From the IMG/VR virus record IMGVR_UViG_3300042484_000728: 64,000 bases of DNA; one strand, given 5' to 3'. The DNA comes from an uncultured virus (IMG/VR IMGVR_UViG_3300042484_000728). Taxonomy: Duplodnaviria > Heunggongvirae > Uroviricota > Caudoviricetes. Positions 1 through 64,000 of this stretch are shown in pieces. Under the pieces are notes generated by a model. The model searched no databases and had not been told where the DNA came from. It saw only the letters and a program-made list of their open reading frames with translations. The number at the start of each line of letters is the position of its first letter. Positions within the stretch are counted from its first letter, which is position 1. Both the position numbers and the translations under genes were made by a program.

Positions 1-384
1 ACGATAAATTTGTTTAACTTCCATAATAGTATTAGGCAAGATGTACTCTTGTGTTTCTGGATATAAATCTAAAAACGCATAACTTTCTTCTACACTATTA
101 GAGCTCTTTTGGCGATAGCGGATAAGTGCCTGTTTAATACCCATGTCAAAGTGTTCTTTATCAGCTTCAACATCAATCATACCATAGCCCAAGCGTAGAC
201 GGATATAGTCAACGATATCGTTTTGTAGACTTTGTACTGTGGTTAACTGAGCTTGAAGGTTAGCGTCAAACGCAATTTGTCCCGAACCTGAACCTGTATA
301 TGGATTATAAAGGCTATCTGTTAGAAGACTGCCGGTGGCTGTTAGATTGCCTTGTGCTGTAACGTTTGCTGGTAATAAAGACAT
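1..384 (-). CDS. gp13: Neck protein, T4 gp13-like (5' part; continues beyond the window start)
   Basis: Read by hand and absent from the ORF track: ATG at 384, open to position 1 (MSLLPANVTAQG...IVDYIRLRLGYGMIDVEADKEHFDMGIKQALIRYRQKSSNSVEESYAFLDLYPETQEYILP). The 'Y.RLRLG...IDVE' segment resembles gp13-like neck proteins, and an ATAAATA motif lies at 406-412. Confidence 0.7.
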   Translation of the reverse strand, partial: MSLLPANVTAQGNLTATGSLLTDSLYNPYTGSGSGQIAFDANLQAQLTTVQSLQNDIVDYIRLRLGYGMIDVEADKEHFDMGIKQALIRYRQKSSNSVEESYAFLDLYPETQEYILPNTIMEVKQIYR

Positions 385-405
385 TTAAATTATCCTGTTG
401 TTAAG

Positions 406-412
406 TATTTAT
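406..412 (-). promoter_or_regulatory. Late promoter ATAAATA
   Basis: T4 late-promoter-like motif 21 nt upstream of the gp13-like ATG. Confidence 0.6.
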
Positions 413-435
413 CGTTAACAACAGGATAATTTCAC

Positions 436-1632
436 TTATTGGATTTTTAGTAGGACTGTGTCTTCGTTGATACGTCCTGTAAGTTTAACTTCTGTAGTTT
501 TAATGTTTTCTAAAAACTTACGCAGTTCTACTTTATTGGCACTCATAAACTCTTTCAACTGTAGCTCAGGTTTACGTACAGTTTTCTGTGTACTCTTAGC
601 TTCACTATATCCTGTAATAGTAGTACCTTTAACATTTAAGGCGCCGCCTAGTTCTTCTGCTACGTAACGACCGAGTTTACGTGTTTTAGTATTGTATACC
701 CACAATACCTGTGCCCCAATAATATCAACAGGGCTAATGCTTACTAATTTAAGTGTGGCGTCGTTCTTTAGATATTTAAGTTTAGCTACAAGTTTTTCTT
801 TGGCGGGCGGCTTACGTACACTTGCTTTCTTAGTTGCTTTCTTAACCTGACCGTATTGTGTAAATCCATCAAACAAGGCAGTATAGAATGCATCGTAACG
901 TTTCCAATCTGCTGTTTTCATATAAGCATAAGCATCTTTAAGATCTTCATCTTTAGTTGTTTTGGCTTCTTGGATTTCAGCGTAATGACTCTCAAAGATA
1001 GCTACAATTTTACCCAACATAGCCTGCGGAACATTTTTACCTATTAGGTAATCGTATGCTTTAGGATCTACAGTTTTACCTTCGTATAGACTATCTTCCA
1101 ACTCTAAGAAATGCAGTTCATGCTTCTCTGCTATTGCATTCATACGATCTTGTATTGTAGGCGCCTTAACTTCAATCTTAGCGGCCTTTTCTTTAGGATC
1201 AATCTCAACTGTCCGCTCATCTGCGTCATCTAATTCCAATGTCCGATGAACAACACCAATGATATATTTGATATGTCGTGCTAACAGCGGCATACCCTGT
1301 GTATGTGCTTTGATCAGTGCAGGAGCAGTTAACGGAGTGTATCCGTCTGTGCTTTTAGCAAAGCGTGTAATAGTTACAGCATCTAGTTTATGGGCAACAC
1401 CCGCAGTTTGCTTTAACCAATTAACCAAATACTTCTTAAGTTCTTTGCTAGAATAAAAATAGTTATAGTAGCGTAGACTTTGGCGCATATTATGGTCAAA
1501 CTCTGCTTCGTCCATCTTGAGCGCACGTTCGGTATCCCAAACCGGCTCTCCACCCATTGCTTTTTCATCTGCAAAAATAGGGTCTCTGGTTACTTTAGCT
1601 TTCTTCTTTGCACCATCAATTTTAATTGCCAT
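436..1632 (-). CDS. Hypothetical phage protein (398 aa, Lys-rich)
   Basis: Long ORF with an AAGGA SD, overlapping the stop of the upstream small ORF. No recognisable catalytic motif. Confidence 0.8.
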   Translation of the reverse strand: MAIKIDGAKKKAKVTRDPIFADEKAMGGEPVWDTERALKMDEAEFDHNMRQSLRYYNYFYSSKELKKYLVNWLKQTAGVAHKLDAVTITRFAKSTDGYTPLTAPALIKAHTQGMPLLARHIKYIIGVVHRTLELDDADERTVEIDPKEKAAKIEVKAPTIQDRMNAIAEKHELHFLELEDSLYEGKTVDPKAYDYLIGKNVPQAMLGKIVAIFESHYAEIQEAKTTKDEDLKDAYAYMKTADWKRYDAFYTALFDGFTQYGQVKKATKKASVRKPPAKEKLVAKLKYLKNDATLKLVSISPVDIIGAQVLWVYNTKTRKLGRYVAEELGGALNVKGTTITGYSEAKSTQKTVRKPELQLKEFMSANKVELRKFLENIKTTEVKLTGRINEDTVLLKIQ

Positions 1633-1801
1633 TAGCCATTTCCTTTTCTAACTCACGTTTAACCATTTTGTAGGCTGTTTTTGTATAAGGGTCTATGTCA
1701 TCCCATTCACTTTCAACTGCCTTAAGTGCCGCCCATAAGTTACGGACACCGCTCATTTCGCCAAACCCTTGTATTTCTGCGTATGCTTCTTCTATAGTCA
1801 T
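1622..1801 (-). CDS. Small hypothetical protein (59 aa, MTIEEAY...)
   Basis: The track ORF starts at 1837, but that start overlaps a consensus promoter. The ATG at 1801 lies 7 nt after the -10 box. Confidence 0.6.
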   Translation of the reverse strand: MTIEEAYAEIQGFGEMSGVRNLWAALKAVESEWDDIDPYTKTAYKMVKRELEKEMANGN

Positions 1802-1808
1802 TATTAAC

Positions 1809-1837
1809 ATTATATAGCCTTTTTGGTAATTTGTCAA
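1809..1837 (-). promoter_or_regulatory. Sigma70-type early promoter TTGACA-N17-TATAAT
   Basis: Perfect consensus on the minus strand: -35 at 1837-1832, -10 at 1814-1809. Confidence 0.85.
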
Positions 1838-2103
1838 CCCGTTAGTAACACAGCAAACGTTATCATACGTTCATAGTTTGCTATCTCTTCATTGACTTTG
1901 TCAACTAATTCTTTATGTAGCCTAGTTTGCTTCTGGTATCTACGACAATTGATTTCTTCTTTACTTATATCTTTAACCATTAGCCCAATATTATGACTGA
2001 TATTCCACATTTCATGACTATACTTCTTCATACTGTGTATAGGCGCTTCTATGCGTTTTTGTACATCTGGCCAATCTATACTAGTCTGTATCTTATTCTC
2101 CAT
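1834..2103 (-). CDS. Small hypothetical protein (89 aa)
   Basis: ORF directly after a consensus sigma70 promoter. Confidence 0.7.
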   Translation of the reverse strand: MENKIQTSIDWPDVQKRIEAPIHSMKKYSHEMWNISHNIGLMVKDISKEEINCRRYQKQTRLHKELVDKVNEEIANYERMITFAVLLTG

Positions 2104-2109
2104 TTTCGT

Positions 2110-2138
2110 ATTATAGCATCTATTTGGTGCGTTGTCAA
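2110..2138 (-). promoter_or_regulatory. Sigma70-type early promoter TTGACA-N17-TATAAT
   Basis: Perfect consensus: -35 at 2138-2133, -10 at 2115-2110, then 6 nt to the ATG at 2103. Confidence 0.85.
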
Positions 2139-2144
2139 GAGACG

Positions 2145-2151
2145 ATAAATA
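2145..2151 (+). promoter_or_regulatory. Late promoter ATAAATA
   Basis: Upstream of the AGGA SD and the gp14-like ATG at 2173. Confidence 0.6.
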
Positions 2152-2172
2152 CTAGATAATTAGGAATTACTA

Positions 2173-3627
2173 ATGCCACGTTTAAGTTTGTACCGTCCTA
2201 CCAAAGGTAGCGATTATCAGTTTTTTGATAAGACCATCAGTGAAATGTTCACTGTGGGCGGTGTTGATATCAATCTTCACAAGTATCTAGGCCCACAGAA
2301 CACTGGTAATATCAGTGCTACAGAGGCTGGTGGTACTAGTATCACTAGTATTCAGGACATGCTGTTCTTAGAAAACCGTGACCGCAAGTATGACACTAGT
2401 GTTTATACCATGCGTACACAGTTCCGTGTCAACGACAGTGACTTTGATCTTACACAGTTTGGTCTATTCTTAACCGGCGATACTATATTTGCTACATTTC
2501 ATCTAAATGACATGATTGACACGCTTGGCCGTAAGATTATGGTAGGTGATGTGTTAGAAATGCCGTTCCTTAAAGACTTTTATCCTTTAGATGATACTAT
2601 TAGTGTAGCACTAAAACGTTTTTATGTAGTGCAAGATGCTACCCGAGCTGCAGAGGGATTTAGTCCGTTATGGTATCCGCATCTATGGCGTGTTAAACTA
2701 GCACCGTTAGTGGATAGCCAAGAGTACAAAGATATTCTTAATAACATTGACATGAATGGTGACGGTGTTATCGATGCAGACGACCAAGCACTTGGTAATT
2801 TGTTAAGCACCTACAACAAACTTATCAGTATCAATGATGCTGTTGTACAACGTGCAGAAGCTGATGTACCCGCAAGCGGTTACGATACTAGTACTATCTA
2901 TACAGAAGCAGTTGACGCAAACGGTAATCCTGTAGATCCTAGTGCTCCGGATGCAAGTACTGCTGCACATATTGTAAACGGGCAAGTAGTAGATGCTAGT
3001 TCTACTGTAGACGATGCTAGTTACCAAACTATTACTTCACCAACTAAGGTAGAAGGTTACTTAACAGGCGATGGCTTACCACCTAACGGTGCTAGTGTAG
3101 CTGCTGGATTAAGTTTCCCATTGGGGCCAAATCTAGGTGATTTCTACTTGCGCTTAGATTATGTGCCTAATAGACTATTCCGTTATGATGGTCGTCGTTG
3201 GGTTAAGGTAGAGGATGCGGTGAGAACAAACTTAACACCAGGTATAAACAACACTACTCAACGCAGTGGTTTTATAAACAACCCTGGCAAATTTATGAGT
3301 AATGCAGCGGCATGGGACGCAATACGTGTTTCAAGTCCGTATACTCCGCCAGCAAACGCAGCCACAGTATCATTTACTCTAAGCAACGTAAATCCATACG
3401 GTACTGTATTGACTAATGTACGTTACGTGACCACTTACGGAGTACGCACTAATCTAAATGGGTTACCTATTACTAGCACTATGGCTAATACCGGCGGCAA
3501 TATATCATTTACTGTATCGAGTGTACTAAAAGTAGGCGACGTATTAGAATATTCAGTCTACACTCATGTAATTAACGAACGTCAGAGCTTAAGTCAAGCC
3601 CTGCGTCCATCAGCGGATAACTTATAA
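2173..3627 (+). CDS. gp14: Neck/head-completion protein, T4 gp14-like, with C-terminal extension
   Basis: N-terminal half 'LFLENRDRKYD...FDLTQFGLFL...GDVLEMP' resembles gp14-type neck proteins. It lies immediately before the gp15-like gene. Confidence 0.6.
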   Translation: MPRLSLYRPTKGSDYQFFDKTISEMFTVGGVDINLHKYLGPQNTGNISATEAGGTSITSIQDMLFLENRDRKYDTSVYTMRTQFRVNDSDFDLTQFGLFLTGDTIFATFHLNDMIDTLGRKIMVGDVLEMPFLKDFYPLDDTISVALKRFYVVQDATRAAEGFSPLWYPHLWRVKLAPLVDSQEYKDILNNIDMNGDGVIDADDQALGNLLSTYNKLISINDAVVQRAEADVPASGYDTSTIYTEAVDANGNPVDPSAPDASTAAHIVNGQVVDASSTVDDASYQTITSPTKVEGYLTGDGLPPNGASVAAGLSFPLGPNLGDFYLRLDYVPNRLFRYDGRRWVKVEDAVRTNLTPGINNTTQRSGFINNPGKFMSNAAAWDAIRVSSPYTPPANAATVSFTLSNVNPYGTVLTNVRYVTTYGVRTNLNGLPITSTMANTGGNISFTVSSVLKVGDVLEYSVYTHVINERQSLSQALRPSADNL

Positions 3628-5039
3628 TGGCTATAGCAAATCAGCAATTTTTTTATGATGCTCAGATTGAACGCTTCTTAGCGCAGTTCATTCGTATAGT
3701 TTCAGGCTTTCAAGTAGAGTTTGGTGCAGATCGAAATGGCAATTTGGCCTATCAACGTGTGCCTGTATACTGGGGTGACAGTAGTCGCCAAGTACAGATG
3801 ATTATTAATCAAAATGCAAGTGGTAGTGTTATGCCTACTGTGCCTGCTATGACTGTGTACATCAACGGTATTTCCTACGATCGCGATCGTGTTCAACAAC
3901 CAGACTTCGTTGGTAAAATGAATATTCGCGAACGTTACTACAACGAACAAACACAAGAGTATGAAAATAGACAAGGTAATGCGTTTACTATCGAGCGGAT
4001 GATGCCTGTTCCTTATACTTTAGAACTTAAATTAGATATCTGGACTAGCAACACTAAACAGAAATTACAATTAATTGAACAATTGCAGGTATTGTTTAAT
4101 CCTGCATTAGAAATACAAAGCACCGATAATTACATTGATTGGACTAGCCTTAGTGTTGTGTATTTAGACAATATTAGTTGGACTAGCCGCAGTGTACCGA
4201 TTGGTACAGAAAACCCAATCGACATTGCCACGCTTACATTTAAATTACCCGTGTGGATTAGCCCCCCTGCTAAAGTTAAGAAACTTGGCGTTATTCAAAA
4301 AATTATTGCTAGTATACACAACGATAGCGGCGATCTAAGCGAAAGCATACTCAACGACGACAATTTGTTAGGCAATCGTCAATATTTTACTCCATTGATG
4401 TACGGTGTACTATTAATTAATAATACATTAACTTTACTTAAAGTCAGCGAGGTTACTGATCCTAGAAACCCAGGGGTTCAAATAACTCCTACTAAGGTAG
4501 GAACTAAAGATATATGGAGTAGTTTAATCAATGTCTATGGTGAATTGCAAAATGGTATTAGTCAAGTCAGACTATTGCAAGAAGATGGCATAACCGAAGT
4601 TATTGGTACCGTTAGCTATCATCCAACAGACGATACTCAGTTGATTTTCAACGTCGACATAGATACTAAACCAGGTAATACATTGTCTGCCATTGATGCA
4701 ATTATTAATCCTATTAATGTTACCCCTGCAAGCATTGCTAATCCTACAGTAGGTACACGATATCTACTATTACACGATATTGGTAGTTATAACAATGCAC
4801 CAGGCGATGGTGCGATTGCTTGGCGCGGTGCAGACGGGACTGACCTGGTAGCGCATGCTAATGATATTATTCAATATAATGGCAGTCGTTGGATTGTATC
4901 ATTTGACAGCCGTAGCGATACGAGTTTACAATATGTAAGTAACCTGACTACAGGTATTCAATATAAATGGAATGGCGATCAATGGCTAAAAAGTTTCGAG
5001 GGCGAGTACAAAGAGGGACTTTGGACTCTAGTCTTATAG
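3627..5039 (+). CDS. gp15: Tail sheath stabiliser/tail terminator, T4 gp15-like
   Basis: 'FFYDAQIERF...VPVYWG...PVPYTLELKLDIWT..KLQLIEQ...FNP' is typical of the gp15 family. Translationally coupled (TAATG) to gp14-like. Confidence 0.7.
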   Translation: MAIANQQFFYDAQIERFLAQFIRIVSGFQVEFGADRNGNLAYQRVPVYWGDSSRQVQMIINQNASGSVMPTVPAMTVYINGISYDRDRVQQPDFVGKMNIRERYYNEQTQEYENRQGNAFTIERMMPVPYTLELKLDIWTSNTKQKLQLIEQLQVLFNPALEIQSTDNYIDWTSLSVVYLDNISWTSRSVPIGTENPIDIATLTFKLPVWISPPAKVKKLGVIQKIIASIHNDSGDLSESILNDDNLLGNRQYFTPLMYGVLLINNTLTLLKVSEVTDPRNPGVQITPTKVGTKDIWSSLINVYGELQNGISQVRLLQEDGITEVIGTVSYHPTDDTQLIFNVDIDTKPGNTLSAIDAIINPINVTPASIANPTVGTRYLLLHDIGSYNNAPGDGAIAWRGADGTDLVAHANDIIQYNGSRWIVSFDSRSDTSLQYVSNLTTGIQYKWNGDQWLKSFEGEYKEGLWTLVL

Positions 5040-5449
5040 AAGGTGTAGGTACTTTTATCTATAGTACTAGCACTCAACGTTATCTTTTCTTATTACGTAA
5101 TAGCAAAAAATATGCAGGCACCTGGGGGTTAGGTGGTGGCGGAATTGAAGCTGGCGAAAATTTACTGTCTAGCCTATATCGCGAATTAGACGAAGAGCTA
5201 GGCTATGACTTTTCAGAAACTAAAGTTATCCCTATTGAAAAATTTACCAGCGACAACGGCCATTTCAACTATCACACTTTCCTTATTGCCATTGACGAAG
5301 AATTTGTTCCTATTTTAAATAGCGAACATCGTGGATATTGCTGGGTAGAATTAGAAGATCATCCAAAACCCCTACATCCTGGGGTTTGGCGTACTATTAA
5401 TTTTGCTAGTGTTGTTGATAAAATTAAGACGTTAGAAGCAGTCTTATAG
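4967..5449 (+). CDS. Nudix hydrolase
   Basis: Nudix box G-GIEAG-E-NLLSSLY-RELDEELGY. The true start may be the TTG at 5021. Confidence 0.85.
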   Translation: MEWRSMAKKFRGRVQRGTLDSSLIEGVGTFIYSTSTQRYLFLLRNSKKYAGTWGLGGGGIEAGENLLSSLYRELDEELGYDFSETKVIPIEKFTSDNGHFNYHTFLIAIDEEFVPILNSEHRGYCWVELEDHPKPLHPGVWRTINFASVVDKIKTLEAVL

Positions 5450-6178
5450 ATCGCACTCTAATACAAGCTGTCTGAACGTAATCTGTCTAAAATTCAAACA
5501 AGGTTTAAGTTCTTCTGGGATTAGATTAGTACCTTTTGGTGTTACCCATACAAAGTCTACATCATCGTAGGTATCAATTAATTTTTTATGATTTGAAATC
5601 CATTCGCTATGCTCTATAGTAGCATTTTTAGGATCGTATCCTGTGGTACCAGCATAGACATTATTATTCCAACCCGGCTCGTGTCCGTCGAATCCTATTA
5701 AATAGATTTTTTTGTGTTCATCGAATGCAGCAATATATGCGGCTGTGGTTCCAGCATCAGCATAGACGTCATATGGTATTAGATAAAATTTACCCGGAAA
5801 TTCCAATAAGTGAATAGCACTAGAATATACTATATTCTCGTTCGTATAACTACTGCCCGCTATTTCATCTACAATACCGTTGTTTCCGACTGCTACTAAA
5901 AAATCAGGAGTAAAATCTCTATATAGTGCATTACACCCGTAGGTTTGAACTGTTCTTGCACCTAATAGGCCACTGGCTTTTTTAAAATTTTGTAGGTCGA
6001 ATCCTAAGCGATTGACACCGTTACCTATGACTACCGCAGTATTAGAAATTTGTCTGTTAGTCACACGATTGGGTACATTCTCAGTGACAGTTTTCCACAC
6101 ACCACCATTTAGACTGCGTTCAACGATGATATCTTCACCGGTATACCCTCGACGATACTTCTTATTTAGATGTAACAT
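5444..6178 (-). CDS. Rossmann-like protein, possibly a DUF115/Maf or sialyltransferase-like glycosyltransferase
   Basis: Motifs 'AVVIGNG', 'YGCNALYRDFTPDFLVA', 'AAYIAA...KIYLIGFD'. Last gene of the minus-strand fibre operon. Confidence 0.5.
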   Translation of the reverse strand: MLHLNKKYRRGYTGEDIIVERSLNGGVWKTVTENVPNRVTNRQISNTAVVIGNGVNRLGFDLQNFKKASGLLGARTVQTYGCNALYRDFTPDFLVAVGNNGIVDEIAGSSYTNENIVYSSAIHLLEFPGKFYLIPYDVYADAGTTAAYIAAFDEHKKIYLIGFDGHEPGWNNNVYAGTTGYDPKNATIEHSEWISNHKKLIDTYDDVDFVWVTPKGTNLIPEELKPCLNFRQITFRQLVLECDL

Positions 6179-6187
6179 TGATCACCT

Positions 6188-9100
6188 TTATACTATGTAT
6201 GTTCCCATTGCTTTAACGTTTGCATTAGTTACGTTTGTTGTAGTTGTAAAGTACACTTGTACATTGCCACCAACCACGTTAGCTGTTAATCCGCCCATAT
6301 CAATACCGTTGCTTACTACAGCGTAGGTTGTCATATAGGCATTACCAGCACCATCAGTGGTTACAATGGATTCCATACTTTGGAAGTTTGTAGCTCCTTT
6401 CTTAGCACTAACTAAGAACTTGGCTGTAGTATACGCTGTTTGGCTGTAGGTTGCGATAACGTATGGTGTATTGTTAGCCACAATATTAACTGCATTTTGT
6501 GTGTAGGTTATTTTATTATTATCTAATAAATTAACATCGCCGACTTGATTTACAAGTATACGCTGGGTTGTTGTGCTTGTACCTGTCCAAATTTGAACAC
6601 CGTCGTTGCCCGCAATAACTTGGTTTAGACCGTTACCGTTAGCAAGTGCACCAATTGTCGACGTAGTTGCTAATACACGAACGTCAATTACGTCTGTTGG
6701 TGCTGGCGGTTCTGTAAATGTTAATGTTGAATTAGTTACGTCGTATGCTAATACTGGGAACTGCATTACACCGTTGATACTTACAAGAGTAGCTGATGTT
6801 GTGCTGTTAGCTTGTATTGTAAATGTTGTGTTAGTGCCGTCAACGTTACCGTATGACCCAGCGTTACCTGCAAATTGGCGGTCACTGATAATGGTAAACA
6901 CAGAACCTGCTGTTTGCCATTGTGTACCGTCGTAGAATTCCATGTTTTGAATAGTAGTATTGAATCGCACCATACCAGCCAGGTCAATATTACCTGTTGC
7001 ACCCGGACGTTGGCCTGTACTACCAATTGGCAATAGCATTGAGTCTACACCGTTAATTTTTAGTGTACTACCCAATTGCGGAGCAACATTACTACCACCA
7101 ATGACCACTGCACCTTGTGCTGTGTCGGCGTAGATTAAGCTAGTTGTAGCAACACCTTTAACTTGGAATGGATCTGCTGTTTGACTATTATTGATTACTG
7201 CGCCGCCGCCTGCACGGATGTTGCCGCCAATACCCACCCCGCCATCTACACGCAATGCACCAGTATTAGGTGTTGTAGCTACTGTGGTGTATTTTAACCA
7301 AGCGTTACCGGTTGTGCCTATATTACCATGGAAGCGCATAACTTCGGCAGAGCTATCAAAACTTCCCACACCAATTATAATATCATTATACGTACCATTT
7401 TCACTTGTTGCTAATACTAAGTTGCCGCCCCGGCCATTGCTAGGTTTTACAAAGAAATAGCCGTCATTTTGTTTTGTGATTGTATAATTTGGGTCTGCAA
7501 ACGCATTACCAGTGAAGCCCATGTCTGCCCAGGCGACACCGTCATTACCATCGGCGGCATACGCAGCAAAGTCAGTTGATCCGCGATTGTCTGTGTTTAA
7601 TAGTGCAGACTGTACGTAAAATTCGTTAGCATCAGCTCCTGCAAAGATTATCGATTCAAAGCCTGCTGTTACTTCGTATGCTATTGGTCCAGCAAATATA
7701 TGGTCTCTAGAGATGATATTCCCTACAGTAGTAATGCCGCCATTTGGTACATTAATAGCGCCGTTACCATATCCGTTTGTATCAACTGTAGCATTAGCAA
7801 ATAATGCACCACCAACGATCATACCCGCTTTAACCGCGGCGCCACCTGCGACCGTTAATGCCGCACTAGTTGTAGTTGTAGCATCACGTGTACCGTTTAC
7901 GTTAGCATTGTTTTGTATAAACAAGCTATCGTTTCGTACAATTAAGTTGCCGCTGTTGGTAGCGCCAACAGTTAATGTTGTTGCAGCCCCAAATGCGTTT
8001 ACAGTTGTAGCGATTGTGTTATAAACGTTTTGTGTTGTTTGTGTACCAACTAGTGTTGGGTTTTGAATAGTTGTAGTACCAACGTTAGCACCTAAGATAA
8101 CATTTGCTAGAATTAATACGTTAGCATTTGTAGCACTTTGAGTGAATATGTTTAAGTTTGTTTGTTCACCATCTAATGTTGTTGCATTTGGTAGCCAAAT
8201 GTTAGCATTACGTAAGTGGACAACCCCTGTTGTAGCACCTACCACTAAAGTGGTCGCTGCACCTGCAAAATTAAGTGTTGATGCAGTTGTATTGTATAGG
8301 GTTTGTGTTGCCTGTGTACCAACTACAGTAGGATTACCAATAGTTAGTGTACCGCTGTTAGGGCCAATGTTCAGTGTTGTTGCACCTTCAAACGCATCAA
8401 CTGTCGATGGTGTATTCAATAATAAGAAATTAGTTGAAGTTGTTTCGTGATATGCGTCACCTTGCCATATATTGCCTGCAACTCCAATACCACCCGCTAC
8501 TACTATTGCACCAGTTGTTGTGTTAGTTGTTGCTGTTGTACTATTTGCCCAAATACCTTCGCTTGCACGCAAGGTAGTAAATGCACCAGTACTTGCTGTA
8601 GCATTACCTATTGGTGTGCTGTTAATTGCAGCAAATTGTGCTAAGCCGCCAATCACGTTACCGTTAAATGCAGCTGTTGTTCCTGTAAATACTGCGCCAA
8701 CATTACCAAATAATGATGCAGAAATATTACCTATTACTGCGTCATCTGCTGTAATAAAGTTACTTAAAATATTAAGTGCAAGGATATTGCTGCCTACATT
8801 TAAGTTTCCCGTTACTGATCCGTTTCCATTGACAGTTACCGCATCGAATACCCCAGCTTGCGCTAGTACATTACCTGTAGTGTTAACCTGTCCAGCATTT
8901 AACTGTGCTGTCATTATGTTACCAGTTACGTTTAAGAATCCGGTAACACTTTCATTACCGTTAACGGTTGTAGCATTGAATATACCAGCGGCTGCTAATA
9001 CATTACCTGTTAGATTAATACTTGCGCCAGTGTACACAGTTCCCGTGTTACCTACAAAACCTGCAGCCACATTGCCAAAAGTAGCCTCATCTGCGGTTAC

Positions 9101-11941
9101 TAATTGAGCTAGTACAGTGCTTGCTACTAAATTACCAGTAGTATTAAGTTGTCCTGCGCTTACTGACGCTGTTAGTATATTACCGGTAACATTTAAAAAT
9201 CCCGTTACAGTTTCGTTGCCATTAACTGTCAGGGCATTAAACGTTGCGGCTTGTCCTAGTACATTTCCTGTACTGTTTATTTGTCCTGCCACCACAGTAC
9301 CAGCAATACCGGCACCACCAGCTACTATCAATGCACCTGTTGTTGTGCTTGTTGCAGCCTGTGTGTAGGTTAATGTTAAGTTACCTGCACGAACTGGATC
9401 GTAGATAGTATCAGCATTAAATGTTACACTGGCGCCGCTAGGCTCTGAGCGAACATTACTAAAGAATTTCCATGTATTATCTGCATTGTCACGAACTACA
9501 CCACTGTGTTGATATGCGTTACCAGTATTATCTAATGGATTAGGTCCTACAAAGTTACTATAAAAACCAATGTCATAGTTATACGGGAATGTATTTGCTG
9601 CGTCTAAGTATAGCAACGGATCTTGAACTGTAATAATTTGATAACTTGTACCAAATATATTACTTGCGTAAATATTTCCGCCAATATGCAAGTCTTTAGC
9701 AATACTTGCGCCACCTTTAATTTGTAGTGCGCCGCTTGCGCCAGTTGCTTCTGTTGCGTTAGTTGTATTTGTATAGTAAGAAAGTCCACCAACTGATAAA
9801 GTGTTGTTTAATTGTGTAGCGCCACCAATTGTAGTTGTGCCTGCAATATTTGCGGCTCCGGCAACGCTAATACCACCGTTAGGTAAAATTAATGCGCCTG
9901 TTCCTTGCGTTGTGGTTGCTGCGCTTGAGTTAGCATAGATAACCCCCGATGCTTCTACACTGCCCACTACTGCTGTAGTAGCAATTACATTACCAGTTAC
10001 ATTTAAGAAACCAGTAACTGTCTCATTACCATTAACAGTTAATGCGTTAAATGTACCAGCAGTGGCCAGTACGTTGCCTGTTGTATTAATTTGACTTGCT
10101 GTTACCACAGCAGCCATCACGTTACCAGTTACATTCAAATAACCAGTTACTGATTCATTTCCGTTAACGGTTAGACTATTGAATGTACCTGCGGTGGCAA
10201 GTACGTTGCCTGTTGTATTAATTTGACCAGCATTTAATTGTGCTGTACTAATATTACCAGATGTATTAATATATCCTGTACTGTTAATAGCACCAAATTG
10301 GCCAACTGCAGCCATTACGTTACCAGCGGTATTAAAATATACCGCACCACCGCTAGATGTTTGTGATATATTGCCCATTACTGTATGGAACTGACCACTT
10401 GCTGCACCCACTGTACCTATGTTTAAATTGCCCGCTACTCCAACCCCACCGGCAACCTGAAGTGCGCCAGTGGTAGTTGATGTAGATATTAAAGTACTGT
10501 TTGCAAATATTACCCCTGTTGCTTCTATACCGCCGGTATCAACTGTGGTAGCAATGATATTGCCACCTACATTTAAGAATCCAGTTACTGACGCATTGCC
10601 ATTGACTGTTAATTCTGATAGTGTGCCTGCGGCACCTAATATATTTCCTGTTACATTTAAGAATCCAGTTACTGTTTCATTGCCATTGACTGTTAATGCG
10701 TTAAATGTACCAGCTGTAGCCAATACATTACTAGTTACGTTCAAGAACCCAGTCACTGTTTCGTTACCGTTTACAGTTAACCCATTAAACACACCTTCTG
10801 TAGCAAGTATGTTACCAGTAGTATTAATTTGTCCTGCATTTAATTGTGGAGTTGATATGTTACCTGCAGCATTTATATAACCAGAAATTGTTTCATTTCC
10901 GTTTACGGTTAGTCCGTTAAACACAGCCGCTGTAGCTAATACGTTACCAGTAGTATTAATTTGTCCGGCATTTAGTTGTGCTGTTGATAAGTTACCGTTA
11001 ACGTTTGTATATCCGTTTACAGTTAACCCATTAAACACACCTTCTGTAGCAAGTACGTTACCAGTAGTATTAATTTGTCCTGCATTTAGTTGTGCTGTTA
11101 GTACGTTACCAGTTACATTTAAGAACCCAGTTACTGACTCATTTCCGTTAACGGTTAATGCATTAAATGTACCAGCTGTAGCAAGTACGTTACCAGTAGT
11201 ATTAATTTGTCCTGCATTTAGTTGTGCTGTTAGTACGTTACCAGTTACGTTCAAATAACCAGTTACTGTTTCATTTCCGTTAACGGTTAAGGCATTATGC
11301 ACAGCACCGGTAGATAAGATATTGCCACTTAAGTTAATTGCCGCGCCGTTGAATTGTGTGCCCACGTTGCCCACTGTTACAGCGTCTACGTTACCGAACG
11401 TTGCCGTAGAACCTGTGTGTAGTTGTGCAATGCTTGTACTTGCTAGTACGTTGCCTGATACGTTTAAACTAGAACCTGTAATAGCTCCAGAAGTTACAAG
11501 AACACCAATGTTTGCTTGTCCTGGGACATTCAAACTACCAATACTCAGACGAGCTAATCCGGCAGCAGTAATATTACCGTAGGTTGTACCTGTTTCGTTT
11601 GTAGCAATAAGACGGAACTCACCAAATACTTCGCTCCATATAATTGCTTGATTTTGACTAGTGCCACGATTAAAAATCAAACCTTCATCGTAGGTATTAG
11701 TGCCACTAAATCCATTGTTCATTACAACTAGGGGATCGTTAACGTAGGTATTAGTACTTGCGATTGTAGTGTATGAACTACTACCTAGTACAAACAAGTT
11801 ACCTGCAATTAATAAATCGCCTGGTACTGTGACGTTACTAGCAAACAAGCTACCTGTAATTGTACCTGCTGCTATTTTTTGATAACCTATAATTGTACTA
11901 TTATAGATTTGATTATTTAAAATTCTGGTTAAGGCCGCCAT
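6188..11941 (-). CDS. Large repetitive fibre/virion structural protein (1917 aa)
   Basis: Very G/N/T/A/V-rich, ~44-aa repeats, 'TTTGAL.VAGG.G' repeats, and a C-terminal 'P.G.TGQRP...VRFNT...EFYDGTQW' module. Confidence 0.75.
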   Translation of the reverse strand: MAALTRILNNQIYNSTIIGYQKIAAGTITGSLFASNVTVPGDLLIAGNLFVLGSSSYTTIASTNTYVNDPLVVMNNGFSGTNTYDEGLIFNRGTSQNQAIIWSEVFGEFRLIATNETGTTYGNITAAGLARLSIGSLNVPGQANIGVLVTSGAITGSSLNVSGNVLASTSIAQLHTGSTATFGNVDAVTVGNVGTQFNGAAINLSGNILSTGAVHNALTVNGNETVTGYLNVTGNVLTAQLNAGQINTTGNVLATAGTFNALTVNGNESVTGFLNVTGNVLTAQLNAGQINTTGNVLATEGVFNGLTVNGYTNVNGNLSTAQLNAGQINTTGNVLATAAVFNGLTVNGNETISGYINAAGNISTPQLNAGQINTTGNILATEGVFNGLTVNGNETVTGFLNVTSNVLATAGTFNALTVNGNETVTGFLNVTGNILGAAGTLSELTVNGNASVTGFLNVGGNIIATTVDTGGIEATGVIFANSTLISTSTTTGALQVAGGVGVAGNLNIGTVGAASGQFHTVMGNISQTSSGGAVYFNTAGNVMAAVGQFGAINSTGYINTSGNISTAQLNAGQINTTGNVLATAGTFNSLTVNGNESVTGYLNVTGNVMAAVVTASQINTTGNVLATAGTFNALTVNGNETVTGFLNVTGNVIATTAVVGSVEASGVIYANSSAATTTQGTGALILPNGGISVAGAANIAGTTTIGGATQLNNTLSVGGLSYYTNTTNATEATGASGALQIKGGASIAKDLHIGGNIYASNIFGTSYQIITVQDPLLYLDAANTFPYNYDIGFYSNFVGPNPLDNTGNAYQHSGVVRDNADNTWKFFSNVRSEPSGASVTFNADTIYDPVRAGNLTLTYTQAATSTTTGALIVAGGAGIAGTVVAGQINSTGNVLGQAATFNALTVNGNETVTGFLNVTGNILTASVSAGQLNTTGNLVASTVLAQLVTADEATFGNVAAGFVGNTGTVYTGASINLTGNVLAAAGIFNATTVNGNESVTGFLNVTGNIMTAQLNAGQVNTTGNVLAQAGVFDAVTVNGNGSVTGNLNVGSNILALNILSNFITADDAVIGNISASLFGNVGAVFTGTTAAFNGNVIGGLAQFAAINSTPIGNATASTGAFTTLRASEGIWANSTTATTNTTTGAIVVAGGIGVAGNIWQGDAYHETTSTNFLLLNTPSTVDAFEGATTLNIGPNSGTLTIGNPTVVGTQATQTLYNTTASTLNFAGAATTLVVGATTGVVHLRNANIWLPNATTLDGEQTNLNIFTQSATNANVLILANVILGANVGTTTIQNPTLVGTQTTQNVYNTIATTVNAFGAATTLTVGATNSGNLIVRNDSLFIQNNANVNGTRDATTTTSAALTVAGGAAVKAGMIVGGALFANATVDTNGYGNGAINVPNGGITTVGNIISRDHIFAGPIAYEVTAGFESIIFAGADANEFYVQSALLNTDNRGSTDFAAYAADGNDGVAWADMGFTGNAFADPNYTITKQNDGYFFVKPSNGRGGNLVLATSENGTYNDIIIGVGSFDSSAEVMRFHGNIGTTGNAWLKYTTVATTPNTGALRVDGGVGIGGNIRAGGGAVINNSQTADPFQVKGVATTSLIYADTAQGAVVIGGSNVAPQLGSTLKINGVDSMLLPIGSTGQRPGATGNIDLAGMVRFNTTIQNMEFYDGTQWQTAGSVFTIISDRQFAGNAGSYGNVDGTNTTFTIQANSTTSATLVSINGVMQFPVLAYDVTNSTLTFTEPPAPTDVIDVRVLATTSTIGALANGNGLNQVIAGNDGVQIWTGTSTTTQRILVNQVGDVNLLDNNKITYTQNAVNIVANNTPYVIATYSQTAYTTAKFLVSAKKGATNFQSMESIVTTDGAGNAYMTTYAVVSNGIDMGGLTANVVGGNVQVYFTTTTNVTNANVKAMGTYIV
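10000..11300 (-). repeat. Intragenic tandem repeats of ~132 bp / 44 aa (TVNGNETVTG.LNVTGNVL.AQLNAGQINTTGNVLAT.G.FN.L)
   Basis: A 73-nt identical block occurs at 11044-11116 and 11176-11248 (offset 132). More diverged copies extend to about 8800. Confidence 0.85.
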
Positions 11942-12027
11942 TTGGACTCCGCATTTATATGGTATTTCTTACACTATTTTTTGCCTGCGGTTCCATATCC
12001 CCTTGGCCTAAGATGTGTTGTTTAATG

Positions 12028-12034
12028 TATTTAT
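12028..12034 (-). promoter_or_regulatory. Late promoter ATAAATA
   Basis: In the intergenic gap upstream of the 1917-aa gene. Confidence 0.55.
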
Positions 12035-12050
12035 GCTGAGATTAGAAAAA

Positions 12051-13499
12051 CTAAAGCGGATAAAAATCTCTGCTAACAGTTAGATAAGTGTTAGCAGTTG
12101 TTGGACTAAATTGAACTTGTACGTTACTGCCTATGATGGTTGCTGATATATTGCCTAGGGCGTTACCAAGTACCAATACACCGTAGGTAGTTGCACCTAC
12201 TACTGTTCCGTTATGTGTTACCAGTGTTTCAGAGCTCTGTACGTCACTGGCCCTAACGGCTTGAATTACATATTTTACAGTTCTATAACTAGTTGTACTA
12301 TAACTATCAATGGTAGTTGTGGCTACGTTTGGAATTAAAGTATTGGCTTTGTTGTTATAAAATCCAGTAGTTTGGATATTACCAACCATGTTAATATTTT
12401 CTGTATCTAAGATAACTGATGTGTAATTGTTAAATCGCAACGAACCTACAGAAACCGCACTTGGTGCCATAAGTCTAACTTCAACTACGTCCGATGTTAA
12501 CGGAGTTTCAGTAAACTGAATTTGGTTATTATTGATAATATTGTAAGAATATACAGGCTGTTGAATAGTACCGTTAATACTTACTAAAATACCAGATGAT
12601 GTGGTATTCGCACTCAATGGGTATGTGTTAGATACACCGTCTGGGGCAATAACATCACTACTAATAGTAGCCTGACCCGGAGATATCCAATTAGTACCAT
12701 CATAATACTCAATTTGACTAGATGTAGTACTAAACCGTGTGTATCCTACTACTGGGTTTGAAGGTCTATCACCCTGGGTACCTGCAGGCAAGCCAAAAGC
12801 ATCTACGCCAGTAACTTGAACTATACCTGTGCCTGGTGCACTTAATATAATATTACCGTTGGCATTTTTAGATGATATTGTATCACCGTTGAATGTAATA
12901 TTACCTAAAATAGCATTACCAATATTGCTTGCTGTAGGTAATCCTAAATTACCAGAATACACCGCGCCACTAATATAAACACTATTGCCGGTAAAGCTAA
13001 TAGGTTGATTGCTGGCATTGTATGGAGTATTATTACTGTTAAAGTTTAAGATACCCGACTGATAGTCAAATACCCATAGGTCATTGTTACCACTGCCCGT
13101 AGCAAATACCTGTGTACCTTTTGATGCTACGTTGGCTGCGTTACCACTCGGTGCGATATAAACTTTGATCTGATACGTTGATCCAAATTCCGGCGGTACC
13201 CAAAATGTACGACCTGTTTGCCATGTTAATACTGGCGTTGGAATACCTGCTGTGCTAGTACATTCTACAGGGAAGGTGGTTGGGGCGACAGTTACAACAC
13301 TGCTATTACTTACTGGTATAACACTAGGGATACTAGCAGAGTCTTGTAATATTTTATCAGCGCGGATTTGTAGCGGACTTGGATTCGGTTCGTTAGTCGC
13401 ATCGATGTTGGCAGCTATGTCAGTCTTAGCTGCACCATAAACTATCTTCTTCCAAAGGTAGTCAACTTTTTGGCTATCTGATGCGCTTTGTATAGGCAT
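12051..13499 (-). CDS. Virion structural/fibre-associated protein (482 aa)
   Basis: Shares the C-terminal modules of the 1917-aa protein (LPAGTQGDRP..YTRF..IEYYDGTNW; SINGTIQQP.YSY; YSTTSYRTVKYVIQ). Confidence 0.7.
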   Translation of the reverse strand: MPIQSASDSQKVDYLWKKIVYGAAKTDIAANIDATNEPNPSPLQIRADKILQDSASIPSVIPVSNSSVVTVAPTTFPVECTSTAGIPTPVLTWQTGRTFWVPPEFGSTYQIKVYIAPSGNAANVASKGTQVFATGSGNNDLWVFDYQSGILNFNSNNTPYNASNQPISFTGNSVYISGAVYSGNLGLPTASNIGNAILGNITFNGDTISSKNANGNIILSAPGTGIVQVTGVDAFGLPAGTQGDRPSNPVVGYTRFSTTSSQIEYYDGTNWISPGQATISSDVIAPDGVSNTYPLSANTTSSGILVSINGTIQQPVYSYNIINNNQIQFTETPLTSDVVEVRLMAPSAVSVGSLRFNNYTSVILDTENINMVGNIQTTGFYNNKANTLIPNVATTTIDSYSTTSYRTVKYVIQAVRASDVQSSETLVTHNGTVVGATTYGVLVLGNALGNISATIIGSNVQVQFSPTTANTYLTVSRDFYPL

Positions 13500-16408
13500 T
13501 ATGACACCGCCAATGTAGACACTGTTTGTCCACTTGCTAAGGCTATTCTAATTAATGCAACGTTGTTTGTTGCCGATGACATACTAACAGTACCTAATGT
13601 CATTGTAAATGTTCCGTTTAGGGCTACGTTGGCTGCAATTAGTGCGCCACTACCGCAACCATCCGATCCGTTGCCACCAGCACCTGTATTACTTCCAGGA
13701 ATACCGCTGCCAGCATAGCTGGTTGAAGCTGTTAACCAACCGTTAAGTCCGCTAGTTGAATCTATAGTTGTTCCGGGTGCAGCCACCCATACCCCTGCAA
13801 CACCTGCAGGCGCTACAATATTTAAGTTAAAGTTTGAAACACCAGTACGTTGGAAGCCCATAGTAAAGTATTGATAGCTTGTACCATCTCCACTACGATT
13901 AGGTCCTACTGGTAAATATCCTGTACTATAATTGTTAGCACTAAATTTCAATACACCTAAACGAATGGTTGCTTCTTTAGTGCCCGCTACACCTGGATCT
14001 GCTGCTTCTGTGTAGACATTTGGTGTAGTCATAAAGTTTGTTAATCTTGCATACGCTGGTGTGTGTATAGTGTTAGCCAAGAAGTATGTGCTACGTACTG
14101 CTGGGTTAGTATTAGCTGATGTATTTGCTGATATAGCAATTTCGCTAATACCGCTTTGTGCCGCAGTATGTACTTGTAAGTTAGCTCCAACTACTTCTGC
14201 ATAGGCACTAGTCCCATTTACGTTTGTAACTACAATTCTTACATTAGATACACTTCGTACACTTGCTTGATTAACTGCCACAGTTAAGTTGGCAATACTG
14301 TAGGCTGATACATTGCCAGTTCCAGCAATAGGTGTGCCACTACTCAACATCGCTGCTGAACTATTACTCAATGCCGCATAAGGATGTGCATTAGCTAAGA
14401 TAACATTACCGGTTGACCCTTCTAAGTTTGTGCCTGTAACTACATAAGCCACGTTGGCTGTGTTGTTCCATGTTTGGCCAATCCAACTGTTAATGGTAAC
14501 GTTCTGCCACCATAGTTGTGGACTACCAGTATTGAAATATGGAATGCCTGAAATATATCTGTAAGTACCCGGTGCTTTAATTGCTAGTGTGCCAGCTGTA
14601 ACTGTTGGTACTGTGGTTACATCATCTTTGACAAATTCAACGTTACCTGTACTACCAGTTGAACTGTGATTTAATCCAAAGCGATTGATACCTACTGGTA
14701 TAAAGTCACCACGTGCCACGACGTTGGCTTCAAACCCATAGTAGTAACCTGGGTAGTATGTTGAACTTGCAAATGATGTAGCGGCGCCAGCTGGTGTTAA
14801 TAAGTTATAGTCGCTAAATGCAATAATACCCAAGTTGCCTGTAATAGTTGCTGTTGTCTGTGCCGCAACGTTTACGTTACCACGCACTGTTCCATTTACT
14901 ACTGCTTGTAGGTATCCAATATTTGCGCTATAAGCATAGCTAGTTGTTACATTACCTGCGGTAGTAATCAATGTTGACCCAGTTGCTATAGTTCTGCTTA
15001 CACTAGCATTGGCTGTTAATGTTGTTCCACCGGTGTTGTCTACTGCACTACTGGCTAAGGTTGCATTTGTTCCTACGCTACCGCTAAATGTTAATGTTTT
15101 TGTGTTTAATCCAGCCGGCGGACTTACACTGTTACCATAAACTTTTAATGTTGTTGATGTATACCGTGGAAGAATTGCTGGATTAGTAATGTCGCTAGTT
15201 AATAAGGCCAGGTTAACAGATAGTGTGCCAGTACCTGTATTTGTAACATAGGTCTTGTTAGCATATGGTCCTTGGGCGCCACCAGCTGATGTATTGTTAG
15301 ATACGTTGGCATAAGTGCCATCACCCCAGTTAACACTCCAAGTAACTACTGTGGCTGTGTTAGTATTCGTTGTTGAGTTTTGTAAGTATACTGGATTACC
15401 TTGTATACTATAAAGATCGTTTCCTGTTAGCGGGCTAGAACTAATATTAGCTCTAAATAGCCCAAGTCCCATGGCAGGGTCAGCGGCGTATATAGTGATA
15501 TAATTAGTTCTTACTGCTCCGGCTGTATTACTTGGGATCGCGCCTGTTGTATTATTAGCAGTTACTATAACAGTATAAGGTGTGCCTACGTTAGTAGCGT
15601 AAGTATGTGGAATTGTTGAACTACTTGAAATAGTATTTGACGTACCGTCGCCCCAACTAACAACATATTGATTTACATTACCTTGTGGAACCATTGTTAA
15701 TAATATAGTTTGTCCTACACCGCCAGCTGTAGTATTGGCCGAAAATGTAACACTGCGAACAAATGTATTAGTGAATAAATTCTGCGCTACGCTGTTAAGA
15801 ATATCAATAGCGTCAGTAACCTTAGTGCTTGTTGTAAATCCTAAATAGGCCGCATTATTATCAGCTAAGTTTCCATCTGATGCAGACCCTAATGGAATTA
15901 AGTTACCGTAGTTGGTGCCTATTACCTGTTCATCAACATAGGCTTTAGTTGCTGCATCTGTATTATCAGTTGGTGTACCAACATTAATAATTCTATTATT
16001 GCCAGCATTAATGTTACCGCTAATAAAAACATTGCCGATGTTGATGTTGGCTACAATTAAATTTCCACTAACAGTTAAATTTTGTAGTATACCAACATTA
16101 GTGATATTAGGTTGATTGGCTGTTTGTATAGTACCGTATAGGCCATTAGCATATACGTTGCGCCATTGGTTGGTGATTGTACCAATGTCATAACTTATGT
16201 TAGCACCAGTATATACATGGCCGTTTCCAGCTAGGATGTTGCCGTTTACATGAAGAGCTTGTTGCGGGATGTCTGTGTTAATACCAATACGATAATTAAC
16301 TACGTCCCAGTATTGTAGGGTCAGCCCGGAAGAGGTCAGGCTAAGGTCTGTGCCTTGACGGTCTAGATTAGCTAGTAGAGAATACCCCGGAACGCGACTG
16401 ATTGCCAT
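13499..16408 (-). CDS. Virion structural protein with PKD-like repeats (969 aa)
   Basis: Two 'S/NWGDGT' PKD-like motifs, a fibre-type 'DAATKAYVD' motif, and S/T/N/G-rich composition. Confidence 0.7.
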   Translation of the reverse strand: MAISRVPGYSLLANLDRQGTDLSLTSSGLTLQYWDVVNYRIGINTDIPQQALHVNGNILAGNGHVYTGANISYDIGTITNQWRNVYANGLYGTIQTANQPNITNVGILQNLTVSGNLIVANINIGNVFISGNINAGNNRIINVGTPTDNTDAATKAYVDEQVIGTNYGNLIPLGSASDGNLADNNAAYLGFTTSTKVTDAIDILNSVAQNLFTNTFVRSVTFSANTTAGGVGQTILLTMVPQGNVNQYVVSWGDGTSNTISSSSTIPHTYATNVGTPYTVIVTANNTTGAIPSNTAGAVRTNYITIYAADPAMGLGLFRANISSSPLTGNDLYSIQGNPVYLQNSTTNTNTATVVTWSVNWGDGTYANVSNNTSAGGAQGPYANKTYVTNTGTGTLSVNLALLTSDITNPAILPRYTSTTLKVYGNSVSPPAGLNTKTLTFSGSVGTNATLASSAVDNTGGTTLTANASVSRTIATGSTLITTAGNVTTSYAYSANIGYLQAVVNGTVRGNVNVAAQTTATITGNLGIIAFSDYNLLTPAGAATSFASSTYYPGYYYGFEANVVARGDFIPVGINRFGLNHSSTGSTGNVEFVKDDVTTVPTVTAGTLAIKAPGTYRYISGIPYFNTGSPQLWWQNVTINSWIGQTWNNTANVAYVVTGTNLEGSTGNVILANAHPYAALSNSSAAMLSSGTPIAGTGNVSAYSIANLTVAVNQASVRSVSNVRIVVTNVNGTSAYAEVVGANLQVHTAAQSGISEIAISANTSANTNPAVRSTYFLANTIHTPAYARLTNFMTTPNVYTEAADPGVAGTKEATIRLGVLKFSANNYSTGYLPVGPNRSGDGTSYQYFTMGFQRTGVSNFNLNIVAPAGVAGVWVAAPGTTIDSTSGLNGWLTASTSYAGSGIPGSNTGAGGNGSDGCGSGALIAANVALNGTFTMTLGTVSMSSATNNVALIRIALASGQTVSTLAVS

Positions 16409-16431
16409 TAATAATTATCCAACCTTTATAC

Positions 16432-16438
16432 TATTTAT
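16432..16438 (-). promoter_or_regulatory. Late promoter ATAAATA
   Basis: Upstream of the ATG at 16408. Confidence 0.55.
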
Positions 16439-16446
16439 CTGGATAA

Positions 16447-16887
16447 TTAAGCGATGTTTGAAACTGTGCTTGCGAACCCGCTTATGATTGTAATAGCCGC
16501 ACCATTGTTTGGTGCTGAACTAAAAAAGATATTTCCTGTGCCATTAAACGTATAGTTTGTTACAGGTATTTGGTATACAGTACCTGCATGCACTAATACT
16601 TTATTTTCATCGCCTGATGTAAAATTTGTGCTCAGTGGCCAAAATTGCGTTGCTACTCCGTTGCCTGTAAAGTTATCTCTAGCAATTGTAACATTACCTT
16701 CACGTGCAATAGCATTCCAACTTGGCGTGCCTGTCATGTTAGCCCAAAATTCTAATTTACTTGTCGTTGTGTTCCATCGCACTTGCGCATTAGCAGGATT
16801 ACTAGGACCAATACTACTAGTACCAGTAGGTACACCTAGAGCATAGGCTGCACCGCTGAACACTGTGTTTTTTACCATACGTCCCAT
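16447..16887 (-). CDS. Small virion structural protein (146 aa)
   Basis: 'P.GT...P...VRWNTT..LEFW' module and 'FTGNG...YQIP..NYT' module like the neighbouring fibre proteins. Confidence 0.7.
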   Translation of the reverse strand: MGRMVKNTVFSGAAYALGVPTGTSSIGPSNPANAQVRWNTTTSKLEFWANMTGTPSWNAIAREGNVTIARDNFTGNGVATQFWPLSTNFTSGDENKVLVHAGTVYQIPVTNYTFNGTGNIFFSSAPNNGAAITIISGFASTVSNIA

Positions 16888-16888
16888 G

Positions 16889-17194
16889 TTAAATTCCTAC
16901 GTAGTTTACAGTGGCCGCAATACTTCCGCCTGCATTGGCTATAATACAATCGCCATTGGCTAAAACTAATTTTTCGCGGTCAATTACAAATGTGTCTGCG
17001 GCTGCAATTTGTACTTCTCTGTACACCAGATTAGCTGTTGCGCTAAATGCAGATCCTGCGCTTTGCACCCAGACGTTTAGGTTAGCTGCAGACGCATTAT
17101 AATTGCAGAAATACATAGTCGAAATAACAGTATTGCCGGTGCTTGCATAGATGTTGCTGGTTGCAAGTGTAAGTGTTGTACTAATTAATGCCAT
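16889..17194 (-). CDS. Small structural protein (101 aa)
   Basis: ORF tightly packed in the operon, with an SD and beta-rich composition. Confidence 0.7.
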   Translation of the reverse strand: MALISTTLTLATSNIYASTGNTVISTMYFCNYNASAANLNVWVQSAGSAFSATANLVYREVQIAAADTFVIDREKLVLANGDCIIANAGGSIAATVNYVGI

Positions 17195-17205
17195 TTAAAT
17201 AAATC

Positions 17206-17871
17206 CTATAAGAATAATGAAAAGCCGAATGCTCTTCGTTTTGTAACTAATTCTTCATTAGCTGATACATCACCAGTTACATATAAACCTGTTTGTCCTG
17301 CACCTTCTTCGGCAGCGTTGACTACAATACCGCCAACAGCGGCGGTATAGGTAACATTAGCATACTTCATATTAAATGCGCCTTGCACTGTAACATATGA
17401 AGTTGCACCCACGTTAGCATAAATTGTGTAACCATTAACATTTAGATTAGCACCCAATACCGGTGCTTTGTCATCAAATAATGCCGTTAAACCAGTGCTT
17501 GAAGTTGATAATGTAGTATATTGAGTACCGTCGCCTGGACTACCAGGTGTTACACCACTAATCTGCCAAATTTTACTAGTTTCGTTCCAACGTAGTTGAA
17601 CATTACCGCCAGGCGCTGTGCCGCGGGCAATTTCAATACCCGATGTAGTTCCTAAAGAACTAACACCGTTACCAGTTTCACCTGCATTAAGTGTAATAAT
17701 GTTATCTGTAATAACCTGTGTGTTACTGCTAATAGCAGTGATATTACCACGAACAGTAAGGTTACCAGTTACAAATAAGTGGTCTGTATCTAAGGTAATA
17801 TTAGAACTCGCACTCGTTTTAAAGGGTGTTTGAATTACTAAATTACCGTTATATCTCTTTACGCTAGCCAT
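17206..17871 (-). CDS. Structural/fibre-related protein (221 aa)
   Basis: 'GNLTVRG...DNIITLN.G...GIEIARG...LRWNE' resembles the N-terminus of the 1917-aa protein. Late promoter at 17891-17897. Confidence 0.7.
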   Translation of the reverse strand: MASVKRYNGNLVIQTPFKTSASSNITLDTDHLFVTGNLTVRGNITAISSNTQVITDNIITLNAGETGNGVSSLGTTSGIEIARGTAPGGNVQLRWNETSKIWQISGVTPGSPGDGTQYTTLSTSSTGLTALFDDKAPVLGANLNVNGYTIYANVGATSYVTVQGAFNMKYANVTYTAAVGGIVVNAAEEGAGQTGLYVTGDVSANEELVTKRRAFGFSLFL

Positions 17872-17913
17872 TGTTTAATCCAGTTTCTATTATTTATCAT
17901 CAAAGCAAGAGAT

Positions 17914-17944
17914 AAAAAAAATAGCACCCTAAGGTGCTATTTTA
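17914..17944 (-). terminator. Rho-independent terminator
   Basis: Stem AAAATAGCACC-N3-GGTGCTATTTT followed by a T run on the minus strand, just after the stop at 17957. Confidence 0.8.
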
Positions 17945-17956
17945 ACACAACTAAAA

Positions 17957-18619
17957 TTAGTTGTTAGATATTGTTACACTTGTGTTTAGTACTGGAGTTG
18001 TGATATTCCATTGAACATGTGTATTTGCAGAAAACTCTGTACCTGTGTCTGGTGTTAGATACGCTGTTTCACCGAATAGTTTGTATACATAGTATGTGCC
18101 ACCTGCGCTGTCAGTAGCACCGATGTAACCTTGACCTGCTGTTGGGCTACTGTTGTCTACTAGAGCAACTACACCTGTACCTTGTGCATTAGCCACTTTA
18201 TAGCGTTTGCTACCTGTTTGTTTAGTGATATCACTAGCAACTGCTGAACTACCGCCGTCTGCTGCAGATAGGTATGCTGTCATACTAATAGCATTAGCTG
18301 TTACACCTGTGCCGTATAATCTTGCATTACCAAATGCCGGTGAAGCGTTAGCACCAGTGATTGACATTGTTGGAGGTGATGTATAGCCTGTACCTGCTGT
18401 AGTTACAGTATAAGCAATAACGTTACCGTTAGCACTTAGAGTAACTGTACCTTGTGCTGTTGTACCACCTGTGATTTGTGGTGCTGAAAAAGTAACTGCG
18501 GCATTAGCTGAAAAATAGCCTCCACCAACGTGGTATACGTTAGCGTATAATACACCTTCACCACCTACACCACCTGAATTACGATTACCAAAATAAACTG
18601 ATTTTACTGGACGTCCCAT
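17957..18619 (-). CDS. Putative head decoration/structural protein (220 aa, MGRPVK...)
   Basis: AAGGAG SD before the ATG at 18619. It has its own late promoter (18693-18699) and terminator and lies near gp23. G/T/A-rich. Confidence 0.6.
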   Translation of the reverse strand: MGRPVKSVYFGNRNSGGVGGEGVLYANVYHVGGGYFSANAAVTFSAPQITGGTTAQGTVTLSANGNVIAYTVTTAGTGYTSPPTMSITGANASPAFGNARLYGTGVTANAISMTAYLSAADGGSSAVASDITKQTGSKRYKVANAQGTGVVALVDNSSPTAGQGYIGATDSAGGTYYVYKLFGETAYLTPDTGTEFSANTHVQWNITTPVLNTSVTISNN

Positions 18620-18705
18620 TTGTTTTCTCCTTAAAATATTTGGCGTTCTAGGCCTACGCGGTGGGGACCGCATAAGTTCTTATGAACAAATATATTTATC
18701 TAAAT

Positions 18706-18734
18706 TTGACTTTTGGCTGTAAAGATAGTATAAT
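18706..18734 (+). promoter_or_regulatory. Sigma70-type promoter TTGACT-N17-TATAAT
   Basis: -35 at 18706-18711, -10 at 18729-18734. Confidence 0.8.
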
Positions 18735-18763
18735 TGCTGTTCATTTTGTATAGGAGTAAGACT

Positions 18764-19111
18764 ATGGCAAAGTTTTATAAGCATAACATTATAGGAAAAT
18801 ACAAGGCTGTAAAGCCTGTGTTTAAAGGTGGTATTACTAACTATGCTAGTATTGATAGTACACGTAAATGGGTAGAATATACATTAGATATTTTAGATAT
18901 AAACAATTTAATTTTAGTAGAGCAAGATTGGGACGTAAAAATGGACTTGCGTTACTGTTTAACTAAAGCAGAAAGCAAAAAGGAGTGGCATCAAAAGCAT
19001 CCAAATTTTGATAGTAAGCGTGCTAGATTGTTATACGATACTGTTAAGCACTTGCCTCGCAAAGAAGCGCAGAATAGTAAAAATGATTTAAACGACAAGT
19101 ACTATTACTAG
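18764..19111 (+). CDS. Hypothetical early protein (115 aa, MAKFYK...)
   Basis: AGGAG SD before the ATG at 18764. The track's upstream start overlaps the -10 box. Confidence 0.7.
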   Translation: MAKFYKHNIIGKYKAVKPVFKGGITNYASIDSTRKWVEYTLDILDINNLILVEQDWDVKMDLRYCLTKAESKKEWHQKHPNFDSKRARLLYDTVKHLPRKEAQNSKNDLNDKYYY

Positions 19112-19116
19112 CCAAC

Positions 19117-19141
19117 AAAAAAGCCCCTTGCGGGGCTTTTT
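19117..19141. terminator. Bidirectional rho-independent terminator
   Basis: AAAAAAGCCCC-TTGC-GGGGCTTTTT between the convergent early gene and gp23. Confidence 0.85.
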
Positions 19142-19167
19142 CTAATCGTACCTTTAAGGTTTTAATC

Positions 19168-20337
19168 TTATTGGAATGATAGGTTAGAAACACCAATACT
19201 TTCTAAGTAGTCAGCTGCATTACCTAGAGATGAAGCAGTGTTTGTAAGTTCAGCATAACCATAACGTGTCATGAAACCTACTACTGGTTCAAATGTATTT
19301 GGATCTAATACAACACCGCTAGACATTAGAGGCACGTATGGGCAATAGAACGCAGCTGCATCAGCTTCGCTAGAACCTTTGTAACCTACTAATACTGAAG
19401 TACCTGTACCAGCATAGCTGTTTACATAGATCTTCATAGCATTGTTTAATGTACCAACTAGTTTTGTGTTAGTCGGAGCTTCAAAAGTACCTTCTGTTGT
19501 ACGTGCAAAAGCTGAAGTAGTTGCAGATTGCAATACTGTCAATGCTTCTGGTGATACAACTGCCCAGTTAGCTGCACCACGACGTGTACGTTGAGCAATC
19601 AAGTTAGCTGCGCGGTTAATTAAAACAGCAAGAGCAGCGTGCTCGTCACCTACGAATGTAGCTGTACCAGATACTGTAGCTTGATTGTAGTTGAATGTGT
19701 TACCAGAAAGACTAGCTAAACTAGCTAAAATTTCTTGGTCAATTTCAACTGTGATTTCTTGTGCCAATGCAGCCATAATTTCAGCTTCAACATCTAAACC
19801 GTGCATAGATTGTGCATCTTGCGCAGCTTCAAATGTCCAACGTGCAGACAATTTACGTGTTTTTGCTTCAACTACTTGTTTCAAGATTTGAACGTTAATA
19901 CGGTTACCCGGAGTACCTTCTAGTGTGCTTGTTGAAGCAGCTTTACCAGCAGTTGTACCAGAGTATGCAGTAGCGATCTTGAATGGACTTAATGCCTCGT
20001 CACCGCCTACTGTGCTGTCGCCTGATGTAGCTGTAACTTGATCAGCATAACGTACACGTAGAGTGTGAATTTGAGCCACTGGGCCAGTCATTGGTTGTAC
20101 ACCAACGATTTCGTTCGCAATAACTGTCGGCATTACACGACGGATTACTGGAAGAATAACGCGGTTTAATGTAGCTACGTTACCAACAGCAGTAGCGCCA
20201 CTGGTTGCAGTTTCCATCAAGTGTTTCTTAGTATTTTCTAAAATTACTGCCATTGTGGTTCTTTTAGAACCTTGTAGACCTTCTAACAGGGCGTCTTTGG
20301 TCTCGTTCCAACGGCCTTCTAATAGTTGGGTTGTCAT
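19168..20337 (-). CDS. gp23: Major capsid protein, T4 gp23-like
   Basis: 'IVGVQPMTGP', 'AKTRKLSARWTFEAAQD', 'EIDQEI', 'FYCPYVPL', 'FEPVVGFMTRYG'. Confidence 0.95.
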   Translation of the reverse strand: MTTQLLEGRWNETKDALLEGLQGSKRTTMAVILENTKKHLMETATSGATAVGNVATLNRVILPVIRRVMPTVIANEIVGVQPMTGPVAQIHTLRVRYADQVTATSGDSTVGGDEALSPFKIATAYSGTTAGKAASTSTLEGTPGNRINVQILKQVVEAKTRKLSARWTFEAAQDAQSMHGLDVEAEIMAALAQEITVEIDQEILASLASLSGNTFNYNQATVSGTATFVGDEHAALAVLINRAANLIAQRTRRGAANWAVVSPEALTVLQSATTSAFARTTEGTFEAPTNTKLVGTLNNAMKIYVNSYAGTGTSVLVGYKGSSEADAAAFYCPYVPLMSSGVVLDPNTFEPVVGFMTRYGYAELTNTASSLGNAADYLESIGVSNLSFQ

Positions 20338-20367
20338 TTCTTATTTTTCCTTAAAAAAAGTTTACTA

Positions 20368-21465
20368 CTATTTTAGCCCTGCTAAACGTTTGATATCGAC
20401 GACATTGTCATCGTTCTCAATTACGTCAATTTTAGCAGATTTATCACCTGTCACTTCTTTACGACTTTCAGCAATCATCACTTTATCGGCTTTGACTGTT
20501 GGTGCGTTGTTTAGAACTGCTGGTAGATATTTATCGTATGCAGCTTGTAGTCTTTCTGTCTGCACACTCTCAAGAAGACTGATCATTACTTCAGCTTTCT
20601 CTTTGTTTAATGGTTTTAATAACTCGTTCATTTTCTCTTTACGAGAAATGCTTTCATTAATAACTCGAACTTCACGGTTCTTAGTTTCAACTAATGCTTC
20701 TTTTTCTGCAATAACTTGTTTGCTTTCTGCTAATTGTCTTTCTTTCTTAGCAAGAGTAGCTTGAAGTTTAGCGAATTCTTTGTTCTCATTTAAATGAGTT
20801 ACAGCAAATTCAGCTGCGTATGCTTCAAATAAGCGACGACCAAACATGTTCTCACGAGCAGTTTGAATATCTTCTTTTAGTTGAGCTAATTCAGACCCTA
20901 GGTTTTGTGCTACTGCTTCTTTAACAAGACCCGCACTGCGTTTTACGAATGCACTTTGTAGTTCAGCTAGTTTTGATTTAGCTTCAGCAACAAGTTTAAC
21001 TTTCGTTTCAACTACAGCTTGTTTGTCTTGCTCAAACTCTTTAATTTCTTCAGCCAACGCATGGATAACAAATTTTTCTAACTTAGCTACTGCTTCGTTT
21101 TGAACTTTTTTATCTGTACGTAGTTCTTGGATTTCTTCAGCTAATTTAGTAACCATAAAGTTATTAAATTTGCCTGAGCTTTCAACCATATGACGTTTAA
21201 ATTTCACACGGTCTTCTGCTAGAGCTTGTTTCTCACTGGCGAACTCTTTAAGTTCAGCAGTAAGACTTTCAGTAACCATCTTGTCTAGAGCTTCAACCAT
21301 TACTTGTTTGTCGTGACTATAGCGTGTCGCAAATTCTTCACGCAATTCAGCGCGAATAGTTTCACGAGCTTCATTAATTTGGCTAGCCCAAGCTTCTGTA
21401 ATAGCAGTTTGGGTTGTTTCATTAATGATACCAGAATCTAACAATGGTTTGATAGCGTCTAACAT
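20368..21465 (-). CDS. gp22: Prohead core scaffold protein, gp22-like
   Basis: Coiled-coil, E/K-rich protein between the protease and the capsid gene. Confidence 0.8.
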   Translation of the reverse strand: MLDAIKPLLDSGIINETTQTAITEAWASQINEARETIRAELREEFATRYSHDKQVMVEALDKMVTESLTAELKEFASEKQALAEDRVKFKRHMVESSGKFNNFMVTKLAEEIQELRTDKKVQNEAVAKLEKFVIHALAEEIKEFEQDKQAVVETKVKLVAEAKSKLAELQSAFVKRSAGLVKEAVAQNLGSELAQLKEDIQTARENMFGRRLFEAYAAEFAVTHLNENKEFAKLQATLAKKERQLAESKQVIAEKEALVETKNREVRVINESISRKEKMNELLKPLNKEKAEVMISLLESVQTERLQAAYDKYLPAVLNNAPTVKADKVMIAESRKEVTGDKSAKIDVIENDDNVVDIKRLAGLK

Positions 21466-21474
21466 TCTGATCTC

Positions 21475-22116
21475 CTATTTTAATTTTAAATCTTTGATTA
21501 GGCTTAATACGCCTTCTCTTAGATATTTCTGTACTTTTTGATCTGCACTGGCTTCTTTTGCCATTTCGAATACCTTGGCGCCACCACGCATATTCATCAG
21601 TCCTTCGTAAATCGCTGTTGGATATGCATTAGGAGCACTAGGTTGTGCAACTACATCTACAGTGACTATTTCAAAGTCACTGACTTTACCGTCACCCTCA
21701 TTCACGTTTCCGCTACCACGAGAGCTAACGCCAAGTTTTACACCCGATTCCAACATAGTCTGAACTAACTGACCCATTGGAGTAGGTAAAATCTTTAATT
21801 TGCCAAAGCCATTAGGACCATCCATCCACATATCTGTAATCATGTGGCTTACACGGTCTAAGTTAATTTTCAAATCATCAGGGTGATCTACTTCGCCTAA
21901 AACGCTGTAGCCACCCTTGATTTGTTCATTTAACGTAGAAACGGCTTTCTCAATTTCATTTACAGGGTACACACGCTCATTGTGATTACGTACACCACCT
22001 TGAATGAATATACCTTTCATATAACATGACTTGCCTTTGCCATCAGGAGCACTTTCAGTTAAGAACTCTATTCTAGCTGCATCGTATGTTAAGTTTTCTT
22101 TAAGGTATAAAGCCAT
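21475..22116 (-). CDS. gp21: Prohead protease, gp21-like
   Basis: 'GIFIQ..RNHNERVYP', 'GEVDHP', 'VSHMI', 'GVSSRGSG', 'DVVAQPSAPNA'. Confidence 0.93.
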   Translation of the reverse strand: MALYLKENLTYDAARIEFLTESAPDGKGKSCYMKGIFIQGGVRNHNERVYPVNEIEKAVSTLNEQIKGGYSVLGEVDHPDDLKINLDRVSHMITDMWMDGPNGFGKLKILPTPMGQLVQTMLESGVKLGVSSRGSGNVNEGDGKVSDFEIVTVDVVAQPSAPNAYPTAIYEGLMNMRGGAKVFEMAKEASADQKVQKYLREGVLSLIKDLKLK

Positions 22117-22129
22117 TATCTTTTCCTAA

Positions 22130-22972
22130 TTACTTACGTAGTGGGCTTTGTTTGTTAACAGCAACACTACCATCATTACCAGCTAGCTTACCTTCAGAAC
22201 CTGTAGAAGCTTCTTTAGTTTTAAATGCTGTTTTACCTGCATTAGCACCTGGTTTGTTTTGTGGGTTAGATACTAATGTACCTTTTGGTCTTTCAGTTGA
22301 TGAAGGACGGTTACCGTTTTGATCTTGGTTACCACCTTTAGAAGTTACCGCTGTACCGCCCATGTCGTTTTTACCGGCTACTGTTGATTTAGAATTAACT
22401 GCTACACTTTTACCTGTACCAACTGCTGCACCTTCGGAGTTAGCAGGAGCTGCAACTTTTTCTACATACTCACGTACAATAGATTCGTCAACTTCTTCGT
22501 CATCTTCTTCATCATCTTCTTCAGATTCGTAAAATTCTTCTGGATTAGCTTCATCAGCGCCAACTTCATCGGCACCAAATTCATCAGCATGGTCTTCTTC
22601 ACCAGCTTCGCCGGCCATTAGTGCATCAAATTCAGCTTTAAGTTCGTCAAGTGCGTCTTCTAGATCAACTACGCGATCTTCGATTTCTGCTTCACCTTGT
22701 TCTTCAGCGCCAAATTCGTCGCCTTCTTCAGAATCAAACTCTTCTTCAGCGCCAAATTCTTCTTCTTCAGAAATGCCTTCTTCGTCTAAAGATACTTCGT
22801 CAACTAGGTCTTCAACTTCGTTGCCGCCAATTGTTTCTTCTAAGTCTTCTTCTGCTACTAAGCTCTCATAGATGTCGCGTGATTTCTCTACAACGATCTG
22901 ATGGAATAATTCACGAGCTTTGTCATTTTCATCATTAATGATGAACTCAACTAATTGTTCGTATTTGTTCAT
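22130..22972 (-). CDS. Highly acidic prohead core/internal protein
   Basis: E/D-rich low-complexity protein between portal and protease, the position of T4 gp67/68. Confidence 0.6.
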   Translation of the reverse strand: MNKYEQLVEFIINDENDKARELFHQIVVEKSRDIYESLVAEEDLEETIGGNEVEDLVDEVSLDEEGISEEEEFGAEEEFDSEEGDEFGAEEQGEAEIEDRVVDLEDALDELKAEFDALMAGEAGEEDHADEFGADEVGADEANPEEFYESEEDDEEDDEEVDESIVREYVEKVAAPANSEGAAVGTGKSVAVNSKSTVAGKNDMGGTAVTSKGGNQDQNGNRPSSTERPKGTLVSNPQNKPGANAGKTAFKTKEASTGSEGKLAGNDGSVAVNKQSPLRK

Positions 22973-23100
22973 TTATGAACTCCTTGTGATAATATAAGTT
23001 TCGAAACTTACATCGATGTGATGTATTATGTGTATATATTTACAAAATTTATTAAAAAGTGGGGTTATATGTGTGTTTTTTGAGCCAAAAGGTGGGATAA

Positions 23101-23325
23101 TTACATGCCGCCGGTGTCTGCTGGCGCTGCTTTGTATTGTTGTTGTACAGAGTCAATCTTCTTTTCGTGTTCCAATTTACGAATATCATTCATAATACGT
23201 AGACGATTTAGCTGTTTTAGAGTTAACTTGGTCTTGCGGAGATCGCGGAGTTTGACGGCAGTGTTGTCGTCTTTTTCTGTTTCATAACCTGCAGGAGTAG
23301 GTTCAAATATTTCTAATAGGTTCAT
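23101..23325 (-). CDS. Small head-module protein (74 aa, MNLLEIF...)
   Basis: ATG at 23325, 5 nt after GTAAATA. The track's longer start overlaps the portal gene. Confidence 0.65.
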   Translation of the reverse strand: MNLLEIFEPTPAGYETEKDDNTAVKLRDLRKTKLTLKQLNRLRIMNDIRKLEHEKKIDSVQQQYKAAPADTGGM

Positions 23326-23344
23326 AAAGTTATTTACCAAATTC

Positions 23345-25060
23345 TTATAAACCTGCTCCGGGCTGTGCAGCTGCTGGTGTGCCCGGGGCGCCCACTGCTT
23401 CTGGAGCTGCGCCTGGTACTGCACCGGCACCGCCTTCTACACCTAGCTCTTGTGGTGCTAGTGTATCCATGTCTTGCTGGATACCTGCGTTAGTAACGCC
23501 CACAGCACGTAGGCCTGCTTGTGGAATGTCTGTATCATTAACTGTGCCGTTTTCTTGTGCCCATAGTTCATCGTTGCGTTGTAGTTCTTCTTCGCTTAGG
23601 TCTAAGTAACGCTCTAATAAGAAACGTTTACTTAGATAAGGAATTTGCTCTAACTGTGTAAATGTAGTGATGCGCACTTGATCAACTTCTGCCTGACGAT
23701 ATTTGGCAAAGTTTTGAGGCTCATTAAAGCGCAATTCAAATAGACTGTTGTCAATGTTAACCCCTCTCCAGCGCATGAACATTTTAAACTCGTTATCAAG
23801 TGTTTCTGCAATCATACGTTGTAGGCGCATACAGTATTGATTAAAGCGCCACTCTTGAATTAAGGCTGTGGTTGTTTTACCGTCACTGTAACTACGTTCG
23901 CTTTCATCTGTACCGGTGGGCAAATAGCTACTAGGAATACGTAGGCCACGGAACATCTTGTTGGTAAAGTAACGTAGGTCAGTGATTTCACCTAGGTTTT
24001 GACCACCTGGGAATACATCAACGCTACTACCACGGCCTTCTGCTGTTACTGGAAAAAAGTAATCTTCGTTTGTTGATAATGGATTATACGTAGCATCCAT
24101 CATATTAACACCGCCACCTGTTTGTGTAGGTATACGACGTTGGTGTATTTCATTTTTAACACGGTCAACATAGGCCATGGCCATGTGTGTGGGCATATTA
24201 CCTACGTCAATCTTAAAGATACGACGTTCCGGAGCACGTTGTATACGATAGATGATAATCGCATCTTCTAATAGTTCTTTTTGTTTAAAGATTTTAAAAA
24301 TACTTTCTAATACACTAGTACCAAATGGCCAGTTTAAGTCTAACCCTTCTGTTAAACTTAGGTGTACTACGTGTTCTGCATCAATCACAGCTTCATTTTT
24401 AGCATGACTAAAACGACTACCACCACTGTATGGTGTTTGTGGTTGTACATACGCACCGCTAGGACCGCCAACTTGCGGGTGATTAATAAATGTATCACTG
24501 CTACTTAAGGCCGTAGCTGTTAGGTTTTGGAAATTGATGTTCATGTCTTTGATAATGTACTGTTCTGGCTTTTTGCCTTCAGCTTCATTGACAATAACCT
24601 TGGTAACTTTGAACATTTCTGTCCAATATAGTTTAAATGTTTCGGGGTCACGTAGGAATACTTGATCACCGTACTTGATACAGTTACGGAACAATTTGAA
24701 CAAGCGTTTGTTCATATCGTTTAAGGTTACCCATTGCTGTAACTGATCTTTAAGGATTTTAACTTCGTTGTCTGTTGGATCTTCTTTGAAGAACAAATCA
24801 AAGCCTGTACCGTTTTCAATATTAGTCTGTGTACTAAAGTCAGCAATAATATCAAGGGCAGCATTAACTTCACTGTCCATGTCCATTTGTTCGTATTGAT
24901 TGTAACGTTCTGTACGATTTGGGTGACCAATATATACTTCAGGTAGTTGACTGGCGAAGTTACGATAGCCGGCATCTGGCAGAGTGTTGCCTCCACCATT
25001 GCCCACAGGGCTCATCATACCGCTGGTGTTAGCAGTCTTAAAGTGTTTTTTCCACGACAT
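23345..25060 (-). CDS. gp20: Portal protein, gp20-like
   Basis: 'LLEDAIIIYRIQRAPERRIFKIDVGNMP', 'EDYFFP...GRGSSV...PGGQNLGEITDLRYF...LRIPSS'. Late promoter at 25080-25086. Confidence 0.95.
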   Translation of the reverse strand: MSWKKHFKTANTSGMMSPVGNGGGNTLPDAGYRNFASQLPEVYIGHPNRTERYNQYEQMDMDSEVNAALDIIADFSTQTNIENGTGFDLFFKEDPTDNEVKILKDQLQQWVTLNDMNKRLFKLFRNCIKYGDQVFLRDPETFKLYWTEMFKVTKVIVNEAEGKKPEQYIIKDMNINFQNLTATALSSSDTFINHPQVGGPSGAYVQPQTPYSGGSRFSHAKNEAVIDAEHVVHLSLTEGLDLNWPFGTSVLESIFKIFKQKELLEDAIIIYRIQRAPERRIFKIDVGNMPTHMAMAYVDRVKNEIHQRRIPTQTGGGVNMMDATYNPLSTNEDYFFPVTAEGRGSSVDVFPGGQNLGEITDLRYFTNKMFRGLRIPSSYLPTGTDESERSYSDGKTTTALIQEWRFNQYCMRLQRMIAETLDNEFKMFMRWRGVNIDNSLFELRFNEPQNFAKYRQAEVDQVRITTFTQLEQIPYLSKRFLLERYLDLSEEELQRNDELWAQENGTVNDTDIPQAGLRAVGVTNAGIQQDMDTLAPQELGVEGGAGAVPGAAPEAVGAPGTPAAAQPGAGL

Positions 25061-25122
25061 ATTTGTTTAACCTAGGTTGTATTTATTATTTAACTAAAAT
25101 TATAGTTTGCTATAAATTTTAA

Positions 25123-27720
25123 TTAGTTGGTATTAGCCGCTACTCTAGCGGTATGATCTACGTTTTGTCTCATTAAATTAGCAATTTCAGCCAAGTGAGC
25201 AGCGGCTTCTGCAGCACTGTCGTTGCGTTCATCGTCATCCATTTGTTTCATTGCATTTTTAATAGGTGACGCTTCTGGACGTTTCATAAACTCTTCTTGC
25301 AGTTGGTCAGCATTGAATCCCTCAAAGCCTTTCATACGATCTTTAAGAAAAGCTAGATTGCCATCATTCATATTAGGCAATGATGATGTAGATGGTAGAC
25401 CGTCTTGCTGTTTCTGCAATAGAACCATCTGCACTGCATTTTCTGCTAGTTGTTTATAAATTGCCGGCGTGCCTTTTTGGTCATCTGGTAGGCTAGTATT
25501 TTGAACATCTTTAAGATATTGTTCTAATGTTTGAACAAGACCGTTAGCCCCTCCACCATATCCAGAATTCGCTGCCCATTGTTCTCGTTTAAACCCCTTG
25601 CCCCCTAGTTCGCCGCTATAAAAGAATGCATCAGCTTCACCTTGATGAAATTTAAGACCTTTCATCATTGCTTGAATAGTACCAATAGAGTTTTGCAAGG
25701 CTTTTGTGGCGTCTGTGCTTAAAACTGTAGACGGTCCGCCTATAAGCTCTGGGCCGTTTTCGCCAGCAATACCAATTTTACCTGCGCCAATAGTACCGCC
25801 TTTGTCAAATTTTGGAGCATTAGGGATATTTTCATAGGATATACCAAGATTTTCACCGTTAGGACCTGTATAAACACCGTTCTGTGAACGTTTGATACCT
25901 TGGCTTTTTAACCAATCTGCTCGTTTTAAATTTCTTAATACTTGATCGTCTGATCCTGTTGCCATTGGTTGCCCAAACGCATTTTTTTTCTTTCGTTCTT
26001 CACTTACCCGAGTTTTTTCTTCCTCTGTCATTTCTTTAGGTAGGTCATCGAGCATTTTTTTAACTTGACCTAACATAAGTTTGCTTATGTTAACAAAATC
26101 TTTGATAAACGGTAATAGTTCTTTTTCTAAACCTATTTTTAAATCTTGAGTTGCTTTTTCTGCACCTATTAAATTCTTAGTTAACTCGTTCTGAGTAACT
26201 GCGGCTTCGCCTACTACTATACTATTATCTGCTGCAGCTTTTGTATTTTTATTGTTAAAGTCGATCAAATTAGACATCGACTTAGTTAAGTCTCCTACTT
26301 CCTCGCCGGCAAAATATCCCGCTCTACCTAGAGCTTGATTGGCCATGATACTTTTATTCTGCATTTCGGCATATTTGGCATTTGAGTTTTTAACTACATC
26401 AAGTGATAATGATCCATCTTTAAAGGATTTGTATAGATCTTGCCCTTGTTCTCTAAATCCTTTAACCTGCGCATTCATCATAGCACCGTGTTCGTTAATA
26501 ACTGCACCTTCAGATGCTACACGATCTTTGAAATTTTTCTTTTGATCATCACTCATGCCTGCCATAGCGGCAATTACTTCAGTCATGTCGTAGCCAGCTT
26601 TTGCTACTTTTTGTCTAAATATTAACTCTCTAGAATCTGCTTCAGCAGCTTCCATCTTTTTCTTAGCGTCTTCACCGGTGATATTAGCAATAGTACGTAA
26701 ATTTTCTGCGTATTTTTTAGTCTGTTCAGCAACATCTTTATCGTTAATAGTCTTACCGGTTATACGTAGCTGTCTAGTAACGTCAGATATTAATCCAACT
26801 TGTTCTTCAACTCCAAATCCTAAATTGAACAGTTGAGTTTTTAGAGCATCACCACCTGCTCTAAATGCTCCCCCAATACGTTTAGTGCCTTCAGTCACCC
26901 CCAGCCCGCTAGCTGCAATAGATGAGCTATTGACTTTTATAACGTTTGACATCTGCTCAACAGTTAAGCCTGCACCGTTGGCTGCGTTTCGCATGCCTTC
27001 AACCCCGTCAGTGAATAATGCACCCGATGAGTTCATTTGATTAAATGCTTTGTATGATTTTTCTACTTCTTTGCTAAGTATCTCAACCCCAAACTTAGCC
27101 AGTTTAGTCATTGTCTCGGCACCTGCATCTAATGCAGTGCCTAATATTTTCATCGCGCCGCCAACAACAAAGCCTAATCCCTCAGTAGCAACTCCTGCAG
27201 CCATTGCTGCATCACCAAAGGCATTTAATGTTTTTCCCACACCTTTAGCTGCCACACCGGCAACATCAATGCCCATTACCATTAGTTCAGTGGCTAATGC
27301 TGTACCGGTAGCATCATTTTGTAAACTTTTTACAAATTGGCCAGTACCTTGCACAGTTCGCCCAACCATCTCACTAGTAGCTTTACGTGTTGCTTCTGAC
27401 AGGGCTTTAGTAGCCGCTTCAGCAGCTAGGTCTGCTTTCATTTTTTGTAAGACAACTTTCTTAGCTTGATTTTCAGCCGCCGATGCCGCATCTGTAGACT
27501 CACTTAAATCTTCCATAGCATCATCAAGTTCTTGCATCTTTTTCTTCATATCTGAATACGAAGCTGTTTGTTTTTTAGATGCCTTGGTTAGATTGTCAAC
27601 TTCTTTTTGAAATTGTTGTGCAGATTTGTTGGATTTTTTATAAATTTCAGATGCTTCTTCGGTGTTAGTACCCCAACGCTCAAAAAAATCTAATATCTGT
27701 TGTGCTTTTTGTTCATCCAT
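25123..27720 (-). CDS. Tape-measure-like protein
   Basis: Long alpha-helical A/K/E-rich protein with a hydrophobic Gly/Ala stretch and 'FDKGG...GIAGENGPELI'. Likely start at 27720 (MDEQ); TATAAATA on the minus strand near 27776-27783. Confidence 0.65.
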   Translation of the reverse strand: MDEQKAQQILDFFERWGTNTEEASEIYKKSNKSAQQFQKEVDNLTKASKKQTASYSDMKKKMQELDDAMEDLSESTDAASAAENQAKKVVLQKMKADLAAEAATKALSEATRKATSEMVGRTVQGTGQFVKSLQNDATGTALATELMVMGIDVAGVAAKGVGKTLNAFGDAAMAAGVATEGLGFVVGGAMKILGTALDAGAETMTKLAKFGVEILSKEVEKSYKAFNQMNSSGALFTDGVEGMRNAANGAGLTVEQMSNVIKVNSSSIAASGLGVTEGTKRIGGAFRAGGDALKTQLFNLGFGVEEQVGLISDVTRQLRITGKTINDKDVAEQTKKYAENLRTIANITGEDAKKKMEAAEADSRELIFRQKVAKAGYDMTEVIAAMAGMSDDQKKNFKDRVASEGAVINEHGAMMNAQVKGFREQGQDLYKSFKDGSLSLDVVKNSNAKYAEMQNKSIMANQALGRAGYFAGEEVGDLTKSMSNLIDFNNKNTKAAADNSIVVGEAAVTQNELTKNLIGAEKATQDLKIGLEKELLPFIKDFVNISKLMLGQVKKMLDDLPKEMTEEEKTRVSEERKKKNAFGQPMATGSDDQVLRNLKRADWLKSQGIKRSQNGVYTGPNGENLGISYENIPNAPKFDKGGTIGAGKIGIAGENGPELIGGPSTVLSTDATKALQNSIGTIQAMMKGLKFHQGEADAFFYSGELGGKGFKREQWAANSGYGGGANGLVQTLEQYLKDVQNTSLPDDQKGTPAIYKQLAENAVQMVLLQKQQDGLPSTSSLPNMNDGNLAFLKDRMKGFEGFNADQLQEEFMKRPEASPIKNAMKQMDDDERNDSAAEAAAHLAEIANLMRQNVDHTARVAANTN

Positions 27721-27748
27721 ACTTTTATAAACCCCAGTTTTAGCCACC

Positions 27749-27783
27749 ATAAATATAATATACGGTACTATCAACTATTTATA
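27749..27783. promoter_or_regulatory. Face-to-face late promoters for the divergent genes
   Basis: ATAAATA on + at 27749-27755 (for gp26-like) and TATAAATA on - at 27783-27776 (for the tape measure). Confidence 0.55.
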
Positions 27784-27793
27784 GGAAATAATC

Positions 27794-28660
27794 ATGACTC
27801 AAACGCAATCGTCTAATTTAACTAATCCACTGGCTAGACACTTTAGACAACCAGTGATCTACACTAAACTACCTAGCCGCGGACAATATTGGCCAGAAGG
27901 CAGCTTAGAATTGTCTATGACTGGTGAGTTACCTATCTTGGCCATGAGCACCAAAGACGAAATTATCTTAAGAACGCCAGATGCGCTGTTAAACGGACAG
28001 GGTGTTATTGATGTTATACATAGTTGCTGCCCTAACATCAAAGATGCATGGAATATGCCTAGCATCGACGTAGATAGTGTTATTATTGCTATACGTATTG
28101 CCAGTTATGGTAATAAGATGGATTTCTCAAGTACATGCCCTCATTGTAATACAGAGCACGACTATGCTATTGACCTAGGTGTGGTATTAAATGGAATCGA
28201 AACTCCAAACTATAAAAAGGCCATCGAAGTTGACAATCTTAAGATTAAACTGCGCCCACAACCATACTTTAGTCTTAATAAAACCAACATTATTGCCTTT
28301 GAAGAACAACAATTATTAAGATCACTACAGCAGGCTGGCGATTCTGCCGAAGATGTACAGACAAAATTCAACAGTCAGTTAAACAAACTAATTGATCTTA
28401 ACATCATGATTGCCGCAGACAGTACAGAAAGCATTGAATTAGAAGATGGTCAATTGGTAACCGACGGTGGTTACATTAAAGAATTCTATTCAAACTGCGA
28501 TAATAAAACTGTCAAAGCGGTTAAAGCTCGGTTAGACGAATATAACAAACAGGCTAATATTAAACCATTTACAGTGACCTGTGGCAATGAAGAATGTGGT
28601 AAAGCCTTTGAGATTGATATTGTGTTCGACTTTGCAAGTTTTTTCGGAAAAGGCTCTTAG
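27794..28660 (+). CDS. gp26: Baseplate hub/tail assembly protein, T4 gp26-like
   Basis: 'LPSRG', 'MSTKDEIIL', 'D..IIAIRIASYG', CPHC and C-x4-C motifs, ending in 'SFF'. Confidence 0.7.
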   Translation: MTQTQSSNLTNPLARHFRQPVIYTKLPSRGQYWPEGSLELSMTGELPILAMSTKDEIILRTPDALLNGQGVIDVIHSCCPNIKDAWNMPSIDVDSVIIAIRIASYGNKMDFSSTCPHCNTEHDYAIDLGVVLNGIETPNYKKAIEVDNLKIKLRPQPYFSLNKTNIIAFEEQQLLRSLQQAGDSAEDVQTKFNSQLNKLIDLNIMIAADSTESIELEDGQLVTDGGYIKEFYSNCDNKTVKAVKARLDEYNKQANIKPFTVTCGNEECGKAFEIDIVFDFASFFGKGS

Positions 28661-28875
28661 TCTTAGATAACGCCGATGTTGTGGCCTTGATTGAAGGCTA
28701 CGACAAGGACATAAGAGCCCTTAAAGATGATGCGTTGCGTATGTGTTGGTACATGCGTGGTGGGTTATCTTATGACGATAGTATGCTGTTAAGCAATACA
28801 GAAAAAGAAATCATCAACAAAATAGTAAAAGACAACTTAGAAACCACTCAAAAGAGTCATTTGCCATTCTTCTAA
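28645..28875 (+). CDS. gp51-like baseplate hub assembly segment, probably reached by -1 frameshift from gp26-like
   Basis: The track ORF (GTG 28681) has no SD. The frame is open back to the slippery T-TTT-TTC at 28639-28645. Contains 'WYMRGGLSY...L...E'. Confidence 0.6.
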   Translation, partial: RKRLLVLDNADVVALIEGYDKDIRALKDDALRMCWYMRGGLSYDDSMLLSNTEKEIINKIVKDNLETTQKSHLPFF

Positions 28876-28961
28876 TTAAGTAACCTTATTAATTCCATTG
28901 TATAAACTCTAAATAACTTACCCACTGTGCAAGCAGTGTTGGTATAACGGAGGTCCTATTA

Positions 28962-29195
28962 ATGGAAATCTTAGCAACAATTAAGAACTGGGCAGGCGCC
29001 CTTGCTGATACGATAGTTAGTGTTTTAGCTTTAGCTATCGTTCTAGAAGTATTATTCAAGGGAGCAGCTATCCCATTCTTACCAGCTACAGACGTTATTG
29101 GTGGTGTAACAGCGATTGTTAAATCATTAGGAGCAGAAGGTGTTGTTGGTTTAGTGGCAGTGTGGGTACTGTATTCAATTTGGAAAAACAAATAA
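28962..29195 (+). CDS. Small two-helix membrane protein (77 aa)
   Basis: GGAGG SD, two hydrophobic segments, basic C-terminus, and its own terminator. Confidence 0.75.
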   Translation: MEILATIKNWAGALADTIVSVLALAIVLEVLFKGAAIPFLPATDVIGGVTAIVKSLGAEGVVGLVAVWVLYSIWKNK

Positions 29196-29215
29196 TTAGT
29201 TTTTTCTGAGTTCTA

Positions 29216-29249
29216 GGAAGGGCATAGTCTAACAGCTATGTCCTTTTTT
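29216..29249 (+). terminator. Rho-independent terminator
   Basis: AAGGGCATAG-N8-CTATGTCCTT followed by TTTT. Confidence 0.8.
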
Positions 29250-29259
29250 GTTGTCTATT

Positions 29260-29715
29260 TGTTTAAGATGTCTTACGACATCTGCTTTATCGCTTTCGCT
29301 CTAAAGCCTTTTCTTCTATTCTTTATTAAGTTAATTTACTTTGAATTAATGTAAGCTCTTAAACGTTATCATCCAGATATCAGTCACAATTTACCTGTCC
29401 GAGGCAAATTGCAACCGCCGCATCATCCGAGTACTGCGTCACACTAACTATAAGAGATTGCTTTCAATAGCACGGAGGCGGTCAGCCTGTACCCCCTACT
29501 CTAGATTTCTCTGGCGGTAGCTCATACAGTCGTAGTTAGCCAACTGTCGTTTTGCTCCCAGGTCGATATGTTACGGAGCCTGGATCATTCGGCTTTTACA
29601 CCTATTGATATTGCCATTGCCGTCATGTGTGTAGTCTTATCTACACGTTCCACGTGCGGTACTTAAACGTAGCACGATCTCCTCATGACACAGATCACAT
29701 CTGCATTAGTGGCTG
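29260..29715 (-). ncRNA. Putative large structured non-coding RNA of unknown family
   Basis: The only long ORF-free gap in the window. GC-richer than its flanks, with many stems, GNRA loops on the minus strand and a possible pseudoknot (see findings). Confidence 0.55.
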
Positions 29716-29722
29716 TAATTTG

Positions 29723-30157
29723 TTACTTTGTAATTTTTAAATCTTTTACGGAATTTTTACCAAGTTTAAGTTGAATAATGCCGTTGTAGTTGTTTTCACG
29801 CAACAAGACATCCTCCTTAAATTGATAATAGGCTTCCAAGTAATTAGTTTCGCCTCTTGAGCTACACAAATGTATAATCTCACGAGTAAATTTCTCTTTG
29901 CCTAGTTGCTCAATATCTTCTATTAAGCGGTGTGATGAGCCCCAATAATCTTTCCAGTCTGTTTCTATGACTTCGTGTCGTTTATTTTTCTTGCCTTTTA
30001 GAGGTGGTCTCTTTTTGATGGTAGTAAAGTACTTGCGGCCAATATAATCATGACCATTTACTGTGTTTGTTATTCTATATATAAAGCCATAATAGGTTTG
30101 AATATCCTCAGAGTCAAATATTACACCATTGTACGTCCAAGGATATTCATATGCCAT
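29723..30157 (-). CDS. GIY-YIG endonuclease, catalytic domain only (T4 EndoII/Seg-like fold)
   Basis: 'GFIYRITN..NGHDYIGRK', 'YWGSS', 'FTREII', 'YLEAYYQ', 'YNG'. Confidence 0.85.
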   Translation of the reverse strand: MAYEYPWTYNGVIFDSEDIQTYYGFIYRITNTVNGHDYIGRKYFTTIKKRPPLKGKKNKRHEVIETDWKDYWGSSHRLIEDIEQLGKEKFTREIIHLCSSRGETNYLEAYYQFKEDVLLRENNYNGIIQLKLGKNSVKDLKITK

Positions 30158-30165
30158 AAGTCTAT

Positions 30166-30357
30166 TTATTTCGTTGTCTTAGCAGCATTTTTCTTCTCTT
30201 GAATTTCTGCACGACGAGCTTTAGTTAACTTGCCTAGGTCGCCTAAAGCGCCACGAGCACGTGTTCCTGCTGCGCCTACGCCTTTGCCTTCAAACTTCTC
30301 ATTTTCTGCTAGGTATGCATCATATGCTGCTACGATTTGTTCATGTGTTGTTGCCAT
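30166..30357 (-). CDS. Histone H1-like (Hc1 family) small basic protein
   Basis: 'ENEKFEGKGVGAAGTRARGAL..L.KL.K.RR' matches the Hc1-like pattern. AAGGAG SD. Confidence 0.75.
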   Translation of the reverse strand: MATTHEQIVAAYDAYLAENEKFEGKGVGAAGTRARGALGDLGKLTKARRAEIQEKKNAAKTTK

Positions 30358-30368
30358 TTTACTTCTCC

Positions 30369-30539
30369 TTAGTGTTGTAACATTGCTTGTTTACGAGCAA
30401 TTTCTTTTGAAATCTTTGCTTTGTTTTTCTTTTGTTGCGTTTTTTCTAACAGTGATGTTAGTTGCGTAACGTTAAGCGGACCTAATCTAGGTTTGCCTGT
30501 ACGTGTCTGCATAGGATTGCCTTTTTTCTTAACTGCCAT
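30369..30539 (-). CDS. Small basic protein (56 aa, MAVKKKGNPMQTRTGKPRLGPLN...)
   Basis: Read by hand (below the track's size cut-off): AAGGAG SD, ATG at 30539, TAA at 30369. It fills the gap between its neighbours exactly. Confidence 0.75.
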   Translation of the reverse strand: MAVKKKGNPMQTRTGKPRLGPLNVTQLTSLLEKTQQKKNKAKISKEIARKQAMLQH

Positions 30540-30548
30540 AACTACTCC

Positions 30549-31565
30549 TTACCATTCGGTTGCGTACTGCTGATTTACCACTGCTTTATTACATTTAGCC
30601 CTGCATTCGGACCTGGAGAAAATTTCAAACTCTTCACTCCAAAACTCGTCATTTAGAACATCATTTAACGATCTTTGATTAAGATCGAACCGATTCTTAC
30701 TTACATCTAACCACTCGTTGTTATGTGTGTATCTGTTTGCCACCCAACAACAAGGAAATAAATGCCCTTGACTGTTAATAAACAACCCTTTATTCCCAAT
30801 ACCACAAAGTGGGACTACGTCACCAAACGTAACCGCTTGGTTATATAATTTTAAATTAGTCTTACTACCTACAGTGCTTTCTCTACGCTCGTTAAACTGA
30901 GTAAGCACCCGTTGGAATCTATAGTTGCTACTAATTAATTCGTCTTTGGGCTGTAATTGATCGCCTTTAGGGTATATACTATATACTTTATTAAACTTTG
31001 TACTTAAAGTCAATTGAAATTGATCAAAGCCCAATTCTTTGGCTAATAGCTTCATATCATCTAGTTTATTTTCGTTAAACTTAAAAGCAATGGCATCCCA
31101 GGTCATGTAAACATGGCTACTATTACGCAATGTATTAACACCTTGTACGATGCTAGCCCAATCACTGTTGACACGGTACTGTTCGTTGCTGTCCTGATCC
31201 CACCCGTCCAGGCTAAAATGAATATGATCATCTTGATCTAACGTCTGTCCTAGTCTAGTCCACCAGTCTTCTTTTTTATAGCTACCATTAGTAACAATAA
31301 CAAACTTAACCGGTTTTATACTTTTAATATATTCAATTACAGCTATTAAGTCGTGCGCATAGATAGGGTCACCGTCGTCACCGCAAAACGTGATCTTTTC
31401 TACGTTGGATTCAATAAACTCTGGTGTAAAGTTCTTTTTAAAGAAATCTAAACTTAGTTCGGTATTGATTAAGGTATCGGGCATTTCCGTACGGGCACAG
31501 CGTAGACACTTTAATGTGCATTTACTAGATATCTCTATGTGCCAATGCCAGGTTGCTAGTTTCAT
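30549..31565 (-). CDS. Radical SAM protein with SPASM/twitch-like C-terminus
   Basis: CTLKCLRC (CxxxCxxC), 'GD.GDP', 'TNG', 'SLDG', and a C-terminal C...PCC...C..C. ATGA-coupled to gp46. Confidence 0.88.
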   Translation of the reverse strand: MKLATWHWHIEISSKCTLKCLRCARTEMPDTLINTELSLDFFKKNFTPEFIESNVEKITFCGDDGDPIYAHDLIAVIEYIKSIKPVKFVIVTNGSYKKEDWWTRLGQTLDQDDHIHFSLDGWDQDSNEQYRVNSDWASIVQGVNTLRNSSHVYMTWDAIAFKFNENKLDDMKLLAKELGFDQFQLTLSTKFNKVYSIYPKGDQLQPKDELISSNYRFQRVLTQFNERRESTVGSKTNLKLYNQAVTFGDVVPLCGIGNKGLFINSQGHLFPCCWVANRYTHNNEWLDVSKNRFDLNQRSLNDVLNDEFWSEEFEIFSRSECRAKCNKAVVNQQYATEW

Positions 31566-33334
31566 TTTACTTCTACATCGTTGTTATAGGTTGTAAACCC
31601 ATTCTCTTTTACTACTGTAAGGATATTGTTTACACGACCCGCTAGTTCATCTTTATGCGATACTAACCAAATAGATTTGTTATTTTCTCTAGTCATTTTC
31701 TTAAGGATAGCCAAGGCATTTTCAACACCTGAAGTATCCATACCTGAATCAACAAGCTCATCGATAAACAATAAGTTAATTGGTTGATACAAACTTTCCC
31801 ATACATCACGGAACGCCCATGATAAGCTAAGGATAAGTCTGTTACGTTCACCACGACTTAAGTTATCAAAATCTAACTCACGACCTAGTTCCTGTATTTC
31901 TACACTCAGATCGTTTAAGAACTTAACGCTATGCGGCAAACCAATCTTATCCAAGTAATAACCTAAGCGAGCATTTAAGTAGCTTAAGTTCTGATCAATA
32001 ATACGTTTACGTATAAACGAATCTTTATTTGTTAATAATTTTAGTAAGAATTCTTGATGCTCTTTAACACGCATCAGCTCATTCATTACGGTATAGTCAA
32101 TTTCAGCGAGTGCAGTAGTCTTCATTTCCTCAATCTGTTCATCGTAAGGATCAGTTTCTGCCATCTTGCTTACTAATTGCATTTGTAGACTGGCTACAGT
32201 ACTACGATGATGGATAGCGTCCTCTTCTTTATCGTAGAATACTTTTGGCTGTGAGCCTAGTTCACCTAGTTCTTTTCTAGTTGCTTGGAATAATTGCAGC
32301 TGTCCAAACAGTTCAATATATTGGTTGTGTGCTTCTGCTAAGGTGGCCCTCTTACCTGCTAAAACTTCTTCATGTTTATTATCGTGAAATGTTTGCCCAC
32401 AAGCATAACAAGTATGCGCTTCTAAGTCTGCAATTTCTTTTTCAGTCTTATCTACTAACTTTTGTTCTCTAACGCAATCTGCATCAGCACGCAGGATAGC
32501 TTTGTCTAAATCACTTAGATCTTTACGTTTTTGATTATAAGCAGTAAGGTCTTTGTGTGCTTGGATCTCACTATCGATATCAATTTCTAATAGGCTATCT
32601 AAAGCAGTTTGCAATTTTGTTGCGTCTTCTGCATGCTTGGTAGTCCACAAAGTTTGCCGACGTTTTAAGCTCTCAATTTGCTCCTGAATGCGACCATTTG
32701 CGTCAGTTATGGCCTTAATATTAAACTCTTCTTGCTGAATTGCATCCTTGGTAGCCTTGCCCTGCTCTTTAAGTGCATCGGCTTTTTCTGACAGCAGAGT
32801 AATACCAAGTAACTGCTCAATGATAGTGCGCTGATCGTTGGCTTTAAGACTTAAGAACGGTTCTGTATAAGTGTTAAGTGCCACAATGTGTTTGAACATG
32901 TCATGACTCATACCTAACAAGCGTTCGATTTCTGCTTGTGTTTCTCGACTATCGCCCTGACTATTGTCGTCTTTGGCTTCTTGTTCTTGATCACCTATGT
33001 AGAACTTTAATACGTTACTCTTGCGGCCACGCTCGATACGATAACTTTCACCGTTGACTTCAAAGTCAATGGTAACTAACATGCCTTTAGCATTAGTTTT
33101 ATTGATTAAGTTATCTTTCTTAATGTTAGTAAGAGCAGTACCATATAAGCCGTAGCTAAGTGCGTTAATGATAGTAGTTTTACCTGTACCATTACGTGCT
33201 CCGCTGTCATCGCCGCCTAGATCAATGTTTTCACCTAAAACTAACGTTAAGTCTTGACGATCAAACTCAACAGCCTGTGTAGCATTACCTACACTCATGA
33301 AGTTTTTAACTGTGAGATTTTTTATTTTGAACAT
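31562..33334 (-). CDS. gp46: Recombination nuclease ATPase subunit (Rad50/SbcC-like)
   Basis: Walker A NGTGKT, zinc hook CYAC, signature LSRGE, Walker B LLFIDE, and SHK. Confidence 0.93.
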   Translation of the reverse strand: MFKIKNLTVKNFMSVGNATQAVEFDRQDLTLVLGENIDLGGDDSGARNGTGKTTIINALSYGLYGTALTNIKKDNLINKTNAKGMLVTIDFEVNGESYRIERGRKSNVLKFYIGDQEQEAKDDNSQGDSRETQAEIERLLGMSHDMFKHIVALNTYTEPFLSLKANDQRTIIEQLLGITLLSEKADALKEQGKATKDAIQQEEFNIKAITDANGRIQEQIESLKRRQTLWTTKHAEDATKLQTALDSLLEIDIDSEIQAHKDLTAYNQKRKDLSDLDKAILRADADCVREQKLVDKTEKEIADLEAHTCYACGQTFHDNKHEEVLAGKRATLAEAHNQYIELFGQLQLFQATRKELGELGSQPKVFYDKEEDAIHHRSTVASLQMQLVSKMAETDPYDEQIEEMKTTALAEIDYTVMNELMRVKEHQEFLLKLLTNKDSFIRKRIIDQNLSYLNARLGYYLDKIGLPHSVKFLNDLSVEIQELGRELDFDNLSRGERNRLILSLSWAFRDVWESLYQPINLLFIDELVDSGMDTSGVENALAILKKMTRENNKSIWLVSHKDELAGRVNNILTVVKENGFTTYNNDVEVK

Positions 33335-34034
33335 GTTTGTATATTAATTCCGCTAAATGAGTATGTCCGTCTTCTAAAATATGTCCTACAGGACCACATT
33401 TAAATTGTGAACATAATTGTGTTATATAGAATTCATTCCATTTGTAAAACTTAGAAAAATCAATGATACTTATATAATACTGTATTTCTTTAAATTCATC
33501 AAATATTTGTTCGTCATTCATAATATCGAAGTTAATTAATGGTTTGACTGATTTAATAAATGATTCTTTATTAGTAGTCCATTGATTGATGTTATTATCC
33601 ATAGTATTAATCATAATATAATTCTTACTAGCAAGTAACGATTGTAACTGTATAATTTGTTGTAACCATAGTTTAAATGCATATAATTCATTGTACCAAT
33701 GTTTATATAACGTATTGCCCCAGTCTGCATAAAATTTTTTAGAAGAGTATAATGTATGTTTTAATTGCGGATTAAAATTCGTTTCGAAATTATTATCGTT
33801 CTTATAAAAAGTAAATCTAGAATAAGTAGTCCATGCAATTAAATACAGATCATAATTGTATTGCAGATTTTTTATAGTATGATAAACAGTTCTACTATTA
33901 GTTCCACCTGATACGGCATCATTGTCGATATTAGAATTTAATTTATCAGCTAATAACGCCGGCCATGCAGATCTATTCGGGTTAATTAATTCATCACCAT
34001 AAGTAAAACTACACCCACTTGCATAAATTCTCAT
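33306..34034 (-). CDS. SGNH/GDSL-hydrolase-like protein
   Basis: N-terminal 'GCSFTYG', 'NDAVSGGTN', C-terminal 'GH...GH...A'. Noticeably AT-rich. Confidence 0.55.
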   Translation of the reverse strand: MRIYASGCSFTYGDELINPNRSAWPALLADKLNSNIDNDAVSGGTNSRTVYHTIKNLQYNYDLYLIAWTTYSRFTFYKNDNNFETNFNPQLKHTLYSSKKFYADWGNTLYKHWYNELYAFKLWLQQIIQLQSLLASKNYIMINTMDNNINQWTTNKESFIKSVKPLINFDIMNDEQIFDEFKEIQYYISIIDFSKFYKWNEFYITQLCSQFKCGPVGHILEDGHTHLAELIYKHVQNKKSHS

Positions 34035-35047
34035 AGATGACGATAAATGTCTAACAATAGATTAGGATCGTAATGCTCGCTGTTAATATTTGTTAGCTGA
34101 TTAGTAACAATGGTATCGATGCTTTCAAATTGAATATTACCTAACTGTATGTCCTGCCCGATGTCCATGTTTTTAACAGGAATCAGTGTAAGCTCACGTA
34201 GGTTGTATGTGCCAACGAATGTTTCTTTAATAAACGTAGCTTCTTCGTAGGTAATGTCGATGTCAATATTAACACGGCAGTGCATGTTAGGTAATAACAA
34301 TGCCTCGGGCGTACGTAATACATCGCTTAGACCATAGACACGATACTTAGGTTGGTTAGGCCATGCTTTAAATACAGGATCCTGGCCCCAAGTAAGTATC
34401 ATCATACCACGGTCATCATCACCTGCATCTGCGTAGTTGTGCGGGAAAGCATTGCCAATGTAGGTAATGTTCTTGTTAGTCTGTCGTTTATGGAAGTGTC
34501 CACTAAACATATGATCAACATGCCCGAAGTGTTCACGACGTAGTTCGCCATGCTCGGGCATTTGCACCATAGCATTCATAAAAAAGTGTGGCAATTCAAA
34601 GTGGCCAAACATATACTTGGCATTGATTTTAGGAATCTTTTTATGATCGTCACCCACTAGCCAAGGCACAATACTAACATCACCTTCACTGTAGAAATCA
34701 TTTACAATTTCAATATTAGGAATGTGCCTAGCCCATTCAGCTGATTGTATATCACGCTTGTCACGATAATATAAGTCATGATTGCCTGGAATAAAGATAA
34801 CGCGGTCAAAGGCCTTGCCCAACAACTCTAAGGCTGTTAGGCTGTAGTTTAAAGTAACGATATTGATAGCGGCTCTGTTGTTATGCCAGTCGCCTAGCAT
34901 AAAGCAAGTATCGCACCCTTCTTCTTTTGCCTTAGAGATAAACCACTTAACAAAGTTTAAACAGTCATCATTGTGTAGTTGACTATTGCTTTTAAGGCCG
35001 AAATGCACATCTGTCAAAACGGCCGCCTTTTTAAATAAATTACTCAT
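34031..35047 (-). CDS. gp47: Recombination nuclease subunit (Mre11/SbcD-like)
   Basis: Metallophosphoesterase motifs DVH, GDWH, GNHD, GHF, SGHFH. Confidence 0.93.
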   Translation of the reverse strand: MSNLFKKAAVLTDVHFGLKSNSQLHNDDCLNFVKWFISKAKEEGCDTCFMLGDWHNNRAAINIVTLNYSLTALELLGKAFDRVIFIPGNHDLYYRDKRDIQSAEWARHIPNIEIVNDFYSEGDVSIVPWLVGDDHKKIPKINAKYMFGHFELPHFFMNAMVQMPEHGELRREHFGHVDHMFSGHFHKRQTNKNITYIGNAFPHNYADAGDDDRGMMILTWGQDPVFKAWPNQPKYRVYGLSDVLRTPEALLLPNMHCRVNIDIDITYEEATFIKETFVGTYNLRELTLIPVKNMDIGQDIQLGNIQFESIDTIVTNQLTNINSEHYDPNLLLDIYRHL

Positions 35048-35105
35048 TTGTTCCTTTTAACATATTAAGGTTATAGTTCAGTATACACGGATGCTCAGAC
35101 AGAAA

Positions 35106-35723
35106 TCAATTGATTTGGTAATCATTTTTAATACAGTATTCTGTCGGCTGAGTTTTTATTCGATAAGCAATAACATTTTTACCAAGTCCTAACTGTCGTT
35201 CGGCTTCTGCTTGAGATACAAAAATACCATACGGGGTAACTACATGTTTGCCTGCGTTCTTTCTAGCGTTAGTCCACCCTATTCCTTTTTTAATCCCAGT
35301 TAAGGCTTTTTTATGTTTGTCTGTTAACGATTTGCCTTTTTTAGCTTTAGATATATTTCTTGCCCATTCTTCTGTTCGGGGGATAACTATACCTTTTTTT
35401 GCGGCACTCATTCCTTCTTTTAATATCTGGTACCATCTCGCTGTTATTTTATATCTATGTTGATTTTTGGACGAACGAGTTAGCATAAAGGCAGCATGTG
35501 CCATTTTCCTCTGAGCTGTACCTGTTGTAAATCGTGCTAACAATAAATGACAGATGTAGTGTTCTCTTGCTGTAAGGACTGCGATATTGCTTAAACAATT
35601 ACTACCACCCAAACACCTAGGTATAATGTGATGCTTTTCGGTATACCCAGGTGTTTCCTTGCGCAGTTTAGCAGTCTTAATAATATTGAAATACCAGTTC
35701 AAATACTTACAATTAATAATCAT
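35106..35723 (-). CDS. Free-standing HNH homing endonuclease with NUMOD3-like repeats
   Basis: 'EKHHIIPRCLGGSN..SNIAVLTAREHYICHLLL' and a basic C-terminal 'ISKAKKGK' repeat. Late promoter at 35746-35752. Confidence 0.85.
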   Translation of the reverse strand: MIINCKYLNWYFNIIKTAKLRKETPGYTEKHHIIPRCLGGSNCLSNIAVLTAREHYICHLLLARFTTGTAQRKMAHAAFMLTRSSKNQHRYKITARWYQILKEGMSAAKKGIVIPRTEEWARNISKAKKGKSLTDKHKKALTGIKKGIGWTNARKNAGKHVVTPYGIFVSQAEAERQLGLGKNVIAYRIKTQPTEYCIKNDYQIN

Positions 35724-35764
35724 ATAAAACCTTTAAGTTGTATAGTATTTATTCATTTCTAAAA

Positions 35765-36668
35765 TTATTCGTCTGCTCCCCACCCGCCACCACCCCAATC
35801 TCCTTGTCTAGTATATGAGGGGGTATAATTATTAAGTTCAAGTATATCATCTCGAATGTTTTGATTACGTTTTTCAATATTTAGAACACGTGTAAAGCTA
35901 TTAGTAATAGCCGCTGTGTAATAGGCAAATGGATTCTGTGATTTAGCTTCATCAAACTGTAGGCCAATTTGACTTAACTGTAGTAATGCTTGACTGCGCA
36001 TTTCATCGTTGTAGGTATAACCACGCCAGTTACTACGAGTAGCATAGCGTTCACATAGCTTAATAAACATGTGTGCTAGTTTGTTGGTCATATTGCCATG
36101 ATCTTTGCTAAACTTGCCTTTTTCTAAATCGCCCTTCCAATGACTTTTGCCTACTAGATACGGTTTATTATCTGCATCAACTTTATAGTGTTGAAACGGA
36201 GGGAAATTACATTTAGTATACTTTGTTGCACCTTTAACTACTACAGGCTCGTCGTATTCTGTTTCAAAGTTATCTTCATCGGCTTCGTATTCTTCTTGTG
36301 CTTTAGCATCAGCTTTCTTTTGCTTTAATTCGTCAATTGGTATATGATCCCAGGTCATAACACGGAATACTACGTCTGTGCTTGGGGTATCTTTTAATGG
36401 ACTAGCATATTCGTCTAGTTTCTTTTTAATACCGTTTAGTAGATCTACTTCTTGTGCTTCTTTTGCCAACCGTTCTATACGTGAACTGCGAGCTTCTGCA
36501 ATGATTTTCTTAGTAATTTTGTCAGTACCGTAGATAATCATGTCGTAGTCTTTATAGCTAGGGTCTACATAACTACAAAATGTTGATTTACTTTTATGAA
36601 TTTCCTTTAGAATATCTTTATTATTTAAATAGTTGACTTTACGAATTTTGATTCCCCTTATTTTCATA
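35765..36668 (-). CDS. gp55: Late-transcription sigma factor, gp55-like (start uncertain: ATG 36668 or ATT 36646)
   Basis: 'NYLNNKD', 'NWRGYTYNDEM', 'FDEAKSQNPFAYYT..I.NSF.R....EK'. Lies upstream of gp47/gp46 as in T4-like phages. Confidence 0.85.
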
Positions 36669-37292
36669 TGCTGCTCTTCTGGCAGCAGACCAAGGTTTTC
36701 CTCGGTGCACCTTACCAATATTTTCTCTATGCTGATTGCTGAATGGCGCTTTGGGCTTTCCCATTAGTGTCTTGCTAATATGTTCCTTGTGTTCAGCGGA
36801 TAATGATCTACCTTTTGCTATGTTAGACATTTTTTCCTTAGTCTCTACTGATCGTTTCTTACCGCTATTTGCTGAACTAATTTTTTGTTTAGTCTCTGCA
36901 CTCAACGGAGTTCTTATTCTATTTTTTGCCGCTATAGATCTCTTTAATTTAGTTTCTAGAGACTCGTTTCTTTTAGCATACGCTAATTTTTCTCTAGTTG
37001 CAAGAGAAGGATTACTAATACCTTCTCCGCCATTGGTTCTATTATGTAAAATGCCGGCGCCTAAATCTTTTCTACCGTATTTTGTAATTAATTCTATTTC
37101 TAACTCGTGTGCCTGTTGTTCTGTTAAATTTTGTTTAATAAATGTGATATTCGATCTGTCTTTAGGAAGAGGAGCATAATGTTTAACATACGCTCTATTT
37201 CCGGTGCCTTTGCCTATATAATACGGTGTGCCTGATTTACCTGTGGAAGAATCTTTACTTCTAAGATAGGCATAAACATAAAAGTTCTGCAT
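36639..37292 (-). CDS. Free-standing GIY-YIG-like homing endonuclease with NUMOD3 repeats
   Basis: 'FYVYAYLR...PYYIGKG...R', 'E..LI..YGR', 'N.T.GGEG', and repeated 'S.ETK.K.S' motifs. TATAAATA at 37309-37316. Confidence 0.85.
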   Translation of the reverse strand: MQNFYVYAYLRSKDSSTGKSGTPYYIGKGTGNRAYVKHYAPLPKDRSNITFIKQNLTEQQAHELEIELITKYGRKDLGAGILHNRTNGGEGISNPSLATREKLAYAKRNESLETKLKRSIAAKNRIRTPLSAETKQKISSANSGKKRSVETKEKMSNIAKGRSLSAEHKEHISKTLMGKPKAPFSNQHRENIGKVHRGKPWSAARRAAYENKGNQNS

Positions 37293-37345
37293 AACAATCC
37301 TTTTATATTATTTATACTTTTATTTAGGTAATTTACCTTTCTCAT
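37214..37345 (-). other. Orphan 5' fragment of gp55 (MRKVNYLN) running on as a 43-codon mini-ORF
   Basis: ATG AGA AAG GTA AAT TAC CTA AAT at 37345-37322 encodes the same residues as CGT AAA GTC AAC TAT TTA AAT at 36643-36623. Confidence 0.7.
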
Positions 37346-37386
37346 AGCTAGAGGAATCCTTTTAATATACTACTATAATACAGTCA

Positions 37387-37393
37387 ATAAATA
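37387..37393 (+). promoter_or_regulatory. Late promoter ATAAATA
   Basis: Upstream of the GAGG SD and the ATG at 37418, at the head of the baseplate operon. Confidence 0.6.
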
Positions 37394-37417
37394 CAGTAAA
37401 GCAAGAGGTTTTATTAT

Positions 37418-38473
37418 ATGGCATTAAATTTAGGTGGTTTATTTAACCAATCAGCTGGTAGCTTACCTACCCGTGCATTAACAGGTGGCGGCAAAGATGT
37501 ATTTTCTTTATTGAACCCAAGTAACGCACGTAACGCCATCTCTGGCCTGTTGCCAGGAGGTGTGAGTAGTGAAGCTAAAGGTATACCAAACATAGGCTTC
37601 CAAAGTGCAAATGGTACTGGTGGAGCTACTGCGGCTAATGAAGATGATTGGCGAGTAAGAATAAGTCTATCTCCTAAAGCTAAAATTTGGTACCAAGATC
37701 CTACGATGTTACCTAATGCACTAATGTATCCATTGGTTGAAACTAACGGAGTTATATTTCCGTATACTCCTGCGATCACAGTTACACATAACGCAAACTA
37801 TTCTTCAGCAAGCCTTACACATAGTAATTATCCTGCGTATTTCTACAACAACTCAGAAGTGGCAGCTATTACGATTAGTGGAGACTTTACGGTACAAAAC
37901 CCCAGCGATGGACAGTATTTGATGGCCGCAATATACTTTTTCCGCAGTGCTACTAAAATGTTCTTTGGACAAGGTGATAACGTAGGTAATCCGCCGCCGA
38001 TTGTGTTCTTAGATGGATATGGTAGTCACTATTTCCCACACATACCTTGTGCGGTTACATCATTCCAACATACATTGCCGGATGATGTTGACTATATTCA
38101 AGTGCCTATTAGTAGAACCACTCTGCAAGAGTCGCAGATTTCGCCACCAAGTGTGACAAATAATACTACGCCAGACTTGGCAACTAATAGTATTACTGGA
38201 CCCAACGGAGAAATTTATGCGCCAAATTGGGGATCTACCGGGTCTGCAGCAGGTGATGCTAAATTAGCAGCCAACAATGCCAAAGCCAATACTACAAAAA
38301 CAGAATATAATACAATTACTACAACATCACGATTGCCAACAAGAAGTTCGGTGTCTATAACATTACAACCGATGTACAGTCGTAAAAATCTTGCTGACAA
38401 CTTTGATCTTAATAAATTTGCACAGGGGTTTTTACTAGCTAACAGCGATACTGGTGCAGGAGGATTTATCTAA
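37418..38473 (+). CDS. Baseplate/tail-tube initiator or cap (gp48/gp54-like)
   Basis: 'GVIFPYTP.I', 'F.RS.TKMFFG...G.PPP.V.L.GYG...F..IPC.VTSF', 'LPT.S.VSITLQP.YSR'. Precedes gp53-like. Confidence 0.55.
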   Translation: MALNLGGLFNQSAGSLPTRALTGGGKDVFSLLNPSNARNAISGLLPGGVSSEAKGIPNIGFQSANGTGGATAANEDDWRVRISLSPKAKIWYQDPTMLPNALMYPLVETNGVIFPYTPAITVTHNANYSSASLTHSNYPAYFYNNSEVAAITISGDFTVQNPSDGQYLMAAIYFFRSATKMFFGQGDNVGNPPPIVFLDGYGSHYFPHIPCAVTSFQHTLPDDVDYIQVPISRTTLQESQISPPSVTNNTTPDLATNSITGPNGEIYAPNWGSTGSAAGDAKLAANNAKANTTKTEYNTITTTSRLPTRSSVSITLQPMYSRKNLADNFDLNKFAQGFLLANSDTGAGGFI

Positions 38474-38775
38474 TGGCAACAAACTACGGCAAAGCCAGTC
38501 CCTATTCAAAAACAGATTTTTATGGGTTTTTTATGGATGTGGCTACAATTCCTAGCATACCCATTGATCCAAAAGATGTACAATATCAAATTGATGTTAT
38601 CTATAAACAACGTCCCGACCTATTAGCCTACGACTTATACGGCGACCCTAAACTATGGTGGGTATTTGCTATACGAAACCCCAATGTTATTCAAGACCCT
38701 ATATATGATTTTGAGCCCGGGGTAACTATCTATATCCCACAAAAACAAAATCTAGTAGCAAGTTTAGGGCTTTAA
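38473..38775 (+). CDS. gp53: Baseplate wedge protein, gp53-like (LysM-like)
   Basis: 'RPDLLAYDLYGDPKLWWVFA.RN'. Confidence 0.8.
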   Translation: MATNYGKASPYSKTDFYGFFMDVATIPSIPIDPKDVQYQIDVIYKQRPDLLAYDLYGDPKLWWVFAIRNPNVIQDPIYDFEPGVTIYIPQKQNLVASLGL

Positions 38776-38787
38776 TGAGAAGTATCA

Positions 38788-41700
38788 ATGGATAATCGAA
38801 TAACGTCACTAACCCCAGCTACACAAAAACTAGCTCAACAGCTCATCGACGCTTGTGCTGCCGCAGGGGTGCCAATTAAACTTACCAGCACACTAAGAAC
38901 TTCTGCAGAACAAAATACACTATATGCGCAAGGACGCACTGCACCTGGGCAAATTGTTACAAATCTTAAAGGCGGCCAGGGTATACACGAAACAGGGCAG
39001 GCATTTGATGTTATTCCTGTAAATGGTGGATATCATGCTTCACAAGCTACCTGGCAACAAATTGGTAAAATTGGTGAAGGATTAGGTTTAGAGTGGGGCG
39101 GCAATTGGAAGAACTTTAAAGATTTACCTCATTTCCAATTAAAAGGTGCCAAAGCCGGCCAGGCGGCTCCGGGCTCAAACCCAATTGCAGCACCTAGCTT
39201 ATCAGGCGTGCCTTGGACCGGACCAATACCGTCTGAATCAGATAACGTTGATAGAGCAACTCCCGGCACCGATATTTTTATAGTGCAAAATGCGCCACCA
39301 ATACCTAATAGACTACATCGATATGCCAGTTATATCTATTCTTTAAGTCTACACATGATGACCAATGAAGAATACGATAATTTAGTTGTAACGCAGGAAT
39401 ACTCGGCTAAAAATGTCATTATAGCCAGTGCAGGGCGCCATAGTGCTAATTTCCAACGTAATAAAAATTGGATTGAGGATTTCTATTTTGAAAACTTCAG
39501 TATGAAGACTATCATAAGTCCCAATGACGAATCGGGCAATACAAATGCCATTAGCTGCAATTTTGAAATTATAGAGCCGTATGGCTTTACAATGGTTGAG
39601 AGAATTATCAAAACTACTGAAGATTTGGGTGGTAGTAATTATCTTGACATGCCCTATCTAGTACAGATTGATTTTTTTGCCATTGACGATGCCGGGGAAA
39701 TTACTGGGGCGGTTCCGGAATTACAAAAACGTTTCCCAATTAAACTCAATAAATTAGGCATTAGGATTACAGAACGTGGCGCCGTATATGACTTTAGAGC
39801 ATCACCGTATGGCCATGCTGCATTTGAAAGCACTACAGTAACAGTGCCAGCTAACATGGAAGTAACATCACGAACTATAGTTGATTTCTTTCAGAGCAGT
39901 GAAGGCACATCTGTTGGCGGCCTTAATCAAGCTATACAGCAGTTTGACACTAATCAGCGGGAATCAACCTCCCCATCCACAGGCACACCTGCAACACTTA
40001 ATGCTGACTCGTTTGGCACCGCTATCAATGCCTACTACAAAGGTTTAAAAGACGCAGGCAAAATAGCCATAGCAGATGTATATCGTTTTGAATTCTTACC
40101 TGACCCCGACACAGGGCAAGACATCTTAGGAACAGCAACGTTTATAGAAGATAAACGTAATACTCCTAAAGAAACCCCAATGAAGAAAAACGAAAACATC
40201 AAAGATGCTGTTAGTATGAGAATGGCCGACATTGGCAGTAGTCAAAACACATATGATACTAGTAGGGGTATTTTTAGTATTAATTATGGTACAACAATTG
40301 ACAAATTATTAGAATATGTAATACGTAATAGTTCTTATATTCACGACCAATTGGTATTACCTGACGGTATATCCAATGAAGAATATAAAGCCCGCAAAGA
40401 TGCAATGAAAGATAAGCCACTTAAATGGTTTAGAATTATTCCTAAGGTTAGACCGTTGGGCTTTGATAAAATAAGAAAAATACAAGCTAAAGAAGTAACC
40501 TACACTGTTAAGCCTTATAAGATGTATAACTTACGTAGCGATATTGCGCCGCAAGGAACAGTAGTTACACCAGTTAAGGCATACAACTATTTCTTTACAG
40601 GAAAGAATAGCGATATCATTCATTTAGATATTGTGTTTAATACATTATATTATACTCAACAAACTGCTTATAGAAGTAGCATGGCTAGCCAAAATCCTAC
40701 AGGCGATAGTATTACTACAAATTATGAATTTCAAAATGCTCCTAACTATTCGGGAGGCGATGCGCCTAAAGGTATTAACTATGACGCGGTAATGCCTCTA
40801 GTAATGAAACCTGTTGTGCAAAACTCTAAAGCAGTGGCTACAGGTAATCCAAGTACTGCTAAAGAAGTCGGTGCAGCTGATCTAGCAGATAGTATTATGA
40901 GTAGTAGTGAAGCAGATATGCTTAGGGTAAAAATGACTATCATTGGTGATCCTGACTACATTAAACAAGACGATATATTTTACGGTGCAGACACTTCAAA
41001 TTCTTTAAGAGTTAGTTCAGAAATTGACAAACGTCTACTACCTGATGGCGGCAGTCTTGTGATGGATGACGGTAGTTTATACGTGCAAGTGTTGTTTAAG
41101 GTCCCTAGAGACATAGATGATAGCACAGGCTTTATGAAATATGATGCGGGCGAGAGAAATAGCGTGTTCAGCGGATTGTACCAAGTGCTTAGTGTAACTA
41201 GCACATTTACTAAAGGACAATTTACTCAAGAGCTTACGATGACTAGAATACCAAGACAGGTAGCCTTTGACTATGTAAGTAGAAATAACAATCAATCGGC
41301 AGAACGACCTGGCTCAGCTACTGTGGCTGCAACTCCAGTACAGCAAGCACCTAATCCGCCAACAACAGATACTGCTACAGCAACTGATACTGCTGTTGAT
41401 CAAATTCCAGGGCAAGAACAAGAGGTATCTATAGCAAATAACGCAGAGGCTGCACCATCTACACAACAACAAGATTTGGCAGCTGTTAGGGCCGCCGGAG
41501 TTGCAACCGATATTAATAATCAAAATGCCCCAGCCGCTATAGTGCCGCCGCCAGTTCCAACCGAAGCAGATAATAATGCACAGTTCTTAGGTAAAGCAAA
41601 AGTAATAGCACAACAAGTTAAGGACCTGGTAATACAACGCGATAGTGTTTATAACTCATACAGAGCCACTGATAGAGGACTTACTAGAGTTGAAGATCAG

Positions 41701-41976
41701 TTGATTGCTGATGATCCAGCCAATGCCGATTTGAGTGAAAAAGATCTGGCAGCTAAATCACAAGAATATGCTACATTGTTGGCAAGAAAACAAAATCTTC
41801 TAGCACAACAAAAATCTCTAAATCAACAGATAGTAGATACAGCAAATTCGATCCCAGCACTGGGATTTAGTATGAATGCAACAATTCAGTCTAGTGTGCA
41901 GTTTAACACAACTGCAAGAGGTCCTAACCCATCAATTGTTGTTGGCGGACAAACAATATTAGAGCAACAATATTAG
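38788..41976 (+). CDS. Baseplate hub-like protein with N-terminal M15 (L-Ala-D-Glu-type) peptidase domain
   Basis: N-terminal 'TLRTSAEQN.LYAQGRT..G.IVT...H..G.AFD...WGG.W..FKD.PHFQ'. Later 'IIGDP', 'FSGLYQV..V...F..GQFTQ.L' are typical of hub proteins. Confidence 0.7.
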   Translation: MDNRITSLTPATQKLAQQLIDACAAAGVPIKLTSTLRTSAEQNTLYAQGRTAPGQIVTNLKGGQGIHETGQAFDVIPVNGGYHASQATWQQIGKIGEGLGLEWGGNWKNFKDLPHFQLKGAKAGQAAPGSNPIAAPSLSGVPWTGPIPSESDNVDRATPGTDIFIVQNAPPIPNRLHRYASYIYSLSLHMMTNEEYDNLVVTQEYSAKNVIIASAGRHSANFQRNKNWIEDFYFENFSMKTIISPNDESGNTNAISCNFEIIEPYGFTMVERIIKTTEDLGGSNYLDMPYLVQIDFFAIDDAGEITGAVPELQKRFPIKLNKLGIRITERGAVYDFRASPYGHAAFESTTVTVPANMEVTSRTIVDFFQSSEGTSVGGLNQAIQQFDTNQRESTSPSTGTPATLNADSFGTAINAYYKGLKDAGKIAIADVYRFEFLPDPDTGQDILGTATFIEDKRNTPKETPMKKNENIKDAVSMRMADIGSSQNTYDTSRGIFSINYGTTIDKLLEYVIRNSSYIHDQLVLPDGISNEEYKARKDAMKDKPLKWFRIIPKVRPLGFDKIRKIQAKEVTYTVKPYKMYNLRSDIAPQGTVVTPVKAYNYFFTGKNSDIIHLDIVFNTLYYTQQTAYRSSMASQNPTGDSITTNYEFQNAPNYSGGDAPKGINYDAVMPLVMKPVVQNSKAVATGNPSTAKEVGAADLADSIMSSSEADMLRVKMTIIGDPDYIKQDDIFYGADTSNSLRVSSEIDKRLLPDGGSLVMDDGSLYVQVLFKVPRDIDDSTGFMKYDAGERNSVFSGLYQVLSVTSTFTKGQFTQELTMTRIPRQVAFDYVSRNNNQSAERPGSATVAATPVQQAPNPPTTDTATATDTAVDQIPGQEQEVSIANNAEAAPSTQQQDLAAVRAAGVATDINNQNAPAAIVPPPVPTEADNNAQFLGKAKVIAQQVKDLVIQRDSVYNSYRATDRGLTRVEDQLIADDPANADLSEKDLAAKSQEYATLLARKQNLLAQQKSLNQQIVDTANSIPALGFSMNATIQSSVQFNTTARGPNPSIVVGGQTILEQQY

Positions 41977-41987
41977 GATAATAAGAT

Positions 41988-44036
41988 ATGGCAATAGATA
42001 GTAGAGCCGGCAACAAGGTTATTAAGAATGCTCGTCGTGAAGATGCTGCAGGCACCCGTGTTGATCCGTATCCTTATATTGGTATTATTAAAAATAACCT
42101 AGACCCAACTCGCAGCGGCAGACTACAAGTTTATATCCCAGACCTAGGCGGTCCCGAGGACGATCCCAAAAACTGGCGCACAGTTAGTTATACTAGTCCA
42201 TTTTTAGGTTACACTAGTCAGACACAATCGTCAACTGATCGCCCTAGCCAAGAAAATAAATTTGGTACAGTGCACCACACCTACGGTATGTGGATGGTTC
42301 CACCAGATATCGGCGTGCAGATTATTGTAATTTTTGTAGCTGGCGATCCGTTGCGTGGTTACGGATTAGCATGCGTTAATCCGCATTTAAGTCATTATAT
42401 GATGCCCGGTCTGGCAGGGACATCAAATGTTGATCGTAATAGCTTAACTCCCGGACAGCGTAAACAAATTCAAGAAGGTGATATTGTACCGGTTGTGGAG
42501 TTCAATCAATATACCAGCGATTTTACTAACAACGCCTTTTATAACAATAACAAACCGTTACATACATACCAGTATTCGATATATCAAAAACAAGGCTTAG
42601 AAAGAGATATTGTCCGTGGCCCAGTTTCAAGTAGTAGCCAACGAGAAAGTCCTAGTTTTGTATTTGGTATTAGTACCCCAGGTCGCCCTGTAAATGACCC
42701 TGCAGATGATCCAAGTTATTTGCCAGATCTCGAAGCTGGTAAATTAAATTCTAAATATACTGAGGTAAAATCACGCAAAGGTGGACACGTGTTCTTAATG
42801 GATGACGGTGCCACTACTGGTGAAGATCAACTTATTCGATTACGTACAGCAGGCGGTCATCAAATCTTGATGCACGACAGCAACGAGTCACTGTATATTG
42901 CCCATGCCAACGGTTTTAGCTGGGTAGAATTAACTAAAGATGGTAAAATTTTAGCCTATAGCAAACGAGGCATGGCCTTGCGTACAGAGGGTACATTTGA
43001 CATACATGCTGACGGCGACTTTAATCTTGATGTAGGTGGCAAAATTAATATCAAGGCGGGTACTAGTCTAAAATTAGAAACACCTTTGATAGATTTTCTT
43101 GCTGAGGGTAAATTTAATGTAACTGCAAATTCTGGTACTGAATTTAAGGTGGGCGCATTTAAAGTAGATTCGGCCGCAAAAATAGGTCTTAAGGCCGGAG
43201 GCATAATTGCACTTGAGGGTGCTAGCATTAAACAGAATAGTGGCGGCACAGATTCATTAAAAGCTATAACCCCTATACAAACCCGTAAACTGCCCGAGGT
43301 AACAGGATCTGGCGGTACGTGGTCAAGTAAACCCGGCGCACTAGAAACTATAGTATCAATAGCACCCACACACGAGCCCTACGACCGTGGTACTAGAGCC
43401 AGGGCATTTACTCCGACAAGTCCAGGTATACAACCCAATGCTTCGTTCTCGGGTACCGATGCAACTAAGAGCGACACAACTTCAACTGCGGGAGTAGAAA
43501 ACGCAGCTACTCCTAAAGATATTCGTAATCAACCACCTGCGGTTGCACCAGCTGGTTCGCTGACTAAAGATGAAACCACTGCCTTAATGTCACAGTTGGG
43601 ACAGGGCAACGACTATACTACCACAGGCAGCGATGGTAAACTAGGCAAATATCAATTAGACTACAAAGCGTTACAAGAGCAAGGCTATATTAAGAGCACA
43701 GTTACCAGCAACGATCAATTGACTAACCCTAATAGCTGGACAAACAAAAACAGTATCACCGATGCAACTAGCTTTTTAAGCAACAAAACAGAACAAGAAA
43801 GTGTGATGTCAGCAGTAACTAATCAAAATTACACTAACCTACTGTCTAGCGGTGCAATTACGGCTGATCAAACACCAGCTGATGTAGCAGGAATGATGAG
43901 TGTAGCTCATAAGTTGGGTTCAGATGCTGCCCTGTCATTCAGATCTGGTAGTGGACCTGGCGCAGAATTGTTTAACCAAGGCAAGTATGCGGTCAGCGTA
44001 CTGGCACCCAAACTACCAAGTATCAATGCTGGATAA
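41988..44036 (+). CDS. gp5: Baseplate central spike, gp5/VgrG-like (OB-fold, beta-helix, C-terminal lysozyme-like remnant)
   Basis: 'DPTRSGRLQVYIP', 'YGMWMVPPD.G..I.V.F..GD', 'GH.F.MDD...LIRLRT.GGHQILMHD', followed by beta-helix repeats. Confidence 0.7.
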   Translation: MAIDSRAGNKVIKNARREDAAGTRVDPYPYIGIIKNNLDPTRSGRLQVYIPDLGGPEDDPKNWRTVSYTSPFLGYTSQTQSSTDRPSQENKFGTVHHTYGMWMVPPDIGVQIIVIFVAGDPLRGYGLACVNPHLSHYMMPGLAGTSNVDRNSLTPGQRKQIQEGDIVPVVEFNQYTSDFTNNAFYNNNKPLHTYQYSIYQKQGLERDIVRGPVSSSSQRESPSFVFGISTPGRPVNDPADDPSYLPDLEAGKLNSKYTEVKSRKGGHVFLMDDGATTGEDQLIRLRTAGGHQILMHDSNESLYIAHANGFSWVELTKDGKILAYSKRGMALRTEGTFDIHADGDFNLDVGGKINIKAGTSLKLETPLIDFLAEGKFNVTANSGTEFKVGAFKVDSAAKIGLKAGGIIALEGASIKQNSGGTDSLKAITPIQTRKLPEVTGSGGTWSSKPGALETIVSIAPTHEPYDRGTRARAFTPTSPGIQPNASFSGTDATKSDTTSTAGVENAATPKDIRNQPPAVAPAGSLTKDETTALMSQLGQGNDYTTTGSDGKLGKYQLDYKALQEQGYIKSTVTSNDQLTNPNSWTNKNSITDATSFLSNKTEQESVMSAVTNQNYTNLLSSGAITADQTPADVAGMMSVAHKLGSDAALSFRSGSGPGAELFNQGKYAVSVLAPKLPSINAG

Positions 44037-44044
44037 ATATTAAT

Positions 44045-44425
44045 ATGGCCGGCGCAACTTATAAAGGATTTAGTACATTAGGAGCAAGCAAAAATTTCCG
44101 CTTGACTGACTTTGACTTAATCAAACAAGACATTATAAATCATTTCAACATCCGTAAAGGTGAGAAGTTGATGAACCCAAACTTTGGTACAATTATCTGG
44201 AATGTACTGTATGAGCCGTTCACAGAAGATTTAAAAAGTGTGATCATTGCAGACATATCGGCCGTTGCTGGTTATGATCCTCGTGTTAGTTTTGATAATA
44301 TCATAGTTACAGAATACGACCAAGGTATTCAAATTGAACTACAATTGCGCTACGTTCCAACTAATCAAATCAATACAATGCTGTTAAATTTTAACGGCGA
44401 ATCCCAATCTCTTTCTGCACAGTAA
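44045..44425 (+). CDS. gp25: Baseplate wedge subunit, gp25-like
   Basis: 'IRKGEKLMNPNFGT.IW..LYEP', 'YDPRV'. Confidence 0.88.
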   Translation: MAGATYKGFSTLGASKNFRLTDFDLIKQDIINHFNIRKGEKLMNPNFGTIIWNVLYEPFTEDLKSVIIADISAVAGYDPRVSFDNIIVTEYDQGIQIELQLRYVPTNQINTMLLNFNGESQSLSAQ

Positions 44426-44476
44426 TTAACTACACAGTTTATTTCTAAGATAAATACATTATATTGGGAATAATGT

Positions 44477-47400
44477 ATGGCAATTACCACAAGACAATCG
44501 AGTTTATTAGTTGCAGAGGACTGGACAAAAGTCTATCAAACCTTCCGTAACGCCGACTTCCAAAGCTACGATTACGAAACGATTCGTGCTAGTATGATTA
44601 GTTACCTTCAATTATACTACCCAGAAGACTTCAACGACTATATTGAATCAAGTGAATTCATTGCACTAATCGATATGATTGCCTTCTTAGGTCAATCATT
44701 GGCCTTCCGTGGCGACTTAAACGCACGTGAAAACTTTATTGACACTGCACAACGTCGTGACAGTGTTCTTAAATTAGCACGATTAATTTCATATAATCCT
44801 AAACGTAATATCAATAGCAAAGGTTACTTAAAATTTGACAGTGTGTCAACAACCGAAACAGTGTTTGACAGCAACGGCATCAATCTAAGCGGACTAGTAG
44901 TTAATTGGGCAGACAGTGCTAACAGCAATTGGTTAGAACAATTCACTATTATTTTAAATGCCGCATTACAAAGCAATCAAATGATTGGCAAACCTGCAGG
45001 TAGTCAGAATATTGCAGGTATCAACGTAGAAGAATATAACATAAATTATGTACCTGGTAGATTATCAGTTTATCCATTTAAAGCCACAGTGGCTGGCACA
45101 AGTATGGACTTTGAATTTGTAAGCCCTACTAGTACAGGTGAAAGCTACATATACGAAGCACCCCCATTGGTATCAGCACCGTTTAATTTCTTATACAGAA
45201 ATGACGGTCTAGGCAACAGTAGCAATAACACAGGTTACTTCTTGTACTTTGTACAGGGTATTATACAATCGCGTGATTTTAACTTTGCAGAAAGTATCCC
45301 TAACCGTATTTTTAATATTAACGTAAACAACATCAATAATAGTGACGTTTGGTTATACAGTGTAAACAGTGACGGAACTTTGGGTCAGCTATGGACACAG
45401 GTTCCTGCTGTAGCTAACACTAACGTTATCTATAACAATACATCAAATCGGAATATCTATCAAGTAAACACACAAGCCGCTGATCAAATTGATCTAGTAT
45501 TTGGTGACGGTGCATTTAGTAATATCCCGCAAGGCAACTTCCGTGTATATTATAGAGCATCAAATGGCCTACAGTATAAAATTACACCCGATGAAATGCA
45601 GGGTGTAGTTATGTCTATTAATTATGTTAGCCAATCGGGCCGGGTTGAGGTATTAAATATCTCAGCTAGTCTGCAATATACTATTGCTAATTCAAGTACA
45701 CGTGAAAGTCTAGATGATATTAAACAAAAGGCTCCACAACAATTCTACACACAGAATCGTATGATCACAGGTGAAGATTATAATATCTTACCTTACACAC
45801 TATTCAGTAATATTTTAAAAATAAAAGCAGTTAACCGTACAAGTTCTGGTGTTAGTCGTTACTTAGATGTCATTGACGCAACTGGCAAATATTCAAGTAC
45901 TAACATCTTTTCACAAGATGGTATGTTATATCGTGATAGCTTTACTGATACATTTAGTTTTGACTTCTTTACAACCAACGACATCTATCGTACAATTTAT
46001 GATCGTGTTGCTCCTATTGCACAAGCAACAGAAACGCAACAATTATTCTACGCTGACTATCCGTTAATTACTTTGACAGATGTATATTGGCACACATCAA
46101 CTACAATTGCCAACGGTTGTACTGGCTTTTTTGTTGACGTAGCAGGCAATATCCTACAAATTGGTGATATAGTTGCCAACAGCAACAAATACATTCGCCA
46201 GGGCGCGATTATTAGATTTAGTGCAGGTACAGGCAATTACTTTGATAGCCAAAACTATGTACGCACAGGCACTCCTAGCAAATCGGGAGACAAATATTAT
46301 GTATATGCAGCTATTGAATTAGTAGTAGGTGACGGCACCAATGGTGGGCAAGGTAATTTAGCCAGTGGTGCAGGACCGGTTACACTAAATCAAATTATTC
46401 CAGCAGTTGGCTTAGACGGTAATGCACAAACTGTTATTGGTGACAAAGTATTTGCGGTGTTTAATGTTGATTTCCCTAACGCATTAGTACAATCAATGGT
46501 GGGCTACATACAAGCGTATGCCAACTTTGGTCTACGCTACGATACAGACACCGGCACCTGGAAAATTATACTACCAACAGACTTAGACTTAACCAGTGAC
46601 TTTGGACTAACATGGGCGGGAGACACTAGCGGGCAAGCCAAAGACGCTAGCTGGATTATTGCATTCCAAACAGTAGGTAAAACATACACTGTATTGTATC
46701 ATGGATTAAATTATGTATTTGAAAGTGTACTAGAAACTAATTTCTACTATGATGGCGCCACAAAGATTTTTGATGCTAAAACGGGCTTAACAGTACACGA
46801 TCAAATTAAGGTGTTAAAAGTTAACAGCAATCCCGATGATAGCAACCCATTGGCATTAGATTATATATGGTACATCAATAAGTCAATTACTGAAGTTGAC
46901 GGGTATGTAAACATTGATAAAATTTATATAACATTCAGCGATAGCGACAATGACGGCATACCTGATAATCCCGAACTGTTTGATCTCATTGTTAACCCTA
47001 CAGTAAACACAGCTGAAAAATATGTATACTTTCAAGATACTGTAAGTTACGATAACTTTGTTATTCAAACTCCTGTGGATAATGCCACCGTGGTGTCATC
47101 ATACAATACCTTGCGTGCAATTGAACAGGCAAAAACACTATATCAAACAGGACAATTATTTTACATTCCTAATTTAGATATATTTTATCAATTAACTGTA
47201 AGCGGTGCAGTGTTTGCAATTAACACAGTTACGGGGTACACAGCTAAACTGGGTCGTCAAGATTTATACTTCCAATATCGTCATAACAGTCCTAATAACA
47301 GACGTATTGACCCAAGCCCAAATAATATTATCGACTTGTATGTATTAACACAGCAATATTCAATTGATTACTTAACATGGATACAAGATACATCTGGACA

Positions 47401-47896
47401 AGTTGCACAGCCGCTGGCACCTACTAGTGAAGAATTGCAACTTGATTACAGCACCTTAGACAACTACAAAGCAATTAGCGACACTATCATTTATAATCCA
47501 GCTAAGTTTAAACCTTTATTTGGTAGCAAGGCAATACCTACGCTGCAGGCTACGTTTAAGATCGTTAAAAATCCTAACGTAGTGATCAGTGATAACGAAA
47601 TTAAAACCAGCGTAATTGCTGCCATTAACACATATTTTGATGTTTCAAACTGGGACTTCGGCGAAACTTTTTACTTTAGTGAACTAGCAAGTTATCTACA
47701 TGTTCAATTAAGTCCTAATGTTTCTAGCATTATCATTGTTCCTGCTAATCAAGCAGATGCATTTGGTAGTTTATTACAGGTAAATGCTAACATCAATGAA
47801 ATTATTACAAGCGCAGCCACAGTAGACAACGTACAAATTATTACAGCAATTACTGCGGCACAATTAAATCAAACTGGTGCAATCATAGTAAGTTAA
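44477..47896 (+). CDS. gp6: Baseplate wedge protein, gp6-like
   Basis: 'DFNDYIESS..IALID..A', 'NARENFIDTAQRRDSV.KLA.LI.Y.P', 'FGDG', 'ES.DDIK..AP..F.TQNRM.T..DY'. Late promoter at 44450-44456. Confidence 0.85.
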   Translation: MAITTRQSSLLVAEDWTKVYQTFRNADFQSYDYETIRASMISYLQLYYPEDFNDYIESSEFIALIDMIAFLGQSLAFRGDLNARENFIDTAQRRDSVLKLARLISYNPKRNINSKGYLKFDSVSTTETVFDSNGINLSGLVVNWADSANSNWLEQFTIILNAALQSNQMIGKPAGSQNIAGINVEEYNINYVPGRLSVYPFKATVAGTSMDFEFVSPTSTGESYIYEAPPLVSAPFNFLYRNDGLGNSSNNTGYFLYFVQGIIQSRDFNFAESIPNRIFNINVNNINNSDVWLYSVNSDGTLGQLWTQVPAVANTNVIYNNTSNRNIYQVNTQAADQIDLVFGDGAFSNIPQGNFRVYYRASNGLQYKITPDEMQGVVMSINYVSQSGRVEVLNISASLQYTIANSSTRESLDDIKQKAPQQFYTQNRMITGEDYNILPYTLFSNILKIKAVNRTSSGVSRYLDVIDATGKYSSTNIFSQDGMLYRDSFTDTFSFDFFTTNDIYRTIYDRVAPIAQATETQQLFYADYPLITLTDVYWHTSTTIANGCTGFFVDVAGNILQIGDIVANSNKYIRQGAIIRFSAGTGNYFDSQNYVRTGTPSKSGDKYYVYAAIELVVGDGTNGGQGNLASGAGPVTLNQIIPAVGLDGNAQTVIGDKVFAVFNVDFPNALVQSMVGYIQAYANFGLRYDTDTGTWKIILPTDLDLTSDFGLTWAGDTSGQAKDASWIIAFQTVGKTYTVLYHGLNYVFESVLETNFYYDGATKIFDAKTGLTVHDQIKVLKVNSNPDDSNPLALDYIWYINKSITEVDGYVNIDKIYITFSDSDNDGIPDNPELFDLIVNPTVNTAEKYVYFQDTVSYDNFVIQTPVDNATVVSSYNTLRAIEQAKTLYQTGQLFYIPNLDIFYQLTVSGAVFAINTVTGYTAKLGRQDLYFQYRHNSPNNRRIDPSPNNIIDLYVLTQQYSIDYLTWIQDTSGQVAQPLAPTSEELQLDYSTLDNYKAISDTIIYNPAKFKPLFGSKAIPTLQATFKIVKNPNVVISDNEIKTSVIAAINTYFDVSNWDFGETFYFSELASYLHVQLSPNVSSIIIVPANQADAFGSLLQVNANINEIITSAATVDNVQIITAITAAQLNQTGAIIVS

Positions 47897-47914
47897 CAAA
47901 AAGACGGGACTAGC

Positions 47915-50900
47915 ATGGCAACAAGAAAAACCTACAAATTTTTACCTACCGTATTCCAAAGTGATGCTAATAAGAAATTCTTAGCTGCTACAATGGATCA
48001 GTTAGTAACTGAACCAAACTTAGAAACGCTTTACGGATATATCGGTCGTAAATTTGCTCCTACATATAAACCTAGTGATAGTTATGTTATTGAATATAAC
48101 GCTACTAGACAAAATTACCAGTTGGAGCCGGGGGTTGTAATTCAAGATGAACAGAACAATGTTACCTTTGTTGCTGACTATATTGACCTATTAGATAAAA
48201 TTGGATATTACGGTGGGCTAACAAATAATCACAGTCGGTTATTTGAACAAGATTATTATACGTTTGATCCTAAAATTAGTTTCGACAAATTAATTAATTT
48301 TAGTCAATACTACTGGTTGCCCGATGGGCCCGATCCTGTTGATGTAAGCACTAGCGGGGTTGATTTAACGATTACCTACACCGTGACACGTGATGCTGCT
48401 AACGGTCGTTATATATTTAGAAACAACGGTGTTGTTGATAACAGTATTATTTGTGCCCGCGGCGGAGTTTATGAGTTTGTAGTTGACCAACCGGGTGTGC
48501 CGTTTTGGATTCAAACAGAGACTGGTATAGACGGTGTAGTTAGTGCTACTCCTACCTTAAGTTCACGCGATGTATTTGGCGTAGAAAATAACGGTGCTGA
48601 TAACGGTATAGTAACATTCAAAGTACCACAAACCTACGCACAAGATCGTTATGTCAATATGCCTACTGTGTTTAGTGTAGACTATGCTACTCCTATCCCG
48701 TACAGTCAGGTAGCTAATAAAACATTAAGCCAATTTTTAACCGCATATCCACAATATGCAGGTATCACAGGTCAACTAAACGGCAGATATACTATATTTG
48801 TCGATGTTAACACGTGGACAAATGCAGGTGAAGAAGCCTGGACGAATCCAGTAGTAGTTGACAATGACGGCGATATTATTCCGGGGTATGATGCCAATGC
48901 GGTCATTGCTGAAGAAGATCGTTATGACGTATGGCGTGTGGTTTATGTTGACATTGGTCAAAAATTACGTTTAGATACTGCTATTGCTGCAAATATTATT
49001 GCTGGTACAAGTTTAACAGTAGGAAGTCAAGTAGTATCATTATTATATGACGCAACTGTAGGACAAGAATATGTTTATGTTCCTAACACTGTTACGGTAT
49101 CGGCTAATGCGACTATAAAACGTACAGATGTCATAACCGCACTGTCTGCAACTGCATCTGGTACCAACGAGATCACTGTTACAACTACAACCGGCTTAGT
49201 AGCAAATATGCCTGTGGTATTTGTTGGAAACCCAGCAGTGGGAGGAATAATTTCAGGTACTACTTACTATATTAAAGATGTTACTTCAGTAACAACATTT
49301 ACAATCAGCGACACGGTTAGTGGAAGTGAATTTACCTTAACCAACGATACAGGAGTAATGAATGTAACAGCATCGTACACAGACATTGCTGCCGGAACTA
49401 TAGTTACAAGCATTGCATCTGGCGACCCGTTGCTTAAACTAGTTCATACTCAAGATGTAGCAGTTAATGAGAAGATCTATATTAAACTTGGCATTGCAAA
49501 TGCTAACAAAGAATTCTTTAAAGATTACGACGGCTTCTTTGCTACGGTTCCTTTATTGACTTCACAAAATGATCAATTATGGATTCAAGATGGGGTTGCG
49601 CCAAATATCTATACTCCGATTAAAATTATTCAATATGCTGGGTGGATAATAGATGTAGAGACTGATATCATAGGTCAGCAAAACTATACTAGTCCTAATG
49701 GTATTGAATTCACATCAGGGCTTAAAGTGCAATTTGGTGATGATGTAGCCCCAGCATACTATCAAAATCGTCAATTTTATGTTGAACAAGTTGGTGATAT
49801 CGGTGGCGGAATACAATTAGTACCAGTTGACGAGCTAGTAACTCCAGAAGCATATATTGATGAAATAGCAATAAATTATCCAGGTGAATATTTCCCCGAC
49901 TACATTACCATCAATCGTGCAAGTAAAGAACGCAATGCATGGTCTCGCGGCAATCGATGGTTCCATGTTGATGTAATTACTGCTACAGCAGCCTATAATG
50001 GCACTGTTCCAACTTTTAATAATGGTATTCGTGGCCAACGTCCTATTGTACAATTTGAATCTAATATGCAATTGGTCAATGATGGGCGTATTGCTAAAGC
50101 ACCAATTGACGTATTAGATACAACTATTCAAAATGCGTTCATTGACCTACAAGGTAAAATATATACCAGTGTATTTGGTATTGAGCTGTTTGACAGTAAC
50201 GGCGATATTGCCTACCCAGAAGGTCTACGTGTAATTTTTGGCAACGATACTGACCCGCTAGTTAAAAATAAAATTTATCTATTAACGTTAGTTCAATATA
50301 GCGTTAACTCGTTACAATTACCATCGGGCCCTTATTATGTTGAACTTACAAAAGCGGCCGATGGAGATGTTATTGCCTACAATACCACAGTGGTTAAACT
50401 AGGAATATATAAAGGTAGCCAATGGTGGTTTGATGGGGTTAATTGGAATCAAAGCCAACAAAAAGAATATCTACAACAACCCCCATTATTTGATGTCTTA
50501 GACAGTAGACTAGATCTAAGTACAGGAGAAGTTATTCAAGGTAAAAGTCTAAGCCAGTATACTCGTAGTACATTTATTGGCACACAGATCTTTGGATATG
50601 ATAGAGCAACTACAGGAACTACTGATAGTGTGTTAAGTAGAGGCCCTGTTGCACCTGTATATGATGCAAATGGCAATGCTATTACTAATTTTTACTTAAG
50701 TTATAAGAATTTTACCACTCAAGGTGATATTAAATTCCAAAACTTTTTTAATACTGATACCTTTAGTTACGTTGACGAGTCTGGAACGATTGTGTCGCGT
50801 AATGTTAATCTAGGCTACATTCAAAAAATTGTAGATAGCCAAACATTGGATCCAAAAAATACATGGCTAACAGTTCCAGAGCAAAGCAAACAATATCAGC

Positions 50901-53900
50901 TATTCAGCTTTGTTTATACTGAGCCAACAAACCCTGACAATTATCTAAATATCAACGGTTATACTGATACGTTTACCTTAGACATCACACCAGTAAGCGA
51001 TGAACAATCTATTCCTTATGTAAAAGTATTCCAGAATTTTGTATATTTAAAACCTACAATCGATTGGACAATTGTTGGTAATCAAATCACTATTAGTACT
51101 ACATTAAATATTAACGATCAAATTGATATTTTAGTCTATAGTAACGAAATAAGTTCTACAGCATTTTATCAAGTTCCACAAAATTTAGATTTAAATTCAC
51201 AGAACATTGATATTGATAGTTTAACGCTAGGCCAGCTACGTAACCACTTAGTAGCATTGGCACAAAACAGTACAATTGTTGAAGGTGATGTATTAGCACA
51301 AAGTAATCTACGTGATATTGATATTAAGCAACAGGGCGGTACCATTCTTAAACACAGTGCCCCTGTACCTTATGCAAGTTTATTTTTAATTGACGAACAA
51401 GCAAACTTTATTAACAGTGTTCGTTATACTCAACAAGAATACACTAAATTTAAAAACAAATTCTTAGAATTGAGCACTAGTCTTGAAGGTATTGACCCAA
51501 CAGATCCTATAGGCAGCGTTGATAAGATTTTAACAAGAATTAATATTGTTAAAAATAAATCATTCCCTTGGTATTATAGTGACATGGTACCTTACGGTCC
51601 GTTAAAAAATATTGTTGGACAAATAGGAGCAATCGACGGCTTTGAAGTATTTGATCCGTTGCAGACAAATTACGAAATTACAAATATTTTTAGTGATACA
51701 AAACTAAGCAATCAAGCTGTGTTGGTTTATTTAAATGATCAGCAGCTTATTAAAGGGCTCGACTACACCTTTAGAACAGATACGCCAAGTATCGATTTTA
51801 CTATTGCGTTGGCAGTTGGCGACATTATTAAAATTGTTGAGTATAGTAACACTGATGGTAACTATATTCCAGAAACTCCGTCTAAGTTAGGACTATGGCC
51901 GAGATACACTCCTGAGATTTTTGTAGATGACACTTATAGAACATCTACAACTGTTATTCGTGGCCACGATGGTAGTATTACTCCAAGTTTCGGTGACTAT
52001 CGCGATAGCTTCTTACTTGAATTAGAACTACGTATCTATAACAATATTAAATTATCTGCAAATACTACATTTAGCGAGATCTTTAGTGTAGTTCCGGGTA
52101 AATTTAGAAGTAGCGATTATACATTAGCAGATGCAAACCAAGTGCGAAGTCAAAGTTTCTTAAACTGGGTTGGTAACAACAAACTTGATTATACTATTAA
52201 TGATACTTTTGACCCCAATGATCCGTTCACTTGGAACTACAGTTCAAGTCGCGATCGTGTAAATGGTGAATTGTTGCCGGGTAGTTGGCGTGCATGTTAT
52301 ATGTATTTCTATGATACAATTCGTCCGCATTTAACACCTTGGGAAATGTTAGGATTTCCTAGTCAACCAGACTGGTGGCAAGGCTTCTATGGTCCTGCAC
52401 CATTTACTGGCGGCAATAAAGTTCTATGGGACGATTTAGAAGCAGGATACATCCGTTACGGTGATCGTCAAGGCATTGACCCACATTATGTACGCCCTGG
52501 CCTGTCAGATTTTATTCCAGTAGATGAAAACGGTAACTTAATCAGTGTGGCACAATTGTTATGTCGTACATTTAACAGCAAACAAGCAGGCGCAGCCTGG
52601 GCTATTGGCCAACAAGGTCCTGTGGAATTTGCCTGGCGTACGAGCAGCGACTTTCCATTCGCCGCCCAACAGGCCTTGGCGTTATTAAAACCAGCTAAGT
52701 ATTTTGGTACATTAATTGACGTAAACTCATATACTCCGTTAAATGCACTATACACTTTCTCAACTGATGTGCAGGGTATTACAACAGAAATTACTCAATA
52801 CCTTGAAGATAGTACAAATAGACAGATTACACAGTCTGCAGTTGACTATAATGGTAATACCAGTGCTGGTACAGTTTATCGCGGCGCAGGCTATATTAAC
52901 TGGATTACTGAATATTTGATCAACCAAGGCGTCAGCCCGGCAAAATATCTACTGCCGCTGGTACAAAACTTTCAAGTTAATTTAACCTATAAGGTAAGCG
53001 GATTTACAGATCAAAAATATCTAGAAGTATTAGCCGAACAAGTCAGTCCAACAAGTACCAATGATAGTATTCTTATACCTAATGAAAACTATAAAGTATT
53101 CCTAAATGAAAAACCAGTGGCCATGGATGAAATCATTTACAGTGCGTTAATTATTGAAAAAACAAATAATGGTTATAGTATGCGCGGCTATGATTTGTTT
53201 AATAGTTACTTTACAATCATTCCAAGTATTATAAACAATAATGCTAGTAAAATTAAAGTACTGAACAGTACAGCTACCATCTATAATGATTATCAAAATC
53301 TATTAATGAATGTACCCTACGGTTATGAATTTAATACGCAACAACAGGTAGTTGATTTTATGATCAGCTACGAACGTTATCTAATAGCACAAGGATGGAC
53401 ATTTACAGATACTGATCCCCAATTAAATGAAATCAAAAACTGGCGGTTAAGCGCACGTGAATTCTTATACTGGGCTCAACAAGGATGGAAAGCGGGCAGT
53501 ATTTTAGTAGTAAGTCCAGTATCGAACACATTAAATGCCATTACCAGCGGTGCGGTGACAGAAGGCATCGAAGATAGTCAATACGGTAGTAGAGTTGTTG
53601 ACCAAAACTTTAATCTTATTAAGAATAACAATTATGCAGTTTATAGAACACCTACAGAGTTCAAATTAGAGCTGCAAGATGAGGCCAGTGTTATCGGTTA
53701 TGTAAAAGTTTCATTGGTGCAATACGAACATACGCTAATTTTTGATAATACCACAGTGTTCAATGACGTTATCTACCAACCAAGTAGTGGTAACCGCCAG
53801 TTCCGTTTAAAACTAATTGGTCAGCGCACCGCAGATTGGGACGGTAGTCTAAGCCCAGAAGGTTACATATATAACAGCGGCGTAGTAGATGCCTGGTACC

Positions 53901-56900
53901 AAGGCCAAGATTATCTTAAAGGTGATCTGGTACAATACAAGAGTCAATATTATACTGCTCTTCGAGATATCCCCGCTAATGGAACATTTCAGTTCCAAAA
54001 CTGGCAGGTGTTAGGCAAGAACGAAATACAAACAGGCCTACTGCCTAATTTTAGCACAATTGCTGTAGAAAGTCAATCATTTTATGATAGTTACGCTAAG
54101 ATACGTAACAAAAATCAAATGGCCTACAGTCATGCACTTATTGGCTTTAGAGAACGTCAATACCTTAGTGATTTAGGTCTAACAGAAACAACACAAATTG
54201 AATTCTACAAAGGTTACGTAGCGCAAAAAGGTACTAAGAATGCAGTTGATGCGTTTACCAAAGCAACTATTAATAACCTAACTAGCAACATTGCACTATA
54301 TGAAGAGTGGGCAGTGCGTGTTGGTGAATACGGTGCACTGACTAGCAATCCGTTTGTTGAAATTGCCTTAGATGAAAAAGCATTTGGGGTAAACCCTAGT
54401 GTGGCGAGTTTTGTAGACGCTGCCGATAATAATTTAGCCAATGGGGTTACTATATTCAATAGTACACAATTGCATAAATCATATGGTGCATACTCTGCTA
54501 ATGTTGCTTTGAACAGAACTGAAAATAGTGACTATGACAATGATATTCCTACAGCAGGATATGTAAATATTGACGACGTAGATTTGCAAATTTTTGACTT
54601 AACAAATTATGTTGACTTGGATAATAAGATTGCAGATATGGGCAGTGGTTATCTAATTTGGGTAGCTAAAGACTTTACGCAAGATTGGAATGTATTTCGC
54701 GTAACAGAAACTAATAATCAGATCACCGCAGTGACAAATAGTCTGAATGGATATATTACATTTACTACAGATAATCCACACGGCCTTTCTAAATATGATA
54801 TATTCTTAGTTAAGAATTTTGACGCGGCCTACAACGGCTTCTATCAAGTACTACGTGTAACTGGTGCATCGAGTCTTTTGGTAAGATATACAGGCGATAT
54901 TACTAACCTAGGTAACTTAACTACACAAACAGGTAGTGGTATGTTATTCCGTTTAGATAGCATGCGCTTTAAATACATGGAAGAAAGTCGTGTGTACGGG
55001 TTGTTAAATCCACCCAACGGCTGGAAAGTTGGAGATAAGATTTGGATTGACATAGATGCAGAAACCACCGCAGTACAAGGTCAACCATTTGGCACACAAC
55101 CTAGCGGCACATGGAAGGTATATGAAAAACAAACGCCGTGGGGCCTGGATCAAGAGGTAATTAAAGGCGGTAGTGAATATGTGCCCAATGACGGATTTGG
55201 GACTTCAGTAAAAATGTCGTCAGACGGTTTGATTATCGTTGCCGGAGCAGCACAACAAGGACAAATTCAATTTACCACAACAGGCTATTTAAACGCCAAT
55301 GTTGGTGCTTATATCGAACAGGTTTCGTCTGGTGCTAACTTAACTTTAGTTAGCAACCTAGGTGGAAACATATATGCTGGTCAATACAATAATAATTTTA
55401 CGTTTGACTCAACTGGTAACTTATCTATACTTTCTATAGACACTGGCGCTAAATTTATATCATCTACTACACGCATTGGTTATGTAAATACGTTCCTTAA
55501 AAACTATGCAGGCGAATTTGATCAAGGTCTCATATTGACCCCAACAGCCGCAAATACCTATGCATACGGTCATTCAGTTGATCTAGCAACTACAGCTGCT
55601 GGTAATACTAAAGTAGCAATCGGTGCTCCGAGTAGCTGGTCAGGAAACGGATACGTGTATATCTATGACAAAACCTTATCAAGCTACTCGTTTGATCGTA
55701 GTCAAATTCTTGTAAGTAATGTTACTGGTGACCAATTCGGTTACAGTATGGCATTTAATCAAGACGGTGAGTGGTTATACATCAGTGCTCCGGGTAATAA
55801 CAGTGTTTATGCATACGGATTAAAACGTTATGTTCCAGTACAAACACAGCTTACTTCTGTTAATAACAAAAATACTGTATACCTAAACAGTCCTATTTCA
55901 GTTAACCCAACTGACGTATTAATACAGGCTAATACTGGCGCAAGAACTTCTGTTCTTAGTGTAGTTTCTAGCACAGAAATTGTTGTTGATAACATTACAA
56001 ACTTTGTAAAAGTAACAACAGGCACAGACGGTAATGTGGTAATTGATGCCAACTTAACTATACTTGCTAACATTAGTGTTTTAAGTAGTGGTAACTTAGT
56101 ATCATATGGTGTTTATCCAACCGACCTAAGAAGCAATGCCGCAGTGAGCAGTATTCAGATAAACTCATTTACACCAGACTTTACTTCGGGTAGTGATGCT
56201 AGTAGTTTATTAGTTACTAGTTTAGATAAAACATTTATACCTAATATTGACTATGTATTCGATTACAGCACACGTACCGTTAGATTTATCAACAACGGTA
56301 ATATTGCCAGCAATGCTAATATTTCTGCAACGACCGTTACTATTACGCAACGCCCTTACTATGCCTTGGTACAAAAATTAACTGTTCCTACTGGTAACAG
56401 TTGGGCACAGTTTGGATATGCTATTTCCTCAAGTTTTGATGGTGCACAGGTAGCTGTTGGTGCCCCCGGCGATACCGTTGAAGATATCAACGGTATACTT
56501 CAATTGGGTGCTGGTGCAGTTTATGTATACGATCGTGTTATTGAAGCATTTAATTCAGTTACTGATGCAGTAGCTGGTACAGGTGGCCAAGACTATAACA
56601 CTGAAAATATCATTGCAACTGTACATAAAGTTACCATTGACGGTATTGAAAATATACAATATACAGTAGTAGGTACTAATACAATCAGATTTACTAATCC
56701 GCCTGCAATTGGCCAGGTTATTCTTGTTGAGGTTAATAAATTTAACTACCTAGAACGCCTAATCGGTGTAGATAGTTTAACAGGCGGCTTAGCTGCAATT
56801 CAGGCAAACGCTGCGTTCGGTACGAGCTTAACAATTTGTAGTAATAACTGTGCGATTTACATTGGTGCACCATATTATGATAACGGTACAGAATATAACA

Positions 56901-59900
56901 GTGGTGCCGTATGGAAATTCCATAACCGCGGTAGATTGTATGGTACTGACACGGGCTATGTACTAAACCCAACATTTAATCCAGTTGATACAATTCGTTT
57001 AAACAATTTTGAAGTTCGTATTAGTCTAGGCCTAACAGGCAACGTAACTGTAAGTACTGGAGATTGGATCACACAACCAAGCACTGGCGCTAACGTGCGA
57101 GTGACAGAAAGTACTACAGGTGACATTGTTAAAGTTTCAGGATATCAAAACGCCTACGTATTCTCAACAGGTGCAAACGTAGCAATTAATAACTCGTGGA
57201 CTGCATCAAATGTTGCAGTTAGGTTAACTACCTTAGACGAATTTGTACAAGATGTAAATGACGCTAACATTTTAGGAGTAACAGCCACAAATGAAAACGG
57301 ATATTTACGTTTAGACTCAGATGTTAAAGTTGCCAAAGACCAACTACGTATACTTTCAGGCATTACGAATTCTAGTAGTGCAGGTGTACTTGCAGAATCT
57401 GAAATGATTGTATTTGCATTCATGCAGATTATTGTTAATCCTTACGGGTTACCTGGTGAATATTTTGGTACAAAAGTTAAACTAGCAGCAAATGCATACA
57501 TGCTAGTGATTGGTAGTGCTCGAGGCACTACTAAAGAACTTACAACCATTGATGTGAGTACTACGACCAACGGAACTGTATTTGACGCGGCGTCTACTAG
57601 ACTACATGATAGAATACCAGGTAGTGGTAGTGTTTACATTTACGAATTATATGACGATCCACGTGATGATGTAGAGGATCCGGGACGATATGCATTTGCA
57701 CAACAATTAGACCCGGGTATATTAATTCCCGGCGGTCAATTTGGATATGCATTAGATATTGAAGGGGCATATATTACTATTGCAGCACCATTTATGGCAC
57801 CAGCGGGTGCACCTGCTAAATCCGGTAGTATCTATGTGTTTAGTAACCCTACGATGGCTAGGGGCTGGGGACTAATACGTTATCAATCTCCTAAAGTTGA
57901 TTTAGATAGTGTAACTCGTGCGTACCTATACAGTAGTCAAACTAATTTAATTGAAGAAAATTTACAATTTGTTGATCCAGCTAAAGGGCGCATATTAGGA
58001 CAAGCAGAAGAAAATATTTCATTTAAGACAGAATACGATCCTGCTGTTTATAATAAAGGATATAACTCAGAAGCTGATATTAATTCTAGTGTCTACTGGA
58101 GTGACAAACAAGTAGGAAAAGTTTGGTGGGATTTAAGTACTGTTCGCTTTATTGATTACGAACAAGATTCACTAACCTATCGTAGTCTACATTGGGGTGA
58201 GTTGTTCCCAGGAAGTTCGATTAATGTGTATGAATGGATAGAAAGCACAGTATTACCAAGCCAATATGTTAACACTAATGGAGCATTACAGGGCATACCT
58301 AAACATGAAGACGATAGTGCGTATGTTGAAATAATTACGGTTGATCAGACAACAGGCATTATTACTACTAGGTATTTTTTCTGGGTATACGATCAAACTC
58401 ATTTAGATGACACGATACCGAGCCGTACCTTGCCAGTGAAGGCAATCGTAGATTATATTGCAAATCCTAAATCACAAGGTATTCCTTATGCGGCTATGAT
58501 ACGCAGTAATGCTATTGTATTCTACAATGTTGCTACTTACCTAAGTTCCGATAATACCATTGTTCACTTAGATCATCAATTAGAAATTAACACTGATTTG
58601 ATTCACAGTGAATACGAGTTAATACAAAAAGGTAATCCTAATAATCCGATTCCGACTAAATTAGTTAACAAGTTTGTCGACAGTTTAGCAGGGATTGACC
58701 AGCAGGGTTCAACGGTGCCTGATCCAACATTGAGTTTAGCAGATCGATATGGTGTTGATATTCGTCCACGCCAAAGTATGTTTGTTGATAGACTATCAGC
58801 AGTCAATGAAATGATTCAATATGTTAATGATATTTTTGCTATTAATCCTATTGCTGAACAATTTGACTTAACCGGATTAAATGCTCAAGAAGCAGAGCCT
58901 AATTTTAAATTAGGTGAATATGATCAAGCAGTGTCGACAGAAGTTGAGTTAGAGTATATAGACACATTGCCGTTATCACCGGGATACCGTGTACTAGTTA
59001 AAAACGATACATCACAAAACGGATTGTGGGTTTTATATACATTAACAGATAGTAAGAGTTGGCTGATCACCAGAGTACAAAGTTATAAAACAAGTATCTA
59101 TTGGTCATATGCTGACTGGTATGCTACAGGATATAGTGCTTCAACTAAACCAGACTTTAGCGTAGAAACTACAGTTAATGCACTTGCATTACAAGCAATT
59201 GCCGGCAGTGTAATTTATATTCGCAACGCTACAGGTAATAATACATGGCAACTAGTAGTAGTTGAGGTTGGCGGTGGATTGGGTGTAGTAGGCATCCAAA
59301 ACGGTACAGTACAATTAGATACTACACTAGGTAATTATGTAGATAATAATTTAGGGTTTGGTAATCAAGATTTTGATAGCAACAGATACGATCAAAATCC
59401 TAACAAAGAAATTCGTTCGATTGTACAAGCATTATATAATAACATTTTTAAAAATACCTTACAAGGTGAATTTAATAACTTGTTCTTTGTAATGATTAAC
59501 TATCTATTAACTGAACAAACTTATGTAGATTGGTTATTTAAATCTAGCTTTATTAGTATCACACATAAACTAAGAACTCTAAGTCAGTTCCCGAGCTATG
59601 TAGTTGATAACCAAACATACTATCAAAATTACATTGAAGAAGTTAAACCGTACCGTACTAAGATACGTGAATATCTATTAGATTATACAGGCAATGACAC
59701 TTTTGGCGGCGATATTACAGACTTTGACTTACCGGCTTACTATGATACATTTGGTCTTACATCAATGTTCCGTAGTCCGAGCGGAGAAGCACCGTATGTG
59801 GCCAAGGATTCAGCAACATGGCAAACATGGCCGTATAACCAATGGTACAATAATAGAAATCTTGTAGTAGATGGCATTAGAATTGAAAATGCCGGTAAAG

Positions 59901-62488
59901 GATACATCCTTCCACCTGCGATAACTATTATCAGCACTGACGGTAATGGAAACGGTGCCACGGCCACTGCAACTCTTGATGGTAATTCGGGTAGTTTAAT
60001 TTCTATTACAGTGACAAACAGTGGCTCAGGCTACACCACAACCCCAACTGTAATTGTAAATGGTTCTGTAGTAGGTAATATTGTAGTTATTGGTGGCAAT
60101 GTAAACTTAATATCATCCACATACACTATTAATTCAACTGCTGGTTTATTCACTGGAATGAGCGCAAACACAGCATTTGATGCAACCACAGTGATTGCGG
60201 CAATTGACAGTGCAAACAGTCAAATTACCATGTCGTCGGCTAATATTTCCTCATTTACCGGCACTGCAATTAGCTTCGGATATACAAGTATAAATGCAGG
60301 TACCGTTGCTACTGCGTATGCAGTAATGAAAAACCCTGTAGTGCGTTCATTTAACAGCACACTTAAATTTGACCGTATTAACTATACAAGTAATGTCAAG
60401 GTGTGGACAGCTAATACTACCTACATTCAAACACAGTTTGATGCTAATGGTCGTGTAAGTAGCGGTGATATCATTACCTATGCATTCCAAGACGGCAATG
60501 TTATGCTACGTAAAGCGTATTTTATAAATTCTAATATCACAACCTCAACACAGTTCATACCTAGTGATTATACAGTATGTCCAGCAAGCTACTTTAGCAA
60601 TGCTAACGACCGTATTATTGGTTACTACGAGCCAGCAAACGTAATGCCGGCGGTGGATACTATACAAACTGCGGTAACTATGGCTAATACAGCCACTAAC
60701 ACAAACACTATCTATGTGTATAATGCAGCCAGTCTTGCTAAAAATATGTATATTGGTGAAAGTGGTGTACAAGCGGGCTATGTAACGGGTCTAATTGGTA
60801 ATATTAATTTACAAGTTAATAGCCTGGGACACTTTTATGGTAATCTATACAAAGGCAGTACTGCAATTGAAAATATTACCAACATGTCGGGTCTACAAGT
60901 TGGACAGTATGTAACTGGTGCTAATATTGGATTTGAAGCCACTATTGTAAGTGTTAACTATACAACAAACAGCGTTAACTTAACAGATACAATCAGTGGT
61001 AATCTTACATTGGCTAATATTAGCTTTGGCGGCATCCCAATTAAAGTAACACAGGTTACACTAAGTACCAACGTAACACTAGCTACTGATACAACTATCA
61101 CAGCACGTTATGACAGCTTAGAACAATTAGTACCAGGAGTAACATATCCAACATCAGTAACGCAAAGCGTACCATTTACGCTAAATCCATTATTTGGACG
61201 TAGTTATGATATTGCACCGTATGATCCTGTACAATTTAGCAAGGATGGTATTGCATTATTATCAACAAGCGTGTATGATCAAGCATTGTATAGCCTATAT
61301 GCTAACATTGCATTGGGTACAGCACCTGAAGATATAGTAACACAGGGTGGTCAATTTATTGATACATATCATAGCCGTGCTCCGGAAGAACTTGTACCGG
61401 GTATTACGTTTGACACGTTAGATATGCGTATCTATACTAAAGTTGGTGCAAACGTAGCTGCTTATCGTATATTTGATAATATGGTTAACGAACCAGCATA
61501 TTTGAAGATTTCAACTGCCAATACCACACAATTATCAACTAATTTAAGTATTACAGATGCTAACATTTATGTTATAGATGCAACATTATTAACTGAACCT
61601 AGTCCATTATATGCTCGCCCTGGTGTAGTGTTTATTAACGGTGAACGTATCACGTATTACAAAAAAAATATCTATACTCCTGTGGTATGGTCAGCTAATA
61701 CAGCATACGCTGCGGGCACTGCAATTAACTATGCAGGTAATAACTATATTGTTACTGGTAACGTTAATGCTAATAGTTGGAACTATGTAAGTACTGCAAA
61801 CATCAGCTACTTACCTGGTACAAATGTACTTGGCCAAATACGCCGCGGTACCCAAGGTACCGGTGCTAATGTATTATATCCAGTGGGTGTACGGGTAACT
61901 GATGCTAGTCCTAACCAAACATTACCAGATACAGTATACGGTAATTTAATGGTAAATGCTAATGTACTTTACAATTCAGGAACTGGAGGAAATATATTAG
62001 AAGGCAATGGATTAGTTGGTTCAACAACTAGTGCAGCAATGTTTATAAAAGATTGGCCATCATATGACCCAACAAACATCTATACTTATGTAATCAATAC
62101 ACCGGTTACTAACTGGAGCCTAGCAGTAAACGCAAGCACAGCAAGATTTGCATCTAACGTAACAATTTCTGATGTATTTGGTGTAGTTGTTACTAGTTCA
62201 GCCACTGAAAGCCTACTACCTGCGTCCAGCAGAACAATGAAGTATACATGGGAATGGTCTGCTGACGGTATTACTTGGAATGTAATTACTGATAGCTGGA
62301 CTTATATTGATGGAATACAGTTTGCTCAAGGTACAAATAACACCTTAAGTTTAGTTAACTTAAATGATCCTGCGCACGCATGGTACCCAACAGGACCAAT
62401 AGGATATCAAGTTAGATGTACTACTACATTTAACAGCATTTACGGGCTAATACCGTTTGCGTCAGCCACGGGTACTATAACAGCTTAA
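47915..62488 (+). CDS. Giant baseplate/receptor-binding structural protein (4857 aa) with FG-GAP repeats
   Basis: Single uninterrupted ORF after gp6. Seven FG-GAP-like blades, CBM5/12-like W-x5-Y motifs, 'VKPYRTKIR', and an Ig-like C-terminus. Confidence 0.75.
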   Translation: MATRKTYKFLPTVFQSDANKKFLAATMDQLVTEPNLETLYGYIGRKFAPTYKPSDSYVIEYNATRQNYQLEPGVVIQDEQNNVTFVADYIDLLDKIGYYGGLTNNHSRLFEQDYYTFDPKISFDKLINFSQYYWLPDGPDPVDVSTSGVDLTITYTVTRDAANGRYIFRNNGVVDNSIICARGGVYEFVVDQPGVPFWIQTETGIDGVVSATPTLSSRDVFGVENNGADNGIVTFKVPQTYAQDRYVNMPTVFSVDYATPIPYSQVANKTLSQFLTAYPQYAGITGQLNGRYTIFVDVNTWTNAGEEAWTNPVVVDNDGDIIPGYDANAVIAEEDRYDVWRVVYVDIGQKLRLDTAIAANIIAGTSLTVGSQVVSLLYDATVGQEYVYVPNTVTVSANATIKRTDVITALSATASGTNEITVTTTTGLVANMPVVFVGNPAVGGIISGTTYYIKDVTSVTTFTISDTVSGSEFTLTNDTGVMNVTASYTDIAAGTIVTSIASGDPLLKLVHTQDVAVNEKIYIKLGIANANKEFFKDYDGFFATVPLLTSQNDQLWIQDGVAPNIYTPIKIIQYAGWIIDVETDIIGQQNYTSPNGIEFTSGLKVQFGDDVAPAYYQNRQFYVEQVGDIGGGIQLVPVDELVTPEAYIDEIAINYPGEYFPDYITINRASKERNAWSRGNRWFHVDVITATAAYNGTVPTFNNGIRGQRPIVQFESNMQLVNDGRIAKAPIDVLDTTIQNAFIDLQGKIYTSVFGIELFDSNGDIAYPEGLRVIFGNDTDPLVKNKIYLLTLVQYSVNSLQLPSGPYYVELTKAADGDVIAYNTTVVKLGIYKGSQWWFDGVNWNQSQQKEYLQQPPLFDVLDSRLDLSTGEVIQGKSLSQYTRSTFIGTQIFGYDRATTGTTDSVLSRGPVAPVYDANGNAITNFYLSYKNFTTQGDIKFQNFFNTDTFSYVDESGTIVSRNVNLGYIQKIVDSQTLDPKNTWLTVPEQSKQYQLFSFVYTEPTNPDNYLNINGYTDTFTLDITPVSDEQSIPYVKVFQNFVYLKPTIDWTIVGNQITISTTLNINDQIDILVYSNEISSTAFYQVPQNLDLNSQNIDIDSLTLGQLRNHLVALAQNSTIVEGDVLAQSNLRDIDIKQQGGTILKHSAPVPYASLFLIDEQANFINSVRYTQQEYTKFKNKFLELSTSLEGIDPTDPIGSVDKILTRINIVKNKSFPWYYSDMVPYGPLKNIVGQIGAIDGFEVFDPLQTNYEITNIFSDTKLSNQAVLVYLNDQQLIKGLDYTFRTDTPSIDFTIALAVGDIIKIVEYSNTDGNYIPETPSKLGLWPRYTPEIFVDDTYRTSTTVIRGHDGSITPSFGDYRDSFLLELELRIYNNIKLSANTTFSEIFSVVPGKFRSSDYTLADANQVRSQSFLNWVGNNKLDYTINDTFDPNDPFTWNYSSSRDRVNGELLPGSWRACYMYFYDTIRPHLTPWEMLGFPSQPDWWQGFYGPAPFTGGNKVLWDDLEAGYIRYGDRQGIDPHYVRPGLSDFIPVDENGNLISVAQLLCRTFNSKQAGAAWAIGQQGPVEFAWRTSSDFPFAAQQALALLKPAKYFGTLIDVNSYTPLNALYTFSTDVQGITTEITQYLEDSTNRQITQSAVDYNGNTSAGTVYRGAGYINWITEYLINQGVSPAKYLLPLVQNFQVNLTYKVSGFTDQKYLEVLAEQVSPTSTNDSILIPNENYKVFLNEKPVAMDEIIYSALIIEKTNNGYSMRGYDLFNSYFTIIPSIINNNASKIKVLNSTATIYNDYQNLLMNVPYGYEFNTQQQVVDFMISYERYLIAQGWTFTDTDPQLNEIKNWRLSAREFLYWAQQGWKAGSILVVSPVSNTLNAITSGAVTEGIEDSQYGSRVVDQNFNLIKNNNYAVYRTPTEFKLELQDEASVIGYVKVSLVQYEHTLIFDNTTVFNDVIYQPSSGNRQFRLKLIGQRTADWDGSLSPEGYIYNSGVVDAWYQGQDYLKGDLVQYKSQYYTALRDIPANGTFQFQNWQVLGKNEIQTGLLPNFSTIAVESQSFYDSYAKIRNKNQMAYSHALIGFRERQYLSDLGLTETTQIEFYKGYVAQKGTKNAVDAFTKATINNLTSNIALYEEWAVRVGEYGALTSNPFVEIALDEKAFGVNPSVASFVDAADNNLANGVTIFNSTQLHKSYGAYSANVALNRTENSDYDNDIPTAGYVNIDDVDLQIFDLTNYVDLDNKIADMGSGYLIWVAKDFTQDWNVFRVTETNNQITAVTNSLNGYITFTTDNPHGLSKYDIFLVKNFDAAYNGFYQVLRVTGASSLLVRYTGDITNLGNLTTQTGSGMLFRLDSMRFKYMEESRVYGLLNPPNGWKVGDKIWIDIDAETTAVQGQPFGTQPSGTWKVYEKQTPWGLDQEVIKGGSEYVPNDGFGTSVKMSSDGLIIVAGAAQQGQIQFTTTGYLNANVGAYIEQVSSGANLTLVSNLGGNIYAGQYNNNFTFDSTGNLSILSIDTGAKFISSTTRIGYVNTFLKNYAGEFDQGLILTPTAANTYAYGHSVDLATTAAGNTKVAIGAPSSWSGNGYVYIYDKTLSSYSFDRSQILVSNVTGDQFGYSMAFNQDGEWLYISAPGNNSVYAYGLKRYVPVQTQLTSVNNKNTVYLNSPISVNPTDVLIQANTGARTSVLSVVSSTEIVVDNITNFVKVTTGTDGNVVIDANLTILANISVLSSGNLVSYGVYPTDLRSNAAVSSIQINSFTPDFTSGSDASSLLVTSLDKTFIPNIDYVFDYSTRTVRFINNGNIASNANISATTVTITQRPYYALVQKLTVPTGNSWAQFGYAISSSFDGAQVAVGAPGDTVEDINGILQLGAGAVYVYDRVIEAFNSVTDAVAGTGGQDYNTENIIATVHKVTIDGIENIQYTVVGTNTIRFTNPPAIGQVILVEVNKFNYLERLIGVDSLTGGLAAIQANAAFGTSLTICSNNCAIYIGAPYYDNGTEYNSGAVWKFHNRGRLYGTDTGYVLNPTFNPVDTIRLNNFEVRISLGLTGNVTVSTGDWITQPSTGANVRVTESTTGDIVKVSGYQNAYVFSTGANVAINNSWTASNVAVRLTTLDEFVQDVNDANILGVTATNENGYLRLDSDVKVAKDQLRILSGITNSSSAGVLAESEMIVFAFMQIIVNPYGLPGEYFGTKVKLAANAYMLVIGSARGTTKELTTIDVSTTTNGTVFDAASTRLHDRIPGSGSVYIYELYDDPRDDVEDPGRYAFAQQLDPGILIPGGQFGYALDIEGAYITIAAPFMAPAGAPAKSGSIYVFSNPTMARGWGLIRYQSPKVDLDSVTRAYLYSSQTNLIEENLQFVDPAKGRILGQAEENISFKTEYDPAVYNKGYNSEADINSSVYWSDKQVGKVWWDLSTVRFIDYEQDSLTYRSLHWGELFPGSSINVYEWIESTVLPSQYVNTNGALQGIPKHEDDSAYVEIITVDQTTGIITTRYFFWVYDQTHLDDTIPSRTLPVKAIVDYIANPKSQGIPYAAMIRSNAIVFYNVATYLSSDNTIVHLDHQLEINTDLIHSEYELIQKGNPNNPIPTKLVNKFVDSLAGIDQQGSTVPDPTLSLADRYGVDIRPRQSMFVDRLSAVNEMIQYVNDIFAINPIAEQFDLTGLNAQEAEPNFKLGEYDQAVSTEVELEYIDTLPLSPGYRVLVKNDTSQNGLWVLYTLTDSKSWLITRVQSYKTSIYWSYADWYATGYSASTKPDFSVETTVNALALQAIAGSVIYIRNATGNNTWQLVVVEVGGGLGVVGIQNGTVQLDTTLGNYVDNNLGFGNQDFDSNRYDQNPNKEIRSIVQALYNNIFKNTLQGEFNNLFFVMINYLLTEQTYVDWLFKSSFISITHKLRTLSQFPSYVVDNQTYYQNYIEEVKPYRTKIREYLLDYTGNDTFGGDITDFDLPAYYDTFGLTSMFRSPSGEAPYVAKDSATWQTWPYNQWYNNRNLVVDGIRIENAGKGYILPPAITIISTDGNGNGATATATLDGNSGSLISITVTNSGSGYTTTPTVIVNGSVVGNIVVIGGNVNLISSTYTINSTAGLFTGMSANTAFDATTVIAAIDSANSQITMSSANISSFTGTAISFGYTSINAGTVATAYAVMKNPVVRSFNSTLKFDRINYTSNVKVWTANTTYIQTQFDANGRVSSGDIITYAFQDGNVMLRKAYFINSNITTSTQFIPSDYTVCPASYFSNANDRIIGYYEPANVMPAVDTIQTAVTMANTATNTNTIYVYNAASLAKNMYIGESGVQAGYVTGLIGNINLQVNSLGHFYGNLYKGSTAIENITNMSGLQVGQYVTGANIGFEATIVSVNYTTNSVNLTDTISGNLTLANISFGGIPIKVTQVTLSTNVTLATDTTITARYDSLEQLVPGVTYPTSVTQSVPFTLNPLFGRSYDIAPYDPVQFSKDGIALLSTSVYDQALYSLYANIALGTAPEDIVTQGGQFIDTYHSRAPEELVPGITFDTLDMRIYTKVGANVAAYRIFDNMVNEPAYLKISTANTTQLSTNLSITDANIYVIDATLLTEPSPLYARPGVVFINGERITYYKKNIYTPVVWSANTAYAAGTAINYAGNNYIVTGNVNANSWNYVSTANISYLPGTNVLGQIRRGTQGTGANVLYPVGVRVTDASPNQTLPDTVYGNLMVNANVLYNSGTGGNILEGNGLVGSTTSAAMFIKDWPSYDPTNIYTYVINTPVTNWSLAVNASTARFASNVTISDVFGVVVTSSATESLLPASSRTMKYTWEWSADGITWNVITDSWTYIDGIQFAQGTNNTLSLVNLNDPAHAWYPTGPIGYQVRCTTTFNSIYGLIPFASATGTITA

Positions 62489-62522
62489 ATAATTGTAGAT
62501 TATGGATAAGATAAATAAGAAT

Positions 62523-62663
62523 ATGGATACAAATAAACAAGAAGAGAAAGTGGAAACACAACCTCAAAAACAACCCGACGAGCGTGGCGGTATACATATA
62601 CAAGGGCATATTAAAATATTTGACCCAGAGACAAAAGAAGTTTTTATGGACGGACGAGCATAG
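62523..62663 (+). CDS. Small protein (46 aa, MDTNKQEE...GHIKIFDPETKEVFMDGRA)
   Basis: Read by hand. ATG 5 nt after ATAAATA (62511-62517); the stop lies 1 nt before the next ATG. Confidence 0.7.
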   Translation: MDTNKQEEKVETQPQKQPDERGGIHIQGHIKIFDPETKEVFMDGRA

Positions 62664-62664
62664 T

Positions 62665-63279
62665 ATGAAATCAACGATGAACTTAGACATTATTGGTATG
62701 GTTAAGATTTTTGATCCTATCACCAAAGAAGTATTTGTTGATAAAACTAATGCTATCCACTATGAAAATTTCTCAGTATGTTTGGCGCAAAATGCTGCAA
62801 ATAAAAGTCAAAACTTTATTACTGAGATGCACTTTGGTAACGGGGGAACTACCGTTGACCCAACCGGTGTTATTACGTATCTGCCAACAAATACTAATGT
62901 GGCTAATGCTGACTTGTATAATCCTACATACTATAAAATTGTAGATGACACAAATGCAGCAAATACTGATCCTGCGAACAATAAAATGATTGTAAATCAT
63001 ACTCCTGGATTAAAGTATACTGATATTGTGGTTAGTTGTTTATTAGACTACGGCGAGCCTAGTGGGCAAGCAGTATTTGATAATAGTCAAACATTGTCCG
63101 GTGACTATGTATTTGATGAACTAGGCTTATTTGGCCACATACCAGGTGCAAGCGGTTTAGGAGCCGGCTTGCCATTATTAACACACGTGATTTTTAGCCC
63201 GGTGCAAAAAGCGTTGAATCGTTTAATACAAATAGAATATACAGTTCGAGTACAAACTCTAACTAACTTGACAGCATAA
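62665..63279 (+). CDS. Baseplate/tail-fibre attachment-type structural protein (204 aa)
   Basis: Likely start at 62665 (MKSTMN...). Motifs 'LDYGEP.GQ', 'FDELGL', 'LLTHVIF.PVQK..NR.IQI.YTVR'. Confidence 0.7.
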   Translation: MKSTMNLDIIGMVKIFDPITKEVFVDKTNAIHYENFSVCLAQNAANKSQNFITEMHFGNGGTTVDPTGVITYLPTNTNVANADLYNPTYYKIVDDTNAANTDPANNKMIVNHTPGLKYTDIVVSCLLDYGEPSGQAVFDNSQTLSGDYVFDELGLFGHIPGASGLGAGLPLLTHVIFSPVQKALNRLIQIEYTVRVQTLTNLTA

Positions 63280-63292
63280 TTAGGATAATAAA

Positions 63293-64000
63293 ATGTCATA
63301 CATTGTAAATTTACCAGATGGACAACTACTAACAACAATCTTAGATGGAACTATAGATACTTCGGCATCTAGTTTAACCTTAGTAGGTCGTAACTACAGC
63401 GGTTATGGTGAAATCATAGCAGAAGATTTAGTAGCATTACTTGTTAATTTTAGTAACAATGTAAGCCCTAATAATCCTAACACTGGACAAATTTGGTATG
63501 ATAGTGGTAACAAGTTAGTTAAAGTATACACAGGTAGTGCTTGGAAAAACGTAGGTAGTGCTACATATTCATCAACAGCACCTAGTACTACTATAGGCGG
63601 TGATTTTTGGTGGCATAGTATCAACAAACAATTATACTGTTACGATGGCACAAGTCCGTATGATGCTGCAGGTTGGATTTTAGTCGGCCCGGGCTACCCA
63701 ACACCTAGTGGTAAGAGCGGCGCCTTATACGAACAAATTTCAGACGGCACTGTATCACATGATGTTGTATCAATATACTTAAATGGTACTCGTACCGCAA
63801 TTATCAGTCAAGACCAATTTACTCCTAACGTAAGTATTTCTGGATTTACCTCAATTCAAGTTGGTTATAATATGACCACAACTAGTACCAATGGTACTAT
63901 TTGGGGCACTGCTAACAATGCTAGTTACTTAGGCGCACAACCGGCGGCCAACTATTTCCGTAACAATCAAAATAATAGCGGCACAGGCAATTTAACTATT
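63293..64000 (+). CDS. Tail fibre/baseplate protein, 5' part (truncated by the window end)
   Basis: AGGA SD and ATG at 63293: MSYIVNLPDG...LTLVGRNYSGYGE...P.NP.TGQIWYD. Open to the end of the window. Confidence 0.75.
   Translation, partial: MSYIVNLPDGQLLTTILDGTIDTSASSLTLVGRNYSGYGEIIAEDLVALLVNFSNNVSPNNPNTGQIWYDSGNKLVKVYTGSAWKNVGSATYSSTAPSTTIGGDFWWHSINKQLYCYDGTSPYDAAGWILVGPGYPTPSGKSGALYEQISDGTVSHDVVSIYLNGTRTAIISQDQFTPNVSISGFTSIQVGYNMTTTSTNGTIWGTANNASYLGAQPAANYFRNNQNNSGTGNLTI

Follow-up and report, generated by a model that had tools for sequence, protein, structure and literature searches.

The window analysed here (the whole 64-kb stretch of DNA, 64,000 nucleotides) is part of the genome of a large T4-like phage. 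It encodes gp23, gp20, a prohead protease, tail and baseplate proteins and a gp47/gp46-like pair; related near-complete records span 327-347 kb. On the minus strand, gp47 is followed by gp46, a radical-SAM gene, two small genes (one Hc1-like), a 144-aa GIY-YIG gene and a 473-nt gap, beyond which lie convergent genes. The Hc1-like gene (30166-30357, minus strand) encodes a 63-aa histone-H1-like protein; such a gene also precedes the nuclease in L103, L115 and G008 and is not in that slot in L084. Elsewhere, the window holds an Rfam freshwater-2 RNA directly behind an ATAAATA motif (18617-18692, minus strand, 57.6 bits), TTTTTTC near the end of the baseplate-hub gene (28639-28645, plus strand) and a gene for a 4857-aa protein whose sole match is FG-GAP (47915-62488, plus strand).

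The 144-aa protein consists of a single GIY-YIG domain of the SegE type, in agreement with an earlier note on this DNA, which had seen no extra DNA-binding repeats in it. It has the GIY-YIG fold and the Tyr/Tyr/Glu/Asn active-site residues: Y27, Y38 and E108 are invariant in 127 homologs, and N125 is kept in 126. The structure model (pLDDT 86) finds its best fold match, a weak one, in the I-TevI catalytic domain (E 0.19); a single-sequence model was poor (pLDDT 43). The position of the I-TevI helix-1 Arg is presumably occupied by Asp67 here. The protein also has a lysine-rich beta-hairpin. In PHROGs and many phage records its family is labelled 'NAD synthetase', though it is a GIY-YIG domain. 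All 470 phage records with the family contain one match each, so it is not a mobile element.

The late promoter that had been proposed before this gene is borne out: the ATAAATA there is the late-promoter motif of this phage, with 17 copies in the window (chance expectation 33.8), nearly all just 5' of genes. Of 132 GIY-YIG homologs, only 33 have ATAAATA (or ATAAGTA, also counted) at most 45 nt from the start. A second motif, GACAC-N3-GTC, occurs in 30 of 136 loci, and 31 of its 33 matches fall 200-600 nt upstream of the RNA core described below. It is found once in the 329-kb genome G008, is absent from G006, and in G002 lies in repeats before each copy of the RNA.

The gap itself (29250-29722) is overlapped by no ORF of at least 40 aa, and its core is GC-rich (46-51% versus 31-38% on the flanks), both as first described. 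The features of the locus are as follows.

29723..30157, minus strand: SegE-type GIY-YIG nuclease gene, 144 aa (PF19835, phrog_447)
30163..30169, minus strand: ATAAATA late-promoter motif before the GIY-YIG gene (from the motif count in the window)
29969..29979, minus strand: GACAC-N3-GTC motif inside the GIY-YIG coding sequence (from positional enrichment upstream of the RNA in relatives)
29619..29713, minus strand: 5' multibranch domain of five helices, swappable; the Rfam Polynucleobacter-1 motif takes its place in other subtypes
29558..29602, minus strand: two short hairpins, GGU/GCC and CCAGG/CCUGG (helices 6-8 of the 88-pair model)
29525..29548, minus strand: hairpin whose loop (29533-29540) pairs with 29443-29450 to form pseudoknot 1 (helices 9 and 10 of the model)
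29474..29514, minus strand: conserved core with GGGGG/CCUCC stem, UAC bulge and tetraloop 29482-29485 (from covariation)
29482-29485 with 29511-29514, minus strand: pseudoknot 2, formed by the tetraloop
29499-29502 with 29453-29456, minus strand: pairing of the AGAG strand
29422..29428, minus strand: box 1 (GGAUGAU)
29384..29414, minus strand: long inter-box hairpin, G-U rich, with a good fold on the minus strand only
29368..29374, minus strand: box 2 (GGAUGAU), same sequence as box 1
29308..29367, minus strand: A/T-rich linker, candidate unwinding element
29266..29307, both strands folding about equally: two abutting tail hairpins of the DNA mini-hairpin type, with GCGAAAGC at 29292-29299
29215..29248, plus strand: terminator-like hairpin of the convergent 77-aa gene, outside the element

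Fold, conservation and relatives of the element

Read on the minus strand, the ~450-nt element folds better than shuffled sequences (z -3.3; plus strand, z -2.5). In an alignment of 36 relatives (A1), 96.7% of the cells of an 88-pair model are paired and 36 of the 88 pairs show double changes. The covariation score is 0.314 versus 0.04-0.07 in slid controls, a score favoured by the fact that the structure was drawn from the same 36 sequences. G-U cells outnumber A-C cells in A1 by 330 to 10, which fixes the minus strand as the sense. The earlier note had reached the same strand from GNRA loops, a weak argument: the tail loops vary as GNNA and cGNAg, and its GAAA loop belongs to the unconserved AGA/UCU stem.

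Stems drawn in that note fared as follows in the 36 relatives. GUCAUG/CAUGAC (95.8% paired), CGUGC/GCACG, GUGUAG/CUACAC and GGGGG/CCUCC (100% each), ACAGUUG/CGACUGU (98.6%), the long CAAUUUGCCU hairpin (98.9%) and the terminal hairpins (95-98%) are kept. CCAGG/CCUGG is paired in 77.8%, with what by eye looks like a register shift. The AGA/UCU stem (70%), CUAC/GUAG (86%, no double change) and the GCUCC/GGAGC H-type pseudoknot (64%; 117 of 500 shuffles were equally good) did not hold up. The element carries two other pseudoknots that were absent from that list. A 7-bp match forms pseudoknot 1 in 91 of 115 RNAs of two clades (33-47 with partners shuffled), and 228 of 229 distinct RNAs, among which kin share variants, can form the three inner pairs of pseudoknot 2 (61-86 with loops shuffled). 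Pairing of AGAG/CUCU, UGAG/CUCA or GGAG/CUCC is present in 113 of the 115. The core also contains many invariant unpaired bases. Mutual information computed across mixed clades mainly reflected kinship, and per-clade and motif-anchored counts were used instead.

A protein-first search kept 80 of 197 relatives. The RNA motifs lie, in order, downstream of 79 of these close homologs, in some after an insertion of ~800 nt; the record of the 80th ends without downstream DNA. The 5' start of the RNA is within ~10 nt of the nuclease stop codon, and its 3' end consists of conserved hairpins. The ~450-nt segment is a conserved, covarying, structured non-coding element that is common to a large group of uncultured giant aquatic phages.

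The RNA had been called undescribed. This stands in so far as the window matches no Rfam family at gathering score (best E-values 1.6-9.8), and fails in that the RNA is a variant of a full-length Polynucleobacter-1 RNA. Polynucleobacter-1 (Rfam RF01718) is a 141-position model with a gathering cut-off of 37 bits, at which the window, having a different 5' domain, gives no match. In a distant relative (L106), RF01718 lies exactly at the place of the window's 5' domain. A probe for the GGUAC-GG-NNNA-CCGCC core variant found at least 120 loci; 20 were tested and all 20 match RF01718 as their 5' domain (subtype C, 69-121 bits), in the same gp47-gp46-nuclease slot and with twin boxes and tail. One model made from both types scores all subtypes. 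Judged by the core, slot, boxes and tail that it shares with the RF01718-bearing loci, the window RNA belongs, as a variant, to a larger RNA, and the Rfam model covers just one exchangeable 5' domain of it. On the same comparison, the 5' domain is swappable and the core and 3' part are kept across subtypes.

In the available part of the 2010 alignment of Polynucleobacter-1 (Weinberg et al., PMC2864571), 3'-extended rows carry the same hairpin, pseudoknot 1 and GGUAC-GG-NNNA-CCGCC core, and the window likewise has the 3' hairpin-loop pseudoknot and the bulged GG-NNNA-CC core stem. That part ends at pseudoknot 1, without pseudoknot 2, boxes or tail. The table entry there describes the motif as possibly cis-regulatory, from Burkholderiales and from fresh water or estuary (PMC2864571). 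By eye, the consensus of cow-rumen-2 (RF02947) is similar to the core as well, with a CCAU/AUGA that agrees with pseudoknot 2; it scores 15.6 bits against the window (cut-off 66, E 9.8). Homology to cow-rumen-2 is plausible on this resemblance. A probe built from the cow-rumen-2 consensus gave 7 matches, all of them chance.

Blastn searches of 50,697 phage records with the window RNA and two other subtypes returned short chance matches or none, and a contig scan with a loose pattern passed 2 of 120 loci through the pseudoknot-2 filter, both coding-like. RNase P, group I/II introns, tmRNA, hammerhead and C/D-box RNAs were rejected, having no Rfam or ARAGORN match and the wrong topology. No description of the full RNA, boxes and tail was found in the literature searched, which omits most subscription papers; the available parts of PMC9602691 and bioRxiv 10.64898/2026.09.22.753630 do not mention the element.

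Twin boxes, tail hairpins and multiple copies

Two 7-nt boxes flank the long hairpin. They were parsed in 225 of 233 distinct RNAs with a pattern that required box-like, not identical, words, and are identical in 222 of the 225 (29 expected if independent), in 12 identical-pair variants. On trees built without the boxes, box position 1 changed jointly in 6/6, 14/15 and 17/18 cases in three clades. In the three clade alignments, each variable box position covaries best with its counterpart in the other box, and no column complementary to the boxes was found within ~290 nt of the core; the one box-column exception is a nearly invariant position in clade B. No third copy of a flanked box was found in two complete genomes. 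Co-change for identity, repeated dozens of times and with no complementary RNA partner, goes beyond ordinary pairing.

Distant subtypes keep box identity with other sequences (ACAUGAA, ACAGGAA, GGUAAAG, GGGUAAU, UCUUGAU), which were picked by position and by eye; a loose twin-repeat scan was unspecific (40 of 42 gp46-linked loci versus 34 of 64 control segments). In genome G002 the boxes, assigned from their position, measure only 5 nt; UGCAG occurs twice in one copy of the RNA and CGCAG twice in three. Since the pairs agree within each copy, the match is a within-copy one, on the evidence of a single change. Box spacing has no 3-nt periodicity. A neo-like concatemer ORF was rejected.

The tail was surveyed in 115 loci chosen for identical boxes and full flanks. 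Of 279 tail hairpins, 76 have a cGNAg loop on the top strand and 21 have one on the opposite strand, compared with none of 450 core hairpins and 0-3 per shuffle. In tail GC-GNNA-GC loops, a third-position pyrimidine is about as frequent as a purine, and G-U/G-T pairs make up 11% of pairs in the tail and 21% in the core. Folded as DNA, the window tail reaches -10.8 and -9.7 kcal/mol on the two strands, and the inter-box hairpin -8.2 and -5.0 kcal/mol; the last tail loop of the window is cGTAAg, a tetraloop. The longest of the three perfect cGNAg hairpins of genome G006 is at the RNA locus; the single one of G008 is elsewhere. The available part of PMC13037366 describes GCGAAAGC and GCGNAGC as exceptionally stable in DNA and far less stable in RNA, and places such loops at the priming sites of phages G4, St-1 and alpha3. 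A clear cGNAg tail is missing from the RNAs of L354, L399 and L401 and from the copies in G002.

Four diverged copies are spread over G002, at 34.8, 165.5, 232.8 and 311.0 kb, only one of them beside the nuclease. Each lies in a non-coding island of at least ~1.1 kb with repeats upstream and A/T-rich, iteron-like repeats downstream (Tandem Repeats Finder, run on one copy, reported a 12-bp array only). Two of the four have similar copies in other assemblies. G002 is the exception among 15 RNA-bearing records; the other 14, most of them incomplete, hold one full copy each. G008 has in addition a copy of the 5' domain only (G008:C1:131976-132078, plus strand), downstream of a gene whose type is also found inserted between nuclease and RNA, and this is probably a recombination remnant.

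A possible replication origin or structural RNA

The complement of the boxes that always exists is the template DNA strand, and from this we infer that the RNA could act in cis through an R-loop. Tentatively, and at somewhat less than an even chance, we suggest that the element is a bipartite replication-initiation signal in a lineage of large aquatic T4-like phages, its RNA acting in cis as a primer or R-loop RNA at an origin. The folded transcript would present box 1 in a loop, and box 1 would pair, behind RNA polymerase, with the template-strand complement of box 2. Such pairing would oblige the boxes to be identical without a third RNA partner. It would nucleate an R-loop that persists across the A/T-rich linker; mini-hairpins formed by the displaced DNA would hold the bubble open and load helicase and primase, and the RNA 3' end would prime synthesis, like ColE1 RNA II and T4 oriF transcripts. 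The full scheme, in which a lineage-wide primer RNA starts jumbo-phage replication by pairing of a box with the template copy of its twin and a bubble stabilised by mini-hairpins is handed to the replisome, is rather doubtful.

Box identity, the joint box changes and the lack of a complementary partner in the RNA argue for an origin, as do the DNA-type tail loops and the four dispersed G002 copies with their iteron-like A/T repeats. Sigma-70-like promoters at free-standing copies of the RNA, of which L401 has a perfect TTGACA-17-TATAAT, may point the same way; the window itself has the A/T-rich linker and a late motif. In L408 and L336, a gene that we take to encode an RNase H-like protein, from its motifs, lies between nuclease and RNA and is consistent with the same role. 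At T4 oriF and oriG and in ColE1 RNA II, as in the proposed scheme, the transcript enters an A/T-rich stretch and the displaced strand is available for primosome loading. ColE1 RNA II is unrelated to the element in sequence and uses a G-tract.

T4 offers a precedent, having several R-loop origins per genome, each with a promoter and an unwinding element and one named after the recombination gene uvsY (available part of PMC3016281). However, the T4 R-loops require no specific RNA sequence or fold, and they use middle promoters whereas the nearest motif here is late (PMC3016281, same part); the core model finds nothing in T4. Cumulative GC skew makes no turn at the locus in G006 or G008 (the nearest turns are ~15-45 kb away) and follows gene orientation, with no switch of strand bias. 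That several copies lack the cGNAg tail, that the last tail loop of the window is a tetraloop, that metatranscriptome contigs cover the RNA patchily and at low depth, and that one full copy per record is the rule also speak against an origin. The tail could simply be a two-way terminator, and a ribozyme or a protein-bound RNA would account no less well for the many invariant unpaired bases of the core. The element further resembles ARRPOF, GEBRO and PAGEV, large structured motifs tied to replication regions and possibly ssDNA (PMC5737381, in the part available), but these are plasmid-borne and the window has no Rfam match to them.

Unlikely, if well within reach, is a trans-acting or structural RNA of the GOLLD/ROOL type that self-assembles through its boxes. 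The boxes, being quasi-palindromic, would kiss within or between chains, and the tail would be a terminator or 3' cap. Symmetric kissing loops build GOLLD, ROOL and OLE oligomers, and GOLLD shares with the element an ornate core with several pseudoknots, a 3' part that is conserved and a 5' part that varies (PMC12286853, available part). Like GOLLD and ROOL, the element is a large, ornate, phage-encoded RNA. It differs in being shorter, off the tRNA islands, without an Rfam match and equipped with twin boxes and a DNA-type tail. By eye, most variants have self-pairing box centres (AU, UA, GU, CG), but self-complementarity is imperfect at positions 2/5 (G-G, G-A, C-A), and kissing of box 1 with box 2 would not alone force identity. 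Of 74 clade-B RNAs, 64 have in their 5' domain a 7-mer that we take to be T-loop-like, and the late promoter in the window also fits such an RNA; DNA-type tail loops on both strands are left unexplained by it, and the locus lies away from the tRNA arrays of G006 and G008. Nor is there a sign of a very abundant RNA in four metatranscriptome runs, seen as contigs only. These four were taken from 8 runs with shares of 0.05-0.17 in a read survey; X1 covers 58 nt of the RNA, X2 none, and X5 and X8 cover parts of it at a depth of ~3-9, so that coverage is patchy and low. The tRNA gene array of G006 contains a starred (permuted-type) tmRNA prediction (G006:C1:110821-111310).

The neighbouring nuclease and remaining alternatives

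The earlier note had suggested a possible OMEGA/HEARO-like ribonucleoprotein with the GIY-YIG protein. In such a particle, the RNA would be a guide or a cofactor of a structure-specific nuclease. We addressed the link with an RNA-first set of 240 loci, from which 104 with less than 1.5 kb upstream and 10 duplicates were left out. Among the 126 counted, the upstream slot holds GIY-YIG in 114 (101 directly upstream, 13 separated by other DNA), PD-(D/E)XK (PF24608) in 9 (6 directly, 3 separated) and neither in 3 (L354, L399, L401). Other genes separate nuclease and RNA in 16 of the 126. Several RNA subtypes have PD-(D/E)XK instead of GIY-YIG, in one case beside an RNA that is 92% identical: the RNAs of L095 and L152 agree in 302 of 330 nt, yet L095 has GIY-YIG and L152 the unrelated PD-(D/E)XK. 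G002 combines four copies with one nuclease, PD-(D/E)XK; PF19835 gives no more than a weak, partial match there, in a frame of 399 aa. PF24608 finds no match in G006, G007 or G008. Conversely, the GIY-YIG family occurs without the RNA in all three cultured phages tested (Melnitz-3, P-RSM4, phiN3), where the core model finds nothing.

On the other side, adjacency persists down to ~35-45% protein identity. The core model matches 31 of 70 distant GIY-YIG homolog loci at E <= 0.01 (rough E-values), nearly all just downstream, many in the gp47-gp46 slot and some, by record name, from marine assemblies. This close adjacency, beside the lysine-rich beta-hairpin of the protein, is the main fact left for a ribonucleoprotein, and operon synteny explains it equally well. 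The upstream nuclease is a neighbour and not an obligate partner of the RNA. As in OMEGA and HEARO, a structured RNA adjoins a nuclease gene; the element differs in having no fixed nuclease, no guide and no mobile multicopy habit. Conservation in 20-nt windows of A1 ranges from 0.68 to 0.95, with no guide-like hypervariable segment seen, and in place of scattered insertion sites there is a fixed gp47-gp46 slot. OMEGA/HEARO nucleases are by definition RuvC/HNH, and here they are GIY-YIG or PD-(D/E)XK. We consider a nuclease ribonucleoprotein improbable. The fallback offered in the earlier note, an RNA acting independently and possibly in replication, is supported, its independence by the nuclease swaps and the free-standing copies.

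The GIY-YIG protein is probably the branched-DNA resolvase of the lineage, closing the gp47-gp46 operon. Across the near-complete genomes tested (G002, G006, G007, G008), the two nucleases exclude each other and endonuclease VII is absent from all four (T4 control positive); from this we infer that GIY-YIG and PD-(D/E)XK may be interchangeable resolvases. Structure-specific GIY-YIG nucleases such as Slx1 exist (PMC1564403, part available).

L015, L030, L038 and L068 have a free-standing GIY-YIG homing-endonuclease-like gene with its own ATAAATA between the nuclease stop and the RNA; it comes after a short relic of the RNA 5' domain and is followed by the full RNA, altered in sequence there. 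The RNA looks like a homing target. In L367, a deletion fuses the GIY-YIG reading frame to a point midway in the RNA 5' domain, with loss of the C-terminal Asn motif, and is either real or an assembly error. At L516:2047-2279 (minus strand), a rearranged locus, the RNA is upstream of and divergent from GIY-YIG, with gp46 downstream.

Still less probable is that the whole element is a ssDNA fold, such as a large ssDNA origin or recombination signal, and never a functional RNA. Covariation cannot tell ssDNA from RNA (PMC5737381, available part), the tail is of DNA type, and metatranscriptome coverage is as poor as described. However, the core has 25 GNRA versus 4 GNYA loops and no cGNAg, T-loop-like motifs are present, the transcribed orientation is always kept, and free-standing copies have gained a promoter of their own. 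Least likely of all is a ribozyme, or a repeat-synthesis template with the twin boxes as splice, recombination or template-jump sites, which would suit the invariant unpaired core bases, the two pseudoknots and the short identical repeats that flank the template in DRT2 and telomerase, but 5/5 genomes gave no reverse transcriptase where positive controls were detected, the boxes have neither periodic spacing nor an internal guide, and there is no Rfam ribozyme match.

Relative to the available part of the 2010 report, the twin-box identity, the DNA-type cGNAg tail and pseudoknot 2 are new; the RF01718 5' domain and the core with pseudoknot 1 were already known. An orphan 141-nt Rfam motif thereby becomes the 5' module of a ~450-500-nt element, found at nearly every gp47-gp46-nuclease slot inspected in a large lineage of giant T4-like phages from fresh and marine waters. 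An RNA-guided GIY-YIG system it is not on present evidence, and that false lead is removed either way. If the RNA assembles into oligomers, it would be another GOLLD/ROOL-like target for cryo-EM. If it marks an origin, it would give a handle on the start of replication in uncultured giant phages. As a primer RNA, it would represent a new class of RNA-controlled viral origin, and identity covariation would become a new rule for spotting cis-acting R-loop RNAs.
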